Assembly: GCF_964194155.1 (NCBI RefSeq)
Contig: NC_135901.1
Coordinates: forward strand, 3,348,001-3,412,000
DNA length: 64,000 bases
Direction: 5' to 3'
Source: Cetorhinus maximus
Taxonomy: Eukaryota
In this document: in pieces, positions 1 through 64,000 of the stretch
Position numbering within the stretch: the stretch's first letter is position 1
Layout: every line of letters begins with the position of its first letter
Made by a program: the position numbers and the translations under genes
Notes under the pieces: generated by a model
Database searches by the model: none
What the model was told of the DNA's origin: nothing
The model's input: the letters and a program-made list of their open reading frames with translations, nothing else

Positions 1-205
1 AGATAGATGTGCCTTGACAGATAGTGTCCACTCCACAAACTTGCCTCCGTCCTTTTGAAGTTCAACATTGTGCTTCTCAAAGTTTACAATTCTTCCAAGT
101 TTCCTATCATCCCTCAACTTCGAGATTATCCGAACTCTTTGGCTGCAATTCCAATCGAATGAAAACGATATTTCAAGTCTGCGCGGGTGAAACAAGTACC
201 TAATT

Positions 206-1572
206 TTAATCCCATTTTCCAGCAGGAGGCCCATGGCCTTGTATGCCATGGCATTGCAAGTGCACATCCAAATTAAATGTTATGAGGATATCTGCCTCTA
301 CCACCCTTTCAGGCAGTGAATTCCAGACTCCCACTACCCTTTGGGTGAAAAAATACTTCCTCAAATCCCCTCTAATCCTCCTTCCCCTTACTTTAAATCT
401 ATGCCCCCTGGTTATTGATCCCTCCATCAAGGGGAAAAGTCCCTTCCTGTCTACCCTATCTATGCCCCACATAATTTTATACACCTCAATCATATCCCCC
501 CTCAATCTCCTCTGCTCCAGGGAAAATAACCCAGTCTATCCAATCTGTCCTCATAACTAAAACTCTGCAGCCCAGGCAACATCCTGGTAAATCTCCTCTG
601 CACTCTGTCTAGTGCAATCACATCCTTCCTATAATTCAGATTCCAGAACTAAAGGCAATACTCTAACTGTGGCCTAACCAGCGTTTTATACCGTTCCAAC
701 ATAACCTCCCTATTCTTATATTCTATGCCTCGGCTAATAAAGGCAAGTATCCCATATGCCTTATCTACCTGTTCAGCTACCTTAAGGGACCAGTGGACGT
801 GCACACCAAGGTCCCCCTGATCCTCGGTACTTCCCAGGGTGCTCCCATTCATCGTGTATTCCCGTGCCTTGTTTGTCCTGCCCAAGTGCATCACCTCAAA
901 CTTATCTGGATTAATTTCCATTTGCCACTGACCAGCCCGACTATATCCTCCTACAATCTAAGGTTATCCTCCTCACTATTTACCACCCCATCAATTTTCG
1001 TGTCATCCATGAACTTACTGATCAATCCTCCTACATTCAAGTCTAAATCGTTTATATATACAGCAAACAGCAAGAGACCCAACACTGATCCCTGTGGAAC
1101 CCCGCTGGACACAGGCATTCAGTTACAAAAACACCCCTCGACCATCGCCGTCTGCTTCCTGCCACTCAACCAATTCTGGATCCAATTTGCCAAATTGCCT
1201 TGGATCCCATGGGCTCTTACCTTCATTATCAGTCTCCCATGTGGGACTTTATCAAAAGCCTTGCTGAAGTCCAAGTAGACTACGTCAAATGCATTGCCCT
1301 CATCTGCACACCTGGTCACCTCTTCAAAAGATTCAATCAAATTGGTCAGACATGACCTCCCCTTAACAAAACCATGCTGACTGTTCTTGTTTAATCCCTG
1401 CCTCTCCAAGTGTAGATTAATTCCATCCCCCAGAATTGCTTCCAATAGTTTCCCCACCACTGAGGTTAGACTGACTAGCCTGTAGTTCCCTGGTTTGTCC
1501 CTTCCTGCATTCTTGAATAACGGGACCACATTGGCTGTCCTCCAGTCCTCTGGCACCTCTCCTGTGGCCAGA
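206..1572 (-). mobile_element. CR1-type LINE, 5'-truncated ORF2 (RT) fragment, frameshifted
   Basis: ORFs 1119-1556, 649-921 and 206-505 give PEDWRTANVVPLFK, QHGFVKGRSCLTNL, YLDFSKAFDKVPH and C-terminal FFTQRVVGVWNSLP, typical of CR1 ORF2. Confidence 0.93.
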
Positions 1573-1574
1573 CT

Positions 1575-1690
1575 TGCCTCACTGACTGACAGGAATGGAT
1601 TTTGGAAATTCCTTTTACAGGGGGTTAGAAGGGGAGGATTTACAGAAGGGAAACTAAAATGTTTTCCTGATGGGATCTTCTACAGGAATT
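1575..1690 (+). pseudogene. Orphan ZNF splice-acceptor/5' exon module with no finger array
   Basis: ttttacag|ggggttagaaggggaggatttacag matches the acceptor module preceding the ZNF exons; flanked by CR1 pieces. Confidence 0.65.
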
Positions 1691-1714
1691 GTGTTGGTGA
1701 GCGGTCATAAAAGG

Positions 1715-2345
1715 GCAAATGATATTAAATCCAGAAAAGTGCGAGGTAATGCATTTGGGGAAAGCAAACAAAGCAAGGGAATACTCAATAAACAGGAGGA
1801 TATTGAGAGGGCTGAAGGAAGTGAGAGACCTTGGACTGCAAGTCCACTGGTCCCTGAAGGTGGCAGGACAGATTTACAAGAATGTTGCCAGGGCCGGAAA
1901 ATTGCAGCTATGAAGAAAGATTGGATCGGCTAGGGTCGTTTTCCTTAGAACAGAGGAGGCTGAGGGGTGACGTAATTGAGGTGTACAAAATTATGAGGGG
2001 CCCAGATAGCGTAGACAGTAAAGACTTGTTTTCCCTAGCTGAGAGGTCAATTACCAGGGTTCATAGATTTAAGGTGATTTGATAGGAAGATTAGAGGGGA
2101 CATAAGGAAAAATCTCTTCACCCAGAGGGTGGTGGGTGTTTGGAATTCACTGCCTGGTTTGACGGTGGAGGCAGAAACCCTCAACTCATTTAAAAGGTAC
2201 CTGGGTCTGCAACCGAAGTGCTGTAACCTGCAAGGCTACGGACCATGTGCAGGAAGGTGGGGTTAGAATGGGTGGCTAGTTTTTTATTTTTTTATTTTTT
2301 GGCCTGAATGGCCTCTTTCTGTGCCATAACTGTTCTGTAGTTCAA
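1715..2345 (+). mobile_element. CR1 LINE 3' fragment
   Basis: NPEKCEVMHLG, YEERLDRLG.FSLEQRRLRGD motifs and CR1-type 3'UTR/tail. Confidence 0.88.
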
Positions 2346-2519
2346 TGAAATGTTTCTGAACTGCCTCACTATCCCGTTAATATAAATAGACTGTAGGTTG
2401 CAGTGAGTGTCAGACTATATTGTGTCTCCTCATTCTTCCCCCTTCTCCCACTCCGATTTCCAGGCTGGAGGCTCCGTCGGGCTCGATGTGTAGCTTTGGT
2501 GGGAATGTGGGACAGTTGT

Positions 2520-2975
2520 TGGGCCCAGAGATCCTGGAGGGTTGTAGGGCTGGAGGAGATTATAGAGATTGGGAGAGGGGAGGCCATGGAGAGATTTGAA
2601 AACAAGGATCAGCATTTTAAAATTGAGGTGCTGCTGAACCGGGAGCCAATGTGGGTCAGCAAGCATGGGATGGTAGGCGAATGGGACTTGGTGTGAGTGA
2701 GGACATAGACAGCAGAGTTTTGGAGGATCTCACGTTTACTGAAGGTAGAATTTGGGAGGCCGGTCGGGATTGTGTTAGAATAATCAAGTTTAAAGTTAAC
2801 AGTTTGATGGATGTAAGTTTCTGAAGCAGATGAGCTGAAGCAGGGGCAAAGTCAGGCGATGTTACTGAGGTGGAAATGGGCAGTCTTAGTGATAGTGCAG
2901 ATTTGTGGTCAGAAGCTCACCTTCTGGTCAAATATGACATTGAGGTTGCAAACAACGTGCTTTAACTTCACACAG
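2520..2975 (-). mobile_element. L2-type LINE fragment
   Basis: Minus-strand HWLPVQQHLNFKMLILVFKSLHGL, characteristic of the L2 ORF2 C-terminus. Confidence 0.8.
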
Positions 2976-3244
2976 TTTGTGTACCATCTACAAGATGCAC
3001 TGCAGCAACTCACCAAGGCTCCTTCGACAGCACCTTACAAAGCTGAGACCTCTGCCATCTAGAAGGACAAGGGCTGCGGATAGATAGTAACACCACCACC
3101 TGGAAGATCCCCCCCAAGCCACACACCATCCTGACTTGGAAATATATCGTCGTTCCTTCACTGTCGCTGGGTCAAAATCCTGGAACTCGACCTCCCTAAC
3201 AGCACTGTGTGCGTACCGACACCACATAGACTGCAGCGGTTCAA

Positions 3245-5058
3245 GAAGGCTAAAAGGTTAGTTAAGGAAAAAGTGGGACCTATCAGAGATGAAGATGGAA
3301 ACTTGTGTGTAGATGCAGAGGCTGTGGGAAGGGTTTTGAATGAATATTTTGTCTCCATGTTTACAAAGGAAAGGGAGGATGGAAATATAGTAGTCCAGGA
3401 GGAACACTGCGAGATATTGGACTGGATAATCATAAAGAGAGAGGAAGTACTCGAAGGGTTGAAACCCTTGAAAGTTGATAAGTCACCAGGGCCAGATGGA
3501 TTGTTTCCAAGGCTGCTGAAGGAAGTCAGGGAGGAGATAGCACATGCTCTGAGGATGATTTTCCAATCTTCACTAGATACAGGGGAGGTACCGGAGGACT
3601 GGAGAAATGCAAACGTAGTTCCATTGTTTAAAAAGGGATCAAAGGAAATGCCAAACAATTATAGGCCAGTTCGTCTTACATCGGTGGTGAGAAAATTAGC
3701 AGGTTCAATCCTGAGAGATAGGATTAACTGTCATGTGGAAAGGCATGGGCTAGTCAGGGATGGTCAGCATGGATTTGTTAAAGAAAGGTCTTGCCTCACA
3801 AATTTGATTGAATTCTTTGAGGAAGTGACAAGAAGGGTTGATGAAGGTAATGCAGTGGATGTTGTGTACATGGATTTTAGCAAGGCATTTGACAAGGTCC
3901 CACATGGCAGATTGGTCAGGAAAGTAAAAGCCCATGGGATTCAGGGTAATGTTGCAAACTGGATAAAAGGTTGGCTTTGTAACAGGAAACAAAGGGTAAT
4001 GTTCGATGGATGCCCTTACGAATGGAAAGTTGTCTCAAGTGGTGTTCCACAGGGCTCAGTGTTGGGACCCTTGCTGTTTGTGTTATATATTAACGATTTG
4101 GACGTGAACGTGGCGGGGACGATTGGGAAATTTGCAGATGACACAAAGATTGGCGGAGTAGTGGATAGTGTAGAGGATAGCCATAATCTCTAAAACAATA
4201 TAGATGGGTTGGTGGAGTGGGCGGTAAAGTGGCAGATGGATTTTAACATAGATAAGTGGGAGGTCATACATTTAGGGAGGTCAAACAGTTACAAGGATTA
4301 CACAATAAATGGGAATATACTGAGAGGGGTAGATGAAGTGAGAGATCTTGGCGTGCAAGTACACAGGTCCCTGAAGGCAGCAGTTCAAGTAGACAAGGTT
4401 GTAAAGAAGGCATATGGAATGCTCTCCTTCATTGGCAGAGGTATAGAATATAAAAGTAAGGATATAATGTTGGAATTGTATAAAACACTGGAGAGGCCAC
4501 AACTGGAGTGTTGTGTGCAGTTCTGGTCACCACATTATGGGAAGGACATAATAGCTCTGCAGAGAGTGCAGAGGAGGTTTACAAGAATGTTGCCAGGGTT
4601 AGAAAAGTGTAACTATGAGGAGAGATTGGATAGATTGGGGTTATTTTCCTTAGAACAAAGAAGGCTGAGAGGTGACTTGATTGAGGTGTACAAAATTATG
4701 AGGGGAATAGATAGAGTGGACAGGATAAAATTGTTTCCCTTGGTAGAGAATTCTAGATCCAGGGGACGTAGATTCAAGATAAGTGGCAGAAGGTGTAGGG
4801 GGGAACATGAGGAAGAACTTTTTCACGCAGAGGGTAGTGGGTGTCTGGAATTCGCTGCCCAAGTTGGTGGTTGAGGCAGAAACTTTAAACTCCTTTAAAA
4901 AGTACCTGGATCTGCACCTAAAGTGCTGTAAGCTGCAGGGCTATGGACCGGGAGCAGGAAGGTGGGATTAGAAAGGGTACCTGGGTGTGCTCGGGCTGGC
5001 ATGGACAAGATGGGCCAAATGGCCTCCTTCTGTGCTGTAACTTTTCTATAGTTCTATG
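3245..5058 (+). mobile_element. Relatively young CR1 LINE, near-intact RT region of ORF2
   Basis: ORFs 3207-4193 and 4209-4874 share a frame separated by one TAA; KSPGPDG, SGVPQGSVLGP, KFADDTK; frameshift near 4800; ttctatag/ttctatg tail at ~5043-5058. Confidence 0.96.
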
Positions 5059-5059
5059 G

Positions 5060-5410
5060 GTATAATGATGGCAGATTTGAAGGAAAGATGGACAGTACTT
5101 GAGAGAGAAAACTGTCGACATATTCAGTGAAAATGGGGAAGTTGAGTGATCAGTAGTTTAGTGGGTGTAGGGTCAATACAGCAAGAGATGAATTTCATGG
5201 ACAAGATGAGCTCTGAGAGGGCATGAGGGGAGATGGAAGGGAAACTACAGAAAGATGTGAGTTCAGGGCTCAGGTATTGGGGAACTTTAGGGAGGGCGAG
5301 TGGAAAGGAGGGAAGCAGCAGAGGCAGCTCATCCGATTGTCTCAATCTTAGTGACAAAGAAGCTCCATGAGACCCTCACACCAGTTGTTGGGGGTGAGGA
5401 TGGAGGGAGA
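5060..5410 (-). mobile_element. L2-type LINE fragment
   Basis: Decayed ELILSMK..SCCIDPTPTKLL (L2 ORF2 linker); similar to 34830-35120. Confidence 0.7.
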
Positions 5411-5616
5411 GCATTTCAAAAGGAATGAACTTGTGTTAGAGATATTAAAAAGGTTCAACACATTGTGCCTTTTAACACAAATCTAATTTATTTGATATTT
5501 ATCCAGAATATTCGCCCCCCTAAGTGGTCTGTAGTTTATTAACATCAGCAGAAATAGATCCCAATGAACATGGTTCAATCCTGGATGTGATTAGCAGCAA
5601 AATCCCACCACTTTAG

Positions 5617-6570
5617 TTACTTGTGAACTCGCTGGTGTGTCAGCAGGTTGGATGAGGTAGTAAATCCCTTCCCACAATGGGGGCAGGTGAATGGTCTCTC
5701 CCCAGTGTGAATTCGTTGGTGTGTCAGCAGGTGGGATGGATGAATAAATGCCTTCCCACACTGGGGGCAGGTGAACGGCCTCTCCCCAGTGTGAACTCGT
5801 TGGTGTGCCAGCAGGTTGGATGAGGTAGTGAATCTCTTCCCACACTGAGGGCAGATGAATGGCCTCTCCCCAGTGTGAATTTGCTGATGTGTCAGCAGGC
5901 TAGATAACTGAGTGAATCCCTTCTCACACTGGGGGCAGGTGAATGGCTTCTCCCCAGTGTGAACTCGCTGGTGTCTCAGCAGGTAGGATGAGGCAGTGAA
6001 TCCCTTCCCACACTCAGAGCAGATGAAAGGTCTCTCCCCCGTGTGAACTTGCTGGTGTGTCAGCAGGTGGGATGACTGAGTGAATCCCTTCCCACACTGG
6101 GGGCAGGTGAACGGCCTCTCCCCAGTGTGAATTCGCTGGTGCACAGTGAGTTGAGATGATCGCCTGAACCCAGTACCGCAGTGAGAGCATTTAAATGGTC
6201 TCTCGTCAGTGTGAACACGTTGATGGGACATCAGCTCGCAGGAACTTTTAAAGCACCTCCCACAGTCTGGGCATTTAAAAGGTCTCTCTTCACTGTGAAC
6301 TCGCTGGTGGCTCAGCAGGTAGCTTGAAAGAGTAAATCCCTTCCCACACGTTGAGCAGGTGAAAGGCCTCTCCCCAGTGTGACTGCGCCGATGCTCTTCC
6401 AGCTCTGACGGGAATCTGAATCCCTTCCCACAGTCCCCACATTTCCATGGTTTCTCCCCGATGTGGCTGCACTTGTGTCTTGACAGGCCAGATGATCGGT
6501 TGAAGCCTCGTCCACACACAGGACACATGTACGATTTCTCTCCACTGTGAACGGTACTTTCTCCTTCCAT
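5617..6570 (-). CDS. C2H2 zinc-finger protein, 11 fingers, type A
   Basis: Open frame from ATG 6570 ([12 protein letters not shown]) to TAA; CxxC..HxxxH repeats with TGE(R/K)P linkers; acceptor tttcacag|ggt, exon starts 6663. Confidence 0.93.
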
Positions 6571-7059
6571 GTTCAAAATCAAATGATATTCAGGGCGAAT
6601 GTCAGATTCTGCTGTGATGTTTTGTTTCTGTTTCCCGACTGCAAATCCTCCCCTTCTAATACCCTGTGAAACTGATTTAAAACAGAAAAAAAGGTGTGAG
6701 TGAGAATCCACAAAAACACAAATGCAGGTTGTGAAATTGAGCTGAATGAACCTGGTAATTTGTGGGGCCGGCACCAGGGAATAGTGACCATGAAAACTGC
6801 CGGATTGTCATAAAAACCCAATTGGTTCACTAATGTCCTTCAGGGAATGGAACCTGCCACCTGGTCTGGGTCTACACAAGACTCTGGCCTCCATGGGATG
6901 AAAGAGAGAGGTGGGAGGTGCAGGGGGTGAAGATGTGTTTAATACATCTTCAGCTCAACCAGAACTTTGGCAGAATATCCCAAACCCTCAACATCCACTA
7001 CCTAGAAGTATGAAGGTAACAGGTGTCAATGAACACCATCACCTCCAACTCACACACCG

Positions 7060-7310
7060 TCCTAACTTGTCTGACATCCAGTACTGGATGAGCAGAAATT
7101 TCCTCCATTTAAATGTTGGGAAGATGAAAACCATTGTCTCCACTCCCTAACCACCGACTCCATCCCTCTTGCAGCTCTCTGAGGCTGAACCAGACTGTTC
7201 ATAATCTTGTCATATTTCAGCCCAAGCTGAGCTTCTGACTACAAATCACTAAAACCACCCATTTCCACCTCAGTAACATCGCCCAGCTGTGCCCCTGCCT
7301 CAGAGCACAT
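7060..7310 (+). mobile_element. L2 LINE fragment
   Basis: LSDIQYWMSRNFLHLNVGK, L2 RT thumb region. Confidence 0.75.
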
Positions 7311-7522
7311 CCCGGTTCCCACGCTGGCGCTCTGGGTTCCTGTTCTCATTGATAGGGGACTTTCTGACCCACAGGGCATTCTGGATAAACCAGCCGCCAT
7401 CGAGACCAATCAGTGAACAGCCATTTTTTTTCCCCCAGTTGGTAAAACAGAAGATCCATGGATGAGGGGGATATTGGACAGGAAGCACAATGAAAGGTTC
7501 AGACACCTTATTAAATACTCAC

Positions 7523-7594
7523 AGCAGAAGCAGCCAGCCAGCGGTGTGAAACCTCCTGAGATTCCGGTCCCTTTCCAGTCAGTATTTCCAGGAG
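7523..7594 (-). other. Putative 72-nt upstream exon of the 5.6-6.6 kb ZNF gene, with a CARD-like peptide
   Basis: Acceptor tcttttctgtgtcccag| and donor |gtgagt; phase-0 translation LLEILTGKGPESQEVSHRWLAASA. Confidence 0.4.
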
Positions 7595-8419
7595 CTGGGA
7601 CACAGAAAAGAGTCTCAGTAAAATCAGCGATTTATTTGTTCACTGCTTTACAATGGGTCTGGGCTCATATTTGAAGTTTGTGCAGCCTGTGATTCCCTGG
7701 GTTTATTAACTCCCCCTCCAGACCCTTTGGGCTCTCTATTGTTGGACTCTCTATTGCTTTTCATTGTCCTCCTGGCTTTGTTGTATCTGATCCAATAAAA
7801 ACCCTCCTTACATCACACAGAGAACAGCTTTAGACATGTTCTGACTTTTCACCTCAATCTTATTCTGCTGAATGATCTCACTGACCGTTCCCTTTCTCTC
7901 GATCAGTCCGTCCACCATCTCTTTTCTGGATTTGACTCCTTCTTGTTGTTCCAGGATTTCATCTCTCTGCCTTTTATTTCTTTTACTGAAGATTCCTGTC
8001 CATTGCTGCCTCACAGCCTCATCCTGTTCCCACATATTCTCCATGTCTAAGTGCTTCCCTCGTGCCAGCCATGGCCCCTATTCCAGCCCAGTCACTGATC
8101 CCTCTCTTCCCTCCACCCTTTTTACTGGTGTCACTATCACAGGGACGATCGCGGTGTTTTCCCAAAACTGCCATACCACCGGGGTCTTGGCTACTGGGTG
8201 GTTATAGTCCACCCATCTCTCTCCCTGCATTCTGACTTATGAAATCCCTGGATAATTCCCTTATCATCTGAAGATCGAGGTCCTTGTAGATGGGATGACA
8301 TAACCTTGGAGACGGGTGTGTGGTGTTCAGGGCACATATTACAGGAACTATTTTAAATCTTGTATCACTACATAGGCTTTGTGAGTACAAGTGATGATTA
8401 AACCATTTGAGGGACCGAT

Positions 8420-9600
8420 TTCTTATGGCAGGGCAGATTGAGGGTAGTCAGTGAAGCATATGGGGGTCTTGGGCTTCATAAATAGAGGTACTGAGTACAA
8501 AAACAGGGAAGTGCACCAACAGAGAGTTGTTCTGATCTGGAAATCTCTCCCTGAAAAGGTGCTAGAACCTGATTCTATGTTTAGCCTCCACCCACTGGTC
8601 CTAGATTCCCCAACCAGTGGAAATAGTTCCTCTCTATCTATCCTGTCAGTTCCAATTAATATCCCAAAAACTTTGATCAAATCACCTCTTCATCTTATAA
8701 ATTCCAGGGATTACAACCCTCATAGTGAGGTGAAGACTTTTATCAGGAGGAATAGGAGAGGGAAAATATTATTCATGGCACAGCTCTGAAGAGTGAGCAG
8801 GGACAGAGGGACCTGGGGCTTCATAGCTTTGATCTCTGAAGGTGACAGAATGTATTAAGAGAGTGGTTAGCAAAGCCGATTGGATCTTGAGCTTCATAAA
8901 TAGTGATATCGAGAACAAAAACAGGGAAGTTATGCTAACTTCTTTATAAAGCTCTGGTTAGGCCACAATTTGAGAATTGCATCCAGTTCTGGTCACCTCA
9001 CTTTAGGGATGATGTGAAGGTCGTTGAGAAGGTGCAGAGGAGATTTACTAGAATAGTTCCTGCAAAGGAGATTGAGGGGAGATTGGTAGAGGTGTACAAG
9101 ATTATGACACGTTTAGATATGGTGGACAAAGAAAAGCTATTCCCATCAGCTGATCGTACAAGGACTCAAGGACAGAGGTTTAAGATTGTGGGTAAAAGGT
9201 GTGGGAGATGTGAGGAAGAATATTTTTACACAGTGAGTGGTAATGACCTGGAGGTTACTGCCTATGAGGGGGGTGAAAATGGACATGGTGAGCGATTTCA
9301 ATAGGAAATTGGACAGAAGCATGAAGGAAATAATCCTACAAAGATACGGGGATAGAGCAGGGGAATGGGACTGATTGGATTGCTCTACATAGCTGGCATG
9401 GACTCAATGAGCCTAATGGCCTCCTCTGTGCCATAATGACTCTGTGACTCTTTTGTGTAATCTCATTCTGTAACTTAACCCTTGGAGCTCAGATCACTCA
9501 GGTAAATCTGTGCTACGTTCCCTCCAAGGCCATTCTATCCTTCCTGATGTTTGTTGCCCAGAACTGAACACTGTTCTTCAGGTGTGCTCTCAGCATTGTT
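8420..9600. mobile_element. Mosaic of decayed CR1 LINE 3' fragments in both orientations
   Basis: LGFINRGTEYKNRE, VQRRFTRI, VEVYKIM motifs and CR1-type tails. Confidence 0.8.
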
Positions 9601-10145
9601 CCAGTCACACCTGAAACCTTCTCAAAATCACAGAATCACACAGTGCAGAAGAGGCCCTTCGGCCCATCGAATCTGCACCAAAACATGAGAAATACCTGAC
9701 CTACCTACCTAATCCCATTTACCAGCACTTGGCCCATAGCCTTGAATGTTGGTCAAGATGTCAAGGCCCATTGGTCCCTAATGGGCCCTACTCTTTCCCT
9801 GGTTATTGGCATTGGCATTGAAAAAAAAAATTTAGATCCCTGCCGTTAAATCTTTCAGACACTGAATTGTAGATTTTTCACCAAATATCAATTTACGATT
9901 GTAGTAAAACTTCATAATTTTATTGTCAAGGGGTTCCTACTGAAAGTTTTTGAAATTAAGGGGAAGGATCACAGATGGTGCTTTTAAAAAGGGACACTGC
10001 AGCCCTGAAAATCAGTGATATCTCCAGAATATTAAACTCCAGCCAGTTATAGGGTTGTTAACATCAGCAGAAACAAAATATTGCCAGACTATCAATACTA
10101 AACAAGCTTACAAGCAGCAAGAACAGCAGAATCCAACCCCTGCAG

Positions 10146-11250
10146 TCACTTATGAACTTGATGTCTCAGGAGGCATCGTGACTGAGTGAATCCCTTCCCA
10201 CACACCAAGAGTTGAATAACCTCTTCTCAGTGTGAGTGCGTTGTGGGTCAGCAGGTTGCAAATCCCTTCCCACACAGCGAGCAAGTGAACAGCCTCTCCC
10301 TAGTGTGAACTCGCTGGTCTGCGGTGAGGTTGGATGACCGACTGGATCCTTTCCCACATCCGGAGCATGTGAAAGGTCTCTCTGCAGTGTGAGTGCGTTG
10401 GTGAGCAGTGAGGTTGGATGACTGCCGGAAACTCTTCCCACAGGAAGTGCAGCTAAATGGCTTCTCCTCAGTGTGAATTGGCTGGTGTCTCAGCAGGTTG
10501 GGCAAAACTGTGAATCCCTTCCCACACATGGAGCAGGTGAACAGTCTCTCTCCAGTGTGAACTCGCTGGTGTGTCAGAAGGTGGAATGACGGAGTAAATC
10601 CCTTCCCACACTCGGAGCAGGTGAATGGCCTCTCCCCAGTGTGAGTGCGTTGGTGTACAGTGAGCGCTGAAGAGTGCCTGAACCTCTTTCCACAGGAAGT
10701 GCAGCTGAATAGCTTCTCCCCAGTGTGAATTCGCTGGTGTGACCAAAGGCCAGATGACTGAGTAAATCCCTCCCCACACACAGAGCAGGTGAATGGCCTT
10801 TCCCCTGTGTGACTGCTTCGATGGTTTTCCAGCAGGGATGGGTAACCGAATCCTTTCCAACAGTCCTCACATTTCCACAGTTCTCCATAGTGTGGGTGTC
10901 CTTGTGTCTCTCCAGGTTGAATGATCAATTGAAACCTTGTCCAGACACAGAACATGTGTATGGTTTCTCCTCACTGTGAACGATGTGATGCTTTTTCAGG
11001 CTGTTTAACTGGTTAAAGCTCTTCCCACAGTCAGTTCACTGAGACACTCTCACTCGGGTGTAAGTGTGTGTGTCTCGGTGTTTTTCCAGTCACACTGAAG
11101 TTCAAAATCTTTCCCCACAGACAGAACAGAGAAACATTTCTCCTTCCATATTCAAAATCTGAGGATATTCAGGTCTTGGTGAATCGAGTGACTCTGTCAG
11201 AAGATGTTTGGTTTGAGTTTCACATCTGCAAATCCTTCCCTTCTAATACC
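10146..11250 (-). pseudogene. C2H2 ZNF gene, type B, frameshifted (about 6 intact fingers)
   Basis: 1-nt deletion right after the family ATG (10888, reads MENCG instead of MEKPWKC); finger 7 lacks a His, finger 8 truncated; an upstream ATG at 10955 is in frame with the fingers; acceptor ttttccag| at 11251. Confidence 0.8.
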
Positions 11251-11529
11251 CTGGAAAACGAGTTTATAAAAGTCATCACTGTCAGTCCGGGATAGAAATT
11301 CAGAACAGACAATTCTAGTTTTAATGGAATATTGTTTTCTCTCTAGTTCCCCCAAAGCTGTAAATCCCCGTCCCACACACTCTCCCTCCTCCCTGGGCTG
11401 AAATCCAAAACCATCTCAGCATCTCCACCATTTCTTTCCTCCACTTCCAGTTTTCTCTCTCCCTCTCCTCTGCCTGGGTTCAGTTCTCCAGCTCCTGTCT
11501 GCAGACTGACAAAATCAATGAATTAATCA

Positions 11530-11830
11530 TTTTCCCTCCTGGTCACAGATGCCCTCAAGCCCCGTCCACTCTCTGTTGCATCATCAAGGTGGCCATACAT
11601 GCGTCTGCTCCCAGATGAACCAAGATGACGGCCTTTAACCTGGGCCTGCTCCTGGGAAGAAGCCCCAGAGCTGCAAACGTGGGACCTGCAGGCTCTTATT
11701 GGGGGTTTGGGGCCTCCAGTGAGTGTTTCTGAATCCTCCACGCCCACCTCCCAGGGTTTCCTTCCTTCCCCGAGATCAGAGTCCTCACTGGTTTCAACTG
11801 CTGAACACCCTCTCCCTGGCAGGACTGTAC
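11530..11830 (-). promoter_or_regulatory. Decayed cassette-B promoter/first-intron module
   Basis: Homologous to 36555-36830; YY1-like site mutated (caagatgacggc); upstream end replaced by CR1 tail sequence. Confidence 0.6.
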
Positions 11831-12474
11831 TGAGTTTCCATACATACGAACATACGACTTAGGAGCAACATAGGCCATTCGGCTCCTCAAGCCTGCTCCA
11901 CCATTTGATAAGATTATGGCTGATCTGCTTGTGGCCTCAACTCTATTTTCCTATTTACCCACTATAACCTTCACCTCCCTTGTCAATCAAGAATCTATTT
12001 AACTCAGCTTTGAATATATTCAATGACCCGGCCTCCACTGTTCTCGGGGAAGAGAATTCCACAGGATAATGGCCCCCTGAGAATGAGATGGAACTTGCTG
12101 CCTATAAGGGTGGTGGCAATGGACGTGGTGAATGATCTCAAAAGGAAATTGGATAAACACTTGAGGGAAATAAACCTGCAAGGATACAGGGATAGAGCAG
12201 GGGAATGGGACTGACTGGATTGCTCTAGAGAGCTGGCATGGACTCAGTGGGCCGAACGGCCTCCTCTATGTCATAACGTCTCTGACTCTTTTGTGCAATC
12301 TCGCCTCGTAATTTAACCCTTCGGGTTCAGATATTATTCAGGTAAATCTGTGCTACACTCCCTCCAAGGCCATTCTATCCTTCCTAAGGTTTGCTGCCCA
12401 GAACTTAACATGGTTCTCCAGGTGTGCTCTAACCAGGGTTTGTGTGTCTGGGTGCTTTTCCAGTCACACTGCTT

Positions 12475-14695
12475 CAGGATCACAGAATAGTTACAGCACA
12501 GAAGGAGGTCATTCAGCCCCTCATGTCTGTTCTGGCTCTCTTAAGGAGCCATCCATCGTGTGCCACTCCCCTGCCTTCTCCCTGTAGCCCCGCACATTCT
12601 TCTTTTCCAAACAATACTATAATTTCCTCTTGAATGCCTCGATGGAATCTGCCTCCACTGCACTCTCAGGCAGTGCATTCCAGAGTATAAACACTGGCTG
12701 TGTGAAAATGTTTTTCCCCATGTCTCCATTGCTTCTTTCTGTATTTCCCCTCAATCTGTGCCCTCTTGACTCTCCATCCTCCCACCAATGAGAGCAGCTT
12801 CTCCCTGTTCACTCTGTCCAGGCCCCTCATGACTTTGAACACCTCTATCAAATCTTCTCTCAACCTTCTCTTCTCCAAGGAGAACAGTCTGGACTTCTCT
12901 AATCTATCTTTGTAACTGGTTGCAAGGATGAGGGGCTTCATTCTCATGAATCTTTTCTGCACTCTCTCTAATGCCTTCACATCCTTCCCAAAGTGTGGTG
13001 CCCAGAAATGGACCCAGTCAAGGCCGAACCAGTTTTGAATACAAATTTAACATAACAACCTTGCTATTGTACTCAATGTCCCTATTAATAAAGCCCAGGA
13101 TACTGTGTGCTTTATGAACTGCTTTCTCAACCTGCCCTGCCACTTCAATGATTTATGCACATAAACATCCAGGTCTCTCTGTTCCTGTACCAACTTTAGA
13201 CTTGTATTCTTTCTTTTCTGTTGTCTCCCAGTGTTCTTCTGACCAAAATGAATGATGGCACACTTCTCTGCATTAAATTTCATCTGCCGCTTGTCCACCC
13301 TGTCTATGTTCTTTTGAAGTTCCACACTATCGTCCTCACAGTTCATAATGCTTACAAGTTTTGCAATGTTTGAGAATTTTAAAACTGTGCCCTGTACACC
13401 AAGGTGTAGATCATTAATCTTTTCTCAGGAATAGCAGAGCTCCTAATGCTGATCCTTGGGGAACTCCACTATAAATCTTCATCCAGTCCAAAAAACAACT
13501 ATTAACCACGCCTCTTTGTTTCCAGGTGCTCAGCCAATTCCGCATCCATGTTGTTACTGTCCCTTTGATCACATGAGCTAGAACTTTTCTCACAGATCTG
13601 TTGTGCGGCACTTTATCAAACACCTTTTGGAAGTCCATCTACACCACATAAACAGAAATACCCTCATCACCCCTCTCTGATACCTCATCAAAGGTCTCAA
13701 GGAAGTTAGATCAGCTGGTCCCGAAAAAGTGTCATATCGGACTCGAAACATTAATCTGTTTCTCGCTCTGCAGATGCTGTCTGACTTGCTGAGTTTTTAC
13801 AGCACTTTCTGTTTTTATTTTAGATAAACATGATTCACCATTATCAATTTTGTCTTGAATTATTATTTCTAGAAGCTTCCACACCACAGAAGTTAAACAG
13901 ATGGGCCTGTAGTTGCTGAGCTTATCTTGATACCCTGTCTGAACAAGGGTGGAACATTTGCAGTTCTCCAGTCCTCTAAGTCGAGTCTAAGGAAGACTGA
14001 AAAGTTATGGCCAGTGCCTCAGCAATTCCCACTCTCATTTCCCTATCTGTGGATGGAAACCATCCTGGTACCTTGTCTATCTTTCAGTACAGACAGCTTA
14101 TCCAATGTCTCATCAATTTTAAACCCTTCAAGGGTCTCAACTATCTCCTTTTTCATCATGACCTGTGCAACGTCTTTTTCTTTGGTAACGGCAGGTGCAA
14201 ATTGTTAGTTTAATACCTCAGCTATGCCCCCTGCCTCCATGTGTAAATCACTTTGTGGTCCCTAATCAGCCCCACCCATACCTTTATCACCCTTTACCTA
14301 GTTGTATGCCTAGAGAAGACATTTAAATTTTTAAGTTACCTGCCAATCTCTTTTCATACTCTCTCTTTGCTTCTCTTAATTGCTTTTCCAATTCTGCTTT
14401 GAACTTTTTTTATCCAGCTTGGTTCTATTTTACACCTGACATCTGCAAGCTGCACATTTTTTCTTCTTCATCTTAATCTCTGTCGTTTTTGTCATCGTGA
14501 GAGCTCTGGACTTTTTCCCCCTATCTTTTGCCTTGTGGGAATAAACCTTGACTGTGTCTAAACTACTTCTTTTTCAAAGGCAGCCAATTTTTCAGTTCCA
14601 GTTTCACCTGTCAACCTTTGATTCTAACTTAACTGGGTCAGATCCATTCTTACCCCACGGAAATTGGCTTTCCCCCAGTTCATTATTCTCATACT
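12475..14695 (-). mobile_element. Decayed CR1 LINE, with an internal Penelope-end fragment (~13715-13820), inserted into a ZNF exon
   Basis: MDFQKVFDKVPH, SGVPQGSALG, RVQKRF motifs; ZNF 5'-exon sequence on both sides (12440-12471 and from 14700). Confidence 0.85.
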
Positions 14696-14699
14696 TAAC

Positions 14700-15010
14700 T
14701 GAAACCTTTGCCTACAGACAAACTGTTTCACTTCCACATTCAAACTTTGATGATATTCAGGTCCTGATTAATCAGGTGAATCTGTCAGATGTTGACGTGA
14801 TGTTTGGATTGAGTTTTCCGTCTGTCAATCCTCCACTTCCAGCGCCCCGTAAATTTACAATAACCGTCACTATAAATCCAGGATAGAAACTGAGAAGGGA
14901 CAAACATTTCTCTTGATTTGAGTTTGCTGTGTGTAAATCTTCCCCTTCTAATCCCCTGTAAAAGGAGTTTCCAAAATCCATCAATGTCAGTCCAGGAAAT
15001 AAATGCACAA
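14700..15010 (-). pseudogene. Relic ZNF 5' exon with tandem acceptor modules, finger array missing
   Basis: Minus strand ttttacag|gggattagaaggggaagattt at ~14958 and a decayed copy at ~14850; homologous to 11100-11300. Confidence 0.7.
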
Positions 15011-15044
15011 CATTCTCTCCTTCTGCTGACAGAGACATGGATGA

Positions 15045-15525
15045 TCACGCATACGCCCTGCTGGACAAGATGGCGGCCGTTAACCCGGGTGTCTCACCTA
15101 GGGACGCGGATCGGGGCAACTGCCGCCCACAGATACCAGCGAGGAACCGGTAGCTTGTTATTCTGGCTTCAGAACGGCTCAAGGTATTTACGAAACCTGC
15201 CCGTCCACCGGCCGGCTGCATATCTCCCTCAATTCCGCCCTTTATCTTACTGGCTGCAGACCTGACAAACAAACAGCTTTCCTTCGTCCTCACACACTGC
15301 GCATGCTCCAAACACGAGGCGGGACTGCACCTGCGCTCTGATGTCCAGCTCCAGCAGCCACACTGCACATGCAAACGTCACAATGTCCAGGTAATTGACG
15401 GCAGCTCCGGACCATTGGTGGGAGGGGGCGGGACTACAGGATCAAGGGGGTGCGGTTGGCCCTCCAACCAATCGGAGTGAATGAGGGGCGGGGTTGAGCG
15501 CGGGTCTCCCTCATTGGCTGAAACT
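15045..15525 (-). promoter_or_regulatory. CpG-rich promoter (cassette B type)
   Basis: YY1 consensus caagatggcggc 15066-15077, NRF1-like tgcgcatgc ~15298, GC boxes ~15425 and ~15486, several CCAAT/ATTGG. Confidence 0.75.
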
Positions 15526-15919
15526 CTGCATCATTTTGAAAACTGATTTGTCTCAAACTCCAGGAGAAAACTGGACTTTTCTGTTTGTGGCTTTAAACAG
15601 ATGAAACCCTGTGGGTGTGGTGCAAATATTTCAACATTTATTACTGAAATTTGGGAACATGGTGAAACGAGGCACAAACTTAAAGGAATAACTGGGCACA
15701 CAGGGAATGTCACCACAGCAAGGGAAGTCCTTGGTTTCAATAAATGAGCAGGCAGGAGGGTTTAGGACAGGTTAGGGAGATGATTAATACTGTCATCATT
15801 CAGAACAACACGGAATGTAAAGGAAAAACTGATCTCAAAGACAATCTGTTGTAATATGTATGAAGGGAATGTGCTGAAACAGGTTTAAAGGAGTTAGATA
15901 TGTTTTCTATATTGCACAA

Positions 15920-16250
15920 TCACATCAAAGCTTCACAGATGAGACATGAAAGCCCTCGACATTAATCATGACAAGTGGGAAGCTAACTGATGATTGATGC
16001 AATTGGAAACACCAGCTGTGGGCAGGAGTTCACCACCACAGCGACATGTGGTTTCAGAAACTCCAACACAGACAATCAAGGTGTCAGCAGAGATCATCCC
16101 ACAATAGGAGTAAGGAATACCTTCATACGGGGCACTTTTGCCTTTACAGTATCGGCTTGTTCAGCCATCAGATGGAGTGCAGCAAATCATCTCATCTGAT
16201 CTCACCAAGGTTCTGAGGCTGTATTCCCATCATCTCTCACAGATGAATGG
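15920..16250 (+). mobile_element. RTE-type LINE 3' fragment
   Basis: Decayed ..DMKALDINHDKWEA, resembling the RTE ORF C-terminus. Confidence 0.5.
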
Positions 16251-17466
16251 ATGCTAAACATATGGGACAATCACATTAAAATCTGGAACTCAGATGGGAA
16301 TATGGATTGGTGTTAGGTGGGAAGATCTGGATCAATGTCTTACTCCAGGAAGACTTAAAATCAAAGTGACAGTATTTCAGAACTGATTCCTGTGATATCA
16401 GTGATCCCATTGCTCGTAAGACCGATGGAAGTATTTAGTGGAGACAGTAGCATGTTGGAAGATGCTGTACAGAAGGTTTTCTAAACTAACTGAGGATAAT
16501 AGTGAGGGGAAAGGAAGGGATCTGGAAAAAAAGACTCTTTGTGTTGTTACAAAGGACATTGGACCTTCCACTTGGTTTGACACACACACACACACACACC
16601 CACATGGGTACACTTCCTATCGATCAGGTGGACCAAGTTTTGCCTCACACCGCCAACCCGACTACTGACTAGGACTGGGGATAAAGTATCAGTGTCTGTA
16701 AGGACCAAAGTGTTATAGAAATTCAAGTAAACATTACGCTCCAGGAACTCAAAGCAGTTTTGACTATCTAATTCCAGCACTTTCTCTGAACCTTAATCTA
16801 TAATGGACAACATCTTGAACAGAAGCAATAACAAAAAGTTAAGCCATCAATGGATATTGAGCGGTCTATGGCCACCCTGGTGATCAGCCCTGGTGGGAGA
16901 TTTTAGACAATACAGGACATCTTTGCATAATCGCAGCCCCTACTTTCCTATCGGTATTACAGATAAACCCCCTTATATTGATGGTCTGGGTGAAGGTCAG
17001 GCCACAGAGCAGAATGGATGAAAAGATGGCTCCAAACTCCCTGTAAATCTAACCCTCTGAATTCTGTTTTGTAGCCATCTTTCCATCCATTCTGCTGCCT
17101 GGCCCTTCACACCACACAGCCTGATCTTGATTACCCTGTAGGTTGTACACACTGTTATGGATAACAAGCTGGTTACAAAACAGAAAACAGAGAGAAGAGG
17201 TTAAGCAAAGTGACTCAGACTGGTAAAAGATGGGGATTGATGCTCCACAGGAAGAAATGCTGGGGCCACTGTTATTCACAATTTACATAAACAATTTGGA
17301 CTCAGAAATCAGAAACCCAATTTTAAAATTTGGGAGCAGAATTTCAGTAAATCACAGATAAGAATTCCCAGTTAACAAAACTTTGTTGCACAATTCATTA
17401 AATCTTTAATTCAGTAGCAGAGTGTACAATGACACGAGGAAGTGATGAACTGATTTATTTATGAAT

Positions 17467-18048
17467 TGTTGTGGTGTCTTTGATGAACGGACCACAGGAG
17501 ACTCGGGTACAGGTTACGATCGTTTATTCGAGCAATTGCAAGGAGGGCACCATCTCAATGTAGCTTGAGAAAGTACTCTGCTAAACTACAACTGTTCATC
17601 ATATTTATACATTATTGGTCACGTACAAGAACAATTTCCAGATTTCAATCTCGTCAACATATAGGTTTACATTAAACAGACAAGTCTTTGGTACAAAAGT
17701 ACATGCATCATCTGACCCCACCTTCACCCAGGCAGAGACCTGCCTTCCTATCTAAGCTGGAACCATCTGTCCTTCCCCTATCTGTTGAAGAGCACACTTA
17801 ATCTGTTATTGCCATCCTCTGACTCCAGCCTAACTCCCAAAACTCCCAATCTATCATATTTACATTCTTCTTCGTCTAATATGGCCTTGCTGATGCTCGC
17901 AAGCCCTGAGAATGTGCAAGGTTCAGCATTCTCTCTGTCCCAGCCTGAACTTTAAATGTTAACTACTTAGCAATTGTGGTTTTGCATGCTGGGATATGTT
18001 AAGTCAAGTCCCTTGACCATTACTGTATTCCTTTATTTCCCTCTAATA
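17467..18048 (-). mobile_element. Solo LTR (582 bp)
   Basis: Starts TGTTG, ends TAATA (CA mutated), flanked by 5-bp direct repeat tgaat (17462-17466 and 18049-18053); tttatt ~17523 is AATAAA on the minus strand. Confidence 0.7.
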
Positions 18049-19024
18049 TGAATTAATTGATTACCAAATTGGGAAGTACAGTTAATACTGAGGAAGACTG
18101 CAACAAAATCCTAGGATCTAACACACACACATCAATATAACAGGGAATTCTTGAAAACACGGTGCAGGTCCTTCTTTATCTGGAGATCAGATGTCTGTTG
18201 TATCATTGTCCCAGTAGTTAAAAGGATCATGTGAATTCCTCCATGTGTTATTTCAATGCAGACTTTACACTATTTATTTTTAACTATGTCTCACTTTTTA
18301 AAGGTGCTATGTCAACACAAGTTGTTGTTGACATTGGTTTAAAGTAGTGGACTCAGGACTGTCACTAATAAACCTTAAAAACTTCACAGAATAATCACCA
18401 CAGTCATTTTTAAACTGGAGACTTATTCCTGCCATTTCAGTTTCAGTCAGGAACAGAGCACAGTTTTACATCAATCTCTGATTTAAAAGCACGTTCCCAG
18501 ACTGCCTGACTGAGGTTGAACAACCACAGTTGTAAAGGAACCTTCTGCTCTGTGCCTAGGAGCTTTGAACCACGATGGTTCCAAACAGAAATCAGAGGGT
18601 TAGATTTACAGGGAGTTTATATTTTTCCATCCATTTTTCTTTGTGAGCTTGGACTCCACACAGCCTGACCTTGGTCATCTTTAGGCTGTATGTACTGCAT
18701 AGAAGTGGCTGTGACACATTTCTTACACACCTCAGGACTCACCCACATATGGGTTTTGCTGTCAGTGAAGAGAGATGAGAAAGACCAAAGTGTCATTTGT
18801 CCCTCTCAGTGTGACCCAGAAGGACTGTGTCCAGGCTAAAGTTCTGTTCCTGCCATATGATCCTCCCTCAGATTGTCCTTTCTGAGCTCCAGCCAGGTGA
18901 TGTTAAACACTCAGGTGGGAAAGACAAAATTGTACAACAATGTGTGAAAAACAAAGTTTGACATGCTATGTGACATTTATCCGGAATATTAAGCAGCAGC
19001 CCATTGATATGGTTTATTAACTTA

Positions 19025-20975
19025 TATACGAACATACGAATTAAGAGCAGGAGTAGGGCACTTGGCCCCTCGGACTTGTTCTGCCATTCAATAAGATCAT
19101 GGCTGATCTGATTGTAATCTCAATTACACATTCCTGCCGACCCAATAACCTTTCACCCCTTGCTTATCAAGAATCTATCTACCTCCGCCTTAAAGATATT
19201 CAAAGACTCTGCCTCAACTGCCTTTTGAGGAAGAGAATTCCAAAGTTTCACAACCCTATGAGAGAAAAAAATAATTCCTCATCTCTTTCTTAAACGGGCG
19301 ACCCCTTAAGCAGTGGCCCCTAGTTCAAGATTCTCTCAGAAGAGAAAACATCCTTTCCACATCTACCTTGACAAGGCCCCTCATAAGCTTATGTGTTTCA
19401 ATCAAGTTGCCTCTTACCCGTCTAAACTCCAACAGATACAAGCCTAGTCTGTCCAACCTTTCCTCATAAGACAACCTGCCTATTCCTGGTATTGATCTAC
19501 TAAACCTTCGCTGAACTGCTTCCAATGCATTTACATCCTTCCTTAAATAAGGTGACCAATACTACACACAGTACTCCAGATGTGGGCTCACCAGTGCCCT
19601 GTATAACTGAAGCATAACCTCCCTACTCTTGTATTCAATTCCCCTCACAATGAAAGATAACATTCTTTCAGTTTTGCTTGTTGCACCTGCATGCTAATAT
19701 TTTGCGATTCATGCACCAGGGCACCCAGATCCTTCTGAATCTCAGAGCTCTGTAATCTCTCACCATTTGAATAGTATGCTCCTTTTTTTATTCTTCCTGC
19801 CAAAATGGACATTGTCACATTTTCCCACATTATACTCCATTTGCCAGATCTTTGCTCACTCACCTAACTTGTTTGGATCCTTTTGTAGGCTCCTTATGTC
19901 CTCTTCACAATTTATTTTCCTACCTGTGTGTCATCAGCAAATTTAACAACCGTACCATCGGTTCCTTCATCCAGATCATTTATATTAAATTGTAAAGAGT
20001 TGAGGTCCCAGCACTGATCCTTGTGGCACACCACTCATCACATCCTGCTAACCAGAAAAAGACCCATTTATGCCTACTCTCTTCTTCCTGTTAGCTAGCT
20101 AATCTTCTATTCATGTCAATATGTTAGCCCCTACACCATGAGATTTCATTTTCCGCAATAACCTTTAATGAGGCACCTTATCAAATGCCTTCTGGAAATA
20201 TAGGTACAGTACATCCACCAGTTCTCCTTTATCCACGGCACCTATTACTTCTTCAAAGGGCCCAAATAAATTGGTTAAACATGATTTCCCTCTCACAAAA
20301 CCTTGTTGACTCTGCCTGATTACCTTGAATTTATCTAAGTGCCCTGTTATAATGCTTCTAACATTTTCCCTATGACAGAAGTTAAGCTAACTGGCCTATA
20401 GTTTTCTACTCTCTGTCTCCCTCCCTTTTTGAATAAAGGAGTTACATTTTCTCTTTTCCTATCTGACGGAACCTTCTCCAAATCTAATGAATTTTGGAAA
20501 ATTAAAACCAATGCATCAACCATCTCACTAGCCACTTCTTTTAAGACCTGAGGATCTATCAGGACAGGGGGACTTGTCAGCCCGCAGCTCCAACAATTTG
20601 CTCAATACCACTTCCCTGGTGACTGTAATTTTCTTGAGTTCCTCCCTCCCTTCCAATTCCTGATTTACAGCCATTTCTGGCAAGTTACTTGTACCCTCTA
20701 TAGTGAAGACGATGCAAAATACCTCTTCAATTAATCTGCCATCTCCTTATTTTCCATTAATAACTCCCCAGATTCACTTTCTATAGGAGCAACCTTCACT
20801 TTGTTAACACTTCTCATTTTTAAATATCAATATTTACTCTTACTATCTGACTTTATATTTCTAACTAGCTTTCTCTCATATTCGAATTTTTCCCTCTTTA
20901 TTAATCTTTCAGTCATCCTCTTCTTTTTTAAAATTCTGTCCCATCTTCTGAGCTGCCACCCATCTTTGCACAATT
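19025..20975 (-). mobile_element. CR1 LINE inserted in the 3'UTR of the 21 kb ZNF gene
   Basis: NYRPVSLTSVIGKMLE, AVQRRFSR..LSYEERLDRLGL; conserved ZNF 3'UTR breaks at ~20978 and resumes at ~19022-18945. Confidence 0.9.
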
Positions 20976-21070
20976 ATATTTCAGCAGAAACAAACTCCAG
21001 CTGTCAGAATGAAAGAATTCAATCCTGAACAGGATTAACAGCAACAGTAACCAGATTTCAATCCCCAGAG

Positions 21071-21913
21071 TCACTTGTGAACTCGCTGATGTGTCAGCAG
21101 GGTGGATGACTGAGTGAATCCCTTCCCACACACAGAGCAGGTGAATGCCCTCTCCCCAGTGTGAACTCGTTGGTGTGTCAGCAGATCCTTTTCACTTTTA
21201 AAGGTCTTCTCACACTCAGAACATTTAAAAGGTCTCTGATCAGTATGAACAAGTTGATGTGTCAGAAGGTGGGATGACCGAATGAATCCTTTTCCACACA
21301 CAGAACATGTGAATGGCCTCTCGCCAGTGTGAACTCGCTGATGTGTCAACAGGTCAGATGAATTGGTGTATCCCTTCCCGCACATGGAGCAGGTGAATGG
21401 CCTCTCCCCAGTGTGAATTCGCTGGTGTGTCAGTAGTTTGGAAGGCCGATTAAATCCCTTCCCACAGATAAAGCAGGTGTATGGGCTCTCCCCAGTGTGA
21501 ATTCTCTGGTGATTCAGAAGCCTGGATAATCGGTTAAATCCCTCTCCACACAAGGAGCAGATGAACGGTCTCTCCCTCGTGTGAATGCGTTGGTGTGTCA
21601 GCAGGTAGGATGACTGAGTGAATCCCTTCCCGCACATAGAGCAGGTGAACGGCCTGTCTCCACTGTGAGTTTGCTGGTGCCTCTGAAAGTTTGATGAATG
21701 GCCGATTGCCTTCCCACACACGGAGCAGATGACTGAACTCTGCTCAGTGTGAATATGCTGGTGTCTCAGAAGGTTGGATGAACTAGTGAATCCCTTCCCA
21801 CACACGGAGCAGGTGAACGGCCTCTCCCCAGTGTGACTGCGTTGATGAATTTCCAGCTTTGATGGGGAACCAAATCCCTTCCCACAGTCCCCGCATTTCC
21901 ATGGTTTCTCCAT
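21071..21913 (-). CDS. C2H2 zinc-finger protein, 10 fingers, type B
   Basis: Open frame MEKPWKC...HQRVHK*; in-frame upstream ATG at 21940; usual acceptor module replaced by LINE sequence from ~22140. Confidence 0.88.
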
Positions 21914-22479
21914 GGTGCCAGTGTCCTCGTGGCTGTCCATGTTGGATGGTCAGACCAAACCTCGTACACAGTTTATCCCCGCTGTGAATGATTAGATGTT
22001 TTTTCAAGCTGTGCAATTGGTTAAAACATTTCTCCTTCTACATTTAAGGTTCAATGATATCCAGCACCTGATGTATTGAGTGAATCTGTCAGATTTTGAC
22101 GTGATTTTTGGTTTGAGTTTCCTGTCAGCAAATCTTCCTGTTCACCTCCTTGAACTGCTGTAGTCCATGTGGTGTCGGCGCTGTTAGGAAGGGAGTTCCA
22201 GGATTTCGACCCAGCGACAATGAAGGAATGTCAATATATTCCCAAGTCTGACTTATGATGGAAAAAAGGTTATTGATAAAGCAGCTGAAGATGGTTGGGC
22301 CCAGGATACTGTCCTGAGGAATTCCTGCAGCGATGTCCTAGGATTGCGATAACAAAGAATTTTTAAAAATTAAACTGATAAATGTTAAATTGTGTTATTG
22401 GTAAAAGAGATATTCATTTAATTTTTCAGAGATGGCTGATTCCCCAGGGGTTCACTCTGACTCCCCTGACTGACTGACT

Positions 22480-23064
22480 CAGGATCCAGTCCTCAATCCC
22501 CCCCGATTGGTGACTGAACTCGCTGCTCCTTTGCTTCTCCGGCCTCTGAGCTCCTCTTGCTGTTGTTTCCCAGGACAGTCAATGCCCGCTCTCCAACATG
22601 ACCCTGTCAGATGGAGTTCAGGGGCGCAGAGGGAGAAAAGAAAATGAGGCGGTGAATCTGAGTTGGGAGAAACAAGGAGAGAAACAGGATTCAATGGAGA
22701 AACTGAGCGGGGGGCGAGCGCAGCCTCAGGAGCAGCGAGTGCGGCTCTCAGAGGCCGAATGAGAGCGGCCGGGCCCGGCGGCCGTGCGGTGATCTCCCCG
22801 GGCTGGGGGCTGAGGGTCGGGGCTGCCCATTAAAGCGATGCTGCAGCACCTCCCCCATCCTCGCCGCCGCTTCCCGGTTTCTTCTCCCGTTTCCACCGAG
22901 TTCGACTCACAACAAAGGAGCCGCCCAGAATGCCCCGCGGCTGGCCCTGGGGAGCATGCGCACTCTCAGCGCCTGGGGAAAGGAGCGAGTTGGATAGAGC
23001 GGTTTCTGGGGCGCGGGGATTTGTGGGAGGGATGGCCACCATTAATGAGCAGCTGCAGGTAAGT
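22480..23064 (+). promoter_or_regulatory. CpG island/first exon, cassette A copy 1, probably bidirectional
   Basis: GC-rich; ZNF143-like gcccagaatgccccgcg 22923-22939; NRF1-like gcatgcgca; donor CAG|GTAAGT at 23059; lies between divergent ZNF loci. Confidence 0.8.
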
Positions 23065-23489
23065 GTTTTTCTGCATCCTGGCAAAAACTCAACAGAATGG
23101 AATTCTTTCTCGGTTCTCTCTGCACATATTCTGTTTAAACAACATAATATTTCCGGTATTTGCCTCAGGATTGGAGTTGGATGCCCTTGCCTGTCCCTGG
23201 CCTCCTGAGTGGACCTTTATTGTTGTATCAGTTTCAAAAGGAATGGGGATGGGGGAGAATCTTCTGTGTAGTTTTCAGCCCAGTTAAGCCTCAAAATTCC
23301 CAATGTGTGGACTGCCAGGGGAGATAGATTCCTCTGGGATGTTCGGTTGCTAAACAGACACAGCCCCTACAAAGTAAACAAGTATTCTCTTCAGAGCAAT
23401 AATTTCAGTAAAGGCTTTTAATTCATTTCCATTTAGTTTTTCAAATTAATTCTTGTGGTGTGGGCTTCTGCCAGCAAGGCCAGCAAATA

Positions 23490-24200
23490 TAGCGGATGAG
23501 TGCAACTCCAGTTACACTCGAGAAGCTTGGCAACATCCAGGACAGAGCAGCCTGCGTGATTGACACTCCACCGACCAGCTTAAATATCCACTCCCACCAC
23601 CACCGTTGCAGAGTGGCAACAATGTGTATCATCTATGAGATGCACTGCAGCAACTCGCTAAGTTTTGTTCGACAGCACCTTCAAACACACGACTTTTATC
23701 ACCTAGAAGGACAAGGCCTGCAGACTCATGGAACACCGCCACCTGCAATTTTCCCTATAAGCCACTCACCATCTTGACGTGGAACTATATCACCGTTCCT
23801 TCACTATCAGCTGATCAAAATCCTGGAACTCCTTTCCAGCAGCAGTGTAGTGTGCCTACACTACATAGACTGCAGCAGCTCAAGAAGGTGGCTCTCCACC
23901 ACCTTCTCAAGGGCAATTAGTGATGGGCAATAAATGCTGGCCTCGCCAGCAATGCCCACATCCTGTGAAATCCAACCTGCTCCACACGAAGCTGATTGTG
24001 GGCCTTCTTATCCACAGCAGTCCTTGTGCTGAAGGTACTTTGACAATGCTGTTAGGTAAGGGATTGCAGGATTTTCGCCCAGCAATGATGTCCAAGTCAG
24101 GTTGGTGTGTGTGACTTGAAATGAACATAAAGGTTTCCACATGCACCTGCTGTTATTGTCTTTAAAGTGGGTGGAAGTCACAGTTTTAGGAGGTCATGTC
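23490..24200. mobile_element. 3' fragments of a second CR1/L2-group LINE family (SINE partner)
   Basis: MSATPVTLEKLGNIQDRAACVI; tail gggcaattag..gggcaataaatgctggcc..cccacatcc. Confidence 0.8.
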
Positions 24201-24521
24201 TAAGTTCTTGTCGACATGTCAATGCATAAGACCCCTCTCCTTCAGTATCATTCCCACGCCACAGCCCTAAAACTTCTACCTCTCTATCTGCTTCTGCTGA
24301 GGCCACAGTCTTATTTTAGGTCAATATTGGGTGGCAGGTTCCCTACCCTGATGGACATCAATGACCTAGTTAGGTTTTACAATCCAACAGTTTTCATGGT
24401 CACTTTTTCCTCGTGTTGGTTCCACAAATGACTAAATTTATTCAGTTCAGTTTCATCACCTATCTGTGCTTTTGTGCGTTCTCCCTCACTCCCTTTGCCC
24501 TTTTTTAAATTCATTTTACAG

Positions 24522-25446
<925 letters not shown>

Positions 25447-25779
25447 TGTGGAGACTGGAATCTGCTGTTAATCTCAGGCAGGATTGAACCACGTTCCTTG
25501 TGAGAATCAGGGTTTGTCTCGGATGGTAATAATCCCATCATTGGGCTTGAGTTTAATATTCTGTTTGAATGTGGAATAAATCAACTTTGGTTTAAACACA
25601 TTGTTGTAGATTTTTGTCTTTCTCAATTGAGTGTTTAGCATCATCTGGCTGGAGTTCAGAAAGGACAATCTGGGGGAAATGCATAGGGCTTCAACCTGGA
25701 CACAGTCCAGCAGCACGATGACCATCCACATCAAGTCCCTGTTGGTTAAAATCAAGCACAAGCGTTTATTCCCCATGTA

Positions 25780-27695
25780 GTTATCTGACCTTTTCATTTT
25801 GTGCTGTTTACACTGATCTCCATAGTAACTTGGATATTGTGCTTCCCTTCCCCATTTCCAATTAAATAGTATAAGATTTTATTCTCCCAATTATCCAGAA
25901 CATCATATGGATCTTCCCAAATAGCCTCCTAGCCCTTTTCACAATGTTTTTTTTAACATTACTTCATCTCCCATTTAGGAGATAATGTTACGGATGGGGT
26001 TGTTCTCCCTGGAGGTGTTGAATGGGCTCACTACACGACAGCTTTTATCAGTGTTGTTTATCCAGAGTGATTAAAGCTCTCGAGCATCCCACCGGACTTT
26101 GGGTGGTAGAGGATGTGGAAATGTAGTGACATACCCATAAGATGACAGAGCTGTTGCATTACTTCTGCTGTGAAATGAGAATCAATATCACTCTATCCTT
26201 TTCAGAAAGCCCCATCTGGTAAAGATCTATTCCCATGGGATATTGGCTGTAGTGACTGCATCATTATTACATACCAAGAAATCTTGAATCCACCAAGTAA
26301 ACGTATCTATAATTACCATGATATCCTAATCCCCTCCTTTTATGTGCATAATGGACCTGTATAATCAACCTGCAATGCTTCCCAGGAACATCATTCAGGT
26401 AGGATGTGTCCATCAGAACCTTAAATTTTGAAGATCTGGATTGATTTGGACACAGATGAGACACAGGTTCCGGTTATGATGGACATCCTGGTGCACCCTG
26501 GTGCATCCTCTGCCACCAATAGTAATTGTGTGACATATCGATGACTTGAAAAAGAGAAACATGTCCCCAATTTGACCCATAAATAAAATGAATCCTGTTC
26601 TGAGCCATTGAGGTGTGACTCAAGAAAAATTAGACCCATCCATGTAATAGAAAAACCTCGTCATGTCGGATGAGCGAGTCCTTACTTGCTGTGAGGGATG
26701 AGGTAACGTCTCCTATGGTGTACGGCCTCTTTGACTATAGTCACATCAGGGTCAGGATCCTGACAAATTTTAAAATCAGGTTTAACTGGAGTCTGTTATA
26801 TCGGTGCCAATGATGGAGTTTTGGGTGGATCCCAAGGACATCCCAGCAGCTTTCCTAGTGAGTCAGTCTGCCTGGTTATTACCCTCTTCACTAACTCCTG
26901 CTGTTGATGTACCTTCGCCTTACAAATAGCAAATTGCCCCGGACACTGACCAGCAATATCCCAAATCATTCGGAGTTTGGAGTGGTGGGTGAGTGGTTTC
27001 CTTGCTGTTGTGTTTTTTTTTTGCCAGAGAAAGTGGTTTTCCCTGAAGGAGTTACAACCCAAGGAGGTTTCAGAATAGTTCCTGATTCAATCAGTGACGG
27101 TTTGAAGGGCTTTGATCACAATAACCTCAGATTTCTGGACTAAGTATTGTGGTGGGCATTTACTAAGGATACTACGGCTGACATGGGGAATCAAAGATGT
27201 AGTACCAGTCTAATATGGTCCCTGTTCATAAAACCAAGACTCATCCACATAAACCCCAGTGGAGTCTAACAGTGGTGTGGCTTTAATAGGTCCATTGTAT
27301 ATGGCCTCTTTCACCTGACAAGTATGTGGAGTTCCTTCATACTGCAACATTCCAACCAATTGGTAATTTTTTCAGTTTTATGATGTTAATATCATTGCTT
27401 TGTATCTCAATTCATTTACTCTATCACACCAAGGATATTCCCTTGCCTTGGCCTTTAACTAATAATGTCACTGCAGTATATGGGGGTGTGTAAAATTTTT
27501 GAATTTAACTCCACCAAGTACTCTGTGTGCTTAACCAACCAGTGAACAGTCAATTCTGCTTAATAAACTGGACAATTGATCTTTCCACAGTGGTGAGTGT
27601 GTCTGAGAAGTATCCAACTGGAAAACCTTTTCCATTCACCGCTTCCATCTCTACAGCAGATATACATTGTTCTGACAGTGCCAACAGGTCTGAGG
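25780..27695 (-). mobile_element. Decayed retroviral-type pol: tether RNase H, second RNase H, integrase
   Basis: Minus strand, with frameshifts: GFPVGYFSDTLTTVERS; VYVDES..VQKSEV..TARKPLTH..FAICKAKVH..NNQAD; CLICVQ; QVDYTGPL; VIIDTFTWW; SDIDSHF; HILYHPKSGGMLESFN. Confidence 0.85.
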
Positions 27696-28039
27696 AATTA
27701 ATTGGATAGATCTTCCAAAGAGTCAGCACAGGCATGATGGGCCGAATGGTTTCCATCTGTGTTGTATCATTCTATAAAACTGTGAATATTCAGTATCAGG
27801 GGATAGCGAGATCAAGAGAGAGGAAGCAGCTACTGTGCGATTGCAGCCAGCCTGAATCAACACCTTCAGAGGAAGAGATAGAGTCAGAAAAGTTTTTAAA
27901 ACACAGGAGAGCAGCGGTTTGAATCACTTTGAGAAATGAAACACGGCATTAACAAGAATTTATGTGATTTTTAAATCAATTTATCTCAGTTGGTAACAGA
28001 ATTATTTGCTCTTCTCTGTCTGGAGTATCAATGGCGCTC

Positions 28040-28530
28040 TTGTTACCCAACATCCCCTGCGAATGTGAATGTGCCCTATTCCCTCTACAGGAGCCCAGTG
28101 CACAGGAGCAATATTGGACGGTGTCCAGAGCATGCGCAGTGTCACTTTGGTTAGAGCCTTGTGATTGCGGGAGACGCTTTTTGCAGCGGGTGAGAGTGGT
28201 TGAGGTGGAGGGAGGGAGGGAGGGATGGAGCCGGGAGTCGGGGTGGGGAGGAAGAGGAGGCTTCAGAAAGACCTGGTGTAGGCCGCAAGGCCTGAATAAA
28301 ACTCTACGGGTCCTGCGTTTACAGCTCTGGGGCTTTTTCCCAGGAAGAGGCCCAGTTTAATGGCCACCGGGGAACGGAGCGCATGCGCGGCTGTGTTGGT
28401 GATGCAACAGAGGGGCGGGGCGGGGCTTCAGGGTCCCCGTGACCAGGAGAAAAAAAATAATTGACTCATCGATTTCATTCTCTCTGCGCACAAGAGCTGG
28501 TGACAGGCCCGAGTTAATTGCCACCATCTT
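28040..28530 (+). promoter_or_regulatory. CpG-rich promoter, cassette B
   Basis: ZNF143-like ttacccaacatcccctgcg ~28043, NRF1-like gcatgcgca ~28130 and gcgcatgcgc ~28379, GC boxes ~28412. Confidence 0.72.
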
Positions 28531-28569
28531 TAGAGGGTCAAGGTGCTGCAGGGCGTTTGCGCGGCCACC

Positions 28570-29595
28570 CTAAGAACATCAGAAATAGGAGTGGGCCACT
28601 GAGCCTGCTCTGCCATCAATAAGAACATGGCTAATCTTATTGTGACCTTAACTCCACTTTGCTGCCAGCCCCCGATAACTCCCTTGTAGATGAAAAATCT
28701 ATCTAACTCAACTTTGAATATATGCAATGAGCCAGCCTCCATTGCTCTCTGGGGAAGAAAATTCCAAAGATTAGCAACACTCTGAGAGAAGAGGTTCCTC
28801 CTCATCTCAGCCTGAGAGGAGAGACCCCTTATTTTTAAACTGGCCCATTAATTCTAGAATCCTCTTTGAGTGGAAACGTCCTCCCTGATCTATCCTGTCA
28901 AGACCCCTGAATCTTACAGGTTTAAATAAGGTCACCTCTCATTCTTCTAATCCCCAATGAGGATAAATTCAAACTGCTTAACGTTTGCATTGAAAATAAA
29001 CTCCCTAATCCCATGAATCAGCCGAGTGAACCTTCTCTGAACTGCTTCCAATGCACATATGTCCCATAAGACGTAGGAGCAGAAGTAGGCCATTCAATGA
29101 GATCATGACTGATCTGACAATCCTCAACTCCACTTTCCTGCCTTTTCCCCATAACCCTTGATTCCCTTACTGATTAAAAATCTAAGCCTTCAATATATTT
29201 AGCGATCCAGCATCTACAGCCCTCCGTGATAAAGAGTTCCACAGATTGACTACTCTCTTAGAGAAGAAATTCCTCCTCATCTCTGTTTTAAATGGGCGAC
29301 CCCTTACTCTGAGATTATGCCATCTGGTCCTGGACTCGCCTACAAGGGGAGAGCAACTCAGCATGTCAAACCCCCGAAGAATCTTGTATGTTTCAATTAG
29401 GTCACTTCTCATTCTTCCAAAATCCAATGATTACAGACCCAACTTACTCAACCTCTCCATATAAGAAAATCCCTCCATACCTGGATCAACCTCGTGAACA
29501 TTCTGTGGACTGCCTCCAATGCCACTATATCTTTCCTGAGATAAGGGGACCAAAATTGTTCACAATATTCTAGGTGTTGTTTAACTAGTGCTTAA
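28570..29595 (-). mobile_element. Two tandem CR1 3' fragments
   Basis: MRRNLFSQSVANLWNFLP and EMRRNFFSKRVVNLWNSL. Confidence 0.88.
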
Positions 29596-29599
29596 GTAA

Positions 29600-29815
29600 T
29601 CCTGGGACAGGCAGCAGGTGGAGAGAATGTTGTGAATTTCTATCCTGGACTGACGGTGATGGATTTTGGAAATCTCTTTAACAGGGGGTTAGAATGAGAG
29701 GATTTACACACAGCAAACTGAAACCAAGAGAAATATTTGTCTCTTCTAAACTTATATCCTGAACTGACATTTATTGCTTTTGTCATCTCTGTTACAGGGA
29801 GTTAGAAGATTTGAA
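29600..29815 (+). pseudogene. Tandem orphan ZNF acceptor modules, possibly upstream exons of the 32 kb gene
   Basis: tttaacag|ggggttagaa ~29684 and gttacag|ggagttagaa ~29797; homologous to 14850-15000 inverted. Confidence 0.6.
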
Positions 29816-31219
29816 AATTATGAGATTTTTCTCTAACTCCAGTGTTTCTGCTGTCTTTTCAACTGCAGGCTCCGGCAGATTAAAATTTTGAAAACAGTGA
29901 AATTGTTTCAGAAGTGAGTATTATTGAACATTCATCTACCATTTAGAGTTTTTAGTGCTGTGCTCTGGTTCCATGGCTCTGGGGCTGGTGTGGCTCCTTT
30001 ACTGTGGTTCTGAATCCATGTCTATCCGTTACTCTGTTTCACTCTGCCTTCCCTGACCACCTCTATGCCATTGTCTAACTTCCTCTGCCTCTAATATTGG
30101 ATGTATTTTAACCATGTTTGGTATATTACTGTTATTTCTTCCAAATGTGTCTAAATGAGGTTTCCACCGTTACTCATCCCCTGGCTATCCAATACTGATT
30201 TACCAGCTTTATCTTCCAATGGTCAGGAATTGCTTTTCCTGCACTAAAGATCGTTTCTTTTCTGCTCATGAGCTCATATTGACCATCAAATTCTGCTCCA
30301 TTTTTATTCCCTGGAATTGATTCTCCACATCCTGAAATGTTAACTCTCTTCCTCTCTCCACAGTTACTGTCTGACCTGCTGAGTATTTCCAGCACTTGCT
30401 CTTTTTATATCAGATTTCCAACAACTGCAGTATTTTGCTTTTTTTTGTTACAGGTGTTTATCTCTGAACTGAATCGAGAAACAGAGATGGACCAATTAAA
30501 AACTGATTTGCATCAGGGTGGGTGTTGGTTGTAGAGGTTGGTCCCTGGCCCCCAGTGTAGGTATTTTTTATGCAGTCATAGAATGATTATAATACAGACA
30601 GAGGCCATTTAGCTCATCATTCCCATGCTGGCGCTCTCAAGGACAAATCAGCTAGTCCCACCCTCCTCCCCTTTCCTCGTAGCCCAGCAATTTTCTCTTT
30701 CTAGGTGCTTATTCAATTCCCTTTGAAAGCCTTTGTTGTATCAGTTTGAGCTGGAGTGGAGACGGAGGAGAAGCTGCTGGGTTTAACCCCGAGGACTTTG
30801 GAACCCAGTTGGGCCCAGCAATTTCCGATGTGAAATTGTCGAGGGAGGTAGATACTAGGTGAGACCAGGTTAATAAACAGACACTGTCCAGGCAATGTAA
30901 CTGTTTTAGGAACAAGGATTTCTTTTGATGCTTTTGATCTATTTGACATATGCATGTTTTTAAAATTTATTCTTGGGATTTGGGCATCACTAACAAGACC
31001 AGCAGTGTTTATTACCTATTCCCAGTTACCTGTGGAGAAGATGATGTTTGACTTTCCTGAACCGCTGCAGTCCATGTGGTGAAGCTGCTCCTACAATGCA
31101 GTTAGATAAGGAGTTACAGGATTTTCATACAGCAATGATGAAGGAATGGTGATATAGGTCCAAGTCAACAACAATTTGTTGTATTTATAAAGCACCTTTA
31201 ACATAGCTCCAGCAACTCC

Positions 31220-32300
31220 AGAGGTGCGGTGAGAGTGACTGCCCTTGATATCAAGGCAGCAACTGATTGACTGCGGCATCAAGGAGCTCTAGCAAAATTG
31301 AAGTCAGTGTGAATCAGGGGGAAAACTCTCCACTGGTTGGACTCATACCTAGCACAAAGGAAGATGGTTGTGGTTGTTGGAGGTCAGTTATCTCAACTCC
31401 AGGGCATCACTCCAGGAGTTCCTCAGGGTAGTGTCCTCAGCCCAACCATCTTCAGCTGCTTCTTCAATGACCTTCCTTCCAACATAAGGTGAGAAGTGGG
31501 GATGTTCGCTGATGATTGCACAATGTTCAGCACCATTCGTGACTCCTCAGATACTGAAGCAGTCCATGTCCAAATGCTGCAGACCTGGACAATATTCAGG
31601 CTTGGGCTGAAAAGTGGCAAGAAACACTCGCACCATGCAAGTGCCAGGCAATGACCCTCTCCAATAATATAGAATCTCTCCATTAGCCCTTGACATTCAA
31701 TGGCATTACCATTGCGGAAACCCCCACCATTTAAATCCTGGGGGTTACTATTGACCAGAAACTGAACTGGATTAGCCTTATCAATACTGTGGCTACAAGA
31801 GCAGGTCAGAGGTTAGGAATCATGCGAGGAGTAACTCACTTCCTGACTCCCCAAAGCTTGTCCACCATCTACAAGGTACAAGTCAAGATTGTGATGGAAT
31901 ACTCCCTATTTTCCTGGATGAGTGCAGCTCCAACAACACTCAAGAAGCTTGATGCCATCCAGGACAAAGCAGCCCGCTTGATGACACCCATCTACAAACA
32001 CTCACTCCCTCCACTACTGATGCACAGTGACAGCAGTGTGTTCTATCTACAAGATTCACTGCAGGAACTCACCAAGACTCTTAGCATCTTCCAAACCCAC
32101 GACCGCTACCATCTAAAAAGACAAGTACAGCAAATGCATGGAAATACCACCACCTGGAAGTTCCCCTTCAAGCCACTCAGCATTCTGACTTGAAAATGTA
32201 TCACTGTTCCTTTACTGTCACCGGGTCAAAATCCTGGCACTCCCTCCCTAACAGCACTGTGGGTGTACCTACATCGCATGGACAGTAGCACTTTAAGAAG
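31220..32300 (+). mobile_element. CR1/L2-group LINE (family 2), RT C-terminal half
   Basis: GVPQGSVLSPTIF..NDLP..MFADDCTMF; WMSAAPTTLKKLDAIQDKAARL. Confidence 0.9.
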
Positions 32301-32533
32301 GCAGTTCTCTCTCTCTCTCGCTCTTTCTCTCTCTCCCTCTTGGTCATGGTCACTTTTCTGGTGCCTTTGTGTTTTTGTGGGTTCTCTCTCACTGCCTGTT
32401 TTCTGGTTTAAATCAATTTGACAGGTTTTTAGAAGGAGAGGATTTGCAGCCGTGAAACTGAAACCAAACATCACATCAGAATCTGACAGAGTTACCCAAT
32501 TTACCGTAACATGAATATCATTAGATTTTGAAC

Positions 32534-33312
32534 ATGGAAGGAAAAAGCACCGTTCACAATGAGGAGAAACCGTATACGTGTTCTGTGTGTGGACGAGGCT
32601 TCAGCCGGACATCTGGCCTCTCGAAACACAAATGCAATCACAACGGGGTGAAGCCATGGAAATGTGGGGATTGTGGGAAGGGATTTACCCATTCATCTAT
32701 CTTGCTGAATCACCAGAGAGTTCACACTGGGGAGAGACCATTCATCTGCTTTGACTGTGGGAAGAGATTCACTCAGTCATCCCACCTGCTGAGACACCAG
32801 CGAGTTCACACTGAAGAAAGACCGTTCACCTGCTCTGAGTGTGGGGCAGGATTTACTCGGTCATCCAGCTTGCTGATACACCAGCGAGTTCACACTGGAG
32901 AAAGACCATTCACTTGCTCCATATGTGGGAAGGGATTCACTCAGTCCGGCATTTACATAAACTCACTCACACTGGGGAGAGACCATTCACCTGCTCAGAG
33001 TGTGGAGATGGCTTCACTCGGTCACCCGACTTGCTGATACACCAACGAATTCACACTGATGAGAGACCTTTTCAATGCCCAGACTGTGGGAAGTGCTTTA
33101 AAAGTTCTGGGGAACTGATATCCCATCAACATGTTCACACCGATGAAAGACCGTTCAGGTGCTCTCACTGTGGGTCTGGGTTCAAGACATCATCTAACCT
33201 CACTATACACCAGCTAATTCACACTGGGGAGAGACTGTTCACCTGCTCGGACTGTGGGAAGAGATTCACTCGGTCATCCAACCTGCTTAAACACCAGCGA
33301 GTTCATAAGTAA
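32534..33312 (+). pseudogene. C2H2 ZNF gene, type A, one internal frameshift (4 + 4 intact fingers)
   Basis: ATG 32534 [13 protein letters not shown]; deletion in finger 5 near 32950 shifts frame; array continues in ORF 32839-33312; acceptor tttgacag|32425. Confidence 0.82.
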
Positions 33313-33377
33313 CTCCCGTGATTCGATTTTGCTGTTAACCACACCCAGGACTGAACCATGTTCATTGAGATCTGTTT

Positions 33378-34683
33378 TTTTCTTCTTCATCTTCGTCCCA
33401 TTTTACTTGGGGTCACCACAATGCTGCTTGATCACCTTTTCCATCTCCTCCTGTCACTCACACATTCCTCTTCCAATCCCACTGCATTTCTGTCTCTGGC
33501 CACCACATCTTTCCATCTGGCCCTTAGACATTCCTCTTTTCCTTCTTCCTGACAGTCCCATGTCCATCACTCACCTCACCACATTTCCTCCCTCTCTCCA
33601 CAATGGATGACCAGACCATTTCAATCTCTTCTCAGCTACTTTCTTCGATGTTTCCACAATCTTCACTGACCCCCTGATATACTGGTTCCTGATCTTGCCC
33701 TTTCTTGTCACTCCACACATCCATCTCAGCATCTGTATCTCATTGTATCCAGTCATTGTTCCTCTCTTCTTGATACTGCCCAAGTTTCTGCTCTGTACAA
33801 CAAGGCCGGTCTCACAACTGTCCTGTAGATTCTTCCTTTTCAATTTCAGTGACACTTTTCGATCACATCACATTGCACTGCACTTCTTCCAATTACTCCA
33901 ACCAAAGCTAATCTGTTTCTTAATTTTCATACTTCCATCTTCTGCCATCGCTGGCCCCAGGTACTTGAAGCTACTCACATTCTCCAAGTATTCACCCCTA
34001 ATCTCTTCACCTTCACTCTGATTCTCTTCCATAGGCTCAAACCGACAGTCCATGAATTGGGTCTTTGGTTCACTAGTGAAGGAAGGATTTTCTTCCTTTT
34101 AGGGAACGAAATCGGCCATCCTCATCCAGTCTGGCCTACACGTGACTCCAGACCCACAGCAATGTAGTCGACTCTTAACTGCCCCCAGCAATGACCTAAC
34201 AAGTCAGTCAGTTCAAGGGCAGTTAGGGATGGGCAACAAATGCTGGTCTTATCAGTGACTCCGCATTTCATGAAAGAATTAAAAAAAAACTAATCTTCAT
34301 ACCTGTGCTTTTCTCCAGTTCCCCAGATACTCAGTCATGTTCTCATCATAGCTCAGTGTCATCTGTAAATTTCACTCCCTCTCACAGTTACAACATGCGA
34401 ATCAGGAAGAGGAAGGGATTCCGTGTCGATCCTTGGTGCAATCCAACTTTGATTTTGAAAAACTCACTCTCTCCCACACAGCTTCTTACTCTTGTCTGGA
34501 ACTCCTTGGTCATGTCCTGTAATAGTCATACATACTTCTCAGGGACTTCATGAATTCTAACACATCTCCAGACTTCTTCCCTGGGCACCTGGTCATAAGC
34601 CTTCTCCAGATCAATGAATACAATCTTCGTGTTGCATTGACCTCTCCAATATTTCCCCCTCACTTGTCTCAAAATGAAAATAG
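33378..34683 (-). mobile_element. RTE-clade LINE, 5'-truncated, with 15-bp TSD and nested SINE piece (~34065-34290)
   Basis: MLRWMCGVTRKGKIRNQYIRG..EKRLKWSGH; (GAA)n tail; TSD cattgagatctgttt 33363-33377 / cattgggatctgttt 34684-34698. Confidence 0.9.
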
Positions 34684-34829
34684 CATTGGGATCTGTTTCT
34701 GCAAATGTTAATAAAACCTAGTCCAGTAATAGGTGTTAATATTCTAGGTAAAAGTAAAATAAATCAGCTTTATGTTAAACACACAGTGTGACGAGTCACT
34801 TTAATATCTCTAACACAAGTTAGTTCCTT

Positions 34830-35460
34830 TTGAAAGGCTTTCCCTCTCCACTGTCTCCTCCACACTCACCTCAAACAGAAAGTGTGAGGAGCTCACAGAT
34901 TTCCTTGTCTCTAAGGTTGAGACAATCTGACCAGCTGCCTCTGCTGCTTCCCTCCTTTCCACTTGACCATCGGGCCCAACTTCCTCTAAAGATCTGCCCG
35001 GCTCTAGCTCTGAACTCATCTTTCTTTAGTTTCTCTCCGATCCCCCCTTATCCTCTCAAGAACTCATCTTGTCCATGAGACCCACCTTCTGCTCTATTGA
35101 CCCTATTCCCACTAAACTGCTGTCCACAGAAAAGTTTTGAACGAGCATTCCTTTATGGAGGGTGGAAGATGGGACACCAGCCACGAGAGCATTGGAATAG
35201 TCGAATCTGGAGGCAACAAAGGCATGGATGAGGATTTCAGCAGGAAATGGGCTTCAGCAGGATGGGGACAACCGATATTACAGAGGGGGAAGGAGGTGAT
35301 CTTAGTGATGGAGAAGACACGTTGTCAGTAGCTTAGCCCTCAGCTCAGGCTCAAATAGGAAACTAAGGTTGCTATTAGTCTGCTTCAACCTCAGACTGTG
35401 GTAAGGGAGGGGGCTGGAGTCGGTGATGAGGAACAGAGTTTATGGTAGGGGTGGGGGCTT
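34830..35460. mobile_element. L2 LINE fragments
   Basis: Similar to 5060-5410 and 2700-2975. Confidence 0.65.
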
Positions 35461-36199
35461 TTGTGGGCTCAAGTATTAAATCACCTCCTGTATGGACTCG
35501 AGCATTAATTAATCGCTATCCCTTGTAATAACATTACAGAAACAGGTCCAGTCTCGATGTGGTGATAAAATTTTTTTCACTAATTGGACTTTAACTGACA
35601 CTGTTACGATCCATAGTTTTCCATGTGCCAGAATGTGCCCCATCAATGACTACAGGAGCCCAGTGCGATTACTCAGGTTGTTCTCTGAGCATGTGCAGTG
35701 CAAGTGGTGGATGTGCAACATGGTGATCAGGAGCAAATAGGAGATCACATTGAATTACGGAGAATATGGAGTCCAGAAACAGTGCATTCTGTTCGACTAA
35801 TCTGCTGGTGTTTATATTTCAAAAAAGACACATTCCATTCCATCTACCCCATCTGAGCTTTTCAGCTTGTATTTCTTTACAGAGGTACCAGCAGTGAAAC
35901 AAAAGCAAAACACTGTGGATACTGGAGATCGGAAATTTAAAAAAAAAGTGATGGAAACTCAGCAGGTTGTTTCCACGAGTTTGTACCAGCACTGATCTTT
36001 GTGAATTTCAACCTTCGACATTTTTCCAATATGAAATTTCATTTGGAGGTGGGGGAGAATTGCACAGATTGCATCAGGGAGGAAGGTCCAGACATTTGGG
36101 TATCTACACACTTTAAGTACATATTTTGTGTGTTGCGCCCCGGGTCCCGAACTCGATTGGGAAGCCGATATATTGAAATATGTACTGCCAATTGAATGG

Positions 36200-36830
36200 C
36201 GGATTATCTACCCAGAACGCCCCGCGCTGCGGAAAGTCCCCTATCAATGACTATAGGAGTCCAGTGCGCAGGTGCAGTGTGGGTGTGCGCTCTGAGCATG
36301 CTCAGTGTCAGTCATGGTGACAGAGTGAGGAGGAGCGGACGGTTCGGGAGGCGGGAGGAGATTGTGAGCACAGGGTAGGAATGGAAACCGCGGCTGGACT
36401 GGGAACTGGATCAACTTCTGGGGTAGGCCCCAGGCCCCGTGTTTACCCCGCGGTGACAGGCCCGGGGGGAGGGAGCGATGGAGCCGGCGGCTGGACGGGG
36501 AGGATTTGGAAACACTTTGTGGATCCGCAAACCCTGAGGAATAATTGTCAGCTCCTGGTTTGCAGCTGCGGGGCTTCTCCCTCCCGGGAACAGGCCCAGG
36601 TTAACGGCCGCCATCCTGGGTCAGCGAGTGGAGGATGGTTCACATCAGAGGATGGGGGAGGGGGGGACAATAAATAAGTGGTTACACTTTGGGCTCAAAT
36701 CAATGAGGATCTGATCTGTGGGAAGGAAGGAAACCCTGGGAGGTGGGCGGGGAGGATTCAGAAACACCCGCTGGAGGCCCCAAACCCCCAATAAGACTCA
36801 TTGATTTTATTGTCAGTCTGCAGACAGGAG
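36200..36830 (+). promoter_or_regulatory. CpG island/first exon, cassette B, of the 37 kb ZNF gene
   Basis: ZNF143-like tacccagaacgccccgcg ~36209, tgcgca motifs, candidate donor gg|gtagg 36375, YY1-like gccgccatc ~36607; decayed duplicate at 35625-35705. Confidence 0.75.
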
Positions 36831-37398
36831 CTGGAGAACTGAACCCAGGCAGAGGAGAGGGAGGGAGAAAACTGGGAGTGGAGGAAAGAGGTGGTGGAGA
36901 TGGTGAGATGGGTTTGGATTTCAGCCCAGAGAGGAGGGAGTGTGTGTGGGACGGGGATTTAGAGCTTTGGGGGAACAAGAGAGGAAAAAATGTATTTTTT
37001 AGAAACGAGAATTGCCTGTTCCCAATTTCTCCCCTGTACTGACAGTGATAGCATTTGTAATCTCTTTTTACAGATATTAGGAAGGAGGATCTACAGAAGC
37101 TCAAACGAAACTTTATGTCAAGATCTGGTTAAGTCATTTGATTCATTATCCTTTGAATGTGGAAGGAGAAATGATTCTCTGTTCTGTCTGAGAGAATTGA
37201 TTTCAAACAGCAGGAAAATCACCAAGAGACACAAACCGAGAGACTATGTTCCAGTGAACTGACAGAGCTTTAACCAGTTACACAGTCTTAGAAAAACACC
37301 ACACCATTCATAGCAGGAAGAAACTGTATACATGTTCTGTGTGTGGATCAGGCTTCAACTGATCATCCAACCTGGAGAGACACAAGGACACCAGCACA

Positions 37399-38073
37399 AT
37401 GGAGAAACCATGGAAATGTGAGGACTGTGGGAAGGAATTCAATTATCCATCCCTGCTGGAAAACCATCGACGTGGTCACACTGGGGAGAAGCCATTCATC
37501 TGTTCCGTGTGTGGGAAGGGATTTACTCAGACAACCAACCTCATGTCACACCAGCGAGCTCACACTGAGGAGAGGCCGTTCAGCTGCACTTCCTGTGGAA
37601 AGAGGTTCAGGTCTTCATCCAGCCTGATTGCACACCAGCAAGTTCACACTGGGGAGTGGCCGTTCACCTGCTCCATGTGTGGGAAGGGATTCACAAAGTC
37701 ATCCAACCTGGTGACTCACCAGCGAATTCACTCTGAGGAGAAGCCATTCAGCTGCACTTCCTGTGGGAAGAGTTTCAGGCAGTCAGGCCATCTCATTGTA
37801 CACCAGCGAGTTCACACTGGGGAGAAGCCATTCAGCTGCACTGACTGTGGAAAGCATTTTAGACAGTCGAACGATCTCATTTCACACCAGCGAGTTCACA
37901 CTGGGGAGAAACCGTTTACCTGTTTAGTGTGTGGGAAGGGATTTACCACATCCTCCAACCTGCTGATACACCAAAACACTCACACTGGAGAGAAGCCTTT
38001 CACTTGCTCCCTGTGTGGAAAGGGATTTGCTCAGTCACGAGACCTGCTGAGACATCAGCAAGTTCACAAGTGA
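37399..38073 (+). CDS. C2H2 zinc-finger protein, 8 fingers, type B
   Basis: Open frame MEKPWKC...HQQVHK*; acceptor tttttacag|37074; conserved 3'UTR. Confidence 0.93.
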   Translation: MEKPWKCEDCGKEFNYPSLLENHRRGHTGEKPFICSVCGKGFTQTTNLMSHQRAHTEERPFSCTSCGKRFRSSSSLIAHQQVHTGEWPFTCSMCGKGFTKSSNLVTHQRIHSEEKPFSCTSCGKSFRQSGHLIVHQRVHTGEKPFSCTDCGKHFRQSNDLISHQRVHTGEKPFTCLVCGKGFTTSSNLLIHQNTHTGEKPFTCSLCGKGFAQSRDLLRHQQVHK

Positions 38074-38369
38074 CTGCAGGGGCTGGATTCTGTTGTTACT
38101 TTTGCTGTTAATCACATCAAGGATTGCTCGTCTGACAATATTTGATTTGTTTCTGCTAATGTTAACAATCCCTGTAACTGGATGGAGTTTAACAGACTGG
38201 ATTTGCCACTGATTTTTGGGGCTGCAGTGTCCCTTTTTAAAAGCACCATCTGTGATCTCTCCCCTTAATACAAGAGCTCTCTACAGGAACCTTTTAGAAA
38301 ATATAAAATGAACTTTTACTTCATCCTAAATTGACCTTTGCAAATCTACATTTGGTGTCTGTAAGGTGA

Positions 38370-39275
38370 TAGTCTCATAGACGTCGACAGCACAGAAGGA
38401 GGCCATTTGGCGCATCGTGTCCACGCAAGTCAACAAAGATCTGACTGCACTAATCCCTTTTTTCCAGCACTTGGCCCATAGCAACACAACACAACATAAG
38501 TGAATATCTAAATACTTCTCAAATATTACGAGAGTTTCTGACTCAACCATCCTTTTAGGCAGAGAGTTCCAGACTCCCAACACCCTCGGTGAAAAAAATT
38601 CTCCTCAACTCCCGTCTTAGGTTCTATCTCCAATTAACATCTTCAATTAAAAAAGGGTGATTAATCCTTACTGACTTGCACATTTTTCATAGAGGCAGCT
38701 TCATTATGAAATCAAATTGAACAAATTAGTTTCATCATGAAACAAAATAGTGAAACATTTTACAGGCACATCAATAAAAGTTTTATCAATCAGCATTGAT
38801 ATTGGTGAAGCTTTGAAATCACTGATATCAATCATTTACCAGACCGATTCCTGGGATGGCAGGATTGTCATATAATGAGAGATTGGGTCGACTTGGCCTG
38901 TATTCACTGGAGTTTGGAAGAATGAGAGGGGACCTCATTGAAACATATAAAACTCTGGACAGACTGGATGCAGGGATAATGTTTCCTCTGACTGGGAGGT
39001 CGAGAACAAGGGGTCACAATCTCAGGATAAGGGGTCGGTTATTTAGGACTGAGATGAGGACAAACTTCTTTACTCAGAGGTTGGTGAACCTGTGGAATTC
39101 TCTACCACAGAAGCTTGTGGAGGTCAAGTCGCTGAATATATTTAAGGCATTAAGGGGTGTGGGGAGAGAGCAGGTGTATGGTGTTGAGATAGAGGATCAG
39201 CCATGGTCATATTGAATGGCAGAGCAGATTTGAAGGGTAGAATGATCTACTCCTTCTATTTGCTATGTTTCTATT
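38370..39275. mobile_element. CR1 3' fragments
   Basis: LGVWNSLP on the minus strand; GLSYNERLGRLGLYSLEF on the plus strand with a tatgtttcta tail. Confidence 0.85.
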
Positions 39276-39279
39276 TCTG

Positions 39280-40262
39280 ATACAGCAGCAGCAACATTTG
39301 GTAAAGGTGGAACCCACAACAAAGACTGGTTTGAGACCTACTCAGCAGAGATGACATCTGTCATTGAAGCAAAAAGCAAAGCCTACCTGATACACAACAT
39401 AAACCCAACAGCTTGAACGCAGCGTAACTTAAAATTATCCAAGACAGTTGTGCAAAAGACAGGGAGATACTGTGCAAATAAACACTGCAACAGCCGACAC
39501 CAAGAAATCCAAACTGACTGTGACAAAGGAAATGTATGTGCTGTGTATGATCGGATCAAGAGGGCGCTTGGTCCAACCCATTTGAAATTGGCAGATGATG
39601 TACTCATTGACAGAAGTAAACAGATGTCCCGCTGGGTTGAACATTACTGTGAGCTGTACTCCCGTGAGACAGACATCTCCCAGTCTCTGTTTGACTCACT
39701 TCTGCAGCTTCCTGTCATGGTTGAGTTGGACCAGAAACCTCCTTCATTTGAGCTGGAAAAGTCCATTGATTGCATAGCAAGCAGAAAGGCTCCCAGCAAG
39801 GAAGTAATTCCAGGTGAACTGTTCAAGCACAGGAATTCCCATCTCCTGTCACACCTTCATGACCTCCTCCTCTGGAAGGTCATCAGCATTCCCTCATTTT
39901 GAGGATAATGCCTACTCAGGGTCACGAGTTTCTGCCATGGGTCATCATGTGACTGAACAGGCTGATGCTTAACCCACAGATTGTTGGGCACACGGGGCGG
40001 ATGTTCTACGAGGTAGTGAGATCCAGAGTGCAGGATTGCTTCCTTTTTTTCTCCCTTTCTGCCACTGCTCTGCCTCTTCATTAAGCTGTTGGGACTCAGA
40101 GCGTGAGGCAGCTGGATGGATAAGTTGTTGCCATTCTGAACAATTGGTAACAAACTCCTCCCAGTCACGAAGGCCAAAGTCACTGTGCTTCAAGGAGACA
40201 TTCAGAGTGTCTTTGAAGCATTTTCTTTGTACTCCCCTAGAATGTCAGGCATTTGAGAGTTG
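39280..40262. mobile_element. RTE LINE pieces in opposite orientations
   Basis: Plus 39280-39885: NKDWFE..RWVEHYCELYSRE..KAPSKEVIPGELFK; minus 39890-40262: RKCFKDTLNVSLK..WEE..W (ORF end). Confidence 0.8.
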
Positions 40263-40289
40263 AGATAAGAGAACTGTCATCACCAATCA

Positions 40290-40672
40290 CAGACAGTCTC
40301 TGACCAGCCTCCATTTCTCTTCCATTTACAGATGCTCCCTCACCGGTCTCCATCTCTGCTCCACCTACAGATGCTCCCTGACCAGTCTCCATTTCTCTTT
40401 CATTTATAGATGATCCCTGACCAGTCTCCATTTCTCCTCCATTCATAGACGCTCCCTGACCAGTCTTCTCCATTTACAGACACTCCCTGACCAGTCTCCA
40501 TTTCTCCTACATTTACAGACACTCCCTGACCAGTCTCCATTTCTCCTCCATTCATAGACGCTCCCTGACCAGTCTTCTCCATTTACAGACACTCCCTGAC
40601 CACTCTCCATTTCTCCTACATTTACAGACGCTCCCTGACCAGTCTCCATTTCTCCTACATTTACTGACACTC
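40290..40672. repeat. Minisatellite, ~39-bp unit with 29-bp variants, about 10 copies
   Basis: Unit ctccctgaccagtctccatttctcct(c/a)catttacagac(a/g). Confidence 0.92.
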
Positions 40673-41511
40673 TCTGCCTCTCCTGGATTTTGGGACTGCC
40701 TCTGCTCTCAGGTTTTTGTTGTGATCCGGCTCGGAGGGAAGCGGTGGAGGCTGTTATTGGAGGTTTATATTGTTGTTTGCTGTTATCTCACTGTCAATGC
40801 ACATCGTAACTGGAACTCTGCACTCAACACCCTTCCCCTGGCTTCCTGTCCTCACAAACATCACTCTGCCACATATCCGCCAACTGATTAAAACCCACAA
40901 ACTGGTTGAAACCATTCATGCTGCACCTCACTAACCGCTCCATGATGACCAGTTCAACCTATCTACTGCCCGCAGTCCATCTCACTGCCCCATATGGAGC
41001 ACCCTTCCTGAGCAAGATCTACCAGCAGACATCCTTTGGATCAAGCAATGGAACCACAAAGTCACTGACAAGTTCCTCGTGACAATCCCCATCTGCTGAA
41101 TGGTTTGAACTGCCACGATGATAGTGGTCCTTGCTGAACCGGCTCAGGACAGGGGAGGGCCCTGATGCAGCCAAACTCCACCACTGGGACCACAGCACAA
41201 ACCCCTTATCCACTTGAGGAAAAGTACAAACAATGCTGCACGTGACCAAGGAGAGTTCCTCTGACAGACTAAGTGGCAGACTTTCTGTCCTGCTGTACAT
41301 TCTGGGAACAGACACACACCATTGAAGCAGTGAATCTCCTATTGAAACTTTGGTTTTCTCTGGCAGCACGGAGATTTGAGGGGCAAAAGCTGTTTCAGAA
41401 CAGTGGAAGGAGGGTAACAAAAAACTGCAGCACAAGAGTCTGGGGTCCACTCGGTCAAAAACAATCACAACGCAGGGGTGTGGAGTTTAGGGCAACAAGA
41501 GCTGGTGGCTG

Positions 41512-41645
41512 AGGTTTCAATCCCATGGAGACCAGGGTTGAGTACCACTGGTACAAGGGGTTCAGTACCAAGGAGACAGGGATTTAGTCCCACTGGTACA
41601 AAGGGTTCAGTCCCAAGGAGACAGGGATTTAGTCCCACTGGAACG
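41512..41645. repeat. 45-bp tandem repeat, about 3 copies
   Basis: ggttcagt(a/c)ccaaggagacagggatttagtcccactggtacaaag. Confidence 0.85.
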
Positions 41646-41764
41646 AAGTCCCACTTTTCCCTGAAGTAAAAGCAGATACCACTGGATGTCAGCATTTTCT
41701 GTTTGTTTCTGAATTCAGATTTTCAGCATCTGCAATATTTTACTTATGTGCCACCATGCCCTTT

Positions 41765-42608
41765 TTTTATTCATTTACGGGATGTGGGCATCACTGGCTC
41801 GGCCACCATTTATTGCCCATCCCTCATTACCCTTGAGGTGGTGGCAGTGAGCTACCTTCTTGAACCACTGCAGTCCCTGCGTGTAGGTACACCCAGTGCT
41901 GTTAGGGAGGGAGTTCCAGGATTTTGACCCAGCGACAGTGAAGGAACGGTGATATATTTCCAAATCAAGATGGTGAGTGGCTTGGAGGAGAACTTCCAGT
42001 TGGTGGTGTTCCCATGTATCTGCTGCCCTTGTCCTTCTAAATAGTAGCAGTTGTGGGTTTGGAAGGTGCTGTCTAAGGAGCCTTGGCAAGTTTCTGCAGT
42101 GCATCATGGAGATGGTACACACTGTGGCCACTGTTCGTCAGTGGTGGAGGAAGTGAATGTTTGTGGATGGGGTGCCAATCAAGCAGGCTGCTTTGACCTG
42201 GACGGTGTCAAGCTTCTTGAGTGCTGTTGGAGCTGCACTCACTCAGACAAGCAGAGAGCATTCCATCACACTCCTGACTTGTGTCTTGCAGATGGTGGAC
42301 AACTTTGGGGAGTCAGGAGGTGAGCTAATCGCCCCAGGATCTCTAACCTCTGACTGCTCTTGTAGCCACAGTATTTATATGGCTCGTCCAGTTCAGTTTC
42401 TGGTCAATGGTAGCCTCCAGGATGTTGATAGTGGAGGATTCAGTGAAGGTAATGTCATTGAATGTCAAGGGGCAATGGTTAGACTCTCTCTTGTTGGAGA
42501 TGGTCATTGCCCTGCACTTGTGAGGCACGAATGTTACTTGCCACTTGTCAGCCAAAGCCTGCATATTGCCCAGGTCTTGTTGCATTTGGACAGTGACTGC
42601 TTCAGTGT
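41765..42608 (-). mobile_element. CR1/L2-group LINE (family 2) 3' portion
   Basis: MQQDLGNMQALADKWQVTF; same family as 31220-32300; complete tail. Confidence 0.88.
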
Positions 42609-44057
42609 TGTTGTTTAATACATTTGTTTGGATCTGGAGGAGAGGTAATCAAAGACCAGACAGATTTAAATCCTCTTTTCCTTTTTTAATGTTTGTACAA
42701 TTTATAATCCATAATCCAGTATGACTCTCACATCCACAGCTTGTATTTATGTAGCATCTTTAACATTGTGAAACATCCCAAAGTATTTCACAGGAGAATT
42801 ATCAATCACCATTTGACAATAAGCCATGTAATGATTAACAGGGCAGATGAAACCAAAAACTTCATCAAAGAGGTAGGATTTAAGGAGTATCTTAAAGGAG
42901 GAAAGTGAGGTGGAGATGTTTATGGAAGGAATTCCAGAGCTAACTGACTGTCCTGCAGTGGAAACATTTTCTTCCTATCTACCTGTCGAAACCTCTCAGC
43001 ATTTTGAACACCACCATTAAATTTCTCCATAACCTCCTTGCTCTCAGGAGGGAAATCCCAACTTCTCCAGTCCCTTCACAGAACTGAAATCCCTCATCCT
43101 TGGTATAATTCTGTTGAATCTCTCCTGCACCCTCTCTGAGATAGTGACGTCCTTTCTAAACTGAGGTGCCCAGATTGGTCATGAAATCCAGCTGAGGTCT
43201 CACCAGTGGTTTAATAAAAGTTTACTATAGCTTCCTTGCTTTTGTACTCTGAGCCTATTTCAATGAAGACAGGATCCTTTGTGCTTTATGAAAGCCTTAT
43301 CAAATAGCCCTGCTACCTCCAAATATTTCTCTATATACAAAGTGTTCTTGTTCCTGCATTCTGTTTAAAATTGTACCATTTAGTTTATACTGCCTCTCCT
43401 CATTCTTCCTTCCAAAATGTATCATTGACTGTGGATCCCGTTGGGATGTTCTGAGGATATGAAAGGTGCGAAATGAACACAGGAACTTTCTTTCTGTTTT
43501 ACAGCTGATTAAAAGTTGTCGATTTTGCTCCAAAGATTAAATTGAAATTGATATTCAAAGTTACCTATTTTGCTGCAGAAACAACTGGGAGTCAGAGAAT
43601 TAAGAGGAAAGATCCCAGACAGATGTTCTTCAAGGTACACTGCAGGCCCAGCAGCTCAATCAGCTCCGCACTCAACTCAGAAGACCTTAACAACTACCCA
43701 GAGGGGAGTTCTCCTGGTGCAGTGGGACCAACATTCGTGTTTTAACTAACACCACTAAAAAACAAAAATCTGGATTAATTGGTCATTTGTCTCATTACTA
43801 TTTGTGGGATCTTGCTGTGCACAAACTGGCTGTTGTGAAAGAACAAAAAGAGCATTTCAAAAGGAACTAACTTGTCTTCGTGCTTTTAAAAAGACACAAC
43901 ACACTGTTTAATACAAAGCTGATTTGACACTTATCCAGAATTTGAACAATTGTAACTAGACTGCAGTTTATCAAAATCATCAGAAACAGATCCCAACTCT
44001 CAGAATGAACATGGTTCTGTCCTGGATGTGGTTAACAGCAGAGTCAAACCCTTGCAG

Positions 44058-45009
44058 TCACTTGTGAACTCGCTGGTGCATCAGCAGAGTGGAAGAACGA
44101 GTGAATCCCTTCCCACACACAGAGCAGGTGAAAGGCTTCTCCCCAGTGTGAACTTGCTGGTGCCTCCACAGATTGCATGAACGAGCAAAGCTCTTCCCAC
44201 ATTTTGAGCAGGTAAATGGTCTCTCCCCAGTGTGAACTCGCTGATGTACAGTGAGGTCAGATGATTGCCTGAACCCAGTCCCACAGTGAGAGCACCTGAA
44301 CGGTTTCTCGTCAGAGTGAACTGGTTGATGGTGCGCCAGGTCTCCAGAACTTTTATAACATTTCCCACAGTCTGAGCATTTAAAAGGCCTCTCCCCGGTG
44401 TGAACTCGCCGGTGTATCAGCAGATTGGATGAATTAATGAATCCCTTCCCACACACAGAGCAAGTGAACGGCCTCTCCCCAGTGTGAACTCGCTGATGTA
44501 TCAACAGGCTGGACGATCGCCTGAAGCTCTTCCCACAGTGAGAGCAGCTGAATGGTGAGTAGCCAGTGTGAATGCGCTGGTGCTCCCTCAGTCCATATGG
44601 ACATTTAAAGCTCCTATCACAGTCAGAGCAATTAAACTGTCTCTTATCATTGTGAACTTGCTGGTGTCTCAGCAGCCCAGATAAAAACATACATCTCTTC
44701 CCACACAGGGAACAGGTGAATGGCCTTTCCCCAGTGTGAACTCGCTGGTGTGTCACCAGGGTGGATGAATGAACAAATGCCTTCCCACACTCAGTACAGG
44801 TGAAAGGCTTCTCCCCCGTATGACTGCGTCGATGACCTTTCAGCTCAGAGGCATAATTGAATCCTTTCCCACAATCCCCACATTTCCATGGTTTCTCCCC
44901 AGTGTGACTCCGCCTGTGTTTTGACAGGCCACATGATCGACTGAAACCTCGTCCACACACAAAACGTGTACGGTTTATCCCCACTGTGAACAGTGCTAGT
45001 TCCTTCCAT
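44058..45009 (-). pseudogene. C2H2 ZNF gene, type A, 10 intact fingers but ATG out of frame
   Basis: ATG 45009 ([14 protein letters not shown]) is cut off from the array by a 2-nt deletion near 44963; acceptor AG reads AA (ttttaccaa|atatt, ~45118). Confidence 0.75.
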
Positions 45010-46274
45010 GTTCAAAGGCCGATGATATTCAAATCCAGAGGAATTGAGCAGCTCTGTCAGATCCCGATGTGATGTTAGGTTTGGGTTTCCCATCTGTACA
45101 TTCTCTCCTTTTAATATTTGGTAAAACAAATAGAAAAAAGGAAAAAGAGAGTGTGAGAGAGAACACAAAAACAAAAAGACAGGTTGTGAAATTGAGCAGA
45201 ATTCATGGGGCCAGCATTAGAAAAGAGACCATGAAAGCTGCCGGATTATTGTAAAGACCCAACTGTATACTGTTGTCCTCCAGCGAAGGGAACCTGCTAT
45301 CAGGTTTGGATCTACAGAACAGGGAGAGAATTGGGAGGTGGCAGCAGTGGAGGTTTTCTACATCTGCACCTCTACCAGACGTTTGACAGAACCTGTCACC
45401 TCCACCATCTACAAAGACAAGGGCAGCAGGTGCATACATATACCATCATCCTTTTCAAGTCACACACCATTCTGAGTCAGGCATATATCCCTGTTCCTTC
45501 ATCGTCACTGGGTGAAAATCTAGTAACTCCTTACTAAGAAGAATTGTGACAGGACCTTCACCACACTGACTGCAGTCGTTCAACAAGAAGGCCCACCGTC
45601 ACATTTTCAATGGGAAACTGGGAATTGACAATATGTGCTGGTCTCACTGGTGATGCCCAATTCCCATGAATGAAGTGAAAATTTTCTGTACTTGCCAAAT
45701 GGATTAAAAGACTCTACACATAAACTTGTTAATAAAACAATACTGTTTTCTGTTGCAGTATAGGAACCGCGTCAGTTTAATAAACTAATTTCTCCTAGAA
45801 TCTACCTCCCTTTAGCTTCCCACATTGGAAATTGTTGGGCTCAACAAGTCCTCTGGGTTTCAGAGCAGTGGAGGAGACTAGAACCTGGAGACGCAGTTTA
45901 AGAATAAGAGATGAGAAATTTAAGACTTAGATGAGGAGGTTCGTTAGCCTATGGAATTCACTTCCCGAGAGCACAATAGAGGCTGGGTCATTGTTCAAGG
46001 CAGAGTTAGACAGATTGTTGATAGACAAGGGAGTCAAGTGTTGCAAGGGCAGACAGGAAATTCAAGTTGAGACCACAACCAGATTAGCCATGATCTTATT
46101 GAATGGTGGAGCAGGCTTGAAGGGCTGAATGTCCTTCTCCTGCAGCTAAGTTCTAGTCCTATGGGTTAAACCCAGCAGCCTCACCTCCATCTCCACTTCA
46201 GTTCAATGTGCTTCTGCATCCAACACTATCCTGATTCAAACCTGGTCTGTCTGTGTTTCTGGATTCAGCCTGCA

Positions 46275-46414
46275 ATAGAACAAAAGCAAAATACAGTGGA
46301 TTCGAGCAATCTGAAATGCAATAAGAGAAAATGCAGGGAAACACAATAGGTCAAGCAGTATCTGTGGAAAGAGAGAAACAGAGTTAACATTTCAGGTCGT
46401 TGACCTTTCCTCAG
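46275..46414 (-). mobile_element. Penelope-like element end with minimal hammerhead core
   Basis: Minus strand CTGAGGA a aggtc aac gacct GAAA tgtt aactc, then the Penelope-type terminal segment also seen in 60950-62048. Confidence 0.7.
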
Positions 46415-46427
46415 CCTCGAATAAAAC

Positions 46428-46990
46428 AATTACCGACAGTTCCCACAATCCCCCGCGCCCCAGAAACCGCTCTAACCAACTCACGCCTTTCCCCAGGGCC
46501 AGCCGCGGGGCATTCTGGGCAGCTCCTTTGTTGTGAGTCGGACTCGGTGGAAATGGGAGAAGAAACTGGGAAGCGGCAGCGAGGATGGGGGAGGCGCTGC
46601 AGCATTGCTTTAATGGGCAGCCCCGACCCCCAGCAGCCCCCAGCCCGGGGAGATCACCGCACGGCCGCCGGGCCCGGCCGCTCCCATTCAGCCTCGGAGA
46701 GCCGCACTCGCTGCTCCTGAGGCTGTGCTCACCCCCCGCTCAGTTTCTCCATTGAATCCTGTTTCTCTCATTGTTTTTCCCAATTCAGATTCACCGCCTC
46801 ATTTTATTTTCTTCCTCTGAGCCCCTGATCTCCATCTGACAGGGCCGTGTTGGAGAGCAGGCATTGACTGTCCTGGGAAACAACAGCAAGAGGAACTCAG
46901 AGGCCCGAGGAGCAAGGAAGCAGCGAGTTCACCAATTGGAGCAATTGAGGCCTGGAACCTGAGTTGGCCAGTCAAGTGAGTCAGTTGGAA
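46428..46990 (-). promoter_or_regulatory. CpG island/first exon, cassette A copy 2
   Basis: Inverted homolog of 22490-23040; donor CG|GTAATT at 46433; two ZNF143-like sites. Confidence 0.8.
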
Positions 46991-47024
46991 CCCCTGGTAG
47001 ACAAGTTATCATTAAAACATTCTT

Positions 47025-47326
47025 TTTTTTGGGGATGTGAGCGTCGCTGGCTATGCCAGCAATTATTGCCCATCCCTAATTGCCCTTGTTTAGAGGGCAT
47101 TTAAAAGTCAACCACATTGCTGTGGATCTGGAGTCACATGTAGGCCAGACCAGGTAAGGATGGCAGATTTCCTTCCCTGAAGGGGATTAGTGAACCAGTT
47201 AGGTTTTTATGACAATCAACAATGATTTCATGGTCCTCATCAGAGTTTTAATTCCGGATTTTTATTAAATTTAAATTTAATCATCTGCCGTGGTGGGATT
47301 TGAACCCCAGTCCCCTGGGTCTCTGG
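47025..47326 (-). mobile_element. tRNA-derived SINE, 5'-truncated
   Basis: B box ggttcaaatcc on the minus strand ~47296-47306; collinear with 53159-53491. Confidence 0.85.
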
Positions 47327-47659
47327 AAAACAACAGAGTAGTTTAAATGTTGTCAGTATTTTGATTTCCTGAGGCTCTGATTATGAGTTTCAGACATTCT
47401 GTGCCACGTGGATGAGGGTTTCCAAGGTCATGCATCTCTCTCTTTGCATGTCGATGTTTGTAAAAAATATACAAATTGATTTCCCCCTCATGTTTCTATT
47501 TTCAATGCTGAGATGGACAATGCCCCACCAATTCCCACTCCCCTTCTTTCTCGTGGTTAATGGAGGGTCCATGCACTTGAGTTGATGCATAATTTTGTTC
47601 CCAATTTTAATTATTGCCTCCCGCCTCAATCTGCCCATCAGTTGAAAAAACACTAATGA

Positions 47660-48090
47660 GGACCTGTAATGGCGGGGTCATTACCCAGCATTCCCCGCGG
47701 TGGTGAATGTTCCCCCATCCAAACCACAGGAGTGGTGCGCAGGCGCAGGTCCGATCTGTTTGGAGTATGCGCAGTGAGAGTGATGGCGCTGGGGAGAGAC
47801 GCTCTTTTGTCTCATCTGCAACCGGTAAGGAAATTGAAACGCGGAGGGACCGATAGAGCCGGCGGGTCGACAGGGACGGTTTCGAAACACCTACTGAAGG
47901 CCTCACACCTCGAATAAGAATTTGCAGGTCCCGGGTTTGCAGCTTCGAGTCCTTTTCTCGAGAAGTGGCCCAGGTGAACTGCCGCCATCTTTGTTCAGCG
48001 AGGAGTAGAGCGCATGCGTTGGCGACTGGGTAGAGTGGGCGGGGCTTCAGAATCTCTGTTCCCTGCCGAGTCCTAGTGCCCGGGTAGTGC
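47660..48090 (+). promoter_or_regulatory. CpG island/first exon, cassette B, of the 49 kb ZNF gene
   Basis: ZNF143-like ttacccagcattccccgcg 47681, donor CG|GTAAGG 47825, YY1 gccgccatctt ~47981, NRF1-like gcgcatgcg ~48010, GC box. Confidence 0.78.
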
Positions 48091-49068
48091 AAACAGCCGC
48101 TCCAGTTTTTTAAACAGCTTCACCTATTCCCAGACTGCAGGTGATGTTTGCAGCCCAGAGGAGACCATGTATATATTCAGTCTGAGAGGTAGCAGCCATG
48201 TATGGTTACCTGAGGGGCTGCTCTTCCATGTTAGTTTACGCTTCAGCCCCAGGCTCCTGATCTTGCTGCCCAGTGGGAGGTGGTTAAGACAGAGGATCTT
48301 CTACTGGAGCTGCTCTCGGTTAAAACAGCATTTTGGAGATCAAGGGTGGGTGGTATCTATGGCTGCTGGCCTCTCTTCCATGGTTTTGTCTGTGCCCGAG
48401 TGGCCTTGGACAAGGAACATGCGGTGTCCACCGATAGACTTGATACCTCCCACAACCGGTGGTACCTCAGGGTACAAAGTGTCTCATAGACACTGGAAAC
48501 AATATTCTGGTTTAGTTGGGAAGGCTCTCTTCACTTTTGATGGAACTTTGTTGCCAATTTTAGTTTCTTTTACTTTGATTGGATCACGTGTTTGAGAAAA
48601 CAAGTGGAAAGAATGTTCCACAGAAATAAGTCTAACAAGAACAGTCTGTTCTGAATTTCTATCCTGCACTGATCGTGATACTGACTCTGTCAACTCTATT
48701 TACAGAGGATTAGAAGGAGAGGACTTGCTGATGGGAAACTCAAACCAAACATCAGATCAAGATCTGACCGAGCCACTCAATTCATCAGGACCTGAATATC
48801 AACGGCCTTTGAACATTTAAAAGGTGGAAGGAGAAATGTTTGTCTGTTCTGTCTGGGGGAGAAGAATTCAACCATCGGTGTGACTGGAAAAGCACCGAGA
48901 CACCCACACATCCGAGTGAGTGTGTTTCAGTGAACTGAACTTTAACCAGTTACACAGCCTGAAAAAACATTACACTGTCCACAGTGGGGAGATCTGTACA
49001 TTTGCTCTGTGCGTGGATGAGGCTTCAACTGATCGACCAACCTGGAGAGACACAAGGACACCCATACC

Positions 49069-49962
49069 ATGGAGAAACCGTGGAAATGTGGGGACTGTGG
49101 GAAGGGATTCAATTACCCATCCCTGCTGGAAATGCATCGACGCAGTCACAGTGGGGAGAGGCCATTCACCTGCTCCGTGTGTGGGAAGGGATTCATTCAG
49201 TCATCCCACCTGCAGACCCACCAGCAAGTTCACATTGATGAGAGGCTGTGTAACCCCTCGGACAGTGAGAACAGCTTTCAAAGCTCCAAGGACCTGATCA
49301 GGCACCAGGTTGTTCACACCGAGAAACAGTTCAGTTGCTCTCACTGCGGGAAGGTGTTTAAAAGATCACAGAATCTCATTGAACACGAACGCACTCACAC
49401 TGGGGAGAGGCCGTTCATCTGCTCTGTGTGTGGGAAGGGATTCACTCGGTCATCCCACCTCGCTACACACCAACTAGTTCACACAGATAAAAGACCTTTC
49501 AAATGTTCTGACTGTGAGAAGAGTTATAAAACCACAAGCGATCTGCTGATCCACCAGCGGGTTCACAATGAGGAGAGGCCATTCAGATGCACAGTGTGTG
49601 GGAAGGGATTCACTCTGTCATCCAGCCTCCAGAAACACCAGCGAGTTCACACTGGGGAGAAGTCATTCACCTGCTCCTTGTGTGGAAAAGGATTCATTTA
49701 TTTAACCAGCCTCAGATCACACCAACTTGTTCACTCTGATAAGAAACCTTTCAATTGTTCTGAATGTGAGAAGAGCTTTAAAACCACAAGTGTTCTGCTG
49801 AGACACCAGCGAGTTCACACTGGGGAGAGACCGTTCATCTGCTCCGACTGTGGGAAGGGATACACTCGCTCATCCCACCTGCTGACACACCAGCGAGTTC
49901 ACAATAGTCTGCAGGGACTGGATTCTGCTGTTATTGCTGCTGTTAATCAGATCCAGGAATGA
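49069..49962 (+). CDS. C2H2 zinc-finger protein, 9 intact plus 1 degenerate finger, type B
   Basis: Open frame from MEKPWKC; finger 3 lacks the CxxC; family stop lost so the tail reads into the 3'UTR; acceptor atttacag|48706. Confidence 0.92.
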   Translation: MEKPWKCGDCGKGFNYPSLLEMHRRSHSGERPFTCSVCGKGFIQSSHLQTHQQVHIDERLCNPSDSENSFQSSKDLIRHQVVHTEKQFSCSHCGKVFKRSQNLIEHERTHTGERPFICSVCGKGFTRSSHLATHQLVHTDKRPFKCSDCEKSYKTTSDLLIHQRVHNEERPFRCTVCGKGFTLSSSLQKHQRVHTGEKSFTCSLCGKGFIYLTSLRSHQLVHSDKKPFNCSECEKSFKTTSVLLRHQRVHTGERPFICSDCGKGYTRSSHLLTHQRVHNSLQGLDSAVIAAVNQIQE

Positions 49963-50319
49963 ACCATGTTCATTCAGACAGCTGGGCTTTGTTTCAGCTG
50001 ATGTAAGTAACCCGTATAACTGAGCTGGAATTTAATATTCTGGATAAATGTCAAGTGAACTAATATTGTTACAGGCACACTTTCGAGACCTTGATTTCTC
50101 CAATATGAGATTAATTGATGTCCAGTTGCTAACTGCTCCATTTTTGGAGCCTTTTCTCCTTTCTAACTCTAGATTATTTCAGTTATCATGCCTTTAATTA
50201 CTCTCACGGACAAGTCCCATACCTTCCAAACTGTCCCTCCTAGCCTTGGTGTCCAGGAAAGGTATTGGTAACACTCCCGGGATCACTAAACACAAAACCC
50301 AGTCTTTTATACTGATGTG

Positions 50320-52279
50320 CTGGGCTCCGCCATCATTGAGGATGGTGATGATTGTGGGGACCTACTTTTCCTGTTAGTTGTTTACTTGTCCAGCACCATT
50401 CTTGACTGGATGTGGCAGGTTGATCTGTGATCTGATCCGTTGTTTGTGGGATCGCTTAACCCTGCCTCGAGCATGCTGCTTCCACTGTTTAGAATGCACA
50501 TTGTTCCATCGTGTAGGGTCACCAGATTGGAATCTGAGTTTTAGGAATGCCTGGTGCTGCTCCTACACTCTGTGTTGAACCAGGGTTGGTCCCTTGGCTT
50601 GATGGTAATGGTAGAGTGAGGGATATGTGGACCATGTGGTTACAGATTGTGGCTGAATACAATTCTGCTGCTACTGATGACCCACAGCACCTCATGGATG
50701 CCCAGTTTATATTTCAACCTATTCTGAATCTATCCCATTTAGCATGGTGATAGTGCCTCACAATATGATGGACGGTATCCTCAGTGTGAACACGGGACTT
50801 TGTCTTATAAAATCACAAGAATTAGAAGCAGGAGTAGGTCATTTGGCCCCTTGAGTCTGCTCCGATCATGGCTGATCTGATTGTTGCATTAACTCCCACT
50901 TTCCTGACTGCTCCCATAACTCTTGACTCTCTTGTCAATCAAAAACATGTCCAACTCAGCTTTGAATATATTCAGTGATCCAGCCTTCATTGCTCTCTGG
51001 GAAGGAGAATTCAAAAGACTAATGACCCTCAGCAAAGAAATTCCTTCTTGTGTCTGTCCTAAAAAGGAGACCCCTTATCTTTAAACTGTGCCTCCTAGTT
51101 CTAGATTCACCCACGAAAGGAAACATCCTCCCAACATTTTCCCTGTCAAGCCCCCTCAGGATCTTGTTTCAATAAGATCACCTCTTATTTTTCTAAACTC
51201 CAACAAGTATAGGCCCAACCTGCTCAACCTTTCCTCATAGGACAATCCCTTCATTCCAGGAATCAGTATAGTGAACCTTCTCTGAACTGTTTCCAATGCA
51301 AGTATATCTCTCATTCAGTAAGGGGATGAAAATTGTGCCCAGTTCCCTCGCTGTGCTCTCTCCAATGATCTGTACAGTCATTCCTTACTTTTATACTTCA
51401 GCCCCCTTTCAAAAATGCCTCCCTAATTACTTTCTATTCCTGAATGCTACCTTTCTGTCATTCATGTACCAGGACACCCAGATCCCTCCGTACCGCAGCA
51501 TTCTGCAGTCTCTCCCCATTTAAATCATATGGTTTTACTATTGTTCCTGCCAAAGTAGACAGCCTCACATTTTACCACATTATACCTGCCACAATTTTTG
51601 CCCACTCAATTAACCTATCTATATCTTTATATCCTCCTCACAACTTGCTTTCCTACCTCTTTGTATCATCAGCAAATTTGATTATAACACAATTGATTCC
51701 TTCATCCTAGTCAGATGGTAATAGTTGAGGCCCCAGCACTGATCCTTGTGACACTCCACCAGTTACAGTTTGTCAACCCGAAAGTGGATGAGCACTGTGT
51801 GGTGGTCACTCCTATCAATAGTGTCATGGACAGAAGGATCTGCAACACGTAGATTGATGAGGACGAGGTCAAGTAGGTTTTTCCCTCTTGGTTCCCTCAC
51901 CACTGACCGCAGACCCAGTCTAGCAGCTATGTCCTTTAGGACTCAGCCAGCTCAGTCGATATTGGTGTGAGTGAGCCAGTCTTGGTGATGGACATTCCTC
52001 CACCCACTGTACATTCAATGCCCTTGCCACCCTCAGTGCTTCTTCCAAGTGGTGTTCAACATGGAGGAGCACTGATTCATCAGCTGAGGGAAGGCAGTCA
52101 GCATGAGATTTCCATGCCCATGTTTGACCTGGTGCCATGAGACTTCATGGGGACTGGAGTCAAGGTGGAGGACTCCCAGGGCCACTGTCTCACCCTGTAT
52201 ACCTCTGTGCTGCCATCTCTGTTAGGGCCTGTCTCTGAGTGTGACTGTGTCAGGCTGTTGCTTGACTAGTCCGTGAGAT
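50320..52279 (-). mobile_element. Nested decayed LINEs (family 2 endonuclease/linker region interrupted by CR1 at ~50810-51780)
   Basis: DESVLLHVEHHLEEALRVARA on the minus strand; CR1 3' end and RT motifs in the middle. Confidence 0.75.
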
Positions 52280-53106
52280 TGTAGCCAAGTTCATGTTTAA
52301 TAATTAGTTTCTAGTTTAGTTATGTGTAATGATCAAGGAATTGAAGTGTATTAATCAACTAACCTAATATGATATTCTGCTTAATTGTAATCGATGTAGA
52401 ACACTGGTAGCATGTGACTGGCTCTTTGTCTGTAGCTGCATCCTTACTTGACAAGTGAAATACAGCCCATGGCCCTAGGCTGGTGCAAAGCTACACTTTT
52501 ATGGTTTAATTACAGAGTAAATACTGCAAACCCCGTCTTGGTTGGATGAGCTAAGGTCTGGAACCGTTAACTCCCCAGCCATTGACACTGATAAGCTATT
52601 CTTGAGGTAGAAGACCCTATTGTGTGAAGAAAACAGCTGTGGGGTTTCAAACCTTTAGCCTTATGTCTTAAATCAGTTTATCCTTTTAACTTGTCGTGTT
52701 TTCAAAGAAGCAGTCACTTTCCTGAACAATATATAACCTGGTTCTGTAAACTTAAAGAATTAAGTGCTCCAATCAGTTTTTGTAGCTCTGTAGTTCTTTT
52801 GACTCATATTACTTATGAACATGTATCAATTAAATGTATCAATTGTATGCACTTTTATGTGTATCTTGCGATCTCAACTTTGACACACTGATCACCTTTA
52901 TACACTGATTTTATGCACACTACCTGTCGATTTTAGGTGCGAAGTAACTTTGTATTTTCGGTATCAGTTTAAGGCTGTGTGCCACTTTGTACCTTTTTAA
53001 TAAACTGTGTTCCAATCCCTGGCAGCCACTACGAAAACATACACCAGCAAGCAGTTTCTTTAACCAAAACATATTGATAGGCGCCTGCCCTAATGAGAAC
53101 TCTACA
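52280..53106 (+). mobile_element. Probable solo LTR (~827 bp)
   Basis: Termini TGTAG...CTACA; AATAAA 52999-53004; flanks agat/ggat form only an imperfect TSD. Confidence 0.5.
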
Positions 53107-53158
53107 GGATTTCTAAACATCAATTAGGCATTTGGGACAATGAGCCCGAGTTTTTTTT

Positions 53159-53491
53159 TATTCATTCATGGGATGTGAGTGTTGCTGGCTAGGCCAGCAT
53201 TTATTGCCCATCCCTAATTGCCCTTGTTCAGAGGGCATTAAGAGCCAACCACATTGCTGCAGGTCTGGAACCACATGTAGGCCAGACCAGGTAAGGACAG
53301 GAGATTTCCTTCCCGTAAGGACATTCGTGAACCAGATGGGTTTTTACAACAATGGATTTGCAGTCGTTATCAAACTTTTAATTCAAATTTCACCATCTGC
53401 CGTGGTGAGATTCGAACCTGGGTCCCTAAAGCATTACCCTGGGTCTCTTGAATACTAGTCCAGTGACAATACTACTATGCCACCGCCTCCC
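53159..53491 (-). mobile_element. Full-length tRNA-derived SINE with LINE-derived tail
   Basis: Minus strand A box TGGCATAGTAG (53472-53482), B box GGTTCGAATCT (53408-53418); tail shared with LINE family 2. Confidence 0.9.
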
Positions 53492-54284
53492 TCAAAGTGT
53501 TAACCATTAGGACTTGACTCCACATGCTTTCTTATCTCAAATAAGTGGACAAAGAAAACATCTTAAGGCATCCGATTATCTCAGTAGAAAGCTACAAAAT
53601 TTCATGAAATGACAGGAAAATCTATAATGAGGGGCACAGTCCCACAAGTTATTGACACATTAGAGTGTGGAGAGTCAGGAGATTAAATGAAATGGCATCA
53701 GTAGATGACCCATCAGAAACTAATCACGCACCACCTAAACCAATCGGACTGATCATGCATCGTCTGAACCAGAGTTCAGGAACACTACTGATCGTGCACA
53801 GGGGCTGTGTCTAGAAAGGGTTAATAAGCACCAGCTTTCAGGAGCATAGCTGCAGCTCCAGGAAGATGAGCAGGAAGAAGATAGATTACAGTCAACAGAA
53901 CAAGAGACAACATGACAGTTGGCCAGAAGTCATGAGCGAGTGTTCCAAAGTGAACCGACTGTTTCCACTGCCTTTGGTAAGTTTAGCATTTTGTAATTAT
54001 TATGATTAACTTAGTAAATTCTGTGAAGCTCGTGACAGCTCACTTGTAAGAAGCATGATCCTGTAGTGAGTCAGAACTGAAAGTCCTTTTATATCAGCTC
54101 TCCCAACTCAAGTCTAATAATTGTAATTGACTTAAGTTTTACAATTAAGTTAAAGCAAACCCTAGATCTGACAGAAATTGACACAAAGTCCAGCTGTTAT
54201 AGGGAGGACTTTGCAGGGTCATTGAGGGTGATCTGTCTGGTTTTATTAATTTCTGTAGAACTTTGATACAACTAAATGGCTCGG

Positions 54285-54570
54285 CCATTTCAGAGTCCGC
54301 TTCATTGCTGTGGTCCTGGAGTCACATGTCGGCAGGCCAGGTAAGGACGGCCGATTTCCTTCCCTAAAGAGCATTCGGAACCACATGAGGCTTTATAAAA
54401 ATCTGATAGTTTTATGATCATCATGACCAGCCTTTTTAGATTTATTCCAGGTTTATGAATTAATTAAATTTATCCCCAGATACCCTCAGTGGGATTCAAA
54501 CTCATGTCTCCAGACAATCATCCAGGTCTCTGGATCACTAGTCCAGTAGAATTAACACTCTACTGCCATT
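54285..54570 (-). mobile_element. Older SINE copy
   Basis: Core ggagtcacatg..ggccaggtaaggacggc.gatttccttccctaaag and decayed B box. Confidence 0.7.
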
Positions 54571-54574
54571 CCCT

Positions 54575-55161
54575 TGTGTATGTATTTAGCAAGAGCCTGC
54601 AGGCTGATGAGACTCTGTTAAATTGCTGGTGTGCTCCTGTACTGCTCTGTTTTAACAGGAGCCTGCAGGCTCATGAGACTCTGTTAAACTATCAGTGTGG
54701 TTCTGTATTCTGCCTGAAATGTAAAATGACTGAACCTTTTGTTCCTGTTATGAAATGAGGGTGTATATTAATGAGTCTCACATCCTTGCCCATGTCTGCT
54801 GCAATTGTGTAGAAGGGGGATGTGTAGAAGAGCTGGTCTTTGTATGGAGATGTGAACCAAGGAAACGGTATTTGTGTGTGATAGTGACACAGCCTTGTGC
54901 TTACACTCAGAACAATGCACAGATATCCTTGTTATATGCTGAGCAGAGTCAGATCATGAATGTAGTGAACAAGTTAAATTTAAATATCTCCTGAGTAGCC
55001 ACAGTTTGTTAGATCACAGCTGAGAAGAAGAGAGTTCTGTATTATCACTGTTATAAAGAAAAAGTAATCATACTCTATTATTCCCAGGATGTTAATAAAG
55101 TCGGTAAAAAACAATCTGTTGTAGCTTAATTTTCTGGTGTCTGAAACCACAAATTTCAACA
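54575..55161 (+). mobile_element. Possible LTR with an internal ~68-bp direct repeat
   Basis: gagcctgcaggct(g/c)atgagactctgttaaa occurs twice; AATAAA 55094; ends ttcaaca. Confidence 0.4.
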
Positions 55162-55884
55162 TTTAGAGTCAACAAGATGAGCAATTAAACACATCAGGGC
55201 CCAATACTGCAGATCAATATTCCCAGGGGAAAGCCTGTATCCAACATCTCGAGTAGATGGAACAGAGAAAGATCCCAAATATATGAAATCCTGAATCATT
55301 TTGTAAATATCTTTCAAATGCCGATAGGATCCAGCTGTCAGTTTCCGATACATTGAAGTCAATGGAAAGTGAGAGAGAGGCTGGAGAGTCAGGTTGAAAG
55401 CAGAGTTGGGGCCACTTACACTGAGACACCAAATCCAGGGACCATGAACACAGAGTATAAAATGGGAATCAGAGAGTCTCAGTCTGGGGAATGGTCCTGG
55501 TGGTGAAACCAGCTCTAGCGAGGGTGAAAGATGAGGAATAGATGAAGCGATGATGATGGAATCAGATGGTGACCAGCGGGGCTGCTGATTGGTTACTGTC
55601 AAAATCTCTTTTCAGGCAGGATGATGATTGGCTGTAAGCAGCTCAACATCTGGATCCACCTGCTCTTGTCCTGCAGTCTAATGTCCCTGATGTTTGTTTC
55701 TGTGCGAAATGTCAAGATGTGAAAGGAGGGAGGAAATCGGGCTCGAGCCAGAAGCAAGGGTCCTCAAATGAACAATTCATGAAGCTGTTTTGTGATTCGT
55801 CTGTATGAGGTTCAAATACAAAAAATGGAAAAGGATGTGTCAAGTGATACTGGTGTTATCAATTATGGTTTCTAACTCTCATCA

Positions 55885-56275
55885 TTAACTCCCAAACCTA
55901 ACATCCTATTGGCCAGCCCAAACCATTAATCCCAATCCCAACCACTGACCCCAATCCCAATCGATAACCGCGAACGCACAAATACTGACCCCAACCCCAA
56001 TCGATAACCATGAACGTACAAAAACTGACCCCAAACCCAACCAATAACCACTACCTGCAAACATTGATCCCAAACCCAATCAATAACCCCGAACACTAAC
56101 CCCAATCTGAACCAATAACAGCTAACCCCAAACACTGACACCACCCTAACCAATAACCACTGCTGCAAACACTGACCCCAATTCTAACCAATAACTGCTA
56201 ACGACACCCAAACCCTAGCCCAATTCCTAACCCCAGCCCCAATCACTAAGACCAGCACCTAAGACCCAGCTTAAC
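55885..56275. repeat. Degenerate C/A-rich ~40-bp minisatellite with telomere-like hexamers
   Basis: Unit actgaccccaa(t/c/a)cccaatcgataacc..; scattered ccctaa, cccaaa, ccctag. Confidence 0.8.
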
Positions 56276-58442
56276 TAAGGATCATTGACAGGTAGCTATG
56301 GAGGGGCTAAAGGGCTGACACAGGAAGAATTTGAAACAATTCGCTCAATTAAGGTAATAGTACGAGGTATGTTCGTAACAAGAGATTAAATCAATGAGAC
56401 CATCAAAATCAGCAATGAAAATTACAAAGATCAGAACATTTCAAAAGTTCTCACACACAGTACACGTGGAGTAGTTTTACTAAATCAGGTTCCAAAAGGG
56501 TAAAATAACACAGAAAATAACAGATTTCAAATCTCATACAAGATTGTTCTCTACAGAGTTGTGCAAATGAAATCTAGATGTGTGTAAAGTGAAACATTAC
56601 AGTTCAGCCTGTAACCCACAAGCAGCATAATCAAACGGAACAAGCTTGGGGTTTCTTTTCTTCTGCTGTCGGGGAGTAGAAGCAAAAACCACCTTAAATG
56701 TCAATATCTGAGTCAGACACCCAGGCCAAAGCTTCTGGTGTAACAGTGTGGATATCTGATAAGCTGCCTGTGAATTTCCTCTGAGGACAATGTTTGACCA
56801 TGTGCTGCAGGGTCTGTTTAGGAGCTCCACAGTCTCATGATAGGAACAGGAGAAGGCCACTCAGCCCATCCAGCCTGCTCCCGCCATTCAATATGATCAT
56901 GGCTGATCGAACACTTCAATGCCTTTTACCCCACACTATCCCCATAACCTTTTATGTTATTGTTAATCAGAAATCTATCAATCTCTCATGATGGAGATGT
57001 TTTAATCTTCCAGCTATTGAGAAGGTGGCAGCATCCACCATGACCCGGTCTGAGGCTCTTCAGGCGTGGATGATCACAGCCTTCTCAGGGCCCATCCTGT
57101 TACATGATCATAGATCACAACTAACATCATCGCAAAGGACTCTGAACTTGTCATTGAATCAACCTCCGGTGAGAGCAGCAAATCAAATGAAACTGTCCTC
57201 TTCAGGACCAAAGAAAACCACACATTAGACCAGCTATCCCAATATGTCAGCTTAACATCTAAGGCATCTCTCACTCAAAATGCCAGTCTCTCCAAAGGTT
57301 ACTCAGGAAACACAGCATTGATGCCCTGGTTCCTCAGGAAACACATATCGAACACATTCACCAGTTCAACACAAAGAGGACATATTAAAGGTTTTGACCT
57401 AATCGCTTGCAATGACCATCCCAATACGGTCATAGGCATGAACATACTCGGCCCCGTGAGCCTGCTCCACCATTCAATAAGATCATGGTTCCACCTACCC
57501 CCAATAACATTTCACCCCCTGGTCAGGTGTGTTACATCAAATAAAGTATCGAGGGCTGCACCAAACTGAAGCAGACCAGTGTTTCTGGACTTTTCACTAC
57601 GGCAATAAGTGTAGGAGAGTTAACAATCTACAGATGACTATAAACCAACAATCGTACCTGACCCACTGCTTCCTCCTCATCAACATCCATCCATCCATCT
57701 CAGAATCTTCAATATCTACCACACAATGTGGGGTTATGTAGATGTCAACTATAATGGAGAAGCAATTGTACAGTGAGCTTTACTAGAAAATAACTTCCTC
57801 CTTTTTGTTGTCAGGGTTCAAGGTACATTCCATTAATCAAGGTGGCAGAGAGAATATAACTTGGATCTATGCTTCTTCTCCAACTAAAGCAAAGGAAACC
57901 CAATCACCACCTCCAGAACCATTCCTGACAAATTCCTAACAGTCAGCACAGGTTTTCCCATCATCCCATCATTGGCAATGAAAATCCTGTCATCACATCA
58001 ACAGCAGAAACACGATGGAATTTCAAAAAAGAAAACCGGGAAATCTTCCAAAAGGCAATTGACACCAACATCAGGTGGATTTCACCAATGTGTTCAACAG
58101 ATTTATGGGATTGATGAAAGTTCGGAGCTAAATATGGAGAAGATGGACTCGATGAGAACAGAAATAACCTTGAGTTAGAAAAGGCCCCAAATAATGGCCC
58201 AGTCAGGAACAGAAGATCAATCAGTCTCCTCTTATCATTGGGGAAATCAAATCTTCAAAACACCGTGTGTCTGAAGCAAAGCTGATTGAGTCAATATTTA
58301 CACAGAACATCAATGTGCAACCCAGCTATCAAGCTTATTAATGTCAGCAGCAACAAACTCTGACTGTCAGAATGAACATGGTTCAGTCCTGGATGTGATT
58401 AACTACAGCAATAACAACAGAATCCAAATCCAACCCCTGCAG

Positions 58443-59312
58443 TCACTTGTGAACTCGCTGGTGCCTCAGCAGTGTGGATGAACGACTGAATCTCTTTCCA
58501 CACACGTGGCAGGTGAATGGCCTCTCGCCACTGTGGACTTGCTGGTGGGTCAGCAGGGTGGACGATTGAGTGAATCCCTTCCCACACACTGAGCAGATGA
58601 ATGGCCTCTCCCCAGTGTGACTCCGCTGGTGATTAAGTAGGTTGGACATCCAAATGAAACCTTTCCCACAGAAAGAGCAGATGAATGGTCTCTCCCTGGT
58701 CTGTGTGTGTTGGTGCATCAGCAGATCAGCAAGGTTTTTAAAGCTCTTCTCACAGTCTGGACATTTAAATGGTATCTTATCAGTGTGAACAAGTTGGTGT
58801 GTCAGGAGGTCGAATGAACGGGTGAATCCCTTCCTGCACACAGAGCAGGTGAATGGCCGCTCCCCGGTGTGAGTGCGTTTATGGTTCAATAGATCATTCT
58901 TCCTTTTATATTTTTTGTCACAGTCAGAACATTGAAAAGGTCTTGCCTCACTATGAATACGATGATGTGACAGGAGGTGGGATGAGTTAGTGAAGCCTTT
59001 CCCACACACGGAGCAGGTGAACAGTCTCTCCCCTGTGTGAATTCGCTGGTGTCTCAGAAGGTGGGATGATTTAGTGAATCCCTTCCCACACATGGAACAA
59101 GTGAATGGTCTCTCCCCAATGTGACTGCGGCGATGAATATGCAGCTCAGACGGGTAATTGAATCCCTTCCCACAGTCCCCACATTTCCACGGTTTCTCCC
59201 CAGCTGGACAACACTTGTGGTTTGACAGGTTATATGATCGTCTGAAGCCTCGTCCACACAGAGAACACATGAATGGCTTCTTCCAGTTATGAACAGTACT
59301 TTCTGATTCCAT
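58443..59312 (-). CDS. C2H2 zinc-finger protein, 10 finger units (2 atypical), type A
   Basis: Open frame from ATG 59312 ([13 protein letters not shown]) to HQRVHK*; acceptor ttttacag| with exon starting 59419. Confidence 0.92.
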
Positions 59313-59889
59313 GTTCAAAAGCTGATCTTGTTCGTGTCCCAATGAATTGAGTGACTGTCAGATTCTGATGCGATGATTGATTTGAGGTTCCCATCCACAA
59401 ATCATCTCCTTCGAATATCCTGTAAAATTAATTCAAATGGGAGAAAGAGAAGTGATAAACACAGTAGCAGGTTGTGAAATTGAGCTGAATGAGTCTGGTA
59501 ACTTGTGGGGAGGGCACTAGGAAAAAGTGACCATGAAAGCTGCCATTGTCATTAAAAGCCCAACTGATCCTTCAGTGAAGGGAATCTGGCCTGGACCTAC
59601 ACAAGAATCCAGCCTCGATGGGAGGAGAAAGACTGAGGTGGGAGAGGGAGGGAGTGAATGAGAACCTTCACCAGCCCAAAGGACAGTGGAACAGTATCAA
59701 CCGCAAATTCCCCTTCCAATCGCAAACCAAGCTGACTCACACTTACAGTGCCATTACCTCATTGTTGCTGGGTGAAAATCTTGTAACTCCTTAACTCAGC
59801 ACTGTGACAGTACCTTCACCACACAGACTGCAGCAATTGATCAAGCATCACCTTCTCAAGGGGAAACTGCTGATTGTCAATATTTTTTT

Positions 59890-60215
59890 GAATTCATTCA
59901 CAGACGTGGGTGTCGTTGGTTAAGCCAGCATTTAATGCCCATCCCCAACTTCCCTTGAGATGGTAGAGGTGAGTCACCTTCTGGAAAGGCTGAAGTGCAT
60001 GTGTTATAGGTACACCCAGTGTTGTTAGGAAGGGAGTTCCACGATTTTGATCCAGCAACAGTGAAGGAATGGGAATATAGTTCCAAATCAGGATGGTATG
60101 TAGCTTAGAGGGGAACTTGCAGGTGGTGATATTCCCATGCATCTGCTGCCGTTGTCCTTCTCGGTGGTAGAGTTCGTGGGTTTGGAAGGTGCTTTTTGAA
60201 GGAGGCTGAGAGAGT
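59890..60215 (-). mobile_element. LINE family 2 3' end
   Basis: Same tail as 41765-42070. Confidence 0.8.
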
Positions 60216-60479
60216 TGCTGGTCATGCTCGTGATGCCCATGTCCCAATAATTAATTGTAAAAGTTTCTGTATTTGAAATATAAAGCGTCGACATAAATAC
60301 TGTCTCCGACTTGAAATACGGCTTTTAATTGGTCCGTCTGTGTTTCTATACTCGGATTTATCAGCAACGCGTACAATTAAACAAAAGCAAAACATGCACA
60401 TGCAGGATGTCTGAAATTTTTACAAAAGTGTTTGCTAAGTCAGCATCTGTGGAGAAGGAAACAGAGTTTGCAACAAAAC

Positions 60480-60940
60480 ACTCACCGATAGGCACTGACT
60501 CATGGTGGCTGATTCCCACAATCCCCCGCGCCCCAGAAACCGCTCTATCCAGCTCGCTCCTTTCCCCAGGTGCTGAGTGCGCATGCGCCCAGGGCCAGCC
60601 GCGGGGCATTCTGGGTGGCTCCCTTGTTGTGAGTCGCACTCGATGGAAACGGGAGAAGAAACAGAGAAGCGGCGGCGAGGATGGGGGAGGCGCTGCAGCA
60701 TCGCTTTAATGGGCAGCCCCTCACCCCCGACCCCCAGCCTCCCAGCCCGGGGAAATTACCGCACGGCCGCCGGGCCCGGCCGCTCTTTCTCGATCTCTGA
60801 GAGCCGCATTCGCTGTTCCTGAGGCTGCCACATCGCGCATGCTCTGTGCATGCAGGCGGACACAGGGGGCGGGGCCTTTCCGCACCTGCGCGTTACGGCC
60901 CTTCTGATGGGGATGGGACATGTTCACGCGCGCGGAACAT
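60480..60940 (-). promoter_or_regulatory. CpG island/first exon, cassette A copy 3
   Basis: Homolog of 22725-23030; donor CG|GTGAGT at 60485; tgcgcatgcgc NRF1 ~60578; ZNF143-like sites; GC box ~60866. Confidence 0.8.
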
Positions 60941-60949
60941 TATGGACAG

Positions 60950-62048
60950 GCTAAAAGCAAAAAACTGCGGATGCTGGAAATCCAAAATAAAAATAAAAAT
61001 ACCTGGAAAAACTCAGCAGGTCTGGCAGCATCTGCGGAGAGGAACAGTTAACGTTTCGAGTCCGTATGACTCTTCAACAAAACAAAGTAAAAATAGAAAA
61101 GAAGTTAAAAAAAAGCTGGTTTAAGGGGGGGAAACAGGTAGAGCTGGATAGAGGGCCAGTGATAGGTGGAGATAGCCAAAAGATGCCACAGACAAAAGGA
61201 CAAAGAGGTGTTGAAGATGGTGATATTATCTAAGGAATGTGCTAATTAAGGATAGAAAGCAGGATAAGCAAGGTACAGATAGCCCTAGTGGGGGTGGGGG
61301 AAGGGATCGAAATAGGCTAAAAGGTAGAGATAAAACAATGGATGGAAATACTTTTAAAAATAATGGAAATAGGTGGGAAAAGAAAAATCTATATAAATTA
61401 TTGGAAAAAAAGGGGGGTGGGAAAGAAGGAGATGATTTGTGGATGGGAACCTCAAATCAAACATCGCATCAGAATCTGACAGTCATTCATCTTCCGACTA
61501 GGCACTTTACAGCCTTCCGGACTCAATATTGAGTTCAACAATTTTAGATCATAAACTCTCTCCTCCATCCTCACCCCCTTTCCGATCCACCCCCCGCCCC
61601 CCCCTTTTTTCTGATAATTTATATACATTTTTCTTTCCCCACCTATTTCCATTATTTTTAAATGTATTTCCATCCATTGTTTTATCGTTACTTTTTAGCC
61701 TATTTCGATCCCTTCCCATCACCCCACCCCACCCCACCCCCACTAGGGCTATCTGTACCTTGCTTGTCCTGCTTTCTACCCTTAATTAACACATTCCTTA
61801 GATAATATCACCATCTTCAACACCTCTTTGTCCTTTTGTCCATGACATCTGTTGGCTATCTCCACCTATCACTGGCCCTCTATCCAGCTCTACCTGTCCC
61901 ACCCACCCCCTTAAACCAGCTTCTATTTCACCTCTTTTCTATTTTTACTTAGTTCTTTTGAAGAGTCATACAGACTCAAAACGTTAACTGTGTTCCTCTC
62001 CGCAGATGTTGCCAGACCTGCTGAGTTTTTCCAGGTATTTTTATTTTT
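60950..62048. mobile_element. Penelope-like retroelement, fold-back (inverted) insertion with 11-bp TSD
   Basis: Arms ~60990-61415 and ~61595-62048 are reverse complements; right part encodes IFRLGTLQPSGLNIEFNNFRS* (ORF end); TSD attatggacag 60939-60949 and 62049-62059. Confidence 0.88.
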
Positions 62049-63049
62049 ATTATGGACAGACTGACTCGCCATTCATATCTGTTCGCAGGGAGAGGAAAGT
62101 CAGGGGTTACAGTCATAGAAAAGTAGAATGTAAAACAATGAACATTATCCACTTCCCGGAGAAGTGAATATGTCGGAGAAAATGATTATGTTAATTGCAA
62201 AGAATTACTTTTCTTTGATTTTAAATAGTTCAGTTTATACATTGAATCATGTTTAACTGTATTTCCGAACTCAGATGCATGGACTCATTTTTTATGTTCC
62301 TCTGAGCCCCTGAACTCCATCTGGCTGCATAATGTTAGTCAGTGGTGATTGATTGTCCTGGGAACTCCTGGAGATGGCTGAAGCTCCAAACAAGGGAGAT
62401 GTTCCAACATCTTCCACAAGAATGAGAATGGATACAGAACTGGTTACCATCAGCAGCACAGGGCAATCAAGGCAACTCTGAGGTTCGACAAAATCCAATC
62501 CATGTAAGACAGAAAGGTACTAACCTAGTCCTATTCCTTACATGGTTCAGGTCCTCAATGAAGGATTTAAATGATGAAATCCATGTGTATTTCAGTGCCG
62601 GTATTATACAAGTGATGTATTGATTTGTAATTTTAATATAATTTTAATTCCATATTCCTTCTTTTAATATCCATTACCACTTCCCTGTAATCTGAATTTG
62701 CTTGTCTATTCTTCTTACTACATGATTCTTACATGTTTCTATATTTTTAACTTGATTATTTTGTCTATATATGAATTTTCTGATGTAAGTCACACTTTAA
62801 TTCAGCCTCTGGCTGCGAACGTGTTTCTTGAATAAAATACCATTATTATAGCTCACAGTATGGGATCACAAACTCAGAATTACCAATTGGCACTGGACAG
62901 GAGGGTAAATAGTGACTAGGATTGAAACCCACCATCACACAGCAGCTTCATGAGAGAAAGGGAGAAAAATCTGAGCATTGCATCCCTGTTGATGTTTATA
63001 GGCTGTATTCTACCACATGGAGCATTCTGGGTAGCATCATCCACCATTA

Positions 63050-63585
63050 TCTTCAGATGCTGCCAAAAGAAGGTGGTCAGTTCATCGTATTTGTACCTGC
63101 TCATTAGTGTAGCGATTGAATTAGTCCCACTCCCCTGTTCTTTACTCATAGACTTGGATATTTCTTCCCTTCAACTTTTCACCCAATTCTCCCAAGAATG
63201 TTGCTATTGAATCTATTTCCAGCACCCTTGCAGGCAGTGCATTCCAGATCACAACAACTCACTGCTTTAAAAAATGTTCTTTTGGTAATCGCCTTAAATC
63301 TAAGTCCTCTGGTTACTGAACCTTCTGGAGAGCCTTCCTCCTTCTTTCCTTCTGTCAAAACCGCTCATCATTTTGAACTCCTCTATCACATCTCATAGCC
63401 CTTTTGTTCTGAGGAAAGCAATCCCAGTTTCTCCAGTCTTTCCATGTAACTGAAGCCTCTTATCCTTGGTACAATTCTAGCAAATCTCTTCTGCATCCTC
63501 TCTATGGCTTTGACATCCTGTTTCAAATGTGATACCCAGAGCTGAAGACAGCATTCCTGCTCAGGTCTAACCAGTGCTTTAGAAA
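63050..63585 (-). mobile_element. Decayed CR1 3' fragment
   Basis: CR1 tail-like and tcaggcagtgcattccag-type segments; weak ORF2 end similarity. Confidence 0.6.
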
Positions 63586-64000
63586 ATCAAGCGTTAACTC
63601 ATTTAACATAAACACACTCAAAATAAATTGTTCAAGTTATGCACTAAAATACCACATGGAGTTCACATCAGGTTGCTAACTGCTACTACAATTGTATATC
63701 AGGCATTTGATCTCCAGGTAAAGAAGGGTATGATAACATCGTGGTTGTCCATTGGTGATCCCTTATGTCGGGGATGATTCTTTCTTTTGGATGACTGGGT
63801 GGCAGTGAGATGTCAGTGGGTTCACAGGTGAATAATGAGCCCTATCTTAGCCTTGCAAGCTCTTCCTACAGTGAGGATTATGGGGGTTCTCAGCCAGTAG
63901 AGTTGGTGGTGGATTGTTGGCTTGAGCAACTGCCCTCTCTGGTCATCTCTTGTTGGCTGTTCTTGTTGATTGGAAAGTCTTGATGCCGTGTTTGAGGATG

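What the first reader, a model, noticed from the sequence alone, without database searches (positions are those of the whole stretch)
60939..62059. Fold-back Penelope insertion that captured 65 nt of the adjacent ZNF gene's exon
Seen: an 11-bp TSD flanks two ~430-bp inverted arms. At the junction, 61425-61489 matches the reverse complement of 59348-59412 at 63/65 nt. That source is the start of the coding exon of the ZNF gene whose promoter this element abuts; other paralogs in the window match far less well. The piece has the same sense as the Penelope ORF end, with a short ca(c/t)tca overlap. Known: inverted pLTR arrangements are typical of Penelope-like elements. Inference: the RT switched template onto the local nascent ZNF transcript, or repair copied nearby DNA. 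Read-through RNA would fold into a long hairpin with ZNF sequence in the loop, which could feed back on the gene.
Basis: partly seen in the sequence, partly recalled or inferred. Interest (0 to 1): 0.8.

Follow-up and report, generated by a model that had tools for sequence, protein, structure and literature searches.

The report
Penelope insertion with neighbouring-gene filler
A jumping gene landed in the promoter of a zinc-finger gene in the head-to-head form that is usual for its family, and the seam between its two halves holds a short copy of that same gene; this looks like a rare accident of insertion rather than a new system.

Summary
ATTATGGACAG flanks the element (60939-60949, 62049-62059), and a paralog carries it once (empty site). 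The arms are 88.7% alike. The 65-mer matches the adjacent ZNF exon at 63/65 and is not family sequence. The locus is assembled four times with the same junction.

The fold-back itself is ordinary. The element is a Penelope/Poseidon-type retrotransposon with at least 3,562 exact 38-mer hits. 26 of 151 other insertions are TSD-flanked fold-backs, and 25 of those 26 have the known 'tail' on one arm only.

The host filler is the rare part: none of the 26 has one. One of 90 other junctions carries a filler matching DNA about 1.8 kb away.

Best reading: both target strands were primed, and the right-arm cDNA switched at a 4-nt microhomology onto the ZNF sense strand. Whether the template was nascent RNA or DNA is unresolved. 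Two more distant paralogs fit equally well over 63 nt. Hairpin feedback on the gene is unsupported. Closest known event: L1 templated insertions, whose templates lie much closer to the site.

The parts
60939..60949 (.). Left target-site duplication ATTATGGACAG
   Evidence: single copy at empty-site paralog L061
60950..61424 (-). Left arm: inverted 3' end of the element (reference positions r2229-2707), including the ~31-nt 'tail' at about 60950-60980 that the right arm lacks
   Evidence: 15/459 differences from the column majority of other copies
61425..61489 (+). 65-nt filler in ZNF mRNA sense; about 1 nt overlap with the left arm, 4 nt (CTCA) with the element ORF
61489..61554 (+). Last 21 codons of the element ORF (IFRLGTLQPSGLNIEFNNFRS*)
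   Evidence: read; matches the C-terminus of the RT/GIY-YIG ORF of copy L096
61555..62048 (+). Right arm: 3' UTR/pLTR ending at the short 3' end (about r2678)
   Evidence: 24/542 differences from the column majority, counted over the whole right piece
62049..62059 (.). Right target-site duplication
59348..59412 (-). Donor of the filler: nt 8-72 of the last exon of the adjacent ZNF gene (putative 3' splice site at 59420|59419)
58443..59312 (-). C2H2 zinc-finger ORF, 10 zf-C2H2 stretches; first ATG at 59312
60501..60938 (-). CpG-rich putative promoter and first exon of the ZNF gene (putative ATG 60809, splice donor GT 60759); inferred from sequence only

Best explanation
A Penelope/Poseidon-type retrotransposon cut the promoter of a ZNF gene with an 11-nt stagger (shown: TSD and empty site). 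It extended both 3' ends by target-primed reverse transcription, one from the long and one from the short initiation site, giving two outward-facing arms (inferred from the family pattern and PMC11167929). The right-arm cDNA stopped 66 nt inside the ORF end and annealed through CTCA to the sense strand of the neighbouring gene about 1.5 kb away, most likely its nascent RNA or the DNA strand displaced by transcription. It copied 61-65 nt and was then joined to the left-arm cDNA with about 1 nt of overlap (inferred). The whole locus was later duplicated. The filler is a by-product of junction resolution with no shown function.
For: Intact TSD and intact flank. Right junction: 4-nt exact microhomology, chance 0.016 at a random junction; the imperfect 14-nt similarity was reached by 143 of 20,000 random pairs. 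Left junction: 1 nt exact, and its imperfect similarity is not unusual (14% of 5,036 local 22-mers); this favours priming at the right junction. The filler shares a 2-nt deletion with the local donor lineage that four older window paralogs lack. Filler decay 2/65 (95% CI 0.4-10.7%) is compatible with arm decay of 3.3% and 4.4%. Arms differ at 30/430, more than the 4.3% flank distance to the empty paralog allows for one copy made from the other (P=0.008), which fits two RNA templates. Templated junction pieces recur in the family: 3 of 26 strict fold-backs have a third, element-derived piece. L167 has a 45-49 nt filler matching DNA 1.8 kb away, in the sense of a putative exon and crossing its putative 3' splice site. 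In vitro a Poseidon PLE cleaves and extends both strands and prefers ATT; this TSD starts with ATT (PMC11167929).
Against: Orientation does not discriminate in a fold-back, and the filler contains no splice junction or poly(A). L167 also fits copying of resected DNA, sits at a ~130-bp target deletion without TSD, and its donor is a repeat in which the local copy leads by one base (48/49 vs 47/49; 40 of 613 candidates scored). Paralogs L014 and L015 match filler nt 3-65 as well as the local gene. The age interval of the filler is wide, so later repair is not excluded. In the other 19 measurable fold-backs, arms share derived variants more often than random pairs (0.55% vs 0.16% per site), so arms are often of one source lineage; this locus has the highest arm divergence of the 20. 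Only 1 of the 26 other strict TSDs begins with ATT as read on the + strand.
Confidence: 0.5

Rival explanations
1. DNA-templated filler made during insertion: the left-arm cDNA folded back onto the resected left flank (+ strand exposed to 59412), was extended 65 nt by a repair polymerase or the RT, released, and annealed to the right-arm cDNA through CTCA.
For: The inverted orientation on the same side of the break is what snap-back gives. L167's donor is also on the flank strand that resection would expose. L1 templated insertions are attributed to cDNA pairing with nearby DNA (bioRxiv 2024.08.27.596794, passage).
Against: Needs at least 1.5 kb of resection with no flank loss and priming on about 1 nt. 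The L1 templates cited lie typically within 15 bp of the site.
Confidence: 0.25
2. The fold-back inserted without filler; its centre later broke (hairpin or cruciform) and was patched by copying nearby DNA.
For: Long inverted repeats are fragile (recalled). Two paralogs lack window 60924-63500, with the left break 15 bp from the TSD. Filler divergence could be lower than that of the arms (CI from 0.4%).
Against: All 4 assembled copies carry the same filler. The arm 5' ends (r2229, r2124) are within the range of other fold-backs. The spacer between the arms is 180 bp.
Confidence: 0.15
3. The template was a transcript of a non-adjacent paralog (the L014/L015 lineage) met in trans, as in LINE-1/mRNA chimeras; the adjacency is coincidence.
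For: Both paralogs match nt 3-65 at 61/63, with the same two differences. LINE-1/mRNA chimeras exist (PMC13174262 passages).
Against: They lack 3 nt at the filler's start, where the local gene matches 2 more nt. Landing 1.5 kb from a matching gene by chance is unlikely when only 6 exons among the 40 best-scored matches (120 candidates) reach 97%.
Confidence: 0.07
4. Assembly artefact at an inverted repeat.
For: No listed contig bridges the filler junction; the listing is cut and fragmented by the repeat.
Against: Four places on three contigs hold the identical junction while differing elsewhere by private changes; the filler differs from its donor at 2 sites in all four.
Confidence: 0.02

Closest known systems
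Penelope/Poseidon PLE insertions with inverted pLTR and one-sided 'tail' (PMC3846280, PMC8557442 passages; PMC11167929 main text)
   Same: RT plus C-terminal GIY-YIG ORF, head-to-head inverted 5'-truncated copy, ~31-nt tail on one arm, TSD around the whole unit.
   Different: The junction holds host sequence traceable to the neighbouring gene. The passages read report host DNA or genes captured between pLTRs, not copied from beside the target site.
L1 templated insertions (22 instances in a set of 3,598 insertions; bioRxiv 2024.08.27.596794 passages)
   Same: Short (<250 bp) duplicated genomic piece built into the retro-insertion; rare (here 1 of 90 other junctions).
   Different: Different RT class; there the templates typically lie within 15 bp of the site, here about 1.5 kb (and 1.8 kb in L167).
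LINE-1/RNA chimeras by template switching or twin priming (PMC13174262 passages) and multi-transcript complex L1 insertions (PMC11702581 passages)
   Same: Non-element sequence joined to the element inside one TSD pair, in sense orientation to one arm.
   Different: Here the piece sits between two element arms and matches the gene at the insertion site; an RNA template is not proven.

Membership tests
EN+ Penelope-like elements (Penelope/Poseidon type) | Single ORF with RT domain | tested here: met
   743-aa open frame in family copy L096, Pfam RVT_1 E=1e-5 but 25.8 bits, below the 29.6 cut-off; YIDD motif visible. The window copy keeps only the last 21 codons.
EN+ Penelope-like elements (Penelope/Poseidon type) | C-terminal GIY-YIG endonuclease with two Cys between GIY and YIG | tested here: met
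   By eye only: LVYCIRCSQCGLLYIGES near the C-terminus, feature as stated in PMC8557442. Pfam did not report GIY-YIG.
EN+ Penelope-like elements (Penelope/Poseidon type) | Inverted/tandem pLTR arrangement with 30-40 nt tail on one end, flanked by TSD | tested here: met
   Window and 25 of 26 strict fold-backs have one long and one short end; TSD 10-15 bp.
EN+ Penelope-like elements (Penelope/Poseidon type) | Hammerhead ribozyme in the pLTR | tested here: inconclusive
   A core-like motif is seen by eye in copy L094 (motif recalled) and is degenerate in both window arms; Rfam gave no hammerhead match.
EN+ Penelope-like elements (Penelope/Poseidon type) | RT phylogeny within the Penelope/Poseidon clade | not tested
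   No tree built; the clade name rests on domain order and insertion anatomy.
Templated insertion at a retrotransposition junction | Non-element piece inside the TSD pair that duplicates nearby genomic sequence | tested here: met
Templated insertion at a retrotransposition junction | Template within about 15 bp of the site, as typical in the L1 set | tested here: not met
   About 1.53 kb.
RNA template-switch chimera | RNA-processing mark (exon-exon junction, poly(A)) in the captured piece | tested here: inconclusive
   The filler stops 7 nt short of the putative splice site, inside one exon.
RNA template-switch chimera | Donor transcribed in the germline | not testable with these tools
   No RNA holder listed.

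The most novel reading that the evidence does not exclude
Penelope RT, when it primes both target strands, can finish an insertion by jumping onto the nascent pre-mRNA of the gene it lands in or beside, preferentially near 3' splice sites 1.5-2 kb away. The window and L167 both sit at a putative acceptor in sense orientation. Such fillers would record which loci were being transcribed at the moment of germline insertion, and about 1% of junctions in this large family would carry them.
Probability: 0.2. Interest if true: 0.6.

Novelty: new variant of a known kind. Interest (0 to 1): 0.36.

Why it matters
The late steps of Penelope insertion are stated to be unvalidated (PMC11167929). This family offers thousands of natural products. 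The strict long/short asymmetry of fold-backs and rare kilobase-range fillers constrain how the two cDNAs are joined, and a genome-wide filler census would test RNA against DNA templates directly. The single locus has no shown function. It is also a usable marker for ordering duplications in a large ZNF cluster.

Tried and rejected
65-mer as part of the element: rejected (loose ends at 61487 in all four laid runs read as element ORF). A better distant donor: none among 40 scored of 120 candidates. One arm copied from the other: disfavoured for this locus. Extended homology at the left junction: not beyond chance. Rfam: no match in the element and only sub-threshold unrelated hits in L094. PDB sequence search with the ORF: none. 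Sequencing runs: no RNA holder listed. Contigs of 4 runs were laid; none listed bridges the filler junction, and one contig of another organism reaches only 21 nt into the element, too short to count. Six other local hits were set aside as flank repeats (75-84% identity) or matches of 22 nt or less. Wider flanks for L054 and L077 showed no convincing local donor. 11 of the 37 loose fold-backs were dropped for lack of a TSD of 10 bp or more; several look like two separate neighbouring insertions. 45 of the 90 junctions were tested with only about 1.5 kb of flank, so donors at 1.5-2 kb could be missed. Earlier scan findings: none. Paper searches listed no report of local gene fillers in Penelope junctions; the library is partial and supplements were not read.

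Full report
Setting. The window is G000:C24:3348001-3412000 of a 4.0-Gb genome, inside a dense cluster of C2H2 zinc-finger genes. It resembles a cartilaginous fish by recalled likeness of the repeat and the cluster; this was not tested.

Observation. ATTATGGACAG occurs at 60939-60949 and 62049-62059. A paralog with about 95% identical flanks (L061) joins the two flanks through a single copy, so it is a true TSD. The arms align at 88.7% over 459 columns, and the left arm has about 31 more nt at its outer end. 61425-61489 matches the reverse complement of 59348-59412 at 63/65; the next window paralog gives 83% over 59 nt. The donor is nt 8-72 of the last exon, upstream of the zinc-finger ORF's first ATG at 59312. 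The 65-mer occurs at 100% in four places (two on C24, C568, C215), each about 2 kb from its own 63/65 donor. These are duplicates of the whole locus at 99.8-99.9% with the same junction and private differences elsewhere; the two small contigs may be haplotypes. Two other paralogs (L014, L015; 94-95% in the exon) match nt 3-65 at 61/63, lack 3 nt at the filler's start, and lack window 60924-63500 altogether.

The element. An exact 38-mer of the arm occurs 3,562 times. Copy L096 has a 743-aa open frame with an RT domain (RVT_1 E=1e-5, below Pfam's cut-off) and a C-terminal VYCIRCSQCGLLYIG motif; its last residues match the peptide at 61489-61554. None of 26 other copies has the 65-mer upstream of this point. 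Rfam found no hammerhead.

How common is the fold-back? I mapped one natural copy (L094) onto 142 fetched loci. Among 151 other insertions with a 3' end, 37 were head-to-head pairs and 26 had a TSD of 10-15 bp. In the sample anchored on chromosome-1 pattern hits the figures are 29 and 20 of 105; a few loci are segmental duplicates of each other. In 25 of the 26, one arm ends at the long 3' end and the other at a shorter one. This is the described inverted pLTR with one-sided tail (PMC3846280 and PMC8557442, passages). PMC11167929 (main text and start of methods) shows a Poseidon protein cleaving and extending both strands from two initiation sites that bound the tail. The architecture is therefore known and ordinary.

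How common is the filler? Of the 26 strict fold-backs, 12 join bluntly or with overlap, 10 have 1-10 nt, 1 has 18 nt and 3 have a third piece from the element itself. None has host sequence like the window's. Of 90 other junction-adjacent sequences searched against their own flanks (45 in 8-kb loci, 45 in about 3-kb loci), seven gave a local hit. Six were flank repeats or short; one, L167, abuts the junction at 94.5% over 55 nt. Homologous repeats show that L167's native flank ends inside that match, leaving a 45-49 nt filler with a CACA overlap and a ~130-bp target deletion. Its local donor, 1.8 kb away, is the best of 40 scored among 613 candidates but leads by one base. It spans what looks like a 3' splice site followed by an open frame in the same sense as the element (inferred from sequence).

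Mechanism. Family copies read CACCTCA|TCTT and the donor CACTCA|ATTC, a 4-nt exact overlap (chance 0.016) within a similarity reached by 143 of 20,000 random pairs. The left junction shares 1 nt, and its looser similarity is unremarkable. That favours the right-arm cDNA switching onto the ZNF sense strand, then joining the left arm. The filler carries a 2-nt deletion found in the local lineage (including L014/L015) but not in four older window paralogs. Its 2/65 decay overlaps that of the arms (15/459, 24/542; family median 2.7%). The arms differ at 30/430 while the flank differs from the empty paralog at 83/1935 (P=0.008), so they probably came from two RNA templates. Against this, arms of other fold-backs share derived variants about three times more often than random pairs. 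Sense orientation cannot prove RNA: snap-back of the left arm onto a resected flank gives the same product, and L167 fits either. I put the sense-strand switch at 0.5, DNA snap-back at 0.25, later repair at 0.15, a distant paralog at 0.07 and artefact at 0.02.

Feedback. A read-through RNA would fold into a long hairpin (-731.6 kcal/mol) with seven perfect runs of 21 bp or more. The ZNF piece lies at the top of it: its first 23 nt pair imperfectly with element sequence and the rest is loop or short local helices. Duplex-derived small RNAs would be element sequence. Transcription was not shown, so this part remains speculation.

Comparison. L1 templated insertions are the nearest described event: 22 instances, under 250 bp, typically within 15 bp of the site, attributed to cDNA pairing with nearby DNA (bioRxiv 2024.08.27.596794, passages). 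LINE-1/RNA chimeras and multi-transcript insertions are described in PMC13174262 and PMC11702581 (passages). Host DNA between pLTRs is described in PMC3846280 (passages). Searches listed no paper on local gene fillers in Penelope junctions; the library is partial and no supplements were read.

Verdict. Real and correctly described. The fold-back is known; the kilobase-range local filler is a rare variant of templated insertion, seen twice here. New variant of a known kind, interest 0.36.

Noticed in passing
family survey, L035-L187: 25 of 26 TSD-flanked fold-backs pair one long and one short 3' end, while simple insertions use either end. Independent choice of start site on each strand would give many long/long and short/short pairs, so the two priming events look coordinated.
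   Followed up: partly
L167:3684-3732 (locus G000:C1:68648300-68656299): Second junction filler, 48/49 to a local repeat 1.8 kb away that spans a putative 3' splice site. The element sits in a transposase-like ORF (Harbinger-like by recall) with a ~130-bp target deletion.
   Followed up: yes
window 60924-63500 versus L014, L015: Two ZNF paralogs lack this 2.6-kb stretch; the left break is 15 bp from the TSD. It could be a deletion that removed the element or an older unrelated loss.
   Followed up: partly
window 60930-60955, also 60606 and 63022: The TSD overlaps a motif conserved in six older paralogs as (A/G)CATTCTGG(G/A)TAG. It resembles a ZNF143/Staf site (motif recalled; PMC3627581 passages note ZNF143 enrichment at zinc-finger gene promoters). 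A short palindrome lies at about 60920-60940.
   Followed up: partly
window 59287-59419 and 60759-60809, minus strand: A 2-nt deletion in this ZNF lineage turns the putative exon-1 frame into a 60-aa upstream frame that no longer runs into the zinc-finger ORF. Exon structure is inferred, without RNA.
   Followed up: partly
L133, L160, L162, L179 and others: Several miniature fold-backs start at almost the same position (r2571-2577), just upstream of the hammerhead-like motif. Possibly a short ribozyme-cut RNA acts as template.
   Followed up: no
L061: The empty-site paralog lacks window 54550-60850, that is the ZNF gene itself, yet keeps the upstream promoter part.
   Followed up: no
window 55900-56230: Degenerate tandem repeat of about 39-nt units.
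   Followed up: no
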